Below, piece by piece: positions 1 through 64,000 of a stretch of 64,000 nucleotides of DNA. Each line of letters opens with the position of its first letter. Position 1 is the first letter of the stretch. The stretch covers positions 5,642,001 through 5,706,000 of the forward strand of contig NC_134031.1 in the NCBI RefSeq assembly GCF_964204645.1, written 5' to 3'. The notes beneath the pieces were generated by a model. It was not told where the DNA came from, searched no databases, and saw only the letters and a list, made by a program, of their open reading frames with translations. Source of the DNA: Tubulanus polymorphus (Eukaryota; Animalia; Nemertea). The position numbers and the translations under genes were made by a program.

Positions 1-530
1 GGTCGGCTGATACAGGGAATGCTAGATTTAATCCTCTTAGACTATAACGTTCGACTAGGGAAGAAGTCGTCGACAATCCTATTAATCAATGAATGCCATT
101 TCACATCATCGGCGCAGACGCAAAGCCCCTTAAAGCCACTACAGGGGATAACGGTTTCATAGTTCACTGTTGCACGGTGTCATCAGCAGTCGACCGTACC
201 AAGTGCATTGCACTGATAAACTGAAAACCCTATCAACAACATCTGCATACAAAAACCACTGCTGAATAACAAATATTGACAATTGGTCTTATGAAAATTT
301 TTTCTTCAATATCAATTACGAAGATAACCGCACATTATATGCAAAATGTTCTAAACTCTAGTATTAAACCATGTTCATCCAGTTCCACCAACAGGTGTCT
401 CCGAAATATGCTGTTGAAAACAGTCGAATGGTGTCAAAATTCGCTAAGACTTTTAATTCGACTTTAAGCGCGACTGAATGAAAACAGGGATGATAGTTTA
501 GATGGACTTCATCAACATTTATACCAAAGA

Positions 531-940
531 TTTTTTGACGCCGTAAAAACCGTTTATAATAATGTTTATATATATCGATACATAGTATGCGTTTTAAGGG
601 TTTATGTATTGCGTTTTAAGGGTTCAATGTGCACTACTACATCATCAATATTAGCGTTTCGAAATAACAATTCACAATTTGCGACGTTTATTTTGTAATG
701 AAATATATTTCATAACTATTGTTTCATATTTGATAAATTTCAATAATTATTTTTGGGAGGATGTGCACTACATCATCATATATCGGGGCTAGACTGGTTA
801 CAATTCAATTCGATTACTGATATATTCAAATCCAAAATAACTTTGTTGATCCTTAATATTATATAATTCTATACCATTATCGACAATATCAAGCAATGTA
901 TAATTTATAATTTATTTTTCATGGTCGTCAATAAACTTTC
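531..940 (+). mobile_element. MITE family A (~400 bp, TIR TTTWTTGACGCC)
   Basis: Related copies at ~10490-10787 (inverted), ~36966-37301 (inverted), ~42187-42460 (inverted, partial) and ~47980-48375; the same TIR also appears at 45061. Internal direct repeat atgtgcactacRtcatcaatat. Confidence 0.75.
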
Positions 941-1412
941 AAGTTTTCTCATTCATAACTTCACTACTCCGAGGCTGTATCTCAACAACAGCCCATCCCG
1001 CATCTCACGTCAGGGGGAGGGGGTAAAACGCATAGTAAGCTCTATAGTTCAGGACGTTATTAGATCCTACGGCTTGATTCCATAATCAGTACATGACATC
1101 CATATACGGTTTATGAGTTTAAGCCGGAATATTTACACGGTAAACGCTAACACGCGCGCAGTACTGGAACCCGGCGGCTGAAAATATTGTAATATTTACA
1201 ATGAATGGTATTTCACCCCGCAGTCAGATTAATAATCAACGTCGATCGAGAATTATCAACTGTGGGAAACAAGCAACGAGCGCGGCGCATTTAATCCTTT
1301 ACTCCGGGCCCAAACATCTAACTTTTTCGATTTGATTTGCCCGCATGCAAAAAACATTTTCTACGCCGAATAGGTTCATGTTACACTCGCTAAAAAAATG
1401 CTTTGAAACAAT

Positions 1413-1713
1413 AGCCGCGATCACTTGAGCCAAATTTGGCCCAGAACAACTGTTTACACAGGTGCCAAATGGGCCCGAGCCTGTTTGGCCCAACCAAAAA
1501 TGTCGAACTAGGCCAGAGCCAAATCTTAAGCGTGGATCAAATTATTGCGTGTGAATTGCAACTGGTTCCAGAAGTGACTCGCTTCATTATTTAGTATCGA
1601 GTGAGTGGTTTACGCGTCAACGCGCTCTCTAATTAGGCACGGGCCAAATTTGAATTGGGGCTCGATCCGTGTCAATTTGGCCCTGGCCAAATCGTCTCCG
1701 TATGATCACGGCT
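1413..1713. mobile_element. Harbinger-like MITE
   Basis: TIR AGCCGCGATCA / TGATCACGGCT, with internal gccaaat/atttggccc subterminal repeats. Confidence 0.6.
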
Positions 1714-2220
1714 TATGTTAAGGCCCGATTAGTACAGTCCAGAGAATGATGAACCAGGCTATATGCCTCAGGCTGCTACTGGAAAGTAGTCAGCCTTCAG
1801 AAGATCAGTCGTTTTTGAAATCGCGCAATTTTTACGACAGGACTAGGATTTCAAGTACTCAGAATATACCGGCTATATGCACTGATTTCGCCTACGAAAC
1901 GCGCGCACTAAACATTCGCAGCGTGAACAAAAATACTAAATACTAACATCCTTAGAAAAAATAAACTATGCAAAATGACTGTTTTTTGTTTTTTACAGAG
2001 ATATACACCTACTCAAGCCTGTGGACCGACAATAACAACAGTATACTAACTGATGTATCAAATCAGCTGACGAAATTCTTCCGCAGGCAGACAAACAAAA
2101 GAATGTATCCCTCTCCGGTTGGTATCTATTTAGACTAAACAGAAACTAATTCAAAAAAAGCGCGGGATACATCTCTACCTGACTAAATTCTGTGTCTCGG
2201 ATTTGTTTATTAGGTTCAAA

Positions 2221-2525
2221 CAGCATTTTCCCGAAAGTTTTTAGCAAGGCGGCGATCCCTTTCATTTTTAACATCCGCCCCTCTGAAAATCAGCAACACC
2301 TCATCTAATATCCTCTGCCCCTGCCTGAGTGGATGTCGACATTCTATCAATGCTGATAATCGCTTAGAAATATATCGCGCTAATGTAAAAGATTACACCG
2401 AAATAAAGCTCAAATTTTCTGTAGCTATGGGGGATCGAAAGCCTTGCTAAAGTTCAGCAAGCACGATGTCATACCCTAAACAATGAACGCAGCCCCTTTA
2501 AAATTCCAGCATATGGAGAACACTG
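2221..2525 (+). mobile_element. MITE family B (~280-300 bp, TIR CAGTGTTCTCC)
   Basis: Colinear with 3354-3624, 21764-22052 and 23973-24254 (shared gaaaatcagcaac, gatcgaaagccttgct, tttaaaattccagcat). Confidence 0.75.
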
Positions 2526-3163
2526 GGTTCAGGCATGATGCACGTTACATGTGTATTCATGTATAGTTTGTCACTTCAAACATCAAACAAAACATAGAAA
2601 GTGAATTATCTACATATTTCTGCACGTTTCATTTCAGCGAAGTTTCTCCGGATTTTTTTTTTTATTAAAGCTCTTTAAGTGCAAGAGAATGCTAAAAACG
2701 ATAACATTTGAAAAAGGGTTAATATTTATTGAGCAACACGCGGCCGCGATGTTGGATATAGCAACGATAAATTGAGCATATAATAGCAAGCGGTAGATCA
2801 TTTAAAACTGTTACTGACTCATACCACTCACTCTCTCTCTCTCATACTGTATCCGTATCACCTGAATGAGTGGCCAACACAGGTGATACTACCCTCAGCT
2901 CTCATTAGTTCGAGAACTGACGCCGCAATGGAAAAACAACATCTTTTGACCACGAAAAAAAACTACCGTTCTGCGGGAGCGAATATCATCGATACCGGTA
3001 GCAAGGAATAGCGATACCTCGCGCTGCTCGCTTCGAAAATAAAAAACACAAATTCCAAGCGTTTGTTTCTTAAACTGGTTCACTTCAAAGGTGGATTTAG
3101 GGGGCTGGACCGCACCCCTTTTAAACCTAACCATCGGCATATATTCATACATATTGTTTTTAC

Positions 3164-3297
3164 CTGTGCCTGCATCAGTGGTGAATTCGATCATCTCGTA
3201 GAAATCCCATTCTGTGCGACTGATTTTCGAAACGCCGTTTCGAGCGTAAATCGTCACTTTGTATTTCTTACTCGGTTTCAATCCGCTCAGAGTGACC
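3164..3297 (-). CDS. Eph: Eph receptor, coding exon 6 (first FN3 domain, C-half); gene continues beyond the left edge
   Basis: ttccag acceptor, 134 nt: RVTLSGLKPSKKYKVTIYARNGVSKISRTEWDFYEMIEFTTDAGT; GTAAAA donor; phase 2/1. FN3 'LKPxxxY...AxNGVS' motif. Confidence 0.93.
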
Positions 3298-3353
3298 CTG
3301 GAACGAATTACAAAAAAAAAATAATAATCATATGTTTTGATAATAATTACATG

Positions 3354-3624
3354 CAGTGTTCTCCGGTTTTAGACGGGCGGCCACCCTTTGAGAATCATCA
3401 TACACCTTATAAAATATCTTCTACCCCTATCAATGTGTATGTCAATATTCTATCAATACTGATAACTGCTTCGAAATACAATGAGCTAATGTTAAAGTAG
3501 CAGATTACACGAATAAAGCTTAAATCTTAGGTATTTTTTTGCAGGATCAAAAGCCTTGTTAAGGTTCAGCAGCCACGACGTCACAACGTAGCCTCTTTAA
3601 AATTCCAACACATGGTGAACGCTG
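3354..3624 (+). mobile_element. MITE family B copy in Eph intron 5
   Basis: acatg|CAGTGTTCTCC...GGTGAACGCTG|acatg, a perfect 5-bp flanking duplication. Confidence 0.78.
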
Positions 3625-3689
3625 ACATGTTATTATTTTGGGGGCTACTATGTTGGCTAAGATGTTTTTTTGTCTGTCTCACTACTTAC

Positions 3690-3870
3690 CGTGTATGGTT
3701 GAAATTAGTCATTGCCGGCGTATAGGCGACGTTGATATCGCACTCACGACACTCGACGAAGTAATACAAATCTTTACGTCCTCCGTCAAATACAGGCGGC
3801 TGCCATTTCAATATGGCCGTCGACTGGTCGTGATAGTGTACGGTGAGGTTACGCGGAGGTGACGGCGGTT
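3690..3870 (-). CDS. Eph: Eph receptor, coding exon 5 (first FN3 domain, N-half)
   Basis: ttttcag acceptor, 181 nt: KPPSPPRNLTVHYHDQSTAILKWQPPVFDGGRKDLYYFVECRECDINVAYTPAMTNFNHT; GTAAGT donor; phase 1/2. Eph FN3 motifs PPSxPRNL and WxPPxxxGGRxD. Confidence 0.95.
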
Positions 3871-4014
3871 CTGAAAAAAAAAGCGAATGGTTAAAACCCC
3901 GATAGATCGCGACTTATTATATTCAGTTCGCCACAAGCGAAAACATGACAAAAAAATTGGAAAAAAAACTTCTATTTAGGGAAAAGCCTACGATGAAATT
4001 GGTAAAAAGAGCCC

Positions 4015-4348
4015 CAGAGCTGCCGACCCCAACCATCGGTAACAAGTCGAACATTTCTTTGGTGGCATATGAACCAAAATGTCAATCAGTGATCAGGGGT
4101 TTGACTCTTGATAACCATATTTATAACAGACCTCGGTAATATAGAATGAAATGTAAGTAATTTGAACCAAATTCAGAGTTTTTTGACATTAAAATAGTGT
4201 ATCTTATGAACTAGGGATTATGCTGATTTTGAGAGTATATCGAAATGATTGGGAGAAGTTAGGCTAAAAACTACTCTCAAATGGTAGTTGTACAGAGGTC
4301 TCTTATACAAATCGCAAATATGAAAATCAGGAACAGTTGGTCGCATTG
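4015..4348. mobile_element. TIR element with 6-bp TSD GAGCCC
   Basis: gagccc|CAGAGCTGCCGAC...GTTGGTCGCATTG|gagccc; the TIR is degenerate. Confidence 0.6.
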
Positions 4349-6512
4349 GAGCCCTGAAATAATAAGACAACCTTCCACAGACCACAGCACATTCGTTAAA
4401 AGTATCTTGAAATCATGCAAAAAAATGATGACCTGTTAGGTAAAGTTTTCACTGGATGCTTTCGAGGGTTCATCGAGGACAGAATGAGGTGAACTACTGT
4501 ACTAAAAGTTGGAGTGCTCATAGGATTAGTGTCCGACTCCACAGGAAAACAACAATTCTCCCTCCATCGGATTATAAGGGATTATCTCTGACGGATTAAG
4601 TGGATGCGTAAAACCTATACCTATAAACATCATAAACTCTACACCTGTTATCGTATTGGAAAAAAAATCATCGAAAGGACTTTGAAACAACATCACACGA
4701 TCAACTGCGATATACGCTTAGAATCGTTAGGGTAAATGGTTGCCATGTTGATCTACAGGAAGAACGCCCTAGCGATACTAGTAGATCCAGTAATAAGTAA
4801 AGCAGTAACCTGAGGTTATTCAACATTCTCCATCTCTCTCCCCGACGTTTTTCCTTTCAATAATCCCCAGAGAGAAAATAATGAGAATTCACAGGCGGTA
4901 CGCGGCGGCCGGATAGGTTTCGAGAAATGATTGAGTTCGTCGGTTTGTGTGTACGGATCAGTTTCTCGCTAACGTTGAACAGTTGCTCGTGCTTTATCAT
5001 TCTCCCCGCGCGTTATAGACCGAACCCGGCAACAACAACCACGACAGCCGCCTGTCCGTCCATATAGCAGTTTCTGGCAGTTTCTTAAAACGTCGGAAGC
5101 GGTTATTTTTTTCCAGATTTTTGCAACTCCGACGAAACGTTAAATATTCACGTTTAGAAATAGACAAACCCTCCTGTGCGGTAATTAACGGTAAAGAACG
5201 CTTATGTAACAGTATGAGGAAACTAATTTTTCTGAGGTTCTAAATCTAATCAAAGTCATTTGCGAGACTCGAACTACACCGCAAAAATCAGCGTAGACGC
5301 ATTGCTATGTCTAGACGGAGAATATTGCCAGAAACAGAGTCTCAGCGATGGTAATTTTCAGCTGAAGCCCAAACAAGTCGACCCGGGGACTACTTACTAT
5401 GGACGGCTTTGAACTCTGTGATTTGGAGGGGCTACGCAAACGAAAACTTGGCCCATTATTTCGAATTCAATCAACCTATGATGATGCAAACTTTCTTGTT
5501 ACGCAATCATCAATATTCTGAATAACTTGTCTAAAGAATATTCACTGATTCAGAAACTGGCCTAGTCACCACTTCGAGACTTTTACTTTAGTTTAGTAAC
5601 ATATCCTTCGTATTGTTGTGACACACAGACCGACATCAGGTTCGTAGGGTAAATTCTTTTAAGAACGAAAAATACGATATCGGAAAGGGGGATTTCGGAT
5701 ATATTTCGTTTTCTGGTTATGACAATATCCGATTGAGAGCGATGATCCCTCGACTGCCGGGGAACTAGCGCGCCGCCGCGCGTATTGATAAATGTTGCCC
5801 GGGTTTCATGTATCAATGGTTTATTGACAGCAGACGGAAACCGAAAACCTCAACAACCCGACAGATATCCGAGATATAATTGATATTTTCCCTGTCTCCC
5901 CGCTAAGCTTAGCTAGTTCTTATGATCATACAGAAATGTTTTCTCGCAAAACGAACGAACGACTTTGGTTATCGGGAAGAGTTTCAATTTCTTTTCAATT
6001 GGTATCGCTCTATCAATACGATAGACTGCACTGACATCAGAATTGGGTGGTGGTTTTGGTCAGCAATGAGAAAAACAAATATCGCCAAGTTAATCCAGTG
6101 CTAGCCACCAGGCTGTATTTATTGGTAAGGTAAAACTGAAACCGTATCCTAAACCCCATTTGAATCTGACTTGTTAACAGAGTTAATCTATCCCTTTCAA
6201 TTTTATCTACAATCACATGGTCAGATATCAAGGACTCATGTATGATCCCACCAGATGGCGTGCCAATCAGTAGGACATACTAGATCGAAATTTAGTTCAT
6301 TTTTGAAAATATAAATCTCAACTATTTTTGGCCCCCAACATCGGAAAACATTTCTAACCATTATTCAATTTGAACTGAGAGAAGCGGTCCAATGCGACAT
6401 CCTACTGCACACTACTGCCACCTGGTGTATTTCTCTATCCTTGCTTCTCACAGTCGGAATCCTGCATTGTCATGGTAGTATAACACGACGAAATATATCA
6501 GTTTTTACTTAC

Positions 6513-6668
6513 TTGTACACGGAGAGTAGACTTCATCCAATACGTAACGATAAAACCCGTCGAAACAGCTACATTCAACGGATCGTGGTTTCGGGGCATG
6601 GCTATTCGCTGGACAGATTTTACACTGTTCGTTGCCGGTCTTATGTTTGTACGTGTTCCTTCCACATT
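6513..6668 (-). CDS. Eph: Eph receptor, coding exon 4 (EGF/TNFR-like Cys-rich motif)
   Basis: ttttaag acceptor, 156 nt: ECGRNTYKHKTGNEQCKICPANSHAPKPRSVECSCFDGFYRYVLDEVYSPCT; GTAAGT donor; phase 1/1. Confidence 0.95.
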
Positions 6669-9600
6669 CTTAAAAAAAAGAAGAAGAAATTGTCGTAAAT
6701 CATCTAATAATAAGAAGTCTTCATACTATAAAATCTCTGGACCAAACTGGTAGCATTTCTTCAAACTGCCAAAATATATCTAACCAGCAAAGGCTATAAT
6801 AATTGATGCCTTGTTTCTCATTTCTGCTGAGCTAAAGTTTAGTCGGTTAAAAGTCAGTTTAAAGTTTTTGATCAAGCTAGCCATAACAGACACGGCCGGC
6901 AGCTATGGAAATGAACTGATTACAATTTTAATTGCAGTTTACAAAATGACCCGGCCGATAAGAAGAAACAACAAATCATTTCATTTCAGCCTAGAATTCA
7001 CCATTTTCCTTAACGGATTTAGCAAGCACAAAAATGACGCAGAGCCTCCACTAGTCTCCATTATATCTACAAACGTATTGTCTAACAACAAGTGATACGT
7101 TATTGTCACGCGAATATTAATCTATTATGGACTGTATCTTCCTTTTCGCCATGTAATTCATGACAACACGATATCCAGCGGGATCAGGAAATCGTCGAAA
7201 AGCGATTCAGAATATTATATGGATAGACGAGGGAATATCTCTTAAATCTAAAGGAAGCGATCCATCAAAACTGACATCATTTTTAAACGGAATGAGTTTC
7301 ATATTTTTGTCCTCGCGCTAAGAGCACTTGCGCGTTTTCCCCGTTCTATAGCCGGGAATACAATACGCGATGTCGACTCCAATCAGATGGACACATATTA
7401 ATTCGAGTGACTCTTTACGAGAACAGTTCATTCAACAACAAAAAAAAATGCATAACTGAATATAATGAACTCGCCAACAATGAAATCAACAGCATTCAGA
7501 CTTGTGATGTGACATAACGCAGTCAAATAGATCTTTAAAGTCGCCTAAAAAATGCAATAGCCCTTGAAATGGGAAGATGTACAGAATGTAGAGCTGTATT
7601 TGTGATGACTACTCCTCCACAGCCCTTGACAGACTTATTTTAGACAATGGAACGACGGAGTCATTATTCAAGCGCGCTGGTTTGTAATAGACAATATTTA
7701 TATCCTCATCGCCGTTATATTAGATTTGATGACTTCACAGGCGCAATTTTTTTACGATGAAATGTTGAAGAACTGCAACACGGCTATACTGTGCCATTCA
7801 ACGCATGTATTCTACCAGATTCACTTGACTTATATATAATCAGTCATTTACTTCATTTTCAATAGAATTTCTAGGCTCCTAATTAGCTATCGGTTGATCA
7901 TCAATTGCCGCAGTAACATTTTGATTTCGCATTTAGTCATCGTTTGATCGATGCAACATTAGGATTTATGGTTCCGTTGACATTACATAATTAGGTAACA
8001 TGTGAATTTTACAACCTCTGAAATACGTGGTACCCACACATATCGATAGATATATTCCTAACATCATCTTTTTGTGAAAGCATATGAACTCTAATTCAGT
8101 ATCACTATCATAAAAGCATTGGTGAACATTGTTTCAATGAAACAGGCACTATACAAATGTACTATTATCATTATCATTATCATTATTATTATCAAAATGA
8201 CAAATGCAGTTTAGAAAATTCGCGAGTTATGAGTTTTGAATATCAATTATGCAAAAATACACAAGGCTATCTATCTTTACTCATGAGATGACTGTAGTAT
8301 TACAATTCATTACTATCTGATTTTCGGCTATCAATTATACAACAGTATAAACCGATAACAACCACGATCAAGGCAATTATTATCAATATTTATTATTCTC
8401 TAGCGACTTGTTTATCTGATATGATATACGTGGGAATCTGGGCACGTTGGCAATCGAACGCGAGGTCCTCTAAACGGGCGAGACAGATGGTTCCGGGTCG
8501 AGGGCCACTACCGTTTGAATGGTCGAGTATGCGAAATAAGACCCACGCCGGGTCGATGGCTGTTTTCGCCGTTCTCTGAAGAGCGACTGGGTCTCTTATG
8601 TTCCGTTCACTGGGAACTGTCTACGAAGGTGCAGAAAGCGAACCTACGAATTGAGTTAATACTAACTACAGTTTCTGGGAAGGCTCTCTCGGAAATGAAG
8701 TTATGCACGCGATCGACGATGTTGTTGATATCATTGATTTTCGGAATTCGAAGGTCTCTCAGACACCTCTTGCGTTAGGACTCGACATAATGAAGGTTAT
8801 TATCACTGTTGCGGATATCAAATTGAATATCTCAAGAAGACTTCGGGAACAAGGCGATACGACGAATTTTACCGCGAACTAACGAGTATTTGTATTCTAG
8901 TGTGCTCCAAAATCAATCTTCATCAACTATCTTCATTCCAGCATCCCTACGTTTGATTATATTAGCGAGACCCTGTTACATCTAAAAGTTTGTATGTACC
9001 AGCCGTTTGAATTCATGAGGGCAGGATCCGTATTTCAGTTGATTTCCAATGTCTTCTTACACGGTTCTTTGCCCTAATACTACTATACTACAGGCTCTAC
9101 GGTAGCAGTAGTTGTCTTAGTTCCACGGTCAACTTTGGCTTTGAGTTAATTTTGGCTATAGATATTTTCGCTAACTATTGATTTACCTGCTTTGCTTTAT
9201 GTACTTTCTTCTATATTGCGCTTGTTATAGTTCCTTCACTGAATTTGCAATGCCGCCTATGTTACGAACGAAACTGAGTATGAATGGACTATACAGGCCT
9301 GCGAGGTGCAGTGACAATGACAGGGCAGACATTCATACAGAATTTCGGAATTATTGCTGACGATGAATCATTTTCTTCCTAAAGCTACGAGCAGAAATGA
9401 TGTCACTAATTTATCAATCACAGATACCAATAAAGAGCCTGCTGTGGTATAAGGTTTATTGATATCGTGCCCTGCCTTCCTTCAGTCTGCGCGCCGTTGT
9501 GCATGTGTGTCATTCTCTAACTAGGAGAACATCGATTGATTTATGCTATAGTAATTATTGCAACATATGTGGCCACCGTTGGACATTGATGATTAACCCT

Positions 9601-9726
9601 TTCTTTATCATATTAAAGTGGTGAGCAACATCTCCATCACCATGGGCATAAATTCTCAGAATTCATGGACAAAATTCTGCCTTGTTTGATAGAGAATGCC
9701 GTGTCTACAATTTTTGCCATTTTAAA

Positions 9727-10007
9727 ACTCTTTCAGCACTGACTGATTAATACCCTAAAGTACCGGAGATAATTTGAAAATTTTCAAATATTCCATCCTG
9801 GTGTGTTGAATAATGGGCATACCGCTTTAGTACATTTACACTGCAGTGCGGTGTATCGTTAGTTACTAATATTTAACAGTGTTTGGCAGGTGCTGCACTC
9901 TTTCATTAGATAAAAACTTATTATATACATCAATGCACCGCACTGCCATGTACTAGCAAAGTCCAACACTTATTTATACACCGCATTACGGTGTAAACGC
10001 ACTGAAA
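9727..10007. mobile_element. piggyBac-like MITE copy
   Basis: Colinear with 13008-13268 (gtgtatcgttagtta.taatat, catcaatRcacYgca, tacaccgca..Rcggtgta). Confidence 0.65.
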
Positions 10008-10489
10008 CAAATGCCTTTACATTAGGTCCCCAAAATTTTGATATGTTTATAGGAAGATAAGTATACCTCTGTAACATTCCAATTGATAGTATTGGGTAGA
10101 AATCATTGATGGGCGGGAAAGAAACCTCCTTGTTACCAATAAACGATCATTCGTGGGGTTACTATACTCCACTAATCCAATGGGGAAGTGGAAGACCCCC
10201 ATCCACCTCCTCTCTCTCTCTCTCCACATCACACTCCAATCCATTATTGGAAATCGCCAACTAATTCATTGCTATCTCTTGCTTTTAAACACTTATCGAC
10301 AAATCTTCTGGCGAAATCAGTAATTAGTGACTAGTTCCCGGCGCGCCAACTTGATACACTGCTACTTCACACTCTCGCAGTTAATGACTGCATTCGAAAT
10401 CTCGCCGTTTCGAGCGTTTCGGTAATCGTAATGTGTAAATACGTCGAAATCAAAATGGAAAATTACTATAACAAGAAGACTTGACTAAA

Positions 10490-10787
10490 AATTCATCGAC
10501 GCCTTGAAGAAAGTCTCAGATATTATTGCCTAGAATTTTCTACAATGAATAACAGATGTTTAGAATGAAAAAGTTATTATGGATTTGAATCAGTATATTA
10601 TGAGTTTTTAGAACAACTATGAAATTGAATTGCGACATTCACAATTGTAATTGTTATTCTAAAACATCAATATTGACGATGTACTAGTGCACATCGTCTC
10701 GCGCAGAATCTCTTACATAACGCATACTAGGTATCAATGTATATATAAACATATATAAGACTGGTTTTTTACAACAGTGTCAAAAAA
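10490..10787 (-). mobile_element. MITE family A copy
   Basis: Inverted similarity to 531-940 and 47980-48375 (cgcatactaggtatcaatgta, caatattgacgatgta..gtgcacat). Confidence 0.65.
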
Positions 10788-11592
10788 GATTCGTATCTAG
10801 CTGCCATTGAACTAGAAATAAATACGTCAATCAAAAGCTTGCATTTAATACAGACGAATCGATGAAAGCGTCGACCGGCTTTGAATTCTGAAACGTGAAT
10901 CTACTTCAAAAATAATTTCAATTCGATGTTCTAAATCGATGCATCCTTAGCTTCTCCGTAGGGAAAGTAAGTATGTACGAGGAATCAATATGGCAACAAT
11001 GCAGCCGGTTATCGCGATGGTAACTAGAAATGGGGACTCGGTACAGACCCCTACCACGCGCCCTCATATCCTATCCACTATATCCGCTATTATTGATATC
11101 CGCCGCGATAAATGGACACTACGATCGACGATTTCTACTACGCATTGTCGCGATAGTGTGAAGGAACGCATCATCAGTTATTACCGAAAACCTGTTATTA
11201 GAAAATCTATACCGACGACACCATTGATCAGGACCCCTGATGCGACGCGCTGACTCGGCGGCACGCTGCCCCAGTTTCATATTCATCGGTCGACCAATTG
11301 TCACCGAATACAATTGGAAGTTCTTGCATCAAGTAGGAAATTACTGAGTCGATCAATGCCACTGAAGACAGTGAACCCGGCGAAAGTGGAACAAAATTTC
11401 GAACAAAAGGCGCAAATTATCGTCGATGTGTTAGATATGAATAGATCGGAGAATTCTAGATTAGATTTGTTGTACTTAGAATCGTTTTCATTTCCAGACG
11501 AAAAGCGGCCATCTGTCCGTCGCATCTTGACGATGTTATGGATTTCGCGATGAAATAGTAAATGAAAACTCCCGACGGACGGCGCCAGATTC

Positions 11593-11954
11593 TAGGGGCG
11601 GATCCAGATACAAGAGCTCTCGTCGCAATTCGCCTGTGCCCTTTTGAAAATACGATGGCAGATTTTTCAGGGCACTTTTTCAACAGACAACTGATCGAAC
11701 AGCAGCACACAATATTGAGCTTATATTCTCTTATATGTTGCTCAAGTGCTTAGAAATTGTATGAAAATGCACTGGAATTTTTCAGACCCCTCAATTTTGG
11801 CTAGGCGCTCGCTCTGCATATGGAAACTCGCTGGAATTTCTAAATTCATCAGACGCCTGCTTTGGCTTGGTGCTCATTCTACACATGGAAACTTGCCCTT
11901 CTTAATTGTTTGCCCGTTTTCATTTCTTTGTGCTCCTGTCTAAGTCTGCCCCTC
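11593..11954. mobile_element. MITE with AGGGGCGGATC-type TIR; relatives at 17402-17682, 32651-32910, 28771-28932
   Basis: Inverted ends AGGGGCGGAT / GTCTGCCCCT. Similar termini and gggcac/gtgccctttt subterminal motifs occur in the other copies. Confidence 0.55.
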
Positions 11955-13007
11955 AATTCATTTTTTAACCATCGAACAATGGCAAAAAGGGAAAGTCCGG
12001 ATTGAGTTAAAGCGAGATCTACAATTTCAACGAACAAAAGATATTCATTTTTTTGAGAATTTCGAAACGTGTGCGAGTAAGACTTTGCCCAGCGCTGATG
12101 CTTGCGGGAATTAAAATCAAATCTTATAAACGTGGGCGCCGCGAGGTACGTTAACACTCTTAGCCCGATCCGGGATAATCGCTCCATTCTTTACATTCCA
12201 GGTGTAACGCAGATTTTAAATTGAGTTCTAATCGCAATTAGCTTAGAAATATATAATTCACGAAATTCGCTGAACGGATAAACAATATTTAACCATATTT
12301 TGCAACAGGCGACGTGCGTTTAAGTACAAGCAGATTTTGTACAAGAGGAGTCTGGATCGATTTTTTGAGGCTGGTGTGAACAAGGAACAGGTGCGTCTAG
12401 TGAACATTCAGTGAATATATGTATTTATGAAGTACGATGCATAATATTGTTATATTGTAATATGCGAAATATTCTAAATATAATACATATACAGAATACC
12501 TTTTTTTCTGTACTCGAATAGTTTCAGAAACGAATTATTGCTTTAAATCGCAGCAAAACATCGTAACATGATACAGAATATCAATTAAATTCCCCTCGTG
12601 TAATTCGAAATATAACCTTTGTTAAGTCACTGATCCCAACCCAATTGATTCAAGGTAGGACAGTATGTCTACTGCGGTAATGGCATATCGATGCTTTTTG
12701 AATAGAATGAAATTCCCAAAAAAGCGTCGGAAATGATAGGCAACATCCTACACAAGATTCGCCCAATTGGGCACCTTTCTGTCAAACTCCATAAGAGAGC
12801 ATCTGTATTCTCAGACGAAAACCAGAAAAGAAAGGGCGGAAGAGGTTTTTTGATATTCTTGGAGGCTTTCAGAGCCTAGCACCCACGTGCCACATCTCCA
12901 GTGCTTGAAACTAATGAAACGTTGCATTTTCTTTAGAAAATTCAGGTGCATTCACTTTTCTGGGGTATTGGGCCCACCCACTCCCTTTTGAAAAAGAACT
13001 GAATTAA

Positions 13008-13268
13008 CCATTTCAGTGCTTATTTATACCTGAAAGTGCTGGAGATAATGCTGCAATTATTCCACCCCACCAATATAGTGTGTCTACACCACGGTGCAGT
13101 GTATCGTTAGTTAGTAATATATAACTATATTTGACGGGTGCTGCCATTTCTCAGAGATAAAAAATATGTATTTCTCATAACATCAATACACTGCATCGCA
13201 ATGTGGTGCCCTAGCAATGACAAGTGCCAATTAATACACCGCACTGCGGTGTAGATGCACTGAAAGGA
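13008..13268. mobile_element. piggyBac-like MITE (TTAA target); second copy at ~9727-10007
   Basis: TTAA|CCATTTCAGTGC...GCACTGAAAGGA|TTAA with an internal palindrome (tacaccgcagtgcggtgta). The 9.7-10.0 kb copy is colinear. Confidence 0.7.
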
Positions 13269-13321
13269 TTAAAACGAATACAAAAAACTGAAACACCAAA
13301 CGAAGATGCTTTAAAACTTAC

Positions 13322-13991
13322 CTATACATTGATGTTTGTTGGTCGCGGGCATGAACGCCGGCAAACACTGACAGCCGCCGCTGTTCAGATACCATTCTCC
13401 GTTCGCCTTACACTGATACGTCGGCTCCGACTCCATCGCCGAATTCGCCACGCATTCCCCGGTCGCCGGGTAAATCGACGACGAATCGGACCCGGTCGGC
13501 GTCGCGAGGAACTTCGCGAAATTCAACGTCACCTCCGGGCATATTTTGTAGTAAATCCTCACGGCGATCAACGTCACGCACGCGCCCATGTCCATGAACG
13601 CGAAGTAGACGCCCTTCTGGTTGATGGCGACGCTTCGCACCTCGGTGTTGATGACTGCGTTGTTGATGCTGCTGAATTTGCTGTCAGCGGCGACGACGTC
13701 GATGTGTCTATACGTGATCGTGTCCCAACGCGGCAACATCGAGTTCGCGTAGTCCGACTCGGCCTCGTAGTATAACAAATTGAACGTTTCTTTGCACTGT
13801 TGCAGGTTCTGCGGATCGGGGTACTGCGTACATTCGCGCATCGTGAATTTCATTTCGATGTACAAGCGCTTGGCGTTGCCGCGCGGTATGAAGGGAGTTC
13901 GAAGCCAGTTTTTCGATTCCTGTTGGTCTATCATGCACACCGTGTTGACCCTAACCGTGTCTAGCCCCATATTGAAACTGGCCTCCTGCCA
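13322..13991 (-). CDS. Eph: Eph receptor, coding exon 3 (ephrin-binding domain and Sushi/Cys-rich region)
   Basis: tttcag acceptor, 670 nt: WQEASFNMG...NWLRTPFI...KFTMREC...CKETFNLLYYE...GVYFAFMDMGACVTLIAVRIYYKICP...CQCLPAF; GTAAGT donor; phase 0/1. Hallmark Eph ligand-binding-domain motifs. Confidence 0.97.
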
Positions 13992-14370
13992 CTGAAATTT
14001 GAATGAAAATGAAACAACGGATTATTATTCGATCAGCAGAGCACCGCTGAGAACATTATTACAGTGAGATTAGTTATAACTACTATCAGGTAACTGAAAA
14101 ATCTGTGCACTACTAGTCAAACCAAATATCAATATGCAGGATATATGATAGGACAATAGCCGGTACTATTCGGGACAAAATCGTCGGGTTTGTTACATTC
14201 GATAATTGAGTTTTCAGCAGTAGCTGGTTCGAGATGAAGGAATTCTTTTTGTCAAAGAGCTTTGCTTACTCGAAGATCTGAACCTATGAACTTAGGATTA
14301 ATTGACATTTATCACTAGTTGAAAATTTGAAGAGCAAGGTTTCAGTTTTTGAAAGATAGATAGAATTCCG

Positions 14371-14501
14371 GGGCCAGTTGCACAGTTGTGACTTAAGTCT
14401 AAAAGTGGTCGTAAGACTGGTCTTAAGTTGTTAGATTGGTTGTAGAACTAAGTTGGTCTTAGACTGTTCTTAAGTCTAAGCCATGACTGTGCAACAGGCC
14501 C
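14371..14501. mobile_element. Palindromic Harbinger-like MITE
   Basis: ccg|GGGCCAGTTGCACAGT...ACTGTGCAACAGGCCC|cag, with 3-bp CNG flanks. Confidence 0.7.
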
Positions 14502-15265
14502 CAGGGTAGATCCAATGGGGGCCTAAGCGGTCTCCCCCTTGTGTTCTTATCAGGGACTGGCGCCTCTAATGGTTAAATCTTGTATCCTGATTTTTTTTAA
14601 AATCTCGAATCCAGCGACACAAATCTGGAATTTGGTCAAATTCGACGCGATGCTGGAATGGATTCGTGCGGATTTCAAAGCGTGGAAGATACTACTCATA
14701 TTCCCACCGGCAATCGATCGAAACCGACAACGCCGGGATAAGCAGGATCAAGAGCTAAGGATAAACTAGAAACTGAGAGATTATTGATAAAGGTAAGCAT
14801 CCCGACACCACGCGCGCAGAGAGCGTTGAACCATTTACCGAGGCATGAATTTACGAGAATAGACACCGATACTATCGGTTTCATCATTAGTCAATCAAAA
14901 CGGTCGATTCAAAAATCTTTTCCGCGTACGTACGCGCTGCTACAAATTTGATACAACCATCCACTGATTAGCATCGCCGCGCGCGTTAAAACGCTTCTTC
15001 GCAGCGATAGCCTCGATGCCCCCACCCATGGAGAAGGATCTTTTTTTATGAATAGTTTGTTGTCAAACATATTACTGGCGATGAGCTATTTTTCCGCGTA
15101 CAGACACTACCATACTGATGCGGTTTCAACTGGTATGTTATCTATGTTTTCGAAGCGCTGTTTTCCATAGCATTTTCTACGCGTTCGAGAATCCACCTTT
15201 TTTCCATTATACACACATAGCAAGCGAACAACGCGACTTCGCCGTAACACTGATTGTATTTAGTA

Positions 15266-15593
15266 CAGGGTTTCCAGTGGTAAGGCCAGGAGTACTAAGA
15301 AGGACTTCAATTTTAGACCTTAAAGGAAGCATTTTTTGACTCAGAAACAAGTTCTTAGGTAAAACCAGTCATAGGCTATATTCCACGGAATTCTGCAACA
15401 CTTTCCTGTATATCAAATCGTGCTGACCATTGAATTACCAGGCCTAAAATTGCGCACGAAAAATAGATAAAAATCAAATTTGGAAGGACTTTTTCATCAA
15501 AAGGAAGGACTTCAAGTCAAAAAGATGATGTTTGTGCGAACTTTTTCAGAAGAAGGACAACAAAAGGACTTGGAAAGACCTCTGGAAACCCCG
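15266..15593. mobile_element. TIR element with 6-bp TSD TTAGTA next to the Eph exon 2 donor
   Basis: ttagta|CAGGGTTTCCAG...CTGGAAACCCCG|ttagta, with internal aaggac repeats. Confidence 0.75.
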
Positions 15594-15609
15594 TTAGTAG
15601 TGCACTTAC

Positions 15610-15680
15610 CCCTGTATTAGGAGGGTATGTCTGCCAGTTCAGGTCGCCCTGAGTTTCTTGTGTGGTGTCCAGCAGTACAA
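15610..15680 (-). CDS. Eph: Eph receptor, coding exon 2 (start of ligand-binding domain)
   Basis: tttatag acceptor, 71 nt encoding (V)VLLDTTQETQGDLNWQTYPPNTG, GTAAGT donor; phase 1/0. Matches the Eph 'LLDT...L.W' motif. Confidence 0.93.
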
Positions 15681-16293
15681 CTATAAAATATAAAAAACAA
15701 TACATAGAGAAATAAGAAATTTTAGATTTACGCAATCAACGTTCACTATATATGATAATTTTAGTGGCAACCATATGATAATACACTGATATCTGTATTA
15801 TGAGGATATTCTATATCGGGAGAGAATCCCACAATAAAAACAAACAAAAAATATAAAGTCTGAAAATATTTCCTTGAGCTCATTAATAATTAATTTCATT
15901 TCAACTATATTCTCGTAGTCATCTTCAGGAATACCGATTTACGTGTTTATTTTTCAGGTTATTTTCGGGTATGGATGGAAAGCAGGCCTCGCAGCTGACT
16001 AGAAATTAAATAGCGCGAACGAACGCAGACCCTCGACAGCTGTAAAATATTAGACAAATAATATACAATTTATTAAACTGTTAAGTTTTTGCTATGCATG
16101 AGAAGTGTATACGAAATTTTTAAATATTGACTCGATCAAACGCAACGATGAAAGCATAAAATATGAAAACCATGGTAATAATAGTAATGAACACATGGAG
16201 TGTATTTACCTAAGCACCTATTACATGAATATGCTAATAAAACAAAGTTGTATTGAAAAATTCAAAAATAGCTTCTAGTATATCGTATAATCC

Positions 16294-16730
16294 ATGACAG
16301 GGCGACCTTCTCGTCGCCCACTAAATTTAAAAGTGGAATATGCGAAATCTAACTTTAGAATGAAATCATTAAAAATCCAAGGTGCAAGATCCTGGAACTC
16401 CCTTCCGAGAAAACTCAAATCTTCGAAATCACGCCCTTTCTTTAAAAAATGCTTAACCAATTATTTGGTCGCATAATACTAATGCCCGCAACGTGGCCGC
16501 CATTTAATTGTTTATATATGTAAAGGGTGATTCTTGTAACGAATGTGCGTGTATGTGTAAGTGATGAGTGCATGTGAGTGTGATTGTTGACCGAGGGGTA
16601 AGGACTCGTATAAGTCAAATTTTGACTTCTCCTTACTCCTCGCACTATATATTGTTACTCTGAATATAATGTATATTGTGTCGATATTTTTTGTAACAAT
16701 TTATTTTGCAAATAAATTCAATATTCAATA
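16294..16730 (+). mobile_element. 5'-truncated LINE (CR1/L2-group) 3' end
   Basis: ORF end ...SLKIQGARSWNSLPRKLKSSKSRPFFKKCL matches the 'WNSLP...FK' C-terminus of CR1/L2-group ORF2. The 3' UTR has a hairpin (gaggggtaagga...tccttactcctc) and an aataaa-ttcaata tail. Confidence 0.7.
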
Positions 16731-16912
16731 ATGCTTGATTTACTTAACTCGTTTCGGATAAAATATATCGTTCTGTCAACCTCAACAATGGTTTAAGCCT
16801 ACATAATAAACTTCCTTCAAGGTATGTCAGTGCTCTAGTCCCCATAACGTAAAGTGCAGCGATTCGCGTCCTATTTCATGCATTAATATGTGTGTTTATT
16901 TGGCAAGTCATT

Positions 16913-17045
16913 TTAGACTGAAGAAGGCTGGTAGGAACCACCCGAAATATTTCTGATATGTTTTTAAATAAACATTTTATCATTAATTAATTTACTGTGG
17001 GATTTTTATTCATATCGTTTTATCACGGATATTGTGATCTTCAAT
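16913..17045 (+). mobile_element. Penelope-type pLTR remnant with a minimal hammerhead-ribozyme motif; inverted copy at ~25110-25235
   Basis: ttagaCTGAAGA-aggctggtaggaaccaccc-GAAATATT-tctga, followed by an AT-rich tail ending gatattgtgat that is shared with 25110-25235. Confidence 0.55.
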
Positions 17046-18924
17046 TGATTCAACGAGGGTAGATTAATGATAAAATCTTTGCTTCGATCTCTTTAGATTA
17101 AGCTTTCGCTCGGATGGTACTCGGGTTTTCGGGTCGGCTTGAAAAATCTTTCTGAAAAGATGGCATATTTGCCGTTGTCAGGGGCAATGCTCCGTGGCTG
17201 TTACAGCACAGCCAGGTATACACTCTGGTTAGTGACTCAGCCATTACCGGCACTGAATAGAACCTAATGAACATCCAGCCTTGGCACCGTTTCCTATTTC
17301 CCCGGCTAGCCTATGAAAATTAAAGACACGTCTAAAGACACCCGCAAGTTCTCGATTGAGATAAGTCAAACCATCAAGGAGTCAGTTCAAATGGTAAATC
17401 TCGAGGGCGGATCTAGGATTCTTCAAAAAGAGTGAACCTGAAAATTGGAATGGGCACTTAGTTTGAAAAGGGCAGTAGGCAATGTGAGGGCTGCAAGCGT
17501 TCGAAACCTTGGTGGCCCTCCCAACAGAAAATTTAAGACAAAAGGGGCTTTTCTGGCCCTTGTCAGTGCCTATTCGGATTTATTGTAGGTCTTTCCTTAA
17601 GTTTTCTTTGCAAATAATATTTTTGCAGACTTTTCAGGGCACGTTCGAATTTTGAAAGGGTACACCCCTAAATCCGCCCTTGGAACTAGCATTTTTTTTA
17701 TTCTGGATCAAGATCTAATGTTTTGGGCCACCGTTCTGGGTTCAATTTGACTCTGGCCTTGCTCTGTAGTTGATACATTGACATGGCATCTATTAACCCA
17801 CAAATTGCTGAGATGACGCCGAAATGGAGTTCAATGTTGTCGTTTTCCATTCGCCTGAGTACACAGCAGCACCGGTGCGCGTCTAAAAGCGATGGATTTT
17901 GAAACTGAATCTGATTTCCATTTCGCCGGTTTCACTCAGGGAGATTGCATCGGATAACCGGTATATAACCTGTACCAGCGCGCTGGTTTGAGAGTATTAG
18001 TATTGACAGCTGAAAGCCAAACGAAAACTACCGACAGATTTCAGGAGACAAGTGCTATATACCCGAGAGCTCCATGCGTTTCCCCAGTGACACGACTGAC
18101 CTAAATTCAAAGTCACCCCAGTGTTGAAAAAAAGTGGCGAAAAAGTTCCCAATAAAACTCAGAATAAATGAATAGGATGTTGATAGGTCGTAATTGATAC
18201 TCTCCCTTTCGAAGGACAACAGTTCGTAACCTACTTCGAGAAGAGTTTAACCGAAATTACATTGTATTCTTCGTGTCATCAATCAAAACGCAATGCGTCT
18301 AAATACTGCATTGTGACAATTCAACGGCGGTAAGTTATCATCACCCGACCGCGCGCAGATTGATCGGGAATTTATGAGATGGCACATGTAGAATTAATTT
18401 GAATAATTGTCCTGTGGCAATCATTCCAGTCTCCTAATTGTGGGCCTAATTTGCAGCTTTGCAACAGCTCTCTAGCCTTCAGTGATATGTCGTCGTTACA
18501 CATGCAGCCTTCAGTCAAGGAGGAAATTGATTTAGGCCTGCGACGAGAGACATGAGCACACGTAGGCATACTCCATTCTACTCGATTCTAATGTATATTC
18601 CTGAATTCCGCAAGATTACCAGAGGATCCTAGAACGGGGATAGTAAGATTATTAACGGTCGGAACTAATAGAATAAGATGAGTCATTCGAAACATAGTCA
18701 ATCAGAAATTTGCCGAAAGACTCGTCACAACACCGGTTGTATATATAAGTCATATCGATTGGATATGAATCCTAGGGACGATACGAGACTTAGAGAGAAG
18801 ATCGTCGGACTTTGTAAGCGCCCTCGTGAAACATTACGAACGTCTTCAATTTCAAACTGCCCACCTCAAAGTTCACATAATGCTTCTAATGACAGAAATC
18901 ACTTTCCGTGAAAAAATACCTGAA

Positions 18925-19045
18925 GTAAACAATTTTCACAAAGCTTTCGATCCACAAACTAAATGATTTTCACATGATCTCCGAACTAAAACGATTTTCC
19001 CAAAGCTTTCGATGCCCAAGCTTAACGATTTTCCCAAAGCTTTCA
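18925..19045 (+). repeat. Degenerate ~33-bp tandem repeat, about 4 units
   Basis: aacgattttcccaaagctttcgat motif repeated. Confidence 0.7.
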
Positions 19046-21763
19046 GATATTGGCCCCTAATCTAATCTGATCAGACAACTTATACGGAACTGCCTGATTT
19101 TTTTACTTTTTTGAAATGTTAACTAACGCTCTAGGGCTTTGGAAACATTTATATGTCAAAAGGCAAGCGCGAAATTATATCTTAACGCGAATTAGAAAAG
19201 TTCATTCCATGATATTTGATCGGTTTTCTTTTGAAACGGCTGCCAGCTCGTCTCGCGGATACAGCAGAACTTCGAGTCACGGGTGACTAGGATCAACGTC
19301 TGTAAAAGCAACAGATCAGCGTTTGGGGGTATATCGACTGGCACACAGTACCGGCGGTGCATATCAAAATACCACGCTGCAGATTGCAACCAATGTGCAA
19401 TAAAAACAGAGACTGATAACCTTTGCCAGTACGACAAAGACTCTGCATTATTTATTATGTTATCGCTGGGAATGTATGTTTTATAAGACCGGGCTAATCA
19501 AGAACAGGCAATTCGCAGGTTCTTAAGGCCATAAATTATGTAATAATCAAGAGTGAGAAAGTACCACAGGGAGAAATGCCAGCCTAGACTGAAAACTATA
19601 TATATAGTGCCGATTTATACCTCGAAGGGAAGGTATAGCTTCTAGGCATATACCACCCACACGAAGCAACATTTTCTCTGACGTAAAAAATCTATTTTAA
19701 AATCTATTTTTTTAGAAGGACACTCAAGGTGTTGCAGTTCGAATATATCTCCATTGCGTTCGAAAGTGAAATTATGCTATAAGTGCCGATCTGGAACTCT
19801 TGCGGGAAAGAATAACAACAATAGGCAGGTCCCTATATACTATTTGAATTCAAATTAAAGTTCATGACATTTTCAACGGACAGGTTATCAGTTGGAGATT
19901 TTCTTTTGAGCGTTAAATGTATTTCGATTGTGTCCGTCAATTAAATATCGCGGGTGGTCTTTGTAACGATCTTCTAACGCTAGTCTCTAATTCAGGTATA
20001 TAGAAATTCTTGGGCATAAAATTGAAATCATGTCCTTTTCGCGTTTTACGTACTTAAACATACATAATCGTTAACACCTCTCTTGGACTATGCGAGTGAT
20101 TAATGTCGTTCCTTCAGTTCAGGGGACACGAAATATTGACATTTCATCAAGTGTTTAAACAAAACCCGCATGTTTCACACCTTTGAGAAATATGAAACAT
20201 TGTCCAGAGTTTCAATTGACCGACGTAAATTAACTTTGCACCTCGATAAAAGGCGCAATAATCGTTAATAAACTCGTAGATTTTGCAAACAGGTCAGAAT
20301 GTCGGGCTCTCAAACTATGTTTATGCGTAAACAAATACTTGGAAACTGTAGATTTCAATTTCAGAAAATCTGTTAGATCAGTCATACTTAATTAGTCTGT
20401 ATCAGTTGAATTTTTGATTTGAATCATGATCTTCTCTAAATATCATTTAACAGTCCATCATACATGAATTTGCATGGAACCTATACAAGCAATCATGTTT
20501 GCTGATTGCTCGTAGAAGGAACAAGCATGGGGTTATCTGAGGCATGAACTGCAGATTGTCCCAGACCCAGTCTTCCCTGCAGTACCTTCTTGTTTCCGCC
20601 TGCCCCGTGTAATGCGCTATGGGGCCAGGCCTACATGTCTATAGACCTTACATCTAAACACACTTTGAAAATACATGCTTTTGTATCATATTCTAAAATA
20701 TTCTTGTGTTTCATATTCAATTTACGACAAAACAGAACAGATATGCCATATATATATATATATATCGGAAATCAGGACCAATCAACATTTTTACGCGAGG
20801 AATCATTTCATCAATACTTTCAACCTAAGCTCACTATTCATGTCTTCAAAATAGACGTAATATGCAATTTTATTCGAGAAAAAAACCCTGCAAGATAATA
20901 TTGGCATGATGCTGGATAGAGATGAAGTAAAGAGTCTGCGCGTATACGAAGTGGTGCGTTTGATAAAGGCATGATTTATGAGATGTTTAATATGGGTTGA
21001 AATTATTGATCTTAGTCGGAGCAAACATACGAAAAGTGGTTTCGTTCTGTCGCAACCGCGGCGGCGGCGGTATCGCGCTCCTCCGGAATCAACAAAGACG
21101 TGTATCGTCGCGGCGACAAGGGTATTTCAACCACTCGAACCTACGCGACGGAGACCTCGCGGAAATTGGACCGACACTCCGGCCCGGAAGCGGACGCCCG
21201 GACTCGAATAAAAGAACGTCGACGTCGGGGCAACAATGGAAGCCGTATCGGGTTACCGCGGCCACCTGAATTCCCGTTCCGGCGGCTTCGCGTCACGATC
21301 GCAAATAAAACTCTCTTCGCCCGATCGAGATGTTTGTTTTTTATTACTCGGCAGCACTCCGTCCTATATTCGAGTATCGGGGACCAATAAAACGTATTCC
21401 GCCGAGCGTTGTTATTAATATCCGGTCATAAATGCGAGGGTGGTCGCCTCGCCATTGCTGATTCAGAACAACTTTTACGAAGAACTTATCTTCTGATATA
21501 CTGATAAGTATCTGAAAATTTCTAAAAATTTCAATCATTGACTTTAAGTCAAGCTGTATACAAGAAAGTTTACTTATCACAAGATTCTAATACACCTCTA
21601 GTTGTTTTAAGTGGGAGTTCAGTTCCTAAGAACTTCAGAAAATAATCAACTCCCCATTAGAAATGATATGAGTTCTTTGATTAGAATTTGTTTGGTACCA
21701 AATTCACCATCACTTTTTATATAGTCCTAACAATGCGAATCAAAAATCTCCTAGAGAAGACCA

Positions 21764-22052
21764 CAGTGTTCTCCACAAAGAATTTCTAAAGGGCGTCACC
21801 CCTTTTGTTTTTACATCGACCCATCTGAAAATCAACCACTTTTTATAAAATATCTGCTGCCCCTAGACATGATATTCTGATAATTGCTTCTAAAGATATT
21901 GAGCTAATGTAAAAAGATTTCAACAAAATCAAGCTTAGATTATCTGTATTTTTTGGGGGATCGAAAGCCTTGCTGAAAGTTCATCAGCCACGATATCATA
22001 CGCTTAACGATGAATGCAGTTCCTTTAAAATTCCAGCATACGAATAACACTG
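21764..22052 (+). mobile_element. MITE family B copy
   Basis: CAGTGTTCTCC...GAATAACACTG with the shared internal sequence. Confidence 0.75.
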
Positions 22053-23972
22053 GAATTCTCAATATCTTCCAGAGAAGACCTTTACTTAGTACTTGACAAA
22101 CCAATATAAGTCTACATCAACATTGACTCATGGATCTGTAAGTTGACTGTATTAATAACCGACAGTTTTAGTCAATTAGTTTTCGGGGCGAAGCAACAAT
22201 CTCGGCGTGTTGTGCCACAGGAAATATCACCTGCTGATGGGAAGCTAATTAAAATAACGCGCGTGCGTGTTGAACGCCCTTAAAACAGTCTTAAAAACTT
22301 GGAAAGAAAAAAACTCCTGCGGTCGCCTATAACGCCGTGCTTTACGCGTATTCTTATTTCGGAAACGAGTTTCTGGCGACAAAGTCGAGGCGCGAATTAT
22401 CGCCCACTGAACTATCGCGACAGTCACGAAAACAGCGGGAATATCTCAGGCTTAGAAGGGGACTGGAGACTACGATATATATCTCCAACTGATATGCGAG
22501 TATAGTGACTGCACGTCACGTCACGTCTAGACTAGACTAGAATCGAAACTCGAAAGGATTTTACTCAAAAAACTCTTTCAAAAATCATGTTCATAAATCG
22601 TCATTTTAAGTTGGTCTTGGCCATGGTTAGGATTTAACCGATTGCTAATGGGTTAAGTAAACTGCCCGATCTAGCTAATTGGAGAGGTATAGCCCAACTG
22701 GGCGCTTCTTAACCACGAGTCTCCTCAATTGGATCAGGGCTTTGCGTACATAATCTATCTACTAGATATTTTGTAATGTATATCTATGCACGGAAAAATT
22801 ATCGCTTTTTTCGAAAGTGGTTAATTACGGATTATCGGTTTAATAGCGAAATCCTTCAGTCGGCGCGGCGCAGCGCGTGCAAATCAACAAGTTCTATTAA
22901 GAAGAGAATATCGGCGAAATGTCGCAATAAGACGACGACGAAGCTGTAACCTAAAGATTGAATAATAAAAGCCGGTTTCGCTGTCACTTTCATTGCGTAT
23001 CGGAGCGATTATCGACAAATTTTCCGATACCGCGAACGATACTCTTCGCACGCACATGCGGCGTAGAGCTCGTCCGTCCTCGTCCGCGTCGGATGAGTCA
23101 ATTATCATAAATAGATTGATAATAATCGTGTATCAGAAATAACGTCATCTCTCTCGTAAAACCTGTGACTAGCGTCCTACTGGGCGCTTTCTATAATCGC
23201 GATCTATAGGACCCAGCGAGAGGCCGGCTCGCAATAAGGCGTTATAAGTGGCGGGCGTGATTCGGAATTCTGTCGTCATCGTTGTCTCGGCCGCGGCCCA
23301 ACCCATCCGCGCGCACCCCCGCGCCGCGTAACAAACGTCGACGTAAAACGGCAACTTCTTATATATAGAAAACGAAAACTGCAGGGGGGGCTGATGAAAT
23401 AGAATTTACACAATAAATAAATTCTTCTTCAATACAAATACGCATGTTGCGGTATTGATGACGCGGATGATTTTGTTTAACTTGACAAAAAAGGTGTCGA
23501 TAAACGAATAAAAGAGTGACTAAATGCCGAAATAATTCGGCCATATTCTTTATTTGTCACGGTCGATCAACAACAACAAGGGATACTCCGCATGTTATAC
23601 TCCGCATGTATAGACCACGGCATCTGCATCGGCGCCACTCGGATTTCTATGAATTAACCGAATTGTCGCCTAATTCATCGATATCTCGGTATATTCGCAA
23701 TCGATAAGTGATAGATCGGAAGCACCGAATATGAAGACTTCGAGCAAAATGGAATATGCAATTATAGTTTTTTTCGATTGATGTTGGACTAAGAACTCAA
23801 GCAGGCTAAAAACTTATAAGGGCGGACCTCTTACGGGGTAAAGTAAATTTCGGTATAAAAACAATGCTAACTCATGGTTTTAACTGAGTCATAGTCGTGG
23901 GCGTGTTGTGGATGATGATCAAGAGTTTGAGCCTGAGAAATTTGTCATTCTAATCTTAGATGCTGAATCTAA

Positions 23973-24254
23973 CAGTGTTTTCTGACAACAGGTTTCAGAG
24001 GGGCGGTCACCCCTTTCATTTTTACATCCCCCTTTGAAAATCAGCAACCGTTTATAAAATATCCGTTTCCCCTGCCACAGTGGATACCAATACTGATAAT
24101 TGTTCTGAAATATACTGAAATAACGCGAAAAATAGAAGATTACACAAAAAATTTAGCCTAATTTTCTGTAGTTTTGGGGGCGTCGAAAGCCTGGCTACTT
24201 TAGTAGCCACGATACCATACACTAAACAATAATTCCAGCATATGGAAAACATCG
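23973..24254 (+). mobile_element. MITE family B copy
   Basis: CAGTGTTTTCT...GGAAAACATCG with the shared internal sequence. Confidence 0.72.
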
Positions 24255-26421
24255 AATTAAAAAAAAACCTCGGGGATGTACATAGATGATGCCACGGATA
24301 TGGCAAACAGAAAAAAGATCTCGACCAATCGATTTATCGTGGGCCTGATCAATTTCTGGTCCGTCGTGTTTTACTGCCGCGCTACGCAAAATACACGGAG
24401 CACTTTCTCTTTCTCTCTGCGATTGCGATGAAATGCTAGGTAGAAATGCTGGATGAAAATAACGACCACGCGAAGGAGGTATGAGGTGTCAGTCGATTTT
24501 TTTTCGCGGCGTAAAAATGCTATAAAGGTGTGACCGGATCCATAATACAAAAAAACGCAGGGATAATGGGGAGGGTATGCGCCGGCGTCGTCTGCAGGCG
24601 TCTTCAGGCGAAACTTTCACCGCAATTGAAAACACGTGTCTGGTGACAGTGACATCGACGCCGCGTAAATGTATCTCGCTTTTAGCAGCTGATTTCTGCA
24701 TTGAGCTGAGTCGAGCGTAAACCCCCAAATATCCCCCTCCCCCTGGGTGAACGGTTACCTAACAAAGACGCTGACGCAGCGCGGGTATCAACCCCAGCTG
24801 AAATCAATTGTTAGCTTTTTGAAACATGGATATCTCATCGGGGCGTGTTCGCCTTACGGATTCAATAAGATAAAACTCGTAATACACGGGATCGGGGTAA
24901 AAAAGGGGATTTCGGGATGAAATGTGCTTATTCAATCATTCGACCTTAAATGGCATTCTCGGTCGGAAAAACGAGGAAACAAGAGAAAGAATCGATTATC
25001 AATAGAACCAAAAATACATAAAGAGGAACCTCTTTATGTATTTTTGATAGAACGGATTTGAATTTAAATATGAGCGACATAACAATTCCGAACAAAATCT
25101 ACTAACGCATCTGTAAAATCACAATATCTCAGTAATGAAACGATAAAAGTAAAATACCACCAATTGTTGAATGACTTATTTGAAAATACTAGACGTATTC
25201 CCGGGTGATTATTCCTACCACTCATCTTCAGCCTAATGATGACTGATGACGCCCCGGTTCACAATGTCATAATGTTCTAGAGATGAGAAAACCGCTAAAT
25301 CAATATTAGAGAATCTCACGATTTCTAGAAATGCAAAACACATGACATCATTTCACGCGGAATTTTTTTCACAAAGACGCATCCCTAATTTTTTCATCTT
25401 TGAAATCGGTCGGTATTTTTTCGCCGCCCCAGAGACCGGCAATTCCCAGGACATTATTCACAAACAGAGAACCGTATTTTCATTCAACAACGCGCGACTA
25501 TTGACGAACGTCGCGCTGTGAACCTGTCCTGTTGCCTGGCTTTCAATTCCATCGCGCAAACGTCTATTTAGAGATTTTTCTCAAGAAATGTATTCGCACT
25601 TTTGTATGTAGTAGCACGGATAACATTGAATCGACTACTCAAACGACCACGACCACCGATGACATATTCGGTTGAATTCAAATCTACGTTTATTTGCCGA
25701 TGTGATTCTACGAATTCATAGCATTGTAGTAAAGTGCCCCGACCTATAGTCGCCGAAATTGAAGAAAATAAAACTAATGGCTTCGTAAACACTTAGCGTT
25801 AAAGAAGACATATTTATTGCCGTGGTCGCCAACACTCAATGACTAATAACCTTTTTGCATCGGGTACAGACAATTAGCTTTGATTCTCGATAAAACATCA
25901 GGTTATTTATGTACACGAGAAAAATCCCGCAATAAATCAGCTAAAGATGAAAAGTTCTCGAATAGAAGTGTATCTAGGTAACTAAATAAATTGATTGGAG
26001 GTTTTTTGGAGGACACATCACGGTTATTGAGCGGGTGTCTAATTTTGATTTGACGATTTTTTTTGTCCTAAATAACCGCGGGAAGGTTTTTAGCATGGTT
26101 TCAAAATGTGAACAATTACAAGGAAACATTAGATTTAGTAAAAGAAAATCATAACAAAATGTAGTACAAAGAAAACATCATCAGCCAGTTTGGAAGATAT
26201 CTCCCTTCATGAATTAGGGTAGATTAGTCAACTAGCCTATAGCCTACAGGTGAGAAGTTCACGACCTATTTTTCTTATTGCTGTAATGCTGATGTGTTTG
26301 TCTCCCCATCAACCAAACCCCGGTATCCAGCTGAGCTTGGAGTGATTACTCCAAGATTTGAGCAATGTTTCCCTTACAATGCCTGATAATGGCTAAATAG
26401 ACTTCAGCCAAAACGTTTGTA

Positions 26422-26829
26422 TGGTAAATGTTAGATCCTGTAACCGCGTCGTACACAAAATGGCGGCTTTTTCAATTGATAAGATCAGAAGGGTTAGTAT
26501 CAAGAGGGTTTAGGGTTAGGGTAAGGTGAGGCGTTAGGGTAGGGTAAGGTGAGGCTATTGGGTTAGGGTTAGGTGAGGCTTTAGGGTTAGGATTAGGTGA
26601 GGTTTCACAGCTTATTACTATAACGTAGCTTAAGGTAAGACTATATGTAGTTATAAAACCGGTGAATCGGTAAGCTAGCATCACTAGCGCCGTGGGATCA
26701 CGTAATGCTTACGCTCATGTGGTTGCGTGTTCGAATCCTGAATTTTTAGTTACTTTTCAAGAGTTTTCTAAGTCCAGGCAGTCAATGTGCATGCGCGATG
26801 AGTCGGTTATAGGATCTAACATCTACCCG
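26422..26829. mobile_element. TIR element containing a degenerate (TTAGGG)n tract
   Basis: 24-bp TIR GGTAAATGTTAGATCCTGTAACCG / CGGTTATAGGATCTAACATCTACC (2 mismatches); telomere-like repeats at ~26505-26602. Confidence 0.75.
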
Positions 26830-29800
26830 TGCGTAGTCTTTTGCTATAAACTGTTCATCTTCGGCTGAATCTATTGCGGGATTTCAATCGTATATTCATC
26901 TCGTATATTGTGTATCATCTCGACTTATCAGGTTTCGATTCCCGACGATAATTCCATCGATTCTAAATCGCGCCGAAAATCCGACGCGTCCTCGATCTCT
27001 CGATTATCGTCTAAAATCTAAAATACAATAACCGCGGATTATTCGCCGCCGTCCGCGCGTTTAGCGCAGCATTGCCGTCGGCGATCGTATTTTGTCAACA
27101 AGGTATTGTTGGAAGCAATTTCCGTCGTGAACGGGGAATGTTTCCGCGCGTCGCCCTCCGAAGGAACTGATACCTTTCGTATTATCGGCGGCGTAGAAAT
27201 CCGCAATAATAATTATTGCGGCCTTTATTTCGCCGAAAGCGATTTGAGTTGCGATCGCGCGAGAGATACATTAATAAGATTCCACTTCCACGTCATCAGC
27301 TATCTAAATTACTTCAACGGCCAATTGTTTAAAAAAAACCAGATCTCAAAGTTACATCTTTATCATTTTCAAGGACTATGAAATTTGAAAATGAAATTGT
27401 GAAATAGTCTTTAAACAAGGTGGCCACTTTCCACCCATTTACAAATTCCCTGATTTTTTCCGTATGATTACACAAAATTTGTGGTTTAAAATTTAATAAT
27501 ACATTTTTCATGAATCGCATGATAAAAAAACGTGCGGACAATAGAATATCCGAATTCCCCGAGTTTTTTCTAGATTTTTCTGATTCTCTGATGTTCCAGG
27601 TTTCCAACGCTAGCGGTCAAAACAAATCAGAACGGTACAGTGAATATGGTTACAACTCTTCCACCTGAATGGTTTTATATAGGCCTACTGGTTTTAACTA
27701 ACTTAAGTCCCCGGGAAAGTCATACGCCTTATTGAATGAAACCCGGATCTAAGTTAAAACCCGGCAGTCTACGAAACCGGACCCAGCTGTATCTCACCGA
27801 GAAAACAATCGAGAGGCATTTTTTTTTCACACGAGTTCACACGATCCGAGCTTTCTATTTAATGAAAAAAAAAGGCTACAGTATCGCCGCTAATACGAAT
27901 CGAGAAAAGCGAGAACGGGAAGTCGGCAATTTCCTGTCCGCGACGGTAATCCGAGGTTTTCTTACGGATCCATTATTTCCGTTTTATAGTGTCGCCTCGA
28001 TCGACCGACGCGGCTAATTCCGTCACATCAAACCGCGTCGGAACCGTCGCCGGTATAGAAAAAAAAAAAAAGATCAACACGTAGACCACCGATCCTCCGT
28101 AATTTACCGATCGAATTTCAAATACCCGGCAATTTCCCGTTCGTAAATTATAACCCGCCGGCGCAACCTCCTGACCAGATTCTACGATATCAAACTTAAT
28201 TCTCGCAACCTTTCCGAGTCAGGTGAACGCATAAAAGATGATGAAAAAGAAAAACTGCTTCTATAGTTCGCGTATGACGCACAAAAGCGCGGCGTGCTAC
28301 ACTTTTCAGACCGAATTATCGCGAGCAATTTTGAACATTCTGCCGACTTGAAAACATGTACTTAAACTAGCATGAATGAAATGGCACCATTTTTTTTCTC
28401 TTCTTCAAACCAGGTCTCTCAGTCAGGTCTCTCAGTCACGACACTTTAAAGAGTTCGTCAGAAATAGTGGATAACTCTGCGTAGAAGTTGAATTATAGTC
28501 CTGATGCACGCATGGCATGCCACCCACCGTTCTCTCTGGATTTTTGAAAGGAATCCATATTTGAATGCTACCAACTATAATGGCGTGAATAGAACTAAAA
28601 CAGAAAGTGGATTTACTTGCTTTCAGCACACAGCAACGACAGTCAAAGAATTGAGTGATAAAACTTTAAAATGCTCAAGAATTGAGCTCGAATTGTTTAA
28701 TGGCATCAGCATAAATTTTCAATCCTGAGTTTTAAGAAATGTTCACTTTCAAGTAAATCGCTTGTGTAGACAGGGCCATACCTCCCGGGACCAGGGGCCA
28801 GTTCCCCCAAAAAAGAATTTTGGACAGGTGCCCTTTTTGCTTATTTCATTGTATCCAATAGAACTGCCCTCCGAGTTTCTCTGCAACCCCCTCCCAAAAA
28901 AAATCAAACCATAAATGCTAGGTATGACCCTGGAAGATCCTTGTATGACCCAACTAAATGAGGTAATTCAGAAGAAAAACGAATAATTTTGAACACAAGT
29001 TAAACGTCTATAAATCGGGCTTGTGTTCTTAATAACCTGACCTATAAATTTTGAGTACCCAAACACCGTCTGAAGAGTCCACTCAAAAATATTTGAATAA
29101 GCCATAGTCACAAATATACGCAAACTATCCTAATAGTAGGGAATTTAGAATAGCTATCAATTAAGCAATTAACCACATCGTAAATCTCTAGTGAATACGC
29201 GTCCTCAAACACAATTTGGGGCCACTTTCGACATAAAAACTCCAAGCCCGCCCATGCCGAAAATTTAGTTTCCTCGTAATACAACTCGTACAAATAAGAT
29301 TTAATTTAAATTCCGGGAATAATAAATCCGAAATGAACTTTGAATAAAATGTTTGTTTTGGCAAGAAATATTCAAATGCAATCTACCCAAAACGCACGTT
29401 TCAATAAATTTAAGGTACATAAAGATATTCAGAAATTCTAATTGAATCGATGAATTATTTTCCATTAAGAATAATTTTCACAAAGTATGTACGTTATCTG
29501 AAGTGACTACATTTAAAATTTGAAATCTTGATATCAAGACTATTCTATATACAAAGCTAGGAATTAATGTTTCTTTGATGAAATAGTATCGGTCATCGAA
29601 GTTTCTGAATTGTGGCTAAACGCATCTTAAATTATTCAATTTTGAAGTTATCGATACTTAAACCGCCATCAAACGCTAACGCCATCGAAATGAAAGGGCT
29701 CTTTAAATTTCGTTATTAATTCATGAAGCGGGGACATCCGAAACCGACCACCAGCAAAGCTCTTCATATAAAATCCGATACTATCCGAACGCTTAACAAA

Positions 29801-30307
29801 CTAAATCGAAGTTCGTTATTGGCATTCAAGATTTGAATTTCATAAATGAAATCATATAATATGATTTTTCCTTATTTATTAATTTGAAAATCCACACAAA
29901 AAAGAAATTGATCATTCAAATTCAATTACTTTGAAAAAGTGGTAGGGTTCTACAATCCTTCCCTTGCTTGAGTTCAGCCGGCTAATAAGACAAGCCAATA
30001 CCGCCAAATAGACCTAATAATACATTTTCTTCAGATTTTTGTCTAAATCTTGATTGTTTCAACACCTTGAAACGAATGATGATAACTTGCGCAATGAATT
30101 GACAACGGACCCTATTCAAAATACATTCAATGCATCTCCATACTCCGGTACCGCTACGTACGATAACCACTGAGTAGTGAAAGTATTACATGGAGCCAAT
30201 AGATGGATTTGCTAATCTTTAATCGCTCATAACTTCCGAACCGATCAACAAATTTCGAAAATCTCGAGGCTTCCTTAAAACACGACGTTTATATTTTCCA
30301 CACATAC

Positions 30308-30395
30308 CTTCATCGGCGAGTGTCAAAACGAGTAAATTAGTTAAAATCCAATATAATCCGAGAGCGGTATTCCAAAGCGTGCTATCCTTCGCCAT
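30308..30395 (-). CDS. Eph: Eph receptor tyrosine kinase, coding exon 1 (signal peptide)
   Basis: Not in the ORF track. Minus strand reads ATG...MAKDSTLWNTALGLYWILTNLLVLTLADE+G then a GTATGT donor. It is 88 nt, phase 1, and joins exon 2 to give ...TLA/DE-V-VLLDTT, the typical Eph mature N-terminus after a hydrophobic signal peptide. Confidence 0.85.
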
Positions 30396-30650
30396 CGTTT
30401 CTCTGTATCTGAACGTCGACGCGCTCTGGCGGCTGATGTCTGAACTATATTCTAAGCAGAACAGCGAAAGTATGCGCCCTCATTAGCAGGACGATTCGCG
30501 CGAATGAAGTGGAGAAGAATGTATACTGTTCACCAAACGCTCGGGGACGCTCGGTCTAGAATTAGACAAATAAAAGGACGTATTGCCGTGGGCGGGACTA
30601 GATATAGATTAGCATAAATGAGTGCGAATGAATGAGCAATTGCCGATTTC
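30396..30650 (-). promoter_or_regulatory. Candidate Eph 5' UTR/proximal promoter region
   Basis: Directly upstream of the Eph ATG, CpG-rich, with a GC box GGGCGG at 30590-30595. The TSS cannot be determined from sequence. Confidence 0.3.
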
Positions 30651-33600
30651 TAATATTTTACAACTTTCGCACCATAAAACCCGGCTAAATTGACTATCTT
30701 CTCAGCCAGGAATTTGTCAATTAAGTTGTGTTTCGAAAGAAGCTCAGAAGCGGCAATTTACAATCGAATTATTAATTCCCAAAGGGACAGTGAAAACACC
30801 TGTAAACACCAAGAGTCAATTTAGCTAGGTTTTATTTCTGGGTAGTAACCCAACTAAAACGTGTTTTCGACCGATAAAACATGAAATAGTGAAAGCGTTT
30901 GTCGAACCGAATCGTGTATAGGCACAAGGCGTTGAATAAGATAAAAAATCAAGCGAAACGAAACAAATTTCTGCATCCAGTCTGCGGAGTCCGACCAGAA
31001 CGGATGAATTTAGCGAAAACCATTCTTGGTAAATTGCTCGCATCCTATTCTTGACGGTTGATACAAAACAGCAACAAAGCGTGAAGCGACGCGGTAAATA
31101 AAGATCGCCGTTGATTTTCATAATGAATTCAGTCCGTGATTTCGACCGCAAAATGAACCGGGCCCAAATCCGCTAAACAAGCCCGATCATTGTACAGGAT
31201 ACGTAGGCTACCAATACCGATTTTCGTTTATGCTAAAAATCGATGAAAACAGACTCCAATATTCAACAATACAACTGTGAATTTATGCTAATCTCGCTGT
31301 TTAGTTATTATTCGAAATTTAACGCCTGCACTCATCTGTAAATTCAATCAATGTAATGAAGAAATGAGCATAGGACATGCTGGTCACATTTTGACCTCTG
31401 ATCCACTCGACCACTGGGTTTTGTTTGCTGCGTTCATTGTAGCGCTATTTTCTCAATGGCAGGTTATTCTTTGCGTGCAATTATTCCGTCGTTTTTTGCG
31501 AGCTCCCATCGATAACAATAACCCGTATCACGTTTCCGTTAATGTCCCGTCATTTTGAGACCAACGCTTACAGTTCATTGAAATTAATAGCGAGTAGGGC
31601 TTTCAAATACCAGGTCAACCGCATTCCGCAAGTTCTTTGAACTGTATTTTACTGGCAAAATTGGCCTTCATCATTTAGATTTTCAATGGTCATGGAAACA
31701 TTATACCTGCTTATCACGTATGTGGTTTACTTGTCAAATGTCCAATGCTTTTGACGACTGACTCATAAATAACCCAAAAAATCAACACGTTTTTCATATG
31801 GTTTTCTATTCCTTCCATTTTGTTATGATTCAAAAACTCACTGAACATTCAGTTTTAAAAATATTTACACGCCGTCCTAACTCAAACATCATTCGTTTAA
31901 AAAATTTTGAAGGGCGACATTTTCTAAAAGTTAAAAATGTCCATTTTTGTTTCTGCCTTTCAAAGGACTATGACTGGATATACGCTATAGGCAGTTGTGT
32001 TCACACACTTAATTTAGTAATTATTTAATAACCGTCATAAATTCAATATGCTACGAAAATATTTTCATAACTGATTGAAGATTGAATGAGCTTTTGTCGG
32101 CAGCGGGTTGGTTGTGGTGTACCAGCCGGTATTCCCGCGGACAAGAACGGACCGGTAGCCTTTAAGATTCCTATTCAAACCAGGAGCCGGGAGCTTTCAT
32201 CCGTATAAGGAATAAAGCATTGCTCAATCGCTAAAGCAATAGGAGTAATTAACTAATGAGTGGTTAAACAATTAATCCGGTTAATTAAGCCGCGGGATTA
32301 GCGCGCAATAGTGTGACATGCTCACCGTATTTAAATTAAAAGGATGACGTATACGGACATGTACCCGGTGTTAGGAATTGACGAGAACGGTATTAACAAT
32401 AGATAGGCCCGCTGGGTACGTTTTCTGGGATTACTATAAAACCCCGCGATTATGTCACACATATCCGAGACTTTTTCACACCTGTTTTTAAAGGCGCACC
32501 GAGGGTGGCACATTACCGTTCGGTAATTAGCAACACCGGATGTATCAACGTGCCCGCGATGTTAATCTCTACCCACGGTTTTAAGTATTGTCGCCTGATA
32601 TTCAAAGGGCTTCAAATAGTTTCGATGTTTTTGATTTATGAGATAAAATCCATGGGTGGATCTAAGGTCTTATTACGGGAGGGGTACACCCCCAAAATAA
32701 AGAGCACATCATATGATTAAAATGGTACCCCGAAAGAAAGCTCACCGCAAAACATTAACCCATTTTTGGAACAACAGAGGACAAGCTTATGAATTCAAAC
32801 ATTTTGGGATATGTCTGTTTAATATTTTTCACTTTCCCATGAAATTTCAGGGCCACCATACACTTTTAAAGGGGTGCGTTAATCCCTGCACCCTCATTTG
32901 ATCCCCCCTGAATTCGCTTGATTAGCATAGGCAGAAGAAGTCTAAAGCCGAATGCTTTTTTCGTCTTGAAGACATCAAGGGTCGGGTGGGTCGCGTGAAC
33001 AAGCCAATTCGCTTTGATTCCACTTTTCAAAGCTATCCCCGCGAGAACTAACCAATTTAGCATTGATAACGACAATTCGAAATATCGATATTTACGCGCA
33101 TCATTTTGAAGAGCAATTCGCAGTCGAATTGTTCGAGTCTTTTCAACGGTTCTCGACTCAGATCGGTATAATTACTAACAAGAGATCCGAGATCGTACGC
33201 GCTCGCATTCACACTTCGTTTCTAATAGCTGTCGAGTTTTTGTGACATTGTTTGTAGCGATTCTCGCCGTCCATCCTCAAAATAACTCGAGTGTTTATTG
33301 CCAAACACTTTACACCATTCGCATTACGCAATCCCCTAATAAACTACGTATCTTCTTTCCAGGAGTGGCTGCGTTGCCAGGGTCATTAGATCCACGTCTA
33401 TTATAGGATCACTTGATGGGATTTGCCTGGATGAGGTATGCCCACTTTTGGTTCTAAATCTTTTTCGAATTGCGATCAACATTGAAAAATAAGTCCTTTT
33501 GGAAGCCATTTGCAAACAAATTCGAAATGCTCAACAATTGAAATTGACTGCGAATCAAGTATATATAGTCTGCATGTTTTTCAAAATCTTAAAATAGGGG

Positions 33601-35824
33601 ATTGCCCCTCAAAGTTATTTGATAGGTCAATCAGGGAAGTGTGATGAGTCATCACAATTCCCTGGGTCAATCAATTTTGAAGTTTAGATATAGCGAGATG
33701 ATCGATTGGAATCTGACATGGTTTTATTTTTTTTCATGGTGTTCTTTCTACCAAAATGGATGTTTGAATAAATGTAAAGACCACGTTTGCATTTCTTTAT
33801 TAATAGAAATTACGATTTGAAAATACATTAATATTTCATCTCATAGACGAGAACCGCTCCTGGAGGTCCAGGAATTTACAGACGAAAGACATAATTAGAA
33901 GGGGATGGGGAAACTTTAATAAATAACCAAGCTATACTTTTAACGAACTGCCCATAGGGCTTATATTAATTATTGACCCTCGAGCTCACGATTGACCATG
34001 GTTACCGGTCATCGTTTTCTCAATGCGCCCATATTTGCCCAGAAGGCCCAATTTGCGTATTGACATTGATATAATACTAGCTACGATCGGAGACGTGTAT
34101 ATTCTATTGTCGGTGGTTATTTCCTTATCCCGCGGCTAAACTAAATTTGTTTCCTCAAATCCTCGTGGCAAACATTTATCTCGCGTATTCTCCATATTGT
34201 TAGGTATTGTCTATCGGTTAGGCATCTCATTGTATCGCCGCAGAACGGCGTTCCGTTTTAGAATTACCAACTTTTAATCTTCATTGTAAATACTGTACGC
34301 GTTAAACCGAGTCCCACTTGATGTAACTAAGGTATCGATCAGATAATAATTGCGGGCCGTCAACAACTTTTGTCTTCGGTCTCGTGGACAATGGGATTTG
34401 GGATATAGGGATGAGCGGTGGTTACCGGGCTTCCTTTTAACTTCCGAAATGACCAACGCTTCTCTTTCTTGCATCATTCCGGTCCAAAATTGGAGACAAT
34501 TTGCGATTTTGGAGATTCTAACTCCAACGTTATTACAACATAGACCCCCACGAAGTAGAGATCCTATTAACTGTGGCTGGATTTGGCTATTCCTCAAAAT
34601 GGACCTCTATTAGTATTATTGGTATTCGGTGTCACCACTATTTGCCCTTATTTCAGAAAACAAATTTAAGCCCGAATAGAATATTACGTAAGATATGAAA
34701 TTCAGTTCATTTCTAAATACACGGCAAACAGCAAATGGAAAATTTGATGTGTAACGTGCATTAGCTGTGTACACATTATTTCCGTGCGACAGTCATCTTT
34801 AACTCGGAATTAACTTCGCTTTTCACAATAAGGACAATATATCTGTCAACACGAAGTGGGCTGCACCGTAGGTGCGTTGGAACATATGGTCTGCAAGTCC
34901 ACTCGGTTCCGCCGAGCGAAACATTCAAGTGGCATCCTACAGAGGGTCTGATTGTCCCTTGTACGTAGTTGCGTGTTATATGGCTCTCGATTCTTAATCA
35001 CAGTTACTTTTCATTATTTTCTGTACAACGAGAACCCCGCGCCGGTACAACGTTGTCATGGAAAATCACAGTGACTCTTGAGAAACATTTATTGTCTATA
35101 CATATACTATGGGTCTTATTTGGTCACTTGAAGCAGAGAAGGTCAAGAGTCTTCTTTGCAAATTTTCTGGTCGATAAAACATTATGCAAGTTTGACCAGA
35201 CAAAATGCATTGACGTAAATAAAACACTTATTTCGCACGGTTTTGCGATTTTCGTGTCTGAATGTCGAAAAACCATTAGACCGCAAAGGCGGTATATAAA
35301 ATATCTTATTTTGCATTCTGCTAATACGGATGGCGACCAGATTTGAGTTTATTTGTTAATTAGCGACAAGATACGACTCGCTTTCCGCTATTGTTTGAAC
35401 AACTCTTCTCATAAATGATATCTCGTATTTGTACACTCCGACTTACACAAGTATTAATATCGTGGAGTAGGTATATTGCTCATGGAGGAGACGTATAAGC
35501 CGGTTCGGAAGTATTAGGCCGGTCCTCGAATTGGTCACTTCTAACCTCGTTGACAACTCTTGACGGTTGATACCGTAGACAAGACGTCTCCGAAATCTGT
35601 TTACAGAATTTCTGTCTAATCAGTTTTACGCGGAGTAATAAGTATTTAACCAAATAGCTTATCCGTCATCAAAGACCGATGAATATCTATGTGAAAATGA
35701 CATAATCATTTCCATGTTGTGTATAATATGTTTGAAGAACGATTACATACATATGATATGAATCTATTATGAAACCGGATAGGAGTTCAATGGGACGACA
35801 TTTCAACGTTTCGCGCTTTGTCAT

Positions 35825-35994
35825 CATTTACTCTAAAACGATGAGTTTTTGTCGTTTTTGAATCCATGCTATCATCAATATTACTTCATTTTTTCCATTT
35901 TCTTCCAACGATATTAATTTGTCTTCTGGTATTTTGAACAACTCAGTTTCGGTAGCCCAAAGCGTGGGTTCTAAAACGATTAATAGAGTCCATG
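35825..35994. mobile_element. Two degenerate hairpin mini-elements (35825-35868 and 35963-35994)
   Basis: Both end in GARTCCATG and contain CTAAAACGAT. Flanks are ttgtcat/ctatcat (5/7) and cccaaag/cctaaag (6/7). Confidence 0.65.
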
Positions 35995-36965
35995 CCTAAA
36001 GTGATCATACTCATGATTCCCAGTTGAAGCGGATCCCAGTCAAACTCAAACGATCCATGCTTTAACTCAAATGGGGAGGGGGGCTTGGGGTGGTCGTGTT
36101 GGTTGCTTTTCATGGAAACAAAACACATCTAGAATTTGGAGATAAATTTCTATTCATATATACAACTATTTTCTTTCTTGAAATAGTTACAGTTGATCAA
36201 TTCGACTTGACGCTTATCCGGTGTGTCCCTGCCGGGAACGAGACAGGAGTTCGATTTTGTGAACTCGTGAATCAGATAATATAATCGAATCTTCGGTTGA
36301 ATTTACATAATTTATTTTCCTTCGAACCAGAATTGTCAAGCGACTTGTTTGGGTTTAAATTTTCTTGGCTACCCGATTTGATACATCGCGATTATATATA
36401 CATCTTTTGAATACACACGGGTGTAATGAATGTTCGAGTGGTAATCGAGTCTGTTCGGATACTGATAAAATCAGTGCGATATTTGAGCCAATATTTAACT
36501 CTTATCTATATATGTCACCGGGCCTCCTAGAATATCATATTCGCAATATATAGCAAATCAATTAATATTTCATTCCCCGAATTGATTCCGTGTTCGAATG
36601 AGTTTTATCTTTACTCATCAGAGCGAACTGTGTTAGTCCTGATAAAAACCTTCTCAATCTGTGAAATTGGAAATCGAATATGAGTCGGTGAGATAGATTC
36701 GGCTTGTTCATATATATGAAATCTATTACACTGTATGAACTAATTCAAGAAACAAACCCCTCATTTATACAAGAAAGCTAACTTGAAACATAATACATAT
36801 GTATTGTTTGATATTGGTAGAATAGCCACAATCAAACGTGAAGAGAGAAAGATATAATAAAAACCCACTATTTACAGATTAGTAGTATCAAAAACCGATA
36901 ATTTATTGAATCAAAAAATATATCAAAAGACTTTTCGAACTATCCCTAGTGATCATCGTCAGGTG

Positions 36966-37301
36966 TTGCTTAATATTGTCGACAAAAAATTAAAAGATGT
37001 AAATCACATAATATCAAGCATCAATGAAGTTTTTTGAATCTATAGATAATTGAATTGACCGGTAACCAGTCTATAGACCCGTTACATTGATGACGTAGTA
37101 CACAAAATGCTCTCAGATATCAATTATCAAAAAGGCACGCAAATGTATCAATTTGAAAATAGGAGTCATGAAACATGTTTAATTACAAAATGAATGCCAT
37201 AATAATAATAGTTGTTTTGAAACGCCAGTATTAACGAAGCCTTAATAACTCATGGTAGATGTTTGTAAACATTATGGATGGTGGTTTTTACGGCGTCAAA
37301 A
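36966..37301 (-). mobile_element. MITE family A copy
   Basis: Ends ttttacggcgtcaaaa; shares aattgaccggtaaccagtctata and cattgatgacgtag. Confidence 0.7.
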
Positions 37302-39076
37302 CATCCGCAAAGAAACTAAGCCTGTAGGACTATCTAGAAACTAAATTTCCATTACTGATGGTAAAATCGATGGTGACAATTCGCATTTCATAGTTTTGAG
37401 ATTTCATAAAACCACCTGGTAATGGCTGAGGAACTTTATTCATTTTATCCCAATATCCCAAGCGTCGAAAACACTGCGTATATTCAAGCAAGGAACAAGT
37501 AATAAAACCATCAAATGGAATAAATATGCTCCGCACAAAAAGATTTATATTTTGAAGAAACCCATTTATAACAAGTCCGGCCCTTCTTAACTACTATATC
37601 TACCATACGAAATGCCCAGTGGTAGATCCGTCCAGTTTGACCTGTCCCTTGCGTATAGACTTGCGCTCAAAAATCATTCACCCGTCTAAATACAATTTCA
37701 ATTCAACGTTACTAATGAGGAAGCTGCGAATATATTACGATAGAACGAAATGTTTTTCTGAACAACACAATATGGGCATTCCCACACCTCGGTGGCGAAC
37801 CCGGTATTCGATTTAGTCTGCGTATAGTGTTTACGGTGAATTTACGATGAATTGTTCGCCTACAATGTTCAAGCTATTAGACGACAATAGACGCATACTT
37901 CAAAAATCATCTATCTGAAAATCCGTATAACGAGAATTTAAATGGGACGATATAACTTTACAGTCAAAAACGTAAACAGAAAGGACACGTTAAGTCGTTA
38001 TTTTATGTCGGTATCCTATTAGTAGTTTTGCATTTAATCGGACAGACACTCTTGTACAAGTGTTATCAAAATTGCTTATAAAATCGTGAAAATTTTGATC
38101 AAATCTACGATTTTTGACTCAATATTGTTCACGGTGTTATATTATTGACGTAGATCTACTTTATTGATAAATTTATGACTACGGGAAGTTATGTCTTCAA
38201 TGTTTTGGCGATGATTTCTTAGAAAGGTGTTAAGCAATTTTCCTAACATGTTATTTTATGTTGATTCTGGTAATTCTGTCGTTGTTGTGGTTTTGGTTTC
38301 AATCTCGATAATGAACTTTGGTCACTTACACGTTTCTAACCACAGTAGCAACCCGGACACACTGCTGTTTACATATGAAAATAGATCTTCTCTACGAGCT
38401 CACCGGACCCGATGGAAAAACCACAGCCGTATCAAATCACATCTCATTCACAAACCACAAAATCTTCAAACATTTCCGTTATTCAATGCCAAAGTTTGTG
38501 ATTACAAATTGACTCTGGGCTTACGCTTCGAGGGACGAAACCGAGTAAATAAAGCTACCCCATCAACTTGATATTTCTGTTTTTTCAACATGTAATTTTG
38601 TATTAAATTATTTTGTTAAGATTTGAAATTGTGATTATCTGTCATACAAGTGTAGTACACACTTTGATAAAGAATAAACTACTACTACTACCATGAATTA
38701 ATTTGACTTTTGTGTAAGATTATTTCAATTATGTATTGTATTACGGAATTAAAATCCAGCTTCTGAATGTTTTCATTTTTTCAATTGCTAACCAGTTTTA
38801 TTTCAATTTTTCACCAGCCCATGTTCTACAGTTTGACTATGGAATCAGTTACTCAATCATGTACGAATCATTTACGTGTATTTGAGTCTAAGTGAGTTCT
38901 TTTCCAATCTTAGCATTGAAATCAAATCTTAACCTACATGTGGAACATGTTTCTGAACTTACTAATCTTATGAATTGCTAGCCAGGGCCCACGCAGATTC
39001 AGAGCCAAGCATCTGAATGTAGCGACGTGATTCCGAGTCAAATCTAAATTTACAACCTAGGTAATGTTAGATCGAG

Positions 39077-39108
39077 CATGGACGTATAATCTAGTTTATA
39101 CGTCCATG
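39077..39108. mobile_element. 32-bp hairpin mini-element (CATGGA...TCCATG), 7-bp TSD GATCGAG
   Basis: gatcgag|CATGGACGTATAATCTAGTTTATACGTCCATG|gatcgag; an identical element is at 50344-50375. Confidence 0.85.
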
Positions 39109-50418: not shown

Positions 50419-53316
50419 GTAGCACGGATGAAACAGGAGTGTTTCAAGAGCTTGTTTGAATACATCGACGTTCCAACTGGTGATGACTGTTTGTCAACAG
50501 CCGAAACGTTGTGGTTTCGTTTTAATGAATTATATATCGTATGAATATTCGAATTTTGGGACTTCTTCGATTATCTAGAGTGTACACGGATAAGAGTGTT
50601 TCATTCGACTAACTATCGACAGACATTGATGTATGCAAATAAATGCTCCAAATGATCTTAATATCGAGTTTCTTTCTCAATAGAGTTCGGCTCAGATGGT
50701 TCGGTAGATTCAGATACTACCTTCGCAACTTGTGAAAATCGTGACAGGTTTGTAAATTTCGCTATAAAGATATTGGGAAATTCCGTTACCATAGATACAT
50801 AAAAATAGGTGCAGCGAAGGCAAATTTGCCTGCTATCCCGAGAGAGGAGAATAGCGCGCTACGGTGACTGCCAACTTCAAAGGGCATGCTTTTAAGAATA
50901 TGTGCATTCTACGGAAAAGGTGTAAGGTTGTCAAATTCAACAATTACTATTAAAAAAATTATGAGTAGTGACATTTCAAATCATATCATTTCAACTCATT
51001 TCGGCTCATAGCATCAATATTCCCGTATATTCCCTAATAGTGTATATACATTATATACATTATGTTATTTCGGTTGCTCTGATGATGGAGTTTAGTCAAA
51101 AAATTTCAGAAAATGAATAATTTGAATCATCAACTTTGGGTTTTCACTTATCAACAAATTTCAAACAAAATTATAGGTTTTCTCTCTGAATTGAATCATA
51201 GACAGTCACCAAGTTTGGTTAATGTAGGCTAAGAATAGAATCTATGCATATATGGGAACATATAGCGAACGATTCGGTATAGAAAGAAATGCATGCAGAT
51301 AGTTTGTCACGGAATGCCTGTTGATTAGATTGTAGTGATGGGAATATTACGTGACTTGCGTCGCAAAATAACCAGACCAGCGCTTTGCGCTAATGAACGC
51401 GACCAATTACCCAAAATAACCCCTACGTTTTTCTATTGAACGTATGGCCAACTGAATATTGCCTGTTGTTAGAGTTGAGATAAATCACCTGTTCATCGGC
51501 GTTGCTTTCAAGTATTTGAAAATGTAGTTTGGCCCATTACTTTACCAGGATCAAACCAAACTCCTCTTCGGGCGCGTCGCGTCGCAGGAAGTACATGTAC
51601 AACTCACTGCGACTGGCGCTGGTGGTCGTGTCGCAGTGAGTCGCAAGCTGTGGTCCTTGTCGTCGTTTCAGGGAACAACTTGTCTTACAACTTTCATAAC
51701 ACACAAATATGATAAATGACGCTTAAGATGGCATCTTTTTCATCCATTAATAACTTATTGTTAGGATCCTCAGTATCCACCGTTGTTATCCTTTTTTTCA
51801 AAATACATAAAAAGAATTGATTCAAATTGTTTGTTTTAAAAGTAGTTCATAGTTTTCGTCGAAAAGCAAGCCTATATTGTTTGAATAAATATGAATTGAA
51901 TTGAATCAATCGTTAAACTATATACGGGCGGTTGGTGATTAAAGAATGGCTTCGGGTCTATGGATTAAGGGGAGTTTCGGGCCACGCCTCGGGTCATTCT
52001 GCCCTCCACTGCATCGATGATCTATTTTCGTCGGCATATCCCATCAAAGCCAACAATTGAACTATTATTCTGTGTTTTTGTTGTTGTTTTTCCATTGAAA
52101 ACGTCAGTTTGCGAAAATTGAAACTCGAAACTATGAATAAAACAAAGACGAGTGCGCCGCTAAAGCCCTGCCGATATGAAAACGGATATCTCAGAAAAAA
52201 ATGTTAATTTGATTGCTTTCCTCGGCCATGCATTGATCTGATAAATCTGACCGCCATACACAATGCAAAGACAGCCCGAGGATCGAGTGCCGCTCCGCGA
52301 ACGCCAGCTTTTCATTTTTGTATGCCATAGGCTTGAATTTTTTGATCGGGGTCTACATCTGCTACTTGCTTTTGATCTCATGAAACTATAAACGACAAGG
52401 AAATGATGTTTGGCATGGAAAGTAACATCGAGTATGTGAAGGAGAGGTCTCTCGCGCCGGGAAGGAGCCAATCAGCGTAAAGCATGAGCACGTATTAACT
52501 TCTACCTCGATAAACAAAATTGTCCCCATGTCACGCGTTATCATGGGCTAAGTCAGTTTCGAGTGCAAGTCAGACTTTATTTACCCCTTAACCTGTTCCT
52601 CAGTTGTGTATACATTTCGGTCCAGCTTGATTCAATTCTTCCCCCAGGTTGACCAACAGTTACCAATTTGATTTTGAATGGGCCAAGAGGGTCGTTTCAT
52701 AGAATGACTTAAGCTTCGTTTAAAGAAACCATTACCTCAGTGACAAGCACTTTCATCACGCGGGTCTTGAATTTCCAATCTATACAAACACGTGGCTTAC
52801 TAAAGCGTCGGCGATATATCTTAATCTTATAGCATTTACTTTTCTCTAGAGGTCAAAACTCGATGAGTTTAAACTGAAAGCAATTTTTCCCCGATCAAAC
52901 TGTTTCGGCGCGCGAAGGTTCGATGAACGCGCGATGAATAAACGATCAACACTTTTTAATCGTTCTACGAACACTCCGCCGCTATTCTCGTCTGAATTGA
53001 CGCGGAAAATCGCGATGAAAATCGCCGCCAAAAAATCGACGACTTCTGAGCAGCATTCGAGTTAAACCGAGTGGATAATTGGAACAAATTGCGGTAGACG
53101 TCTTACATCGCTTTCACCGGGGCAACACAACGACCCGAGCGGGAACGGCTCGTGCGTCAATTCTATACAGGGATAAATGTCTTTAATCACGAAGTCACAG
53201 AGAAACTCTTTTTTCTTCCGAACCATTTATGTATGAAATGTACAAGGCAAATGAATGACTTTGAGGTCGTAACAGATCAATGAAAATTGAGTTCGAATAC
53301 GCATTTTTCATTCTTA

Positions 53317-53644
53317 GGGGCCGGTTTAGTTTTGTAGATCGGTTTTAACTATAACCCAGTCGGTTTGATAGACTGATATTATCTTTAACCCGGGGGCTAA
53401 ATGCTTTCATTTCCAATTGAGTTAACCCCGAGGTTCAAGTTAATACCGGTCTATAAACCTTGCCCCAGGGTCAGTTTGATAGACAGGTATTTACTTACTC
53501 CGGAGGCCCACTGAATTCAATTGGTTAGCCAACGGGTTTGAGTTAATACCAGTCTATAGAACAGGCCCCATCGTTAACAAAACTCGTCAAGTCAATTTAG
53601 TTAACTCCCGCGTTAACGTTGAAATTATTCTATAAAACTGGTCC
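53317..53644. mobile_element. Cluster of 2-3 palindromic Harbinger-like MITEs
   Basis: GGGCCGGTTT...CCTTGCCC|cag|GGTCAGTTTGATAGAC...GTCTATAGAACAGGCCC, followed by a partial third copy. Confidence 0.6.
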
Positions 53645-55804
53645 GAGAAGGGATGGTTGTGGTAATTCAACTCAAAGTTATGGAATGGAAAGGACAACTA
53701 CCGTATCGTATCGTATCATACCGTATCGTGTATTTGTGATGTAGGTGCTTGTCTTAAATAATTGCTCTTTGTAAGGATGCCGAAATAAAAAGAAGTATCA
53801 GTTAACGGTCATTTAGACGTGCTTCATAATCTAGAAACGTGGCACTAGTCGAAACAGTGTTTATCGTATTTCTGGGAGAATCACATATGATATGACATTC
53901 TACGAAGGTTAACCGCAAATTAGATACGTCCATCGGCCCCATTATCCAATCGGCTAGCTCCTCGGGCTCAAATTAATCAACTAACTCATTATGGGATACG
54001 GTGACGCAACGAATAAAAGTATATCACGTGGAGCAACAGTGCGCCCCTAGGTGTGAAACGTCGAAATCAAGCTCATTAGGCGCGGCAACAATGCTCGCAA
54101 ACTGAGACAAACTCGACAACTCGCGTCCTATAACAAAGTAGCAAATACGGCGTTAACGCCGGGATATTTGATGTAATTGTTCTTAACGTATAGGTGTTAA
54201 AATACCACAGGTGGAGTACTTCACATTACACGGCGCCCCGCTTCCAGGACGTCATGTTACCGATGGATTCCTCGGTGTCCATGGTAGAATCAACGGGTGC
54301 CTTATCTGGGATTCTAAAATCAACTAACACCTGGCATCCTATTTTTAAAGCCATCCTTTCGGAAAAACGTTTATATTAGCTATATAGATGAATACGGTGA
54401 TATTATGACTTTAGTGAACATTTCCAATTATTTTACGATGGTTTCTTATTGAGTTGTAGAAATATCTTCGAAACAAATTCAAAACCTGGGCTAGAAATTT
54501 CAATATATGTTATTCCGGTGGAACAAGCTATCAATAATGCCCCAAAATACGGCATAACATATAATCAAAAGGGCAAAAATAAACTTTTTGGAAATACAGA
54601 GAAAAGCTTATGAATTAAATTCGTTTAGGTATCGGTTTAATACGTATGTTTCATTTTGTCGTAACATTTCTGGGCAACTTAACATTTTAGGGGGAGAGTA
54701 CCCGCTGTCGCCCAGGACTCCCACTACGCGAGAGGGTTGACATGGTTTTGTTCTTGGGATTTAACATCTCCTGCAATGTTTCCGTTGAACCTATACAATT
54801 TTCCCATTCACTCTCTCCCCGTCTGATTACTATCCCACTCTCCTTCCCTCTCAACCCTCCTCTCTATCTCCCCTAGCCTCCCACATATACGCAGATACTC
54901 GTATATCCATATCGGATCGTTACGGATTAACGATTATTTTATGACGTCATAACTCGTGCTGGTGGGTACATATTTATAGCTTCACAGTTTCACACGACCG
55001 GTTTAAAGTACAGCGATCGCTAATGAAATGTATTCACGATCGATGCTACGTTTCGTAATGATAATTAACCTGTATCTATCTGTCATGGTTCATTCGGTGC
55101 CGGTTTAGCTCGGTTCCGATGGCCACGACACTTTCTGCAGTAAAATCGATTTCTAAAATTTACGATCTCCTATATATATATTCGAATCAGCGCGCGGCTG
55201 GGATCGAGTTAGAGATTAGTTCACTTTTAGTTGGAGTCGGATTTTGATCTTGAAATAGGGATTTCCATCGTATTCATTTGATTCAATTGCTTCGACCCAC
55301 CACACCTACCGGTAACAATGAAATAGGCTAATCGGAAAAAAAATGTACGGATATAATATAGTTGGATTTCTACCCACAGGCTCACAGTGAAATTGGAAAA
55401 TGGATTCCAATCGGTAATGCGTATGAGACATTATGATAGAAATTTCATAAGCCGAAGGGGGTCGCAAAATTGGATGTTCCATCCTGAGGATCACTAGCCC
55501 TGTGATGAGCACGCACATTATGCGAATACAGAGGGTAGCACCTGGCGCACGTTTACTCCGAAAATCCTTCCCGTAAAAGTTCGATCTGTAGGGCCTACAA
55601 TCTGAGGTCAGGGCTACTTATGTATTTTTCTTTGGTTGAAACTAGCCCAAATCCTTGAAAAATGACATCTACAGGGGCTTATCTTTACCTCTTCTTAATT
55701 GCCCTTTCGACTAGAACATAAAAATTCCAAAATTCATTTACCGGAAGTAGCTATTCTAAGGAACTATATATGATAATGAAAAAGTGGCTCATAAGCGCCA
55801 ACCC

Positions 55805-55825
55805 GTCTCTGTGGCGCAATCGGTC

Positions 55826-55871
<46 letters not shown>

Positions 55872-55878
55872 AGGGACG
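55805..55878 (+). tRNA. tRNA-Asn (anticodon GTT), copy 1
   Basis: GTCTCTGTGGCGCAATCGGTCAGCGCGTTCGGCTGTTAACCGAAAGGTTGGTGGTTCAAGCCCACCCAGGGACG; 74 nt, followed by a T5 run. Confidence 0.96.
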
Positions 55879-55913
55879 ACTAACTTTTTCTCTTTTGGCC
55901 ATTCTACCAACAA

Positions 55914-56066
55914 CTACAATGATTCCAGTGCCTAATATTGAAATACCATTTACATTAGACATTATCTTTAGAGGAAAATGCGATTCAGAGACTACGACTC
56001 CGAATCAAACCTACGAGGTGAGATACTTTTTCAGCAAAATCTTTTCGGTACAAGGGCTAAAAGCAA
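55914..56066 (-). pseudogene. Decayed duplicate of the Dispatched-like last intron/exon-10 junction
   Basis: Aligns by eye to 57313-57464 (caatgattccagWgcct..aaataccatttac..gactacgac..aacctacgaKgtgagata..ttcggtaMaagggctaaaagcaa). Reads ag/GCA CTG GAA TCA TTG TAG. Confidence 0.75.
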
Positions 56067-56205
56067 CGTTCTGTTTTCATATCTTAAAAATGGTAAGCCT
56101 AAAAAAATATATACCTTGTTTCTGATTTCTGCTGAGCATAAAACGTTGACTCAGCCGGACGCTTTTCCCTGTACATTACCTGTTTGAAATCATGATCAGG
56201 CTAGC

Positions 56206-56230
56206 CATGGACTCAAAAACAGAATCCATG
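56206..56230. mobile_element. 25-bp hairpin mini-element, 7-bp TSD GGCTAGC
   Basis: ggctagc|CATGGACTCAAAAACAGAATCCATG|ggctagc. Confidence 0.8.
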
Positions 56231-56410
56231 GGCTAGCCATCTACAATTTAATACGGGCATATCATGAAATATCTACATAATAAATTGTAACACGCAATCT
56301 GATCTTTACACCAGTACCCGACTAGAAAAAAGTTCTTTATCATTTACCGGAAGTTGCTATTCCAAGGAAATATAAATAAGAATGAAAAAGTGGCTCATAA
56401 GCGTCAACCC

Positions 56411-56431
56411 GTCTCTGTGGCGCAATCGGTC

Positions 56432-56477
<46 letters not shown>

Positions 56478-56484
56478 AGGGACG
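56411..56484 (+). tRNA. tRNA-Asn (anticodon GTT), copy 2
   Basis: Identical to copy 1, 606 bp downstream, followed by a T6 run. Confidence 0.96.
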
Positions 56485-56955
56485 ATTAATATTATCTTTT
56501 TTGGCCATTTTCTACCGACAAAAGTTTGTCAGAATCATTTCTAACTATTCGTTGACTGTTATTCTTATGTTTCGACATTCAATAAACGTTGATTTATGAA
56601 TGTTTCTGGTCGTGAGAGATATTACCTTGAGATAAACAGATATATATGTACATAAATATGCCATCATCTTACAATACCATTGATAAGGACAGGCATGCCT
56701 TGACTCAAATGATTAAACAAATGAACACGATATAACATATCAGTAACATCAATAAAATATAATGTCAAAAGAGAAAACACCAATTTACAAAAATAGAATA
56801 CATTTCGTATAACGTTAAACTTGCATAATCGTACGCCATCTAGTGGCAAATATTGCTCACAAACATCGAGATGCTAAACAAATTGTTACTGTTGTATGCA
56901 TTGAATATATATAACCTATAATTAATAAAAAAAAGAACGAATAGCACTTCTGAAT

Positions 56956-57327
56956 TTATCTTTTTAAGCAACATTTTTCTTTCAGAAAACGAAACAACGG
57001 TTTTATCGAACCCTTTTCCTTGTTAGGACCAGCTAGCGCCATGAAAGTGGTGAAAAAACCGATTGCAAAAACCCACGAAAATCCGATTGAGCAAAATAAA
57101 AACAGCCCGAACTGATAGTTGAACTGTATCCGGCAAAACAGCATGAAGAACGACGCGCCCAAGGTCGTTATGGCGCCAGCAGTAACCGAAATTCCAACTT
57201 CTTCCAGCATATTTTGAGTGCGCGACTTCCGGTCGTCGTACGGCGCGTAGTAATATCCTTCAGCGAGATGGACGATATAGTCCACGGATAGCCCGACTAC
57301 TAAACATAAATTCAATGATTCCAGAGC
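56956..57327 (-). CDS. Dispatched-like transporter, exon 10 (TM10-TM12, stop)
   Basis: tttcag / ALESLNLCLVVGLSVDYIVHLAEGY...GAITTLGA...GP...KCCLKR*; 372 nt. GxxxD motif in TM10. Summed exons give 3876 nt = 1291 aa plus stop. Confidence 0.95.
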   Translation of the reverse strand, partial: ALESLNLCLVVGLSVDYIVHLAEGYYYAPYDDRKSRTQNMLEEVGISVTAGAITTLGASFFMLFCRIQFNYQFGLFLFCSIGFSWVFAIGFFTTFMALAGPNKEKGSIKPLFRFLKEKCCLKR

Positions 57328-57599
57328 CTGAAATAGAAATACCATTTACGATGCTACCATATGTTCTCATATGAAACGGAGTGCTTAGACTACGACCTCG
57401 AATCCAACCTACGATGTGAGATATTTTTTACGCGAAATCTATTCGGTAAAAGGGCTAAAAGCAAAAATTGATACCATTATATTGTTTTATTAATTTTATC
57501 AATTCAAAATGTGACCCTGGACGATTATGAGAATCGAGGTATCATTTTATTTTAGCCTAAGTATTCGATAATCGCATGTTTGTATTAAAAAAAGTTTAC

Positions 57600-57770
57600 C
57601 CCGATTTTCCAGCCCGCGAGAGGAATGACTCCTACGACGCACACGGTAGTGAATGTGATAGTCAAAGTTGCAACGATTCCCGTAATGATATTCATAGTTC
57701 CGATCACTAGCACCGGGCACGCGACCAATATACCTATACCCAATCCGTATATAGCCTGATACACTAACGT
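57600..57770 (-). CDS. Dispatched-like transporter, exon 9 (TM8-TM9)
   Basis: ttccag / TLVYQAIYGLGIGILVACPVLVIGTMNIITG...VVGVIPLAGWKIG / GTAAAC; 171 nt, phase 0/0. Confidence 0.93.
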
Positions 57771-57899
57771 CTGGAATTTAAAAATACATATACACTATAC
57801 ATAGACAAATATTTCATGCAGTAACAGAAACGACTGTCAGACCAAGTCTGATACGAATAGATTCACGGTCTAGGCTCATATGGGGACAGATCAAACTGA

Positions 57900-58162
57900 A
57901 GCCAGTTGCTCTGAAGTTGGCTGAGATAGCCGGTGACGAATACCATATAAACGGGCGGCAGAATCGAAATTTAACGAGTCAAATGCATCCGAAAGACAAC
58001 CAAAATCTTTATCGTTTATATGATGGTTCATTTGTTGCCAATCATTTTTAGCAACAATGCAACAAAATACTTTAATAAAGATGGACTTTTAATAGTCACT
58101 ATATCCCAACGATCCGCTGGTTATTGTATAACCAACTTTTGTCGAATTTAAGCAACTGGCCC
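57900..58162. mobile_element. Harbinger-like MITE in Dispatched-like intron 8
   Basis: GCCAGTTGCT...AGCAACTGGC inverted ends. Confidence 0.55.
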
Positions 58163-58192
58163 CTCAGTCTGATTGCGGGATTCTAGCCTCAC

Positions 58193-58279
58193 CTTTTGAA
58201 TATTCATAGTGTGATACGCGTTCGGAGTGTCGGGAGTAGCGAGAAATCCGTTCTTCAATCCTGCGGGTAAATCATCATT
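58193..58279 (-). CDS. Dispatched-like transporter, exon 8
   Basis: ttttag / NDDLPAGLKNGFLATPDTPNAYHTMNIQK / GTGAGG; 87 nt, phase 0/0. 'PxGLxNGF' resembles the Dispatched motif just before TM8. Confidence 0.9.
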
Positions 58280-58748
58280 CTAAAACGTGGTAGAAATGAG
58301 AACTCGTTAAAATGCGGCGGACGTATTATTTTTAAGGATTAACTTAGGTCAGAAAACAAATACACTTCTGAAAGCTGTCGGCGTATTTAAAGGACCTGGC
58401 CCGTAGCATGGGAGATAAGGGGGTTACGACGAACCACCCGAAGTCTGAAAAAGTCGGGTCAGCTTTTTAAGTGGATTCATTGAAATTTACTAAAATCTCA
58501 GACTTGTCCTATGAACCCCTGGTCTTGTAGGCCTTCGTGACTGACATTGGACTCCATAGCCTTGAACCGCATTTGCGTCACGAGGCGACGTCGTTACCTT
58601 CGTGAACAGTCGTTTCAAAAAGGTCCATCAACGAAAGGTCACGCTAAGACCCGGTGATTAACTTGAGTCAGAAACCAAATACCATGAAAGCGGTTTAGAG
58701 AATTCAGCTTTAGAATGCGGATACAAAATTGAGATGCTGCCGACTCAC

Positions 58749-58876
58749 GATTTCGCGCATTAGATTTTCCCAATGTTGCATAATGGGTAAACCGGTTGCA
58801 TAGCTCATGCGTTTAGCGTTCAGTGTCGTGTTGAATCTGATGGCAAAATATTTCATTTGATTTCCGTAACTTTGAT
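58749..58876 (-). CDS. Dispatched-like transporter, exon 7
   Basis: tttcag / (Y)QSYGNQMKYFAIRFNTTL...QHWENLMREI / GTGAGT; 128 nt, phase 1/0. Confidence 0.88.
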
Positions 58877-58949
58877 CTGAAAAGAAGCATGTATTATATA
58901 GGGTATTCGTTATATCTCGGAAACCTATACGTACGTTTACAAGGCACTG

Positions 58950-59140
58950 ATTTTTCTGAAAAGAGATTTCTCGTGTGGCCTAGAACTTCAGAATCAGAAA
59001 ATAATCTCAGTAGATAGTTTAAAAGCCCCTTATTCCAATGGGATTTCTAGAAAAGAGATTTCTCGTGTGGCCTAGAACTTCAGAATCAGAAAATAATCTT
59101 ACTAAACAGTTCAAAAGCCCCTTATTCCAATGGAATTTTA
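58950..59140 (+). repeat. 92-bp tandem duplication in Dispatched-like intron 6
   Basis: gaaaagagatttctcgtgtggcctagaacttcagaatcagaaaataatct...aaaagccccttattccaatgg starts at 58958 and again at 59050. Confidence 0.85.
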
Positions 59141-59228
59141 GTAACCCGTTTCGCAATCAAACGTGTAAATGCATCCTTGGAATCGGTAGCAAAACTTGAT
59201 ACAAAAAGAAAACATACAAAATACTCAC

Positions 59229-59349
59229 AAACGCTCTGTATCGTTAGCGTGTGATTGGTTTTCCAGTGACCCAGCAATTTGCTAAAAGTGCTGTAGTCGT
59301 CAAAATTCGTCATTTTATAACCGTTGGCTAACCAATAATCTAATCCAAT
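59229..59349 (-). CDS. Dispatched-like transporter, exon 6
   Basis: ttacag / IGLDYWLANGYK...TIQSV+T / GTGAGT; 121 nt, phase 0/1. Confidence 0.85.
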
Positions 59350-59449
59350 CTGTAAAGGGTAAGGAAATGTATAATATATAGGTCTTATTTTAATATAACT
59401 AGGTATAAAGCACGAAATAAGGCATGATCTATGATGATGACGACATCAC

Positions 59450-59620
59450 CTCTAGCCAGTTGGTGAAATCGTTACTGAAATTCGCGTTTCGATAAATCCA
59501 CGGCAGGTGATTCATAAAAACCGTCATTTTTTCTTTAGTGATCGGAATACTCATGTCGACATTCGGTGGAAATACTGTCACATTCGGCATGGCGTTATAC
59601 GTCCGAGTTTTCACATGATT
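59450..59620 (-). CDS. Dispatched-like transporter, exon 5
   Basis: tttttaag / NHVKTRTY...FTNWLE / GTGATG; 171 nt, phase 0/0, after an 80-nt intron. Confidence 0.82.
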
Positions 59621-59700
59621 CTTAAAAAAATTCACGATAAATGAAATTTGCTGGAAGCAAAAGAATTATTCTTGGTTTTAAATGAAAAGGTATAACTTAC

Positions 59701-59826
59701 CAACATATACGATTCGAACTTATCCATGAAACACTCGACTTCCGGTTCACCGGATGTCAAGTTAACCTTGATCTTCAATCGATCGATTTCCGACGCTGAA
59801 AGCTCGCGAAGTCGTTTACACAAATT
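59701..59826 (-). CDS. Dispatched-like transporter, exon 4
   Basis: ttgcag / NLCKRLRE...ECFMDKFESYML / GTAAGT; 126 nt, phase 0/0. Confidence 0.9.
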
Positions 59827-60244
59827 CTGCAACGAAGAAATTAGAGCTGTGCATCCTTCGAAACATCACGATCTTATGAGGAGCATTGCTATTCACAGAG
59901 CCCATATACAGTCCAGTTACCCCGACTACGGACTTGATTGCCGATTCGGATCCAGCAGGTGGGCGATTGCGTAACTATGTGAATAGAATGGCCGGACTAA
60001 CTGATAAGTTTGTACTCCATTCTCTCCCTGTTCCCAGGACCATAGCAACCATTCATGTGGTTGTATCTGCACAGTGCTGCGATCTCTGTCGCTCTACGAT
60101 TGTACCCAACCACACACACGTAGGCCTTCACTCAAATTAACGTTATCACAATAAAATATGTCAATGTGTGGAAACTTCAGACACTAAGGTTTTTGGTGAA
60201 CTACAGACTTCGCAAAAAGTTGATCCATTTAATATAACTGAAAT

Positions 60245-60295
60245 CATGGTATCTCCTAAAACCCAAAAATAAACGAATTCTTTTTAGATTCCATG
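60245..60295. mobile_element. 51-bp mini-element in Dispatched-like intron 3, 7-bp TSD CTGAAAT
   Basis: ctgaaat|CATGGTATCTCCTAAAA...TTTTAGATTCCATG|ctgaaat. Confidence 0.78.
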
Positions 60296-60322
60296 CTGAA
60301 ATCTATATATATATATACATAC

Positions 60323-60559
60323 CTTTAGAGCAATTTGGTTCTCAGGTTTATTCACGTTTAGCGTTTCATCCCAGACGACACTTCCGCTGCACTCATTGAC
60401 ATCTACGATATTCTTGTAATCGCACTTGGACGTGTCCAACGTTTTAAGGCCCCAAACGAAATAAACTCGCAATTTCTCGTCATTTTCCGACTCCCGGAAC
60501 CCGTACAGACGCAACCACGACGACTTGCCGTAGTTATGCCACGATGGGAAAACCTTTAT
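60323..60559 (-). CDS. Dispatched-like transporter, exon 3
   Basis: tttcag / IKVFPSWHNYG...VYFVWGLK...NQIALK / GTATGT; 237 nt, phase 0/0. VWG motif of the Dispatched second extracellular domain. Confidence 0.92.
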
Positions 60560-60638
60560 CTGAAACAAAAGGAAAATCGAGGTTTAACACAGAAAATTCG
60601 AAAACACGACATGAACTTATTCGAAGGATTTAGCATAC

Positions 60639-62488
60639 CTGTTCTTCGTCGTCTTCTAGTTGCGTACATGAATACGTAAATAGTCCGAGCATTGCTAGAA
60701 AAAGTAACAATATAATCCAGCGAAACACTTTATGATCGATCAACCTGAAATAAGGGCCGCCGAAAAATCGAACCAGAAGCATTTTCTTTTTTTCCGCGGG
60801 AACATCGGCAGTCGAATCCGCCGTATCCGGTACAACGTTCGGAAAGTCCACAACTGCGTTACTGTGCAGACAGGTTTCAATCGGTTCTAACTGTTTTTCC
60901 TGCGGCCGAGAGACGATCATTTCATCGAGGTTGAAAGCTTTATTTTCAATTCCAAACTTTTCCGTCGTTTCGTGGTCGAGCGATAATTTCTTGTACGCTA
61001 AAATCGACGGCAATTTAGATTGCGCATTTTTACCATCGGTTAATGAATATCGTTTTGTCCTCTGCTCTTCTTTCTGCGTTTTCCCTGAAAGCCGATTTTG
61101 GCCGATGTTTTCTATTTGATTCGAGTTAAGTTCGAAATTTGCGCACGGTCCTTTACAACAGCAACAACAACCGCATCGGCAGCAGCAACTACCGCACCTT
61201 CCTTCAAATTTTAGATGATAGATTATGATAACCGCGGGAAAGAACGTTATTACTGTTAAATAGTTAACTATTATTAGCAGCCCAGAAAATACGCCAAAAG
61301 ATTGGACCATCAACAGCGGTGAAAAAGCGCTGATGAAAAAAGCAATCATCGTTGTCAACGACGTAGCAAACATGGCGCCCGCCGCGCGCCTATACGCGTC
61401 GGACAGACGATGTTCCAAACTGGGATATCGTTTGAACTCCGTCGACCGCCAGGTGTCGTAGAATATGAACATGTCATCGGCGCCGATGCCGATAATGATG
61501 AAAATGGACAGAATATGGAACAAGCCGAAATACTGATAGCCGAACACGATTCGGTAAATCAGGTTCGAGATGACGAAACTGGAAAATACCCCGATCATAC
61601 CCCAGAACGATACCCAGGTTGACCTGGTATGAAACACAAGAAAGAATGCTATGAACAGAAAACTTCCGGCGGTCAAGGCCAAATCTTTATATGCTTGCGT
61701 TCGTATATCAGCAACGTATATCTTATCTTCAAAATAGTAAAGGCCTATGTGGCTCTCAAACCGATCCCTGAGATCTTCGATCAATGCGCGGAATTCTTTC
61801 TTCAGATAATTAAGGGCTATTTCTTTTAATTGAAACTGCGTGATCGAATGACGACTTCGATGTCCGTCGATCGGGGCTCCGGACGTGAAGAAACTTCTTA
61901 ACATTTTCGACCGGACCGGCGATCCCTCAACGACTTGACTATCGCTACCTAAATGCAATATAATTCCATTTCTTGTCTGGCTGTTGTTAAATGCCGATTT
62001 TATGACGTCATCGATATTATCGAAGTTTGGGTCGTAAAACACAGCGGATACTTTTTCATAAGTACCGTCGAAGAATCGAAGAACTGATGTAGGTTTGTCG
62101 CAGCTTTTATTCTGCAACAATCTACAATAGATTTTCCATTGAGGCTCATTGAATAGCTCGTTTTCAATATCTCGCATTCGTTTCAGCTGATCTCTAGTGA
62201 GCATGTTCTTCCGCACGGTCAGATCTTCGTAGTAAAGTTCGACGATTCTGTCCGGGAAACCCCGCGTCCACAGAGGCAACGACTTGTAATGGTCTATCGT
62301 GTATCTGTCGTGAAATCTGATTATGTCTCGGGAGTTGCGGTGGCGCCAGGTTTCGGCGGATTTGTAGGACTGGTGGTCGTGAAGGCTGACCGGAATCGAC
62401 TCGAAATCGATCGGCAGAACGTTGTATCCGATTCCGTAGAGAATTCCCGTGAACGCGGCGAAGAAAACGTGAAACGAAAGAAACAAAA
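60639..62488 (-). CDS. Dispatched-like transporter, exon 2 (TM1, first extracellular domain, sterol-sensing domain, cytoplasmic loop, TM7)
   Basis: ttgcag acceptor at 62489, 1850 nt, GTATGC donor, phase 1/0. Contains FIIIGIGADDMFIFYDTW (GxxxDD) and AMFATSLTTMIAF...FGVFSG, typical of the Dispatched/Patched SSD. Confidence 0.95.
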
Positions 62489-62538
62489 CTGCAACGAAAG
62501 AAACAGAAAAAAGCATGGTTATTTCATCATGAGTACAG

Positions 62539-63147
62539 CATGGGCGTCCCAGGGATTTTTTTTTTTTTGGGGGGGGGGGGTTCGTTTCTAGGATCCTGCC
62601 CCAGAAAACTTTTGAAAATTTCGTGCAAACAGGCGCGTTCTGGTGCAATCCGAGGCCGTCCGATCACGGGCCAATTTACCATTCGGCAGCAATTTCTATA
62701 GAGAGCGCTTATTCCAAACCGAGATCGCAGAATTGTGAAACGATAGGTAGACTGGTTCCCCTTTACTTTGCATGTATCGATTTCATTTTGCTTATTTAGC
62801 CATGTGCCGACGTTCGTCGACGTTTGAAAATTCATAAAAGGGGGTTCGTTCGAACTACCGAGCCCCGCTCGGGACGCCCATGACTCTCGACAAAGCTAAC
62901 GGGGTTTTCGGTACAGAATTCAGGCGGGGACATATTCCGAACAGGTTAATGAATATATGTATGTATAGCACACATGGGATTTTCTATACTAACGCCGTCT
63001 CTTTATCTTATATTCAAATTATCAATATGATGTCGCGTCTTGAGGAGTACCTACGATCCGGCAGACGATGTGCCGACGTTCGTCAACGTTTGAAAACTCA
63101 AAAAGGGTGTTCGTTCGTACTACTGGACCCTCCTAGGGACGCCCATG
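62539..63147. mobile_element. TIR element(s) CATGGGCGTCCC...GGGACGCCCATG in Dispatched-like intron 1, right end present twice
   Basis: Left TIR at 62539; right TIRs end at 62882 and 63147; ~80-bp direct repeat 62802-62882 vs 63068-63147. Confidence 0.7.
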
Positions 63148-63221
63148 GTACGAGCACTTGAATTGAAATTCTTCGCGATTTCTCGCTTAGATAAGTTGAG
63201 AAATAAGCTTAAATGAATTAC

Positions 63222-63834
63222 CAAAGAAAAGGACCGGTTTTCGTATCATCCATTTGCACAAAATCATAGCATCTTCGGTTTCCTCCGTAGCGGGATCGAT
63301 GATACTATCGGTACGATTGGGTTCGGTAGAATTTCGTGTCTGAGATTTCGTTTTAGTGGATGATTCATCGTTTTCTGTATCACAGTTTTTGACTAATACT
63401 TCCGGTATGAATACTGTGTAAACTGGAATATTTTCGTCAGCAGTTCCTCCCTGATCGCCTTCGTCCGACACTTTTACATCGCCTACGTTTACATGACCAT
63501 TTGCTGTATTTTCATTTGGATCTTTACTCTTGATTCCAGTAACTACCTCATTTTTTTCTACATCTGCGGATGTTCCATGATCTGAACTTCTGTTTACTAT
63601 ATCTCCCTCACGTTCACCGAGAGCACTATCAACGTCTTCGACATCTAGATCTCGTTCGATTGTCGGGACATGTATACGTGGTGCTATTTCTTTCACGGGT
63701 ACGTACGACATTTCATCGTCTACGCGGATTACGGGACATGCTGTACTAGCACCGACTCGCGCTTCATCCCGCAACGTGCTCTGAAAGACGGCGGTTTTAG
63801 TAGTTCGATCGTCTGTCTGACATGAAGACGCCAT
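63222..63834 (-). CDS. Dispatched-like RND/SSD transporter, coding exon 1 (acidic N-terminal cytoplasmic region)
   Basis: ATG at 63834 (MASSCQTDD...KWMIRKPVLFF+G), GTAATT donor, 613 nt, phase 1, in frame with the next exon. An additional upstream exon cannot be excluded. Confidence 0.8.
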
Positions 63835-64000
63835 TTTCAAAATAATTTCGGCGTCAAAACTACAAAAAAGGAGAGTTCAATCGCTTAGTCAGTGAGTGAA
63901 ATGAAACGCTTAACTTATTCATTATATAAAGAACGTTTTCGACATGTCTTGATCAATTACTTACATAATATCCCCCGACAGCGATCGCAAAAAAATACTA

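What the first reader, a model, noticed from the sequence alone, without database searches (positions are those of the whole stretch)
35825..60302. Family of ultra-short (25-61 bp) hairpin transposons with 7-bp target-site duplications
Seen: about ten elements start CATGGA (or a decayed form) and end TCCATG. They are little more than two inverted ends and are flanked by 7-bp direct repeats that differ at each locus: GATCGAG (39077-39108), GTCGCAC (50344-50375), GTTTAAC (49443-49503), GGCTAGC (56206-56230, only 25 bp), CTGAAAT (60245-60295), CCYAAAG (35963-35994), YTRTCAT (35825-35868). The 32-bp copies at 39077 and 50344 are identical but have different TSDs, which implies recent independent insertion. 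Established: CAT termini and 7-8-bp TSDs with quasi-palindromic GT..AC targets characterise the P-element superfamily. Inference: these are minimal P-like non-autonomous elements mobilised in trans. They are far shorter than typical MITEs, and short enough that conventional pairing of both ends on one linear DNA looks sterically hard, so a hairpin/cruciform or otherwise unusual mechanism is possible. Standard repeat finders would probably miss them.
Basis: partly seen in the sequence, partly recalled or inferred. Interest (0 to 1): 0.8.

Follow-up and report, generated by a model that had tools for sequence, protein, structure and literature searches.

The report
Excision scars of P-type transposons
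The tiny 25-61-base "hairpin transposons" are real and far beyond chance, but they are the scars that P-element-type jumping genes leave when they cut themselves out, not a new kind of ultra-short mobile element; this scan had already reached the same reading on other DNA of this genome.

Summary
Observation confirmed. The window holds 5 exact N7-CATG...CATG-N7 units against 0.05 expected, and about 12 when decayed copies and a CAGGG-ended one are counted. All lie between 33.6 and 60.3 kb.

Genome-wide, each family is a set of hundreds of junctions. The outer 12-20 nt of both ends are constant and the centre varies: blunt joins, 1-4-nt microhomologies and filler. Every locus has its own 7-bp duplication.

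Two families have full-length parents in this genome, each with a P-type transposase:
- a 5,890-bp element with perfect 31-bp inverted ends and a 7-bp duplication;
- a young 5.5-kb element with at least 40 near-identical copies.

Scars keep at most 18-20 nt of those ends. The identical 32-mers are the product expected when two 20-nt single-stranded tails anneal in their best register. Published Drosophila P excision junctions show the same pattern with 17-nt tails. No parent was found for the 32-mer family, and the 61-bp palindrome is a single-copy oddity.

This is a known mechanism in a new host. Earlier notes of this scan on the same genome (s1-516460 and others) reached the same reading.

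The parts
33625..33671 (.). Family D scar: 33-bp CAGGG...CCCTG unit (33632-33664) between exact 7-bp duplications GGTCAAT.
   Evidence: The same termini occur on about 252 ends genome-wide, including 2.15-kb and 5.5-kb elements.
35818..35875 (.). Old, decayed family-B-like scar: 44 bp (35825-35868), flanking 7-mers match 5/7.
   Evidence: Both ends match the B terminus with 2 mismatches.
35956..36001 (.). Decayed family-B-like scar: 32 bp (35963-35994), flanking 7-mers match 6/7.
39070..39115 (.). Family A scar: canonical asymmetric 32-mer (39077-39108) between exact GATCGAG duplications.
49409..49540 (.). Compound scar at one re-used target 7-mer, GTTTAAC. An 88-bp unit (49416-49503) lies between exact duplications. 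It contains a 19-nt stub and the 61-bp near-perfect palindrome (49443-49503), and a 15-nt stretch occurs twice inside it. A 30-bp B-like scar (49511-49540) follows and lacks its right duplication.
   Evidence: The palindrome is single-copy in the genome.
50337..50425 (.). Two scars in tandem that share the 7-mer GTCGCAC three times (the third copy has 1 mismatch): family A 32-mer (50344-50375) and family B 36-mer (50383-50418).
   Evidence: The right end of the 36-mer matches the first 18 nt of the family B parent end.
56199..56237 (.). Family-B-like scar: 25 bp (56206-56230) between exact GGCTAGC duplications. It lies among exons of a Patched/sterol-sensing-domain gene.
60238..60302 (.). B-like scar with filler: 51 bp (60245-60295) between exact CTGAAAT duplications.

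Best explanation
The units are donor-site scars of cut-and-paste P-superfamily transposons.

Proposed sequence of events:
1. A full-length or internally deleted P-type element inserts and duplicates 7 bp of a palindromic target.
2. On excision the transposase cuts the transferred strand at the element tip and the other strand 18-20 nt inside the inverted end.
3. Each flank therefore keeps its 7-mer plus an 18-20-nt 3' single-stranded tail of end sequence.
4. End joining closes the break. The tails are joined blunt, aligned on 1-4-nt microhomologies and extended, or bridged by short, often templated, filler.

The result is 7-mer, left stub, right stub, 7-mer, 25-50 bp in all, and palindromic because the ends are inverted repeats.

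Shown here: the parents, the duplications, the target motif, the empty paralogous sites, the junction spectrum and the cap on retained length.

Inferred: the exact stagger (20 nt in family A, 19-20 in B, 18-19 in D) and the repair pathway.
For: Family A (the 32-mers):
- 299 ends carry the 18-mer terminus.
- 44 distinct units of 17-132 bp have constant outer ends, a variable centre and a different 7-mer at each locus.
- Among ends with the full 20-mer, the recurrent classes are 40 (20+20 blunt), 38, 33, 32 and 29 bp. Longer units are mostly 20 + filler + 20.
- These classes are among the registers in which the 3' terminal base of a 20-nt tail is paired. The 32-bp register is the best, with 6 of 8 bases paired, and extension from it gives the window's asymmetric 32-mer exactly.

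Family B:
- The parent lies at G000 C3:13541828-13547717. It is 5,890 bp with perfect 31-bp ends and a GGTAAAC duplication.
- Its 771-aa ORF carries the TNP-like RNase H and GTP-binding insertion domains and matches P transposase 6P5A at E 6e-13.
- Of 321 ends with the 16-mer, only 12 keep 20 nt, and 3 of those belong to long copies.

Family D:
- 252 ends were found. More than half of the listed ends continue as the parent end. Pairs lie 2.15 kb apart, and one pair lies 5,511 bp apart around a P transposase ORF.
- The short units keep at most 18-19 nt.

Insertion-site evidence:
- 16 copies of a host repeat hold a single 7-mer, against at least 13 copies with the 32-mer plus a duplicated 7-mer.
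- The target motif is palindromic and extends outside the duplication.

Literature:
- Drosophila P cuts with a 17-nt stagger (PMC7776569).
- Its excision junctions show the same classes: a recurrent 2-nt microhomology join, blunt 17+17 joins, and templated inserts between full tails (PMC2895639, Tables 1-3).
Against: - No full-length parent was found for family A. The only lead is an end at C2:10098912, about 2 kb upstream of a decayed P transposase fragment.
- The 61-bp palindrome keeps about 30 nt per arm, more than a 20-nt tail allows. It needs repair synthesis or another origin.
- The stagger differs between families and is read from scars, not measured.
- The class counts for families A, B and D were read by eye from the first 100 rows of the listings, not from a full genome parse.
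- Pfam detected no THAP domain in either parent ORF.
Confidence: 0.9

Rival explanations
1. One reading: the 25-61-bp units are minimal non-autonomous P-like transposons. They are excised and re-inserted as units by a transposase supplied in trans, perhaps through a hairpin or cruciform intermediate.
For: - There are 38 exact copies of the 32-mer, at least 15 of them at unrelated loci with their own 7-bp duplications.
- A few point variants recur at two loci.
- Active P transposase sources exist in the genome.
Against: - 13 of the 30 fetched exact copies are one scar copied along with its host repeat.
- The family is not homogeneous. Units of 29, 31, 32, 33, 36, 38 and 40 bp and filler-containing units are all built from the same two stubs.
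- Recurrence follows the paired-3'-end registers of two 20-nt tails.
- Scars keep only 18-20 of the 31 end bases and no internal sequence. Drosophila P needs internal transposase-binding sites (PMC7776569).
- By inference, with a 20-nt stagger the two inner cuts in a 32-bp unit would pass each other. That would leave two unpaired 12-nt strands rather than an excised element.
- The 61-bp unit is single-copy.
Confidence: 0.04
2. The units are internal-deletion derivatives made in place by aborted homologous gap repair. Synthesis is copied from a sister or homologous copy, interrupted and then joined, so the breakpoints are not set by the cleavage site.
For: - This route is known for P elements and makes the 2.15-kb family D derivatives plausible.
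- It would explain the 61-bp palindrome, whose 30-nt arms are about as long as the 31-bp end of family B.
- An untested first-reader note of this scan reports relics that keep 31 bp per end (s1-496844).
Against: - In family B almost nothing keeps 21-31 nt: 12 of 321 ends reach 20 nt and 3 of those are long copies.
- In family A the sequence beyond nt 20 differs at every locus.
- Breakpoints set by interrupted synthesis should be spread along the end and the interior.
Confidence: 0.05
3. The units are chance palindromes or products of a process unrelated to transposons.
For: None beyond the short length of the units.
Against: - Shuffle controls give 0-0.05 against 5-6 observed.
- Backwards-read control patterns give 0 hits genome-wide.
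- Parent elements share the termini.
Confidence: 0.01

Closest known systems
Drosophila melanogaster P-element excision footprints (P{wa} donor-site junctions, Chan, Yu and McVey 2010, PMC2895639; 17-nt staggered cleavage, PMC7776569)
   Same: Both target-site duplications are kept and flank stubs of the two inverted ends. Stub length is capped by the cleavage stagger. The same few microhomology joins recur, and there are blunt tail-to-tail joins and short templated inserts between full tails.
   Different: The duplication is 7 bp instead of 8, and the tails are 18-20 nt instead of 17. Here the scars are natural germline relics, hundreds per family, in a non-insect animal. The transposases are distant (E 6e-13 to 6P5A) and Pfam detects no THAP domain.
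Galileo and 1360/Hoppel, the P-superfamily families with 7-bp duplications (PMC3698922)
   Same: 7-bp target-site duplication and a P-type transposase.
   Different: Their ends and sequences are different. Kinship beyond the superfamily level was not tested.
BuT5, a MITE mobilised by a P element (PMC3698922)
   Same: It is non-coding and shares its termini with a P element.
   Different: BuT5 is about 1 kb and homogeneous in length. It keeps the subterminal transposase-binding region. The units here are 25-61 bp, heterogeneous, and lack everything beyond nt 18-20.
Footprints of Tc1/mariner and hAT transposons
   Same: They are donor-site scars of cut-and-paste transposition.
   Different: From general knowledge, those scars are only a few bp long because the stagger is 2-3 nt or goes through a flank hairpin. 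They do not look like small inverted-repeat elements.

Membership tests
P-superfamily DNA transposon (the parent elements) | Transposase with a P-type RNase H catalytic domain interrupted by a GTP-binding insertion domain | tested here: met
   Family B ORF L070:676-2991(-) matches PF21787 (2.4e-23), PF21788 (5.1e-22) and PF21789 (weak), and PDB 6P5A at 6e-13. Family D ORF L066:295-2148(+) matches PF21787 (2.4e-26) and PF12017 (below cut-off).
P-superfamily DNA transposon (the parent elements) | N-terminal THAP DNA-binding domain | tested here: inconclusive
   The long ORFs gave no THAP hit, and neither did small ORFs of the family B element. The N-terminus of the family D ORF gives a sub-threshold zf-AD hit. 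Upstream exons were not reconstructed.
P-superfamily DNA transposon (the parent elements) | Terminal inverted repeats of about 31 bp with CA...TG tips and a 7-8-bp target-site duplication | tested here: met
   Family B has perfect 31-bp ends and a GGTAAAC duplication. The two ends of family D elements share at least 33 nt. 7-bp duplications are known for 1360 and Galileo (PMC3698922).
P-type excision footprint | Both duplication copies are kept and flank only terminal stubs of the two ends | tested here: met
   Paralogous empty sites with one 7-mer were found.
P-type excision footprint | Retained end length is capped at the cleavage stagger, shorter than the inverted repeat | tested here: met
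   In family B, 12 of 321 ends reach 20 nt and only the long copies go further. In family A the sequence diverges after nt 20 at every locus and filler sits between two full 20-mers. In family D the short units stop at 18-19 nt. Counts were partly read by eye from the first 100 rows.
P-type excision footprint | Junction spectrum of end joining: microhomology, blunt joins, templated filler | tested here: met
   compared with PMC2895639 Tables 1-3.
P-type excision footprint | A parent element with the same termini is present in the same genome | tested here: inconclusive
   Met for families B and D. Not met for family A or for the 61-bp unit.
P-type excision footprint | The same locus is occupied by the long element in another haplotype or individual | not testable with these tools
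   Only one assembly is available.
MITE (miniature inverted-repeat transposable element) | Copies are homogeneous in length and internal sequence and differ mainly by point mutations | tested here: not met
   Lengths run from 17 to 132 bp with indel and filler variation in the centre. There are many junction classes.
MITE (miniature inverted-repeat transposable element) | Keeps the complete ends and the subterminal sites that the transposase needs | tested here: not met
   Only 18-20 of the 31 end bases remain and no subterminal sequence. That these sites are required is taken from Drosophila P (PMC7776569).

The most novel reading that the evidence does not exclude
Some scars, for instance the 32-mers, might still be recognised by a P-type transposase and moved as units. 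They would then be the shortest eukaryotic transposons known. My evidence makes this unnecessary and mechanically awkward but does not formally exclude it for every copy.
Probability: 0.04. Interest if true: 0.85.

Novelty: new member of a known kind. Interest (0 to 1): 0.3.

Why it matters
It corrects an attractive but wrong reading. These 30-40-bp units with inverted ends and target duplications look like ultra-short MITEs and could be annotated as such, yet they record past insert-and-leave cycles.

Three modest points of value remain:
- The long staggered cut, known biochemically only from the Drosophila P element (17 nt), can be read from natural scars in a distant animal. It appears to be 18-20 nt, depending on the family.
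- The scars preserve a natural spectrum of germline end-joining products: paired-3'-end registers, blunt joins and templated filler.
- The 27-kb stretch of this window was hit at least a dozen times by several P families, twice at one re-used 7-mer. This suggests an insertion hotspot or local hopping.

Tried and rejected
Later genome-search runs returned no loci. I therefore could not fetch the ends of the family D copies, the flank of the candidate family A end at C2:10098912, or a larger parsed sample of scars.
- Search for a family A parent. No family A end lies within the 1.5-kb flanks of 22 P-transposase loci. The first 100 of 190 full 20-mer ends share no extension. Three ends without a nearby partner have unique interiors. 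A weak end-like motif in L077 was not convincing.
- The young transposase family L064-L066 was tested as the family A parent. Its copy positions do not coincide with family A ends. It turned out to be family D.
- Search for further copies of the 61-bp palindrome found none.
- THAP domain searches were negative.
- I scanned about 255 kb of other fetched loci for untargeted scars. Only one turned up, in a locus (L021) that overlaps the window's own compound scar at 49416-49503. I use this only as a rough sign that the window is unusually dense.
- A 19-nt tail model for family A was rejected. It predicts 34- and 27-bp classes that I did not see, and it does not give the 32-, 33- and 38-bp classes as paired-end registers.
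- The organism was not identified here. Earlier notes call it a ribbon worm.
Full report
**1.

The window has 5 exact cases of a 7-mer, CATG...CATG of up to 400 bp, and the same 7-mer again. Dinucleotide shuffles give a mean of 0.05 and a maximum of 1. Fifteen other palindromic 4-mers used as the core gave 0 or 1.

Allowing one mismatch in the ends and the 7-mer gives 10 against 0.33. Allowing CA.GG...CC.TG tips gives 6 against 0.0 and adds a CAGGG-ended 33-mer at 33632-33664.

Further decayed or compound units lie at 49416-49434, 49511-49540 and 50383-50418. All lie between 33.6 and 60.3 kb; none lies in the first 33 kb.

**2. The 7-mers are true target-site duplications**

The window is C7:5642001-5706000 of a 268-Mb, 77-contig animal assembly. 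The 32-mer has 38 exact copies, and a backwards-read control gives none.

Of 30 copies fetched, 13 sit at the same place in one host repeat. At least 15 others each have their own 7-bp duplication. The same host repeat also exists in 16 copies with a single 7-mer and no insert, so paralogous empty sites exist.

Twenty-nine independent sites give a palindromic target motif that reaches beyond the duplication. T is at 83% two positions before it, A at 83% three positions after it, and the 7-mer has the form G/C-T-T-n-A-A-C/G. A transposase made these sites.

**3. The units are a junction spectrum, not a family of copies**

For family A, 299 ends carry the 18-nt terminus. In the fetched loci they form 44 distinct units of 17-132 bp. 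The outer ends are constant, the centre varies, and the 7-mer differs at each locus.

The listing of ends that keep the full 20 nt (CATGGACGTATAAACTAGAT) shows a few recurrent classes and many singletons:
- 40 bp: two full 20-mers joined blunt.
- 38 bp: a 2-nt overlap.
- 33, 32 and 29 bp.
- Longer units: usually 20-mer, 1-9 nt of filler, 20-mer.

Beyond nt 20 the sequence differs at every locus.

I then asked which alignments of two 20-nt 3' tails pair the terminal bases. The registers are 21, 25, 29, 31, 32, 33, 36 and 38 bp. The 32-bp register is the best long one, with 6 of 8 bases paired. Extending the unprocessed 3' end in that register gives exactly the asymmetric 32-mer of the window, in either orientation. 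Trimming the two mismatched terminal bases first gives the perfect-palindrome 32-mer, which is also common.

Identical 32-mers at unrelated loci are therefore the expected repeated outcome of one repair reaction. They are not evidence of copying. A 19-nt tail fits the classes worse.

**4. Parents exist for two of the families in the window**

*Family B.* This terminus has 11 matches in the window and 321 ends with the exact 16-mer genome-wide. Most of these are again 22-40-bp junctions.

A full element lies at C3:13541828-13547717. It is 5,890 bp with perfect 31-bp inverted ends and a GGTAAAC duplication on both sides. Its 771-aa ORF has the TNP-like RNase H and GTP-binding insertion domains and matches the Drosophila P transposase structure 6P5A at E 6e-13.

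Only 12 of the 321 ends keep 20 nt of the 31-bp end, and 3 of those belong to long copies.

*Family D.* This is the CAGGG terminus of the unit at 33632. It has 252 ends, and more than half of the listed ones continue as a common end of at least 33 nt. Pairs of ends lie about 2.15 kb apart. One pair lies 5,511 bp apart (C4:10190125-10195635) and encloses locus L065 with a P-type transposase ORF.

A 120-bp piece of this element has at least 40 copies at 99-100% identity, so the family is young. Its short units stop at 18-19 nt.

The genome has at least 20 matches to the P transposase RNase H domain.

**5. Comparison with what is known**

Drosophila P transposase cuts with an unusually long 17-nt stagger. 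It needs internal binding sites, makes 8-bp duplications and tends to hop locally (PMC7776569).

Sequenced donor-site junctions after P{wa} excision consist of the duplication plus up to 17 nt of each end. They include one 2-nt microhomology join recovered many times, blunt 17+17 joins, and templated inserts between full tails (PMC2895639, Tables 1-3).

That is the anatomy seen here, with 7-bp duplications and 18-20-nt stubs. Seven-bp duplications are known in the P superfamily from 1360 and Galileo (PMC3698922).

**6. Why unit mobility is unlikely**

- The scars lack 11-13 nt of the inverted end and all subterminal sequence.
- By inference from the stagger, the two inner cuts in a 32-bp unit would pass each other, leaving two unpaired 12-nt strands.
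The identity is explained without mobility.

**7. What remains open**

- No parent was found for family A. The one lead is an end at C2:10098912, about 2 kb from a decayed transposase fragment.
- The ratio of exact to one-mismatch 32-mers suggests a few percent divergence. This is my rough estimate, so the parent may be extinct.
- The 61-bp palindrome is single-copy and keeps about 30 nt per arm, close to a full inverted end. The 88-bp unit around it holds a 15-nt internal duplication. Repair synthesis followed by joining is the likeliest origin, but this is inference.
- Stagger values are indirect, and several class counts were read by eye from truncated listings.

**8. Context**

The scars lie between and within an Eph-receptor gene and a Patched/sterol-sensing-domain gene. 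Two target 7-mers were used repeatedly (49409-49540 and 50337-50425).

About 255 kb of other fetched loci held no untargeted scar of their own. The single non-central hit was in a locus that overlaps the window. Together these points suggest a local hotspot, but only roughly.

Earlier notes of this scan on other DNA of the same genome proposed the same reading. One follow-up (s1-516460) reported an 18-nt stagger from about 120 scars. My family D data agree with 18-19 nt, and family A points to 20.

**9. Verdict**

The P-superfamily link is right and the "ultra-short transposon" reading is not supported. This is a known mechanism in a new host, and interest is low to moderate.

Noticed in passing
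L016:1493-1588 (G000 C5:24572294-24572374): Two family A 32-mers lie 17 bp apart in opposite orientation with exchanged duplications. The outer left 7-mer is the reverse complement of the inner right one, and the same holds the other way round. The 17-bp piece between them is therefore inverted. This points to a micro-inversion between two adjacent insertions or scars, or to an aberrant two-copy transposition.
   Followed up: partly
G000 C4:10190125-10195635; loci L064, L065, L066: Family D looks recently active. At least 40 copies of a 120-bp piece are 99-100% identical, a 2.15-kb deletion derivative is the commonest form, and a 5.5-kb copy carries the transposase ORF (617 aa as listed in the twin copy L066). 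Its N-terminus gives a sub-threshold zf-AD hit rather than a THAP hit.
   Followed up: partly
L083:2042-2287 (+), inside the family B parent: An 81-aa ORF with a C2H2 zinc finger lies on the strand opposite the transposase inside the 5.9-kb element. It may be a second gene or may be chance.
   Followed up: no
host repeat around L001:1501 and 12 other loci; empty copies listed: A dispersed repeat acquired a family A scar and then multiplied. At least 13 copies are filled and 16 are empty. This dates family A activity to before part of that repeat's spread.
   Followed up: partly
window 33600-60300 versus 1-33000: All scars of at least three P families lie in the second part of the window, and two 7-mers were hit more than once. 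This may be an insertion hotspot or local hopping. The two exact 32-mers are 11.3 kb apart, whereas I estimate about 0.06 such pairs by chance among 38 copies.
   Followed up: partly
window 13311-13970 (-); 56956-57345 and 60630-62648 (-): There is an exon encoding an Eph-receptor ligand-binding and cysteine-rich domain. There are also exons of a Patched/NPC1-like protein with a sterol-sensing domain. The scars at 56206 and 60245 lie among the latter.
   Followed up: no
window 49416-49503: A 15-nt stretch of the right arm of the 61-bp palindrome is repeated in the 19-nt stub to its left. This looks like templated filler from synthesis-dependent end joining.
   Followed up: no
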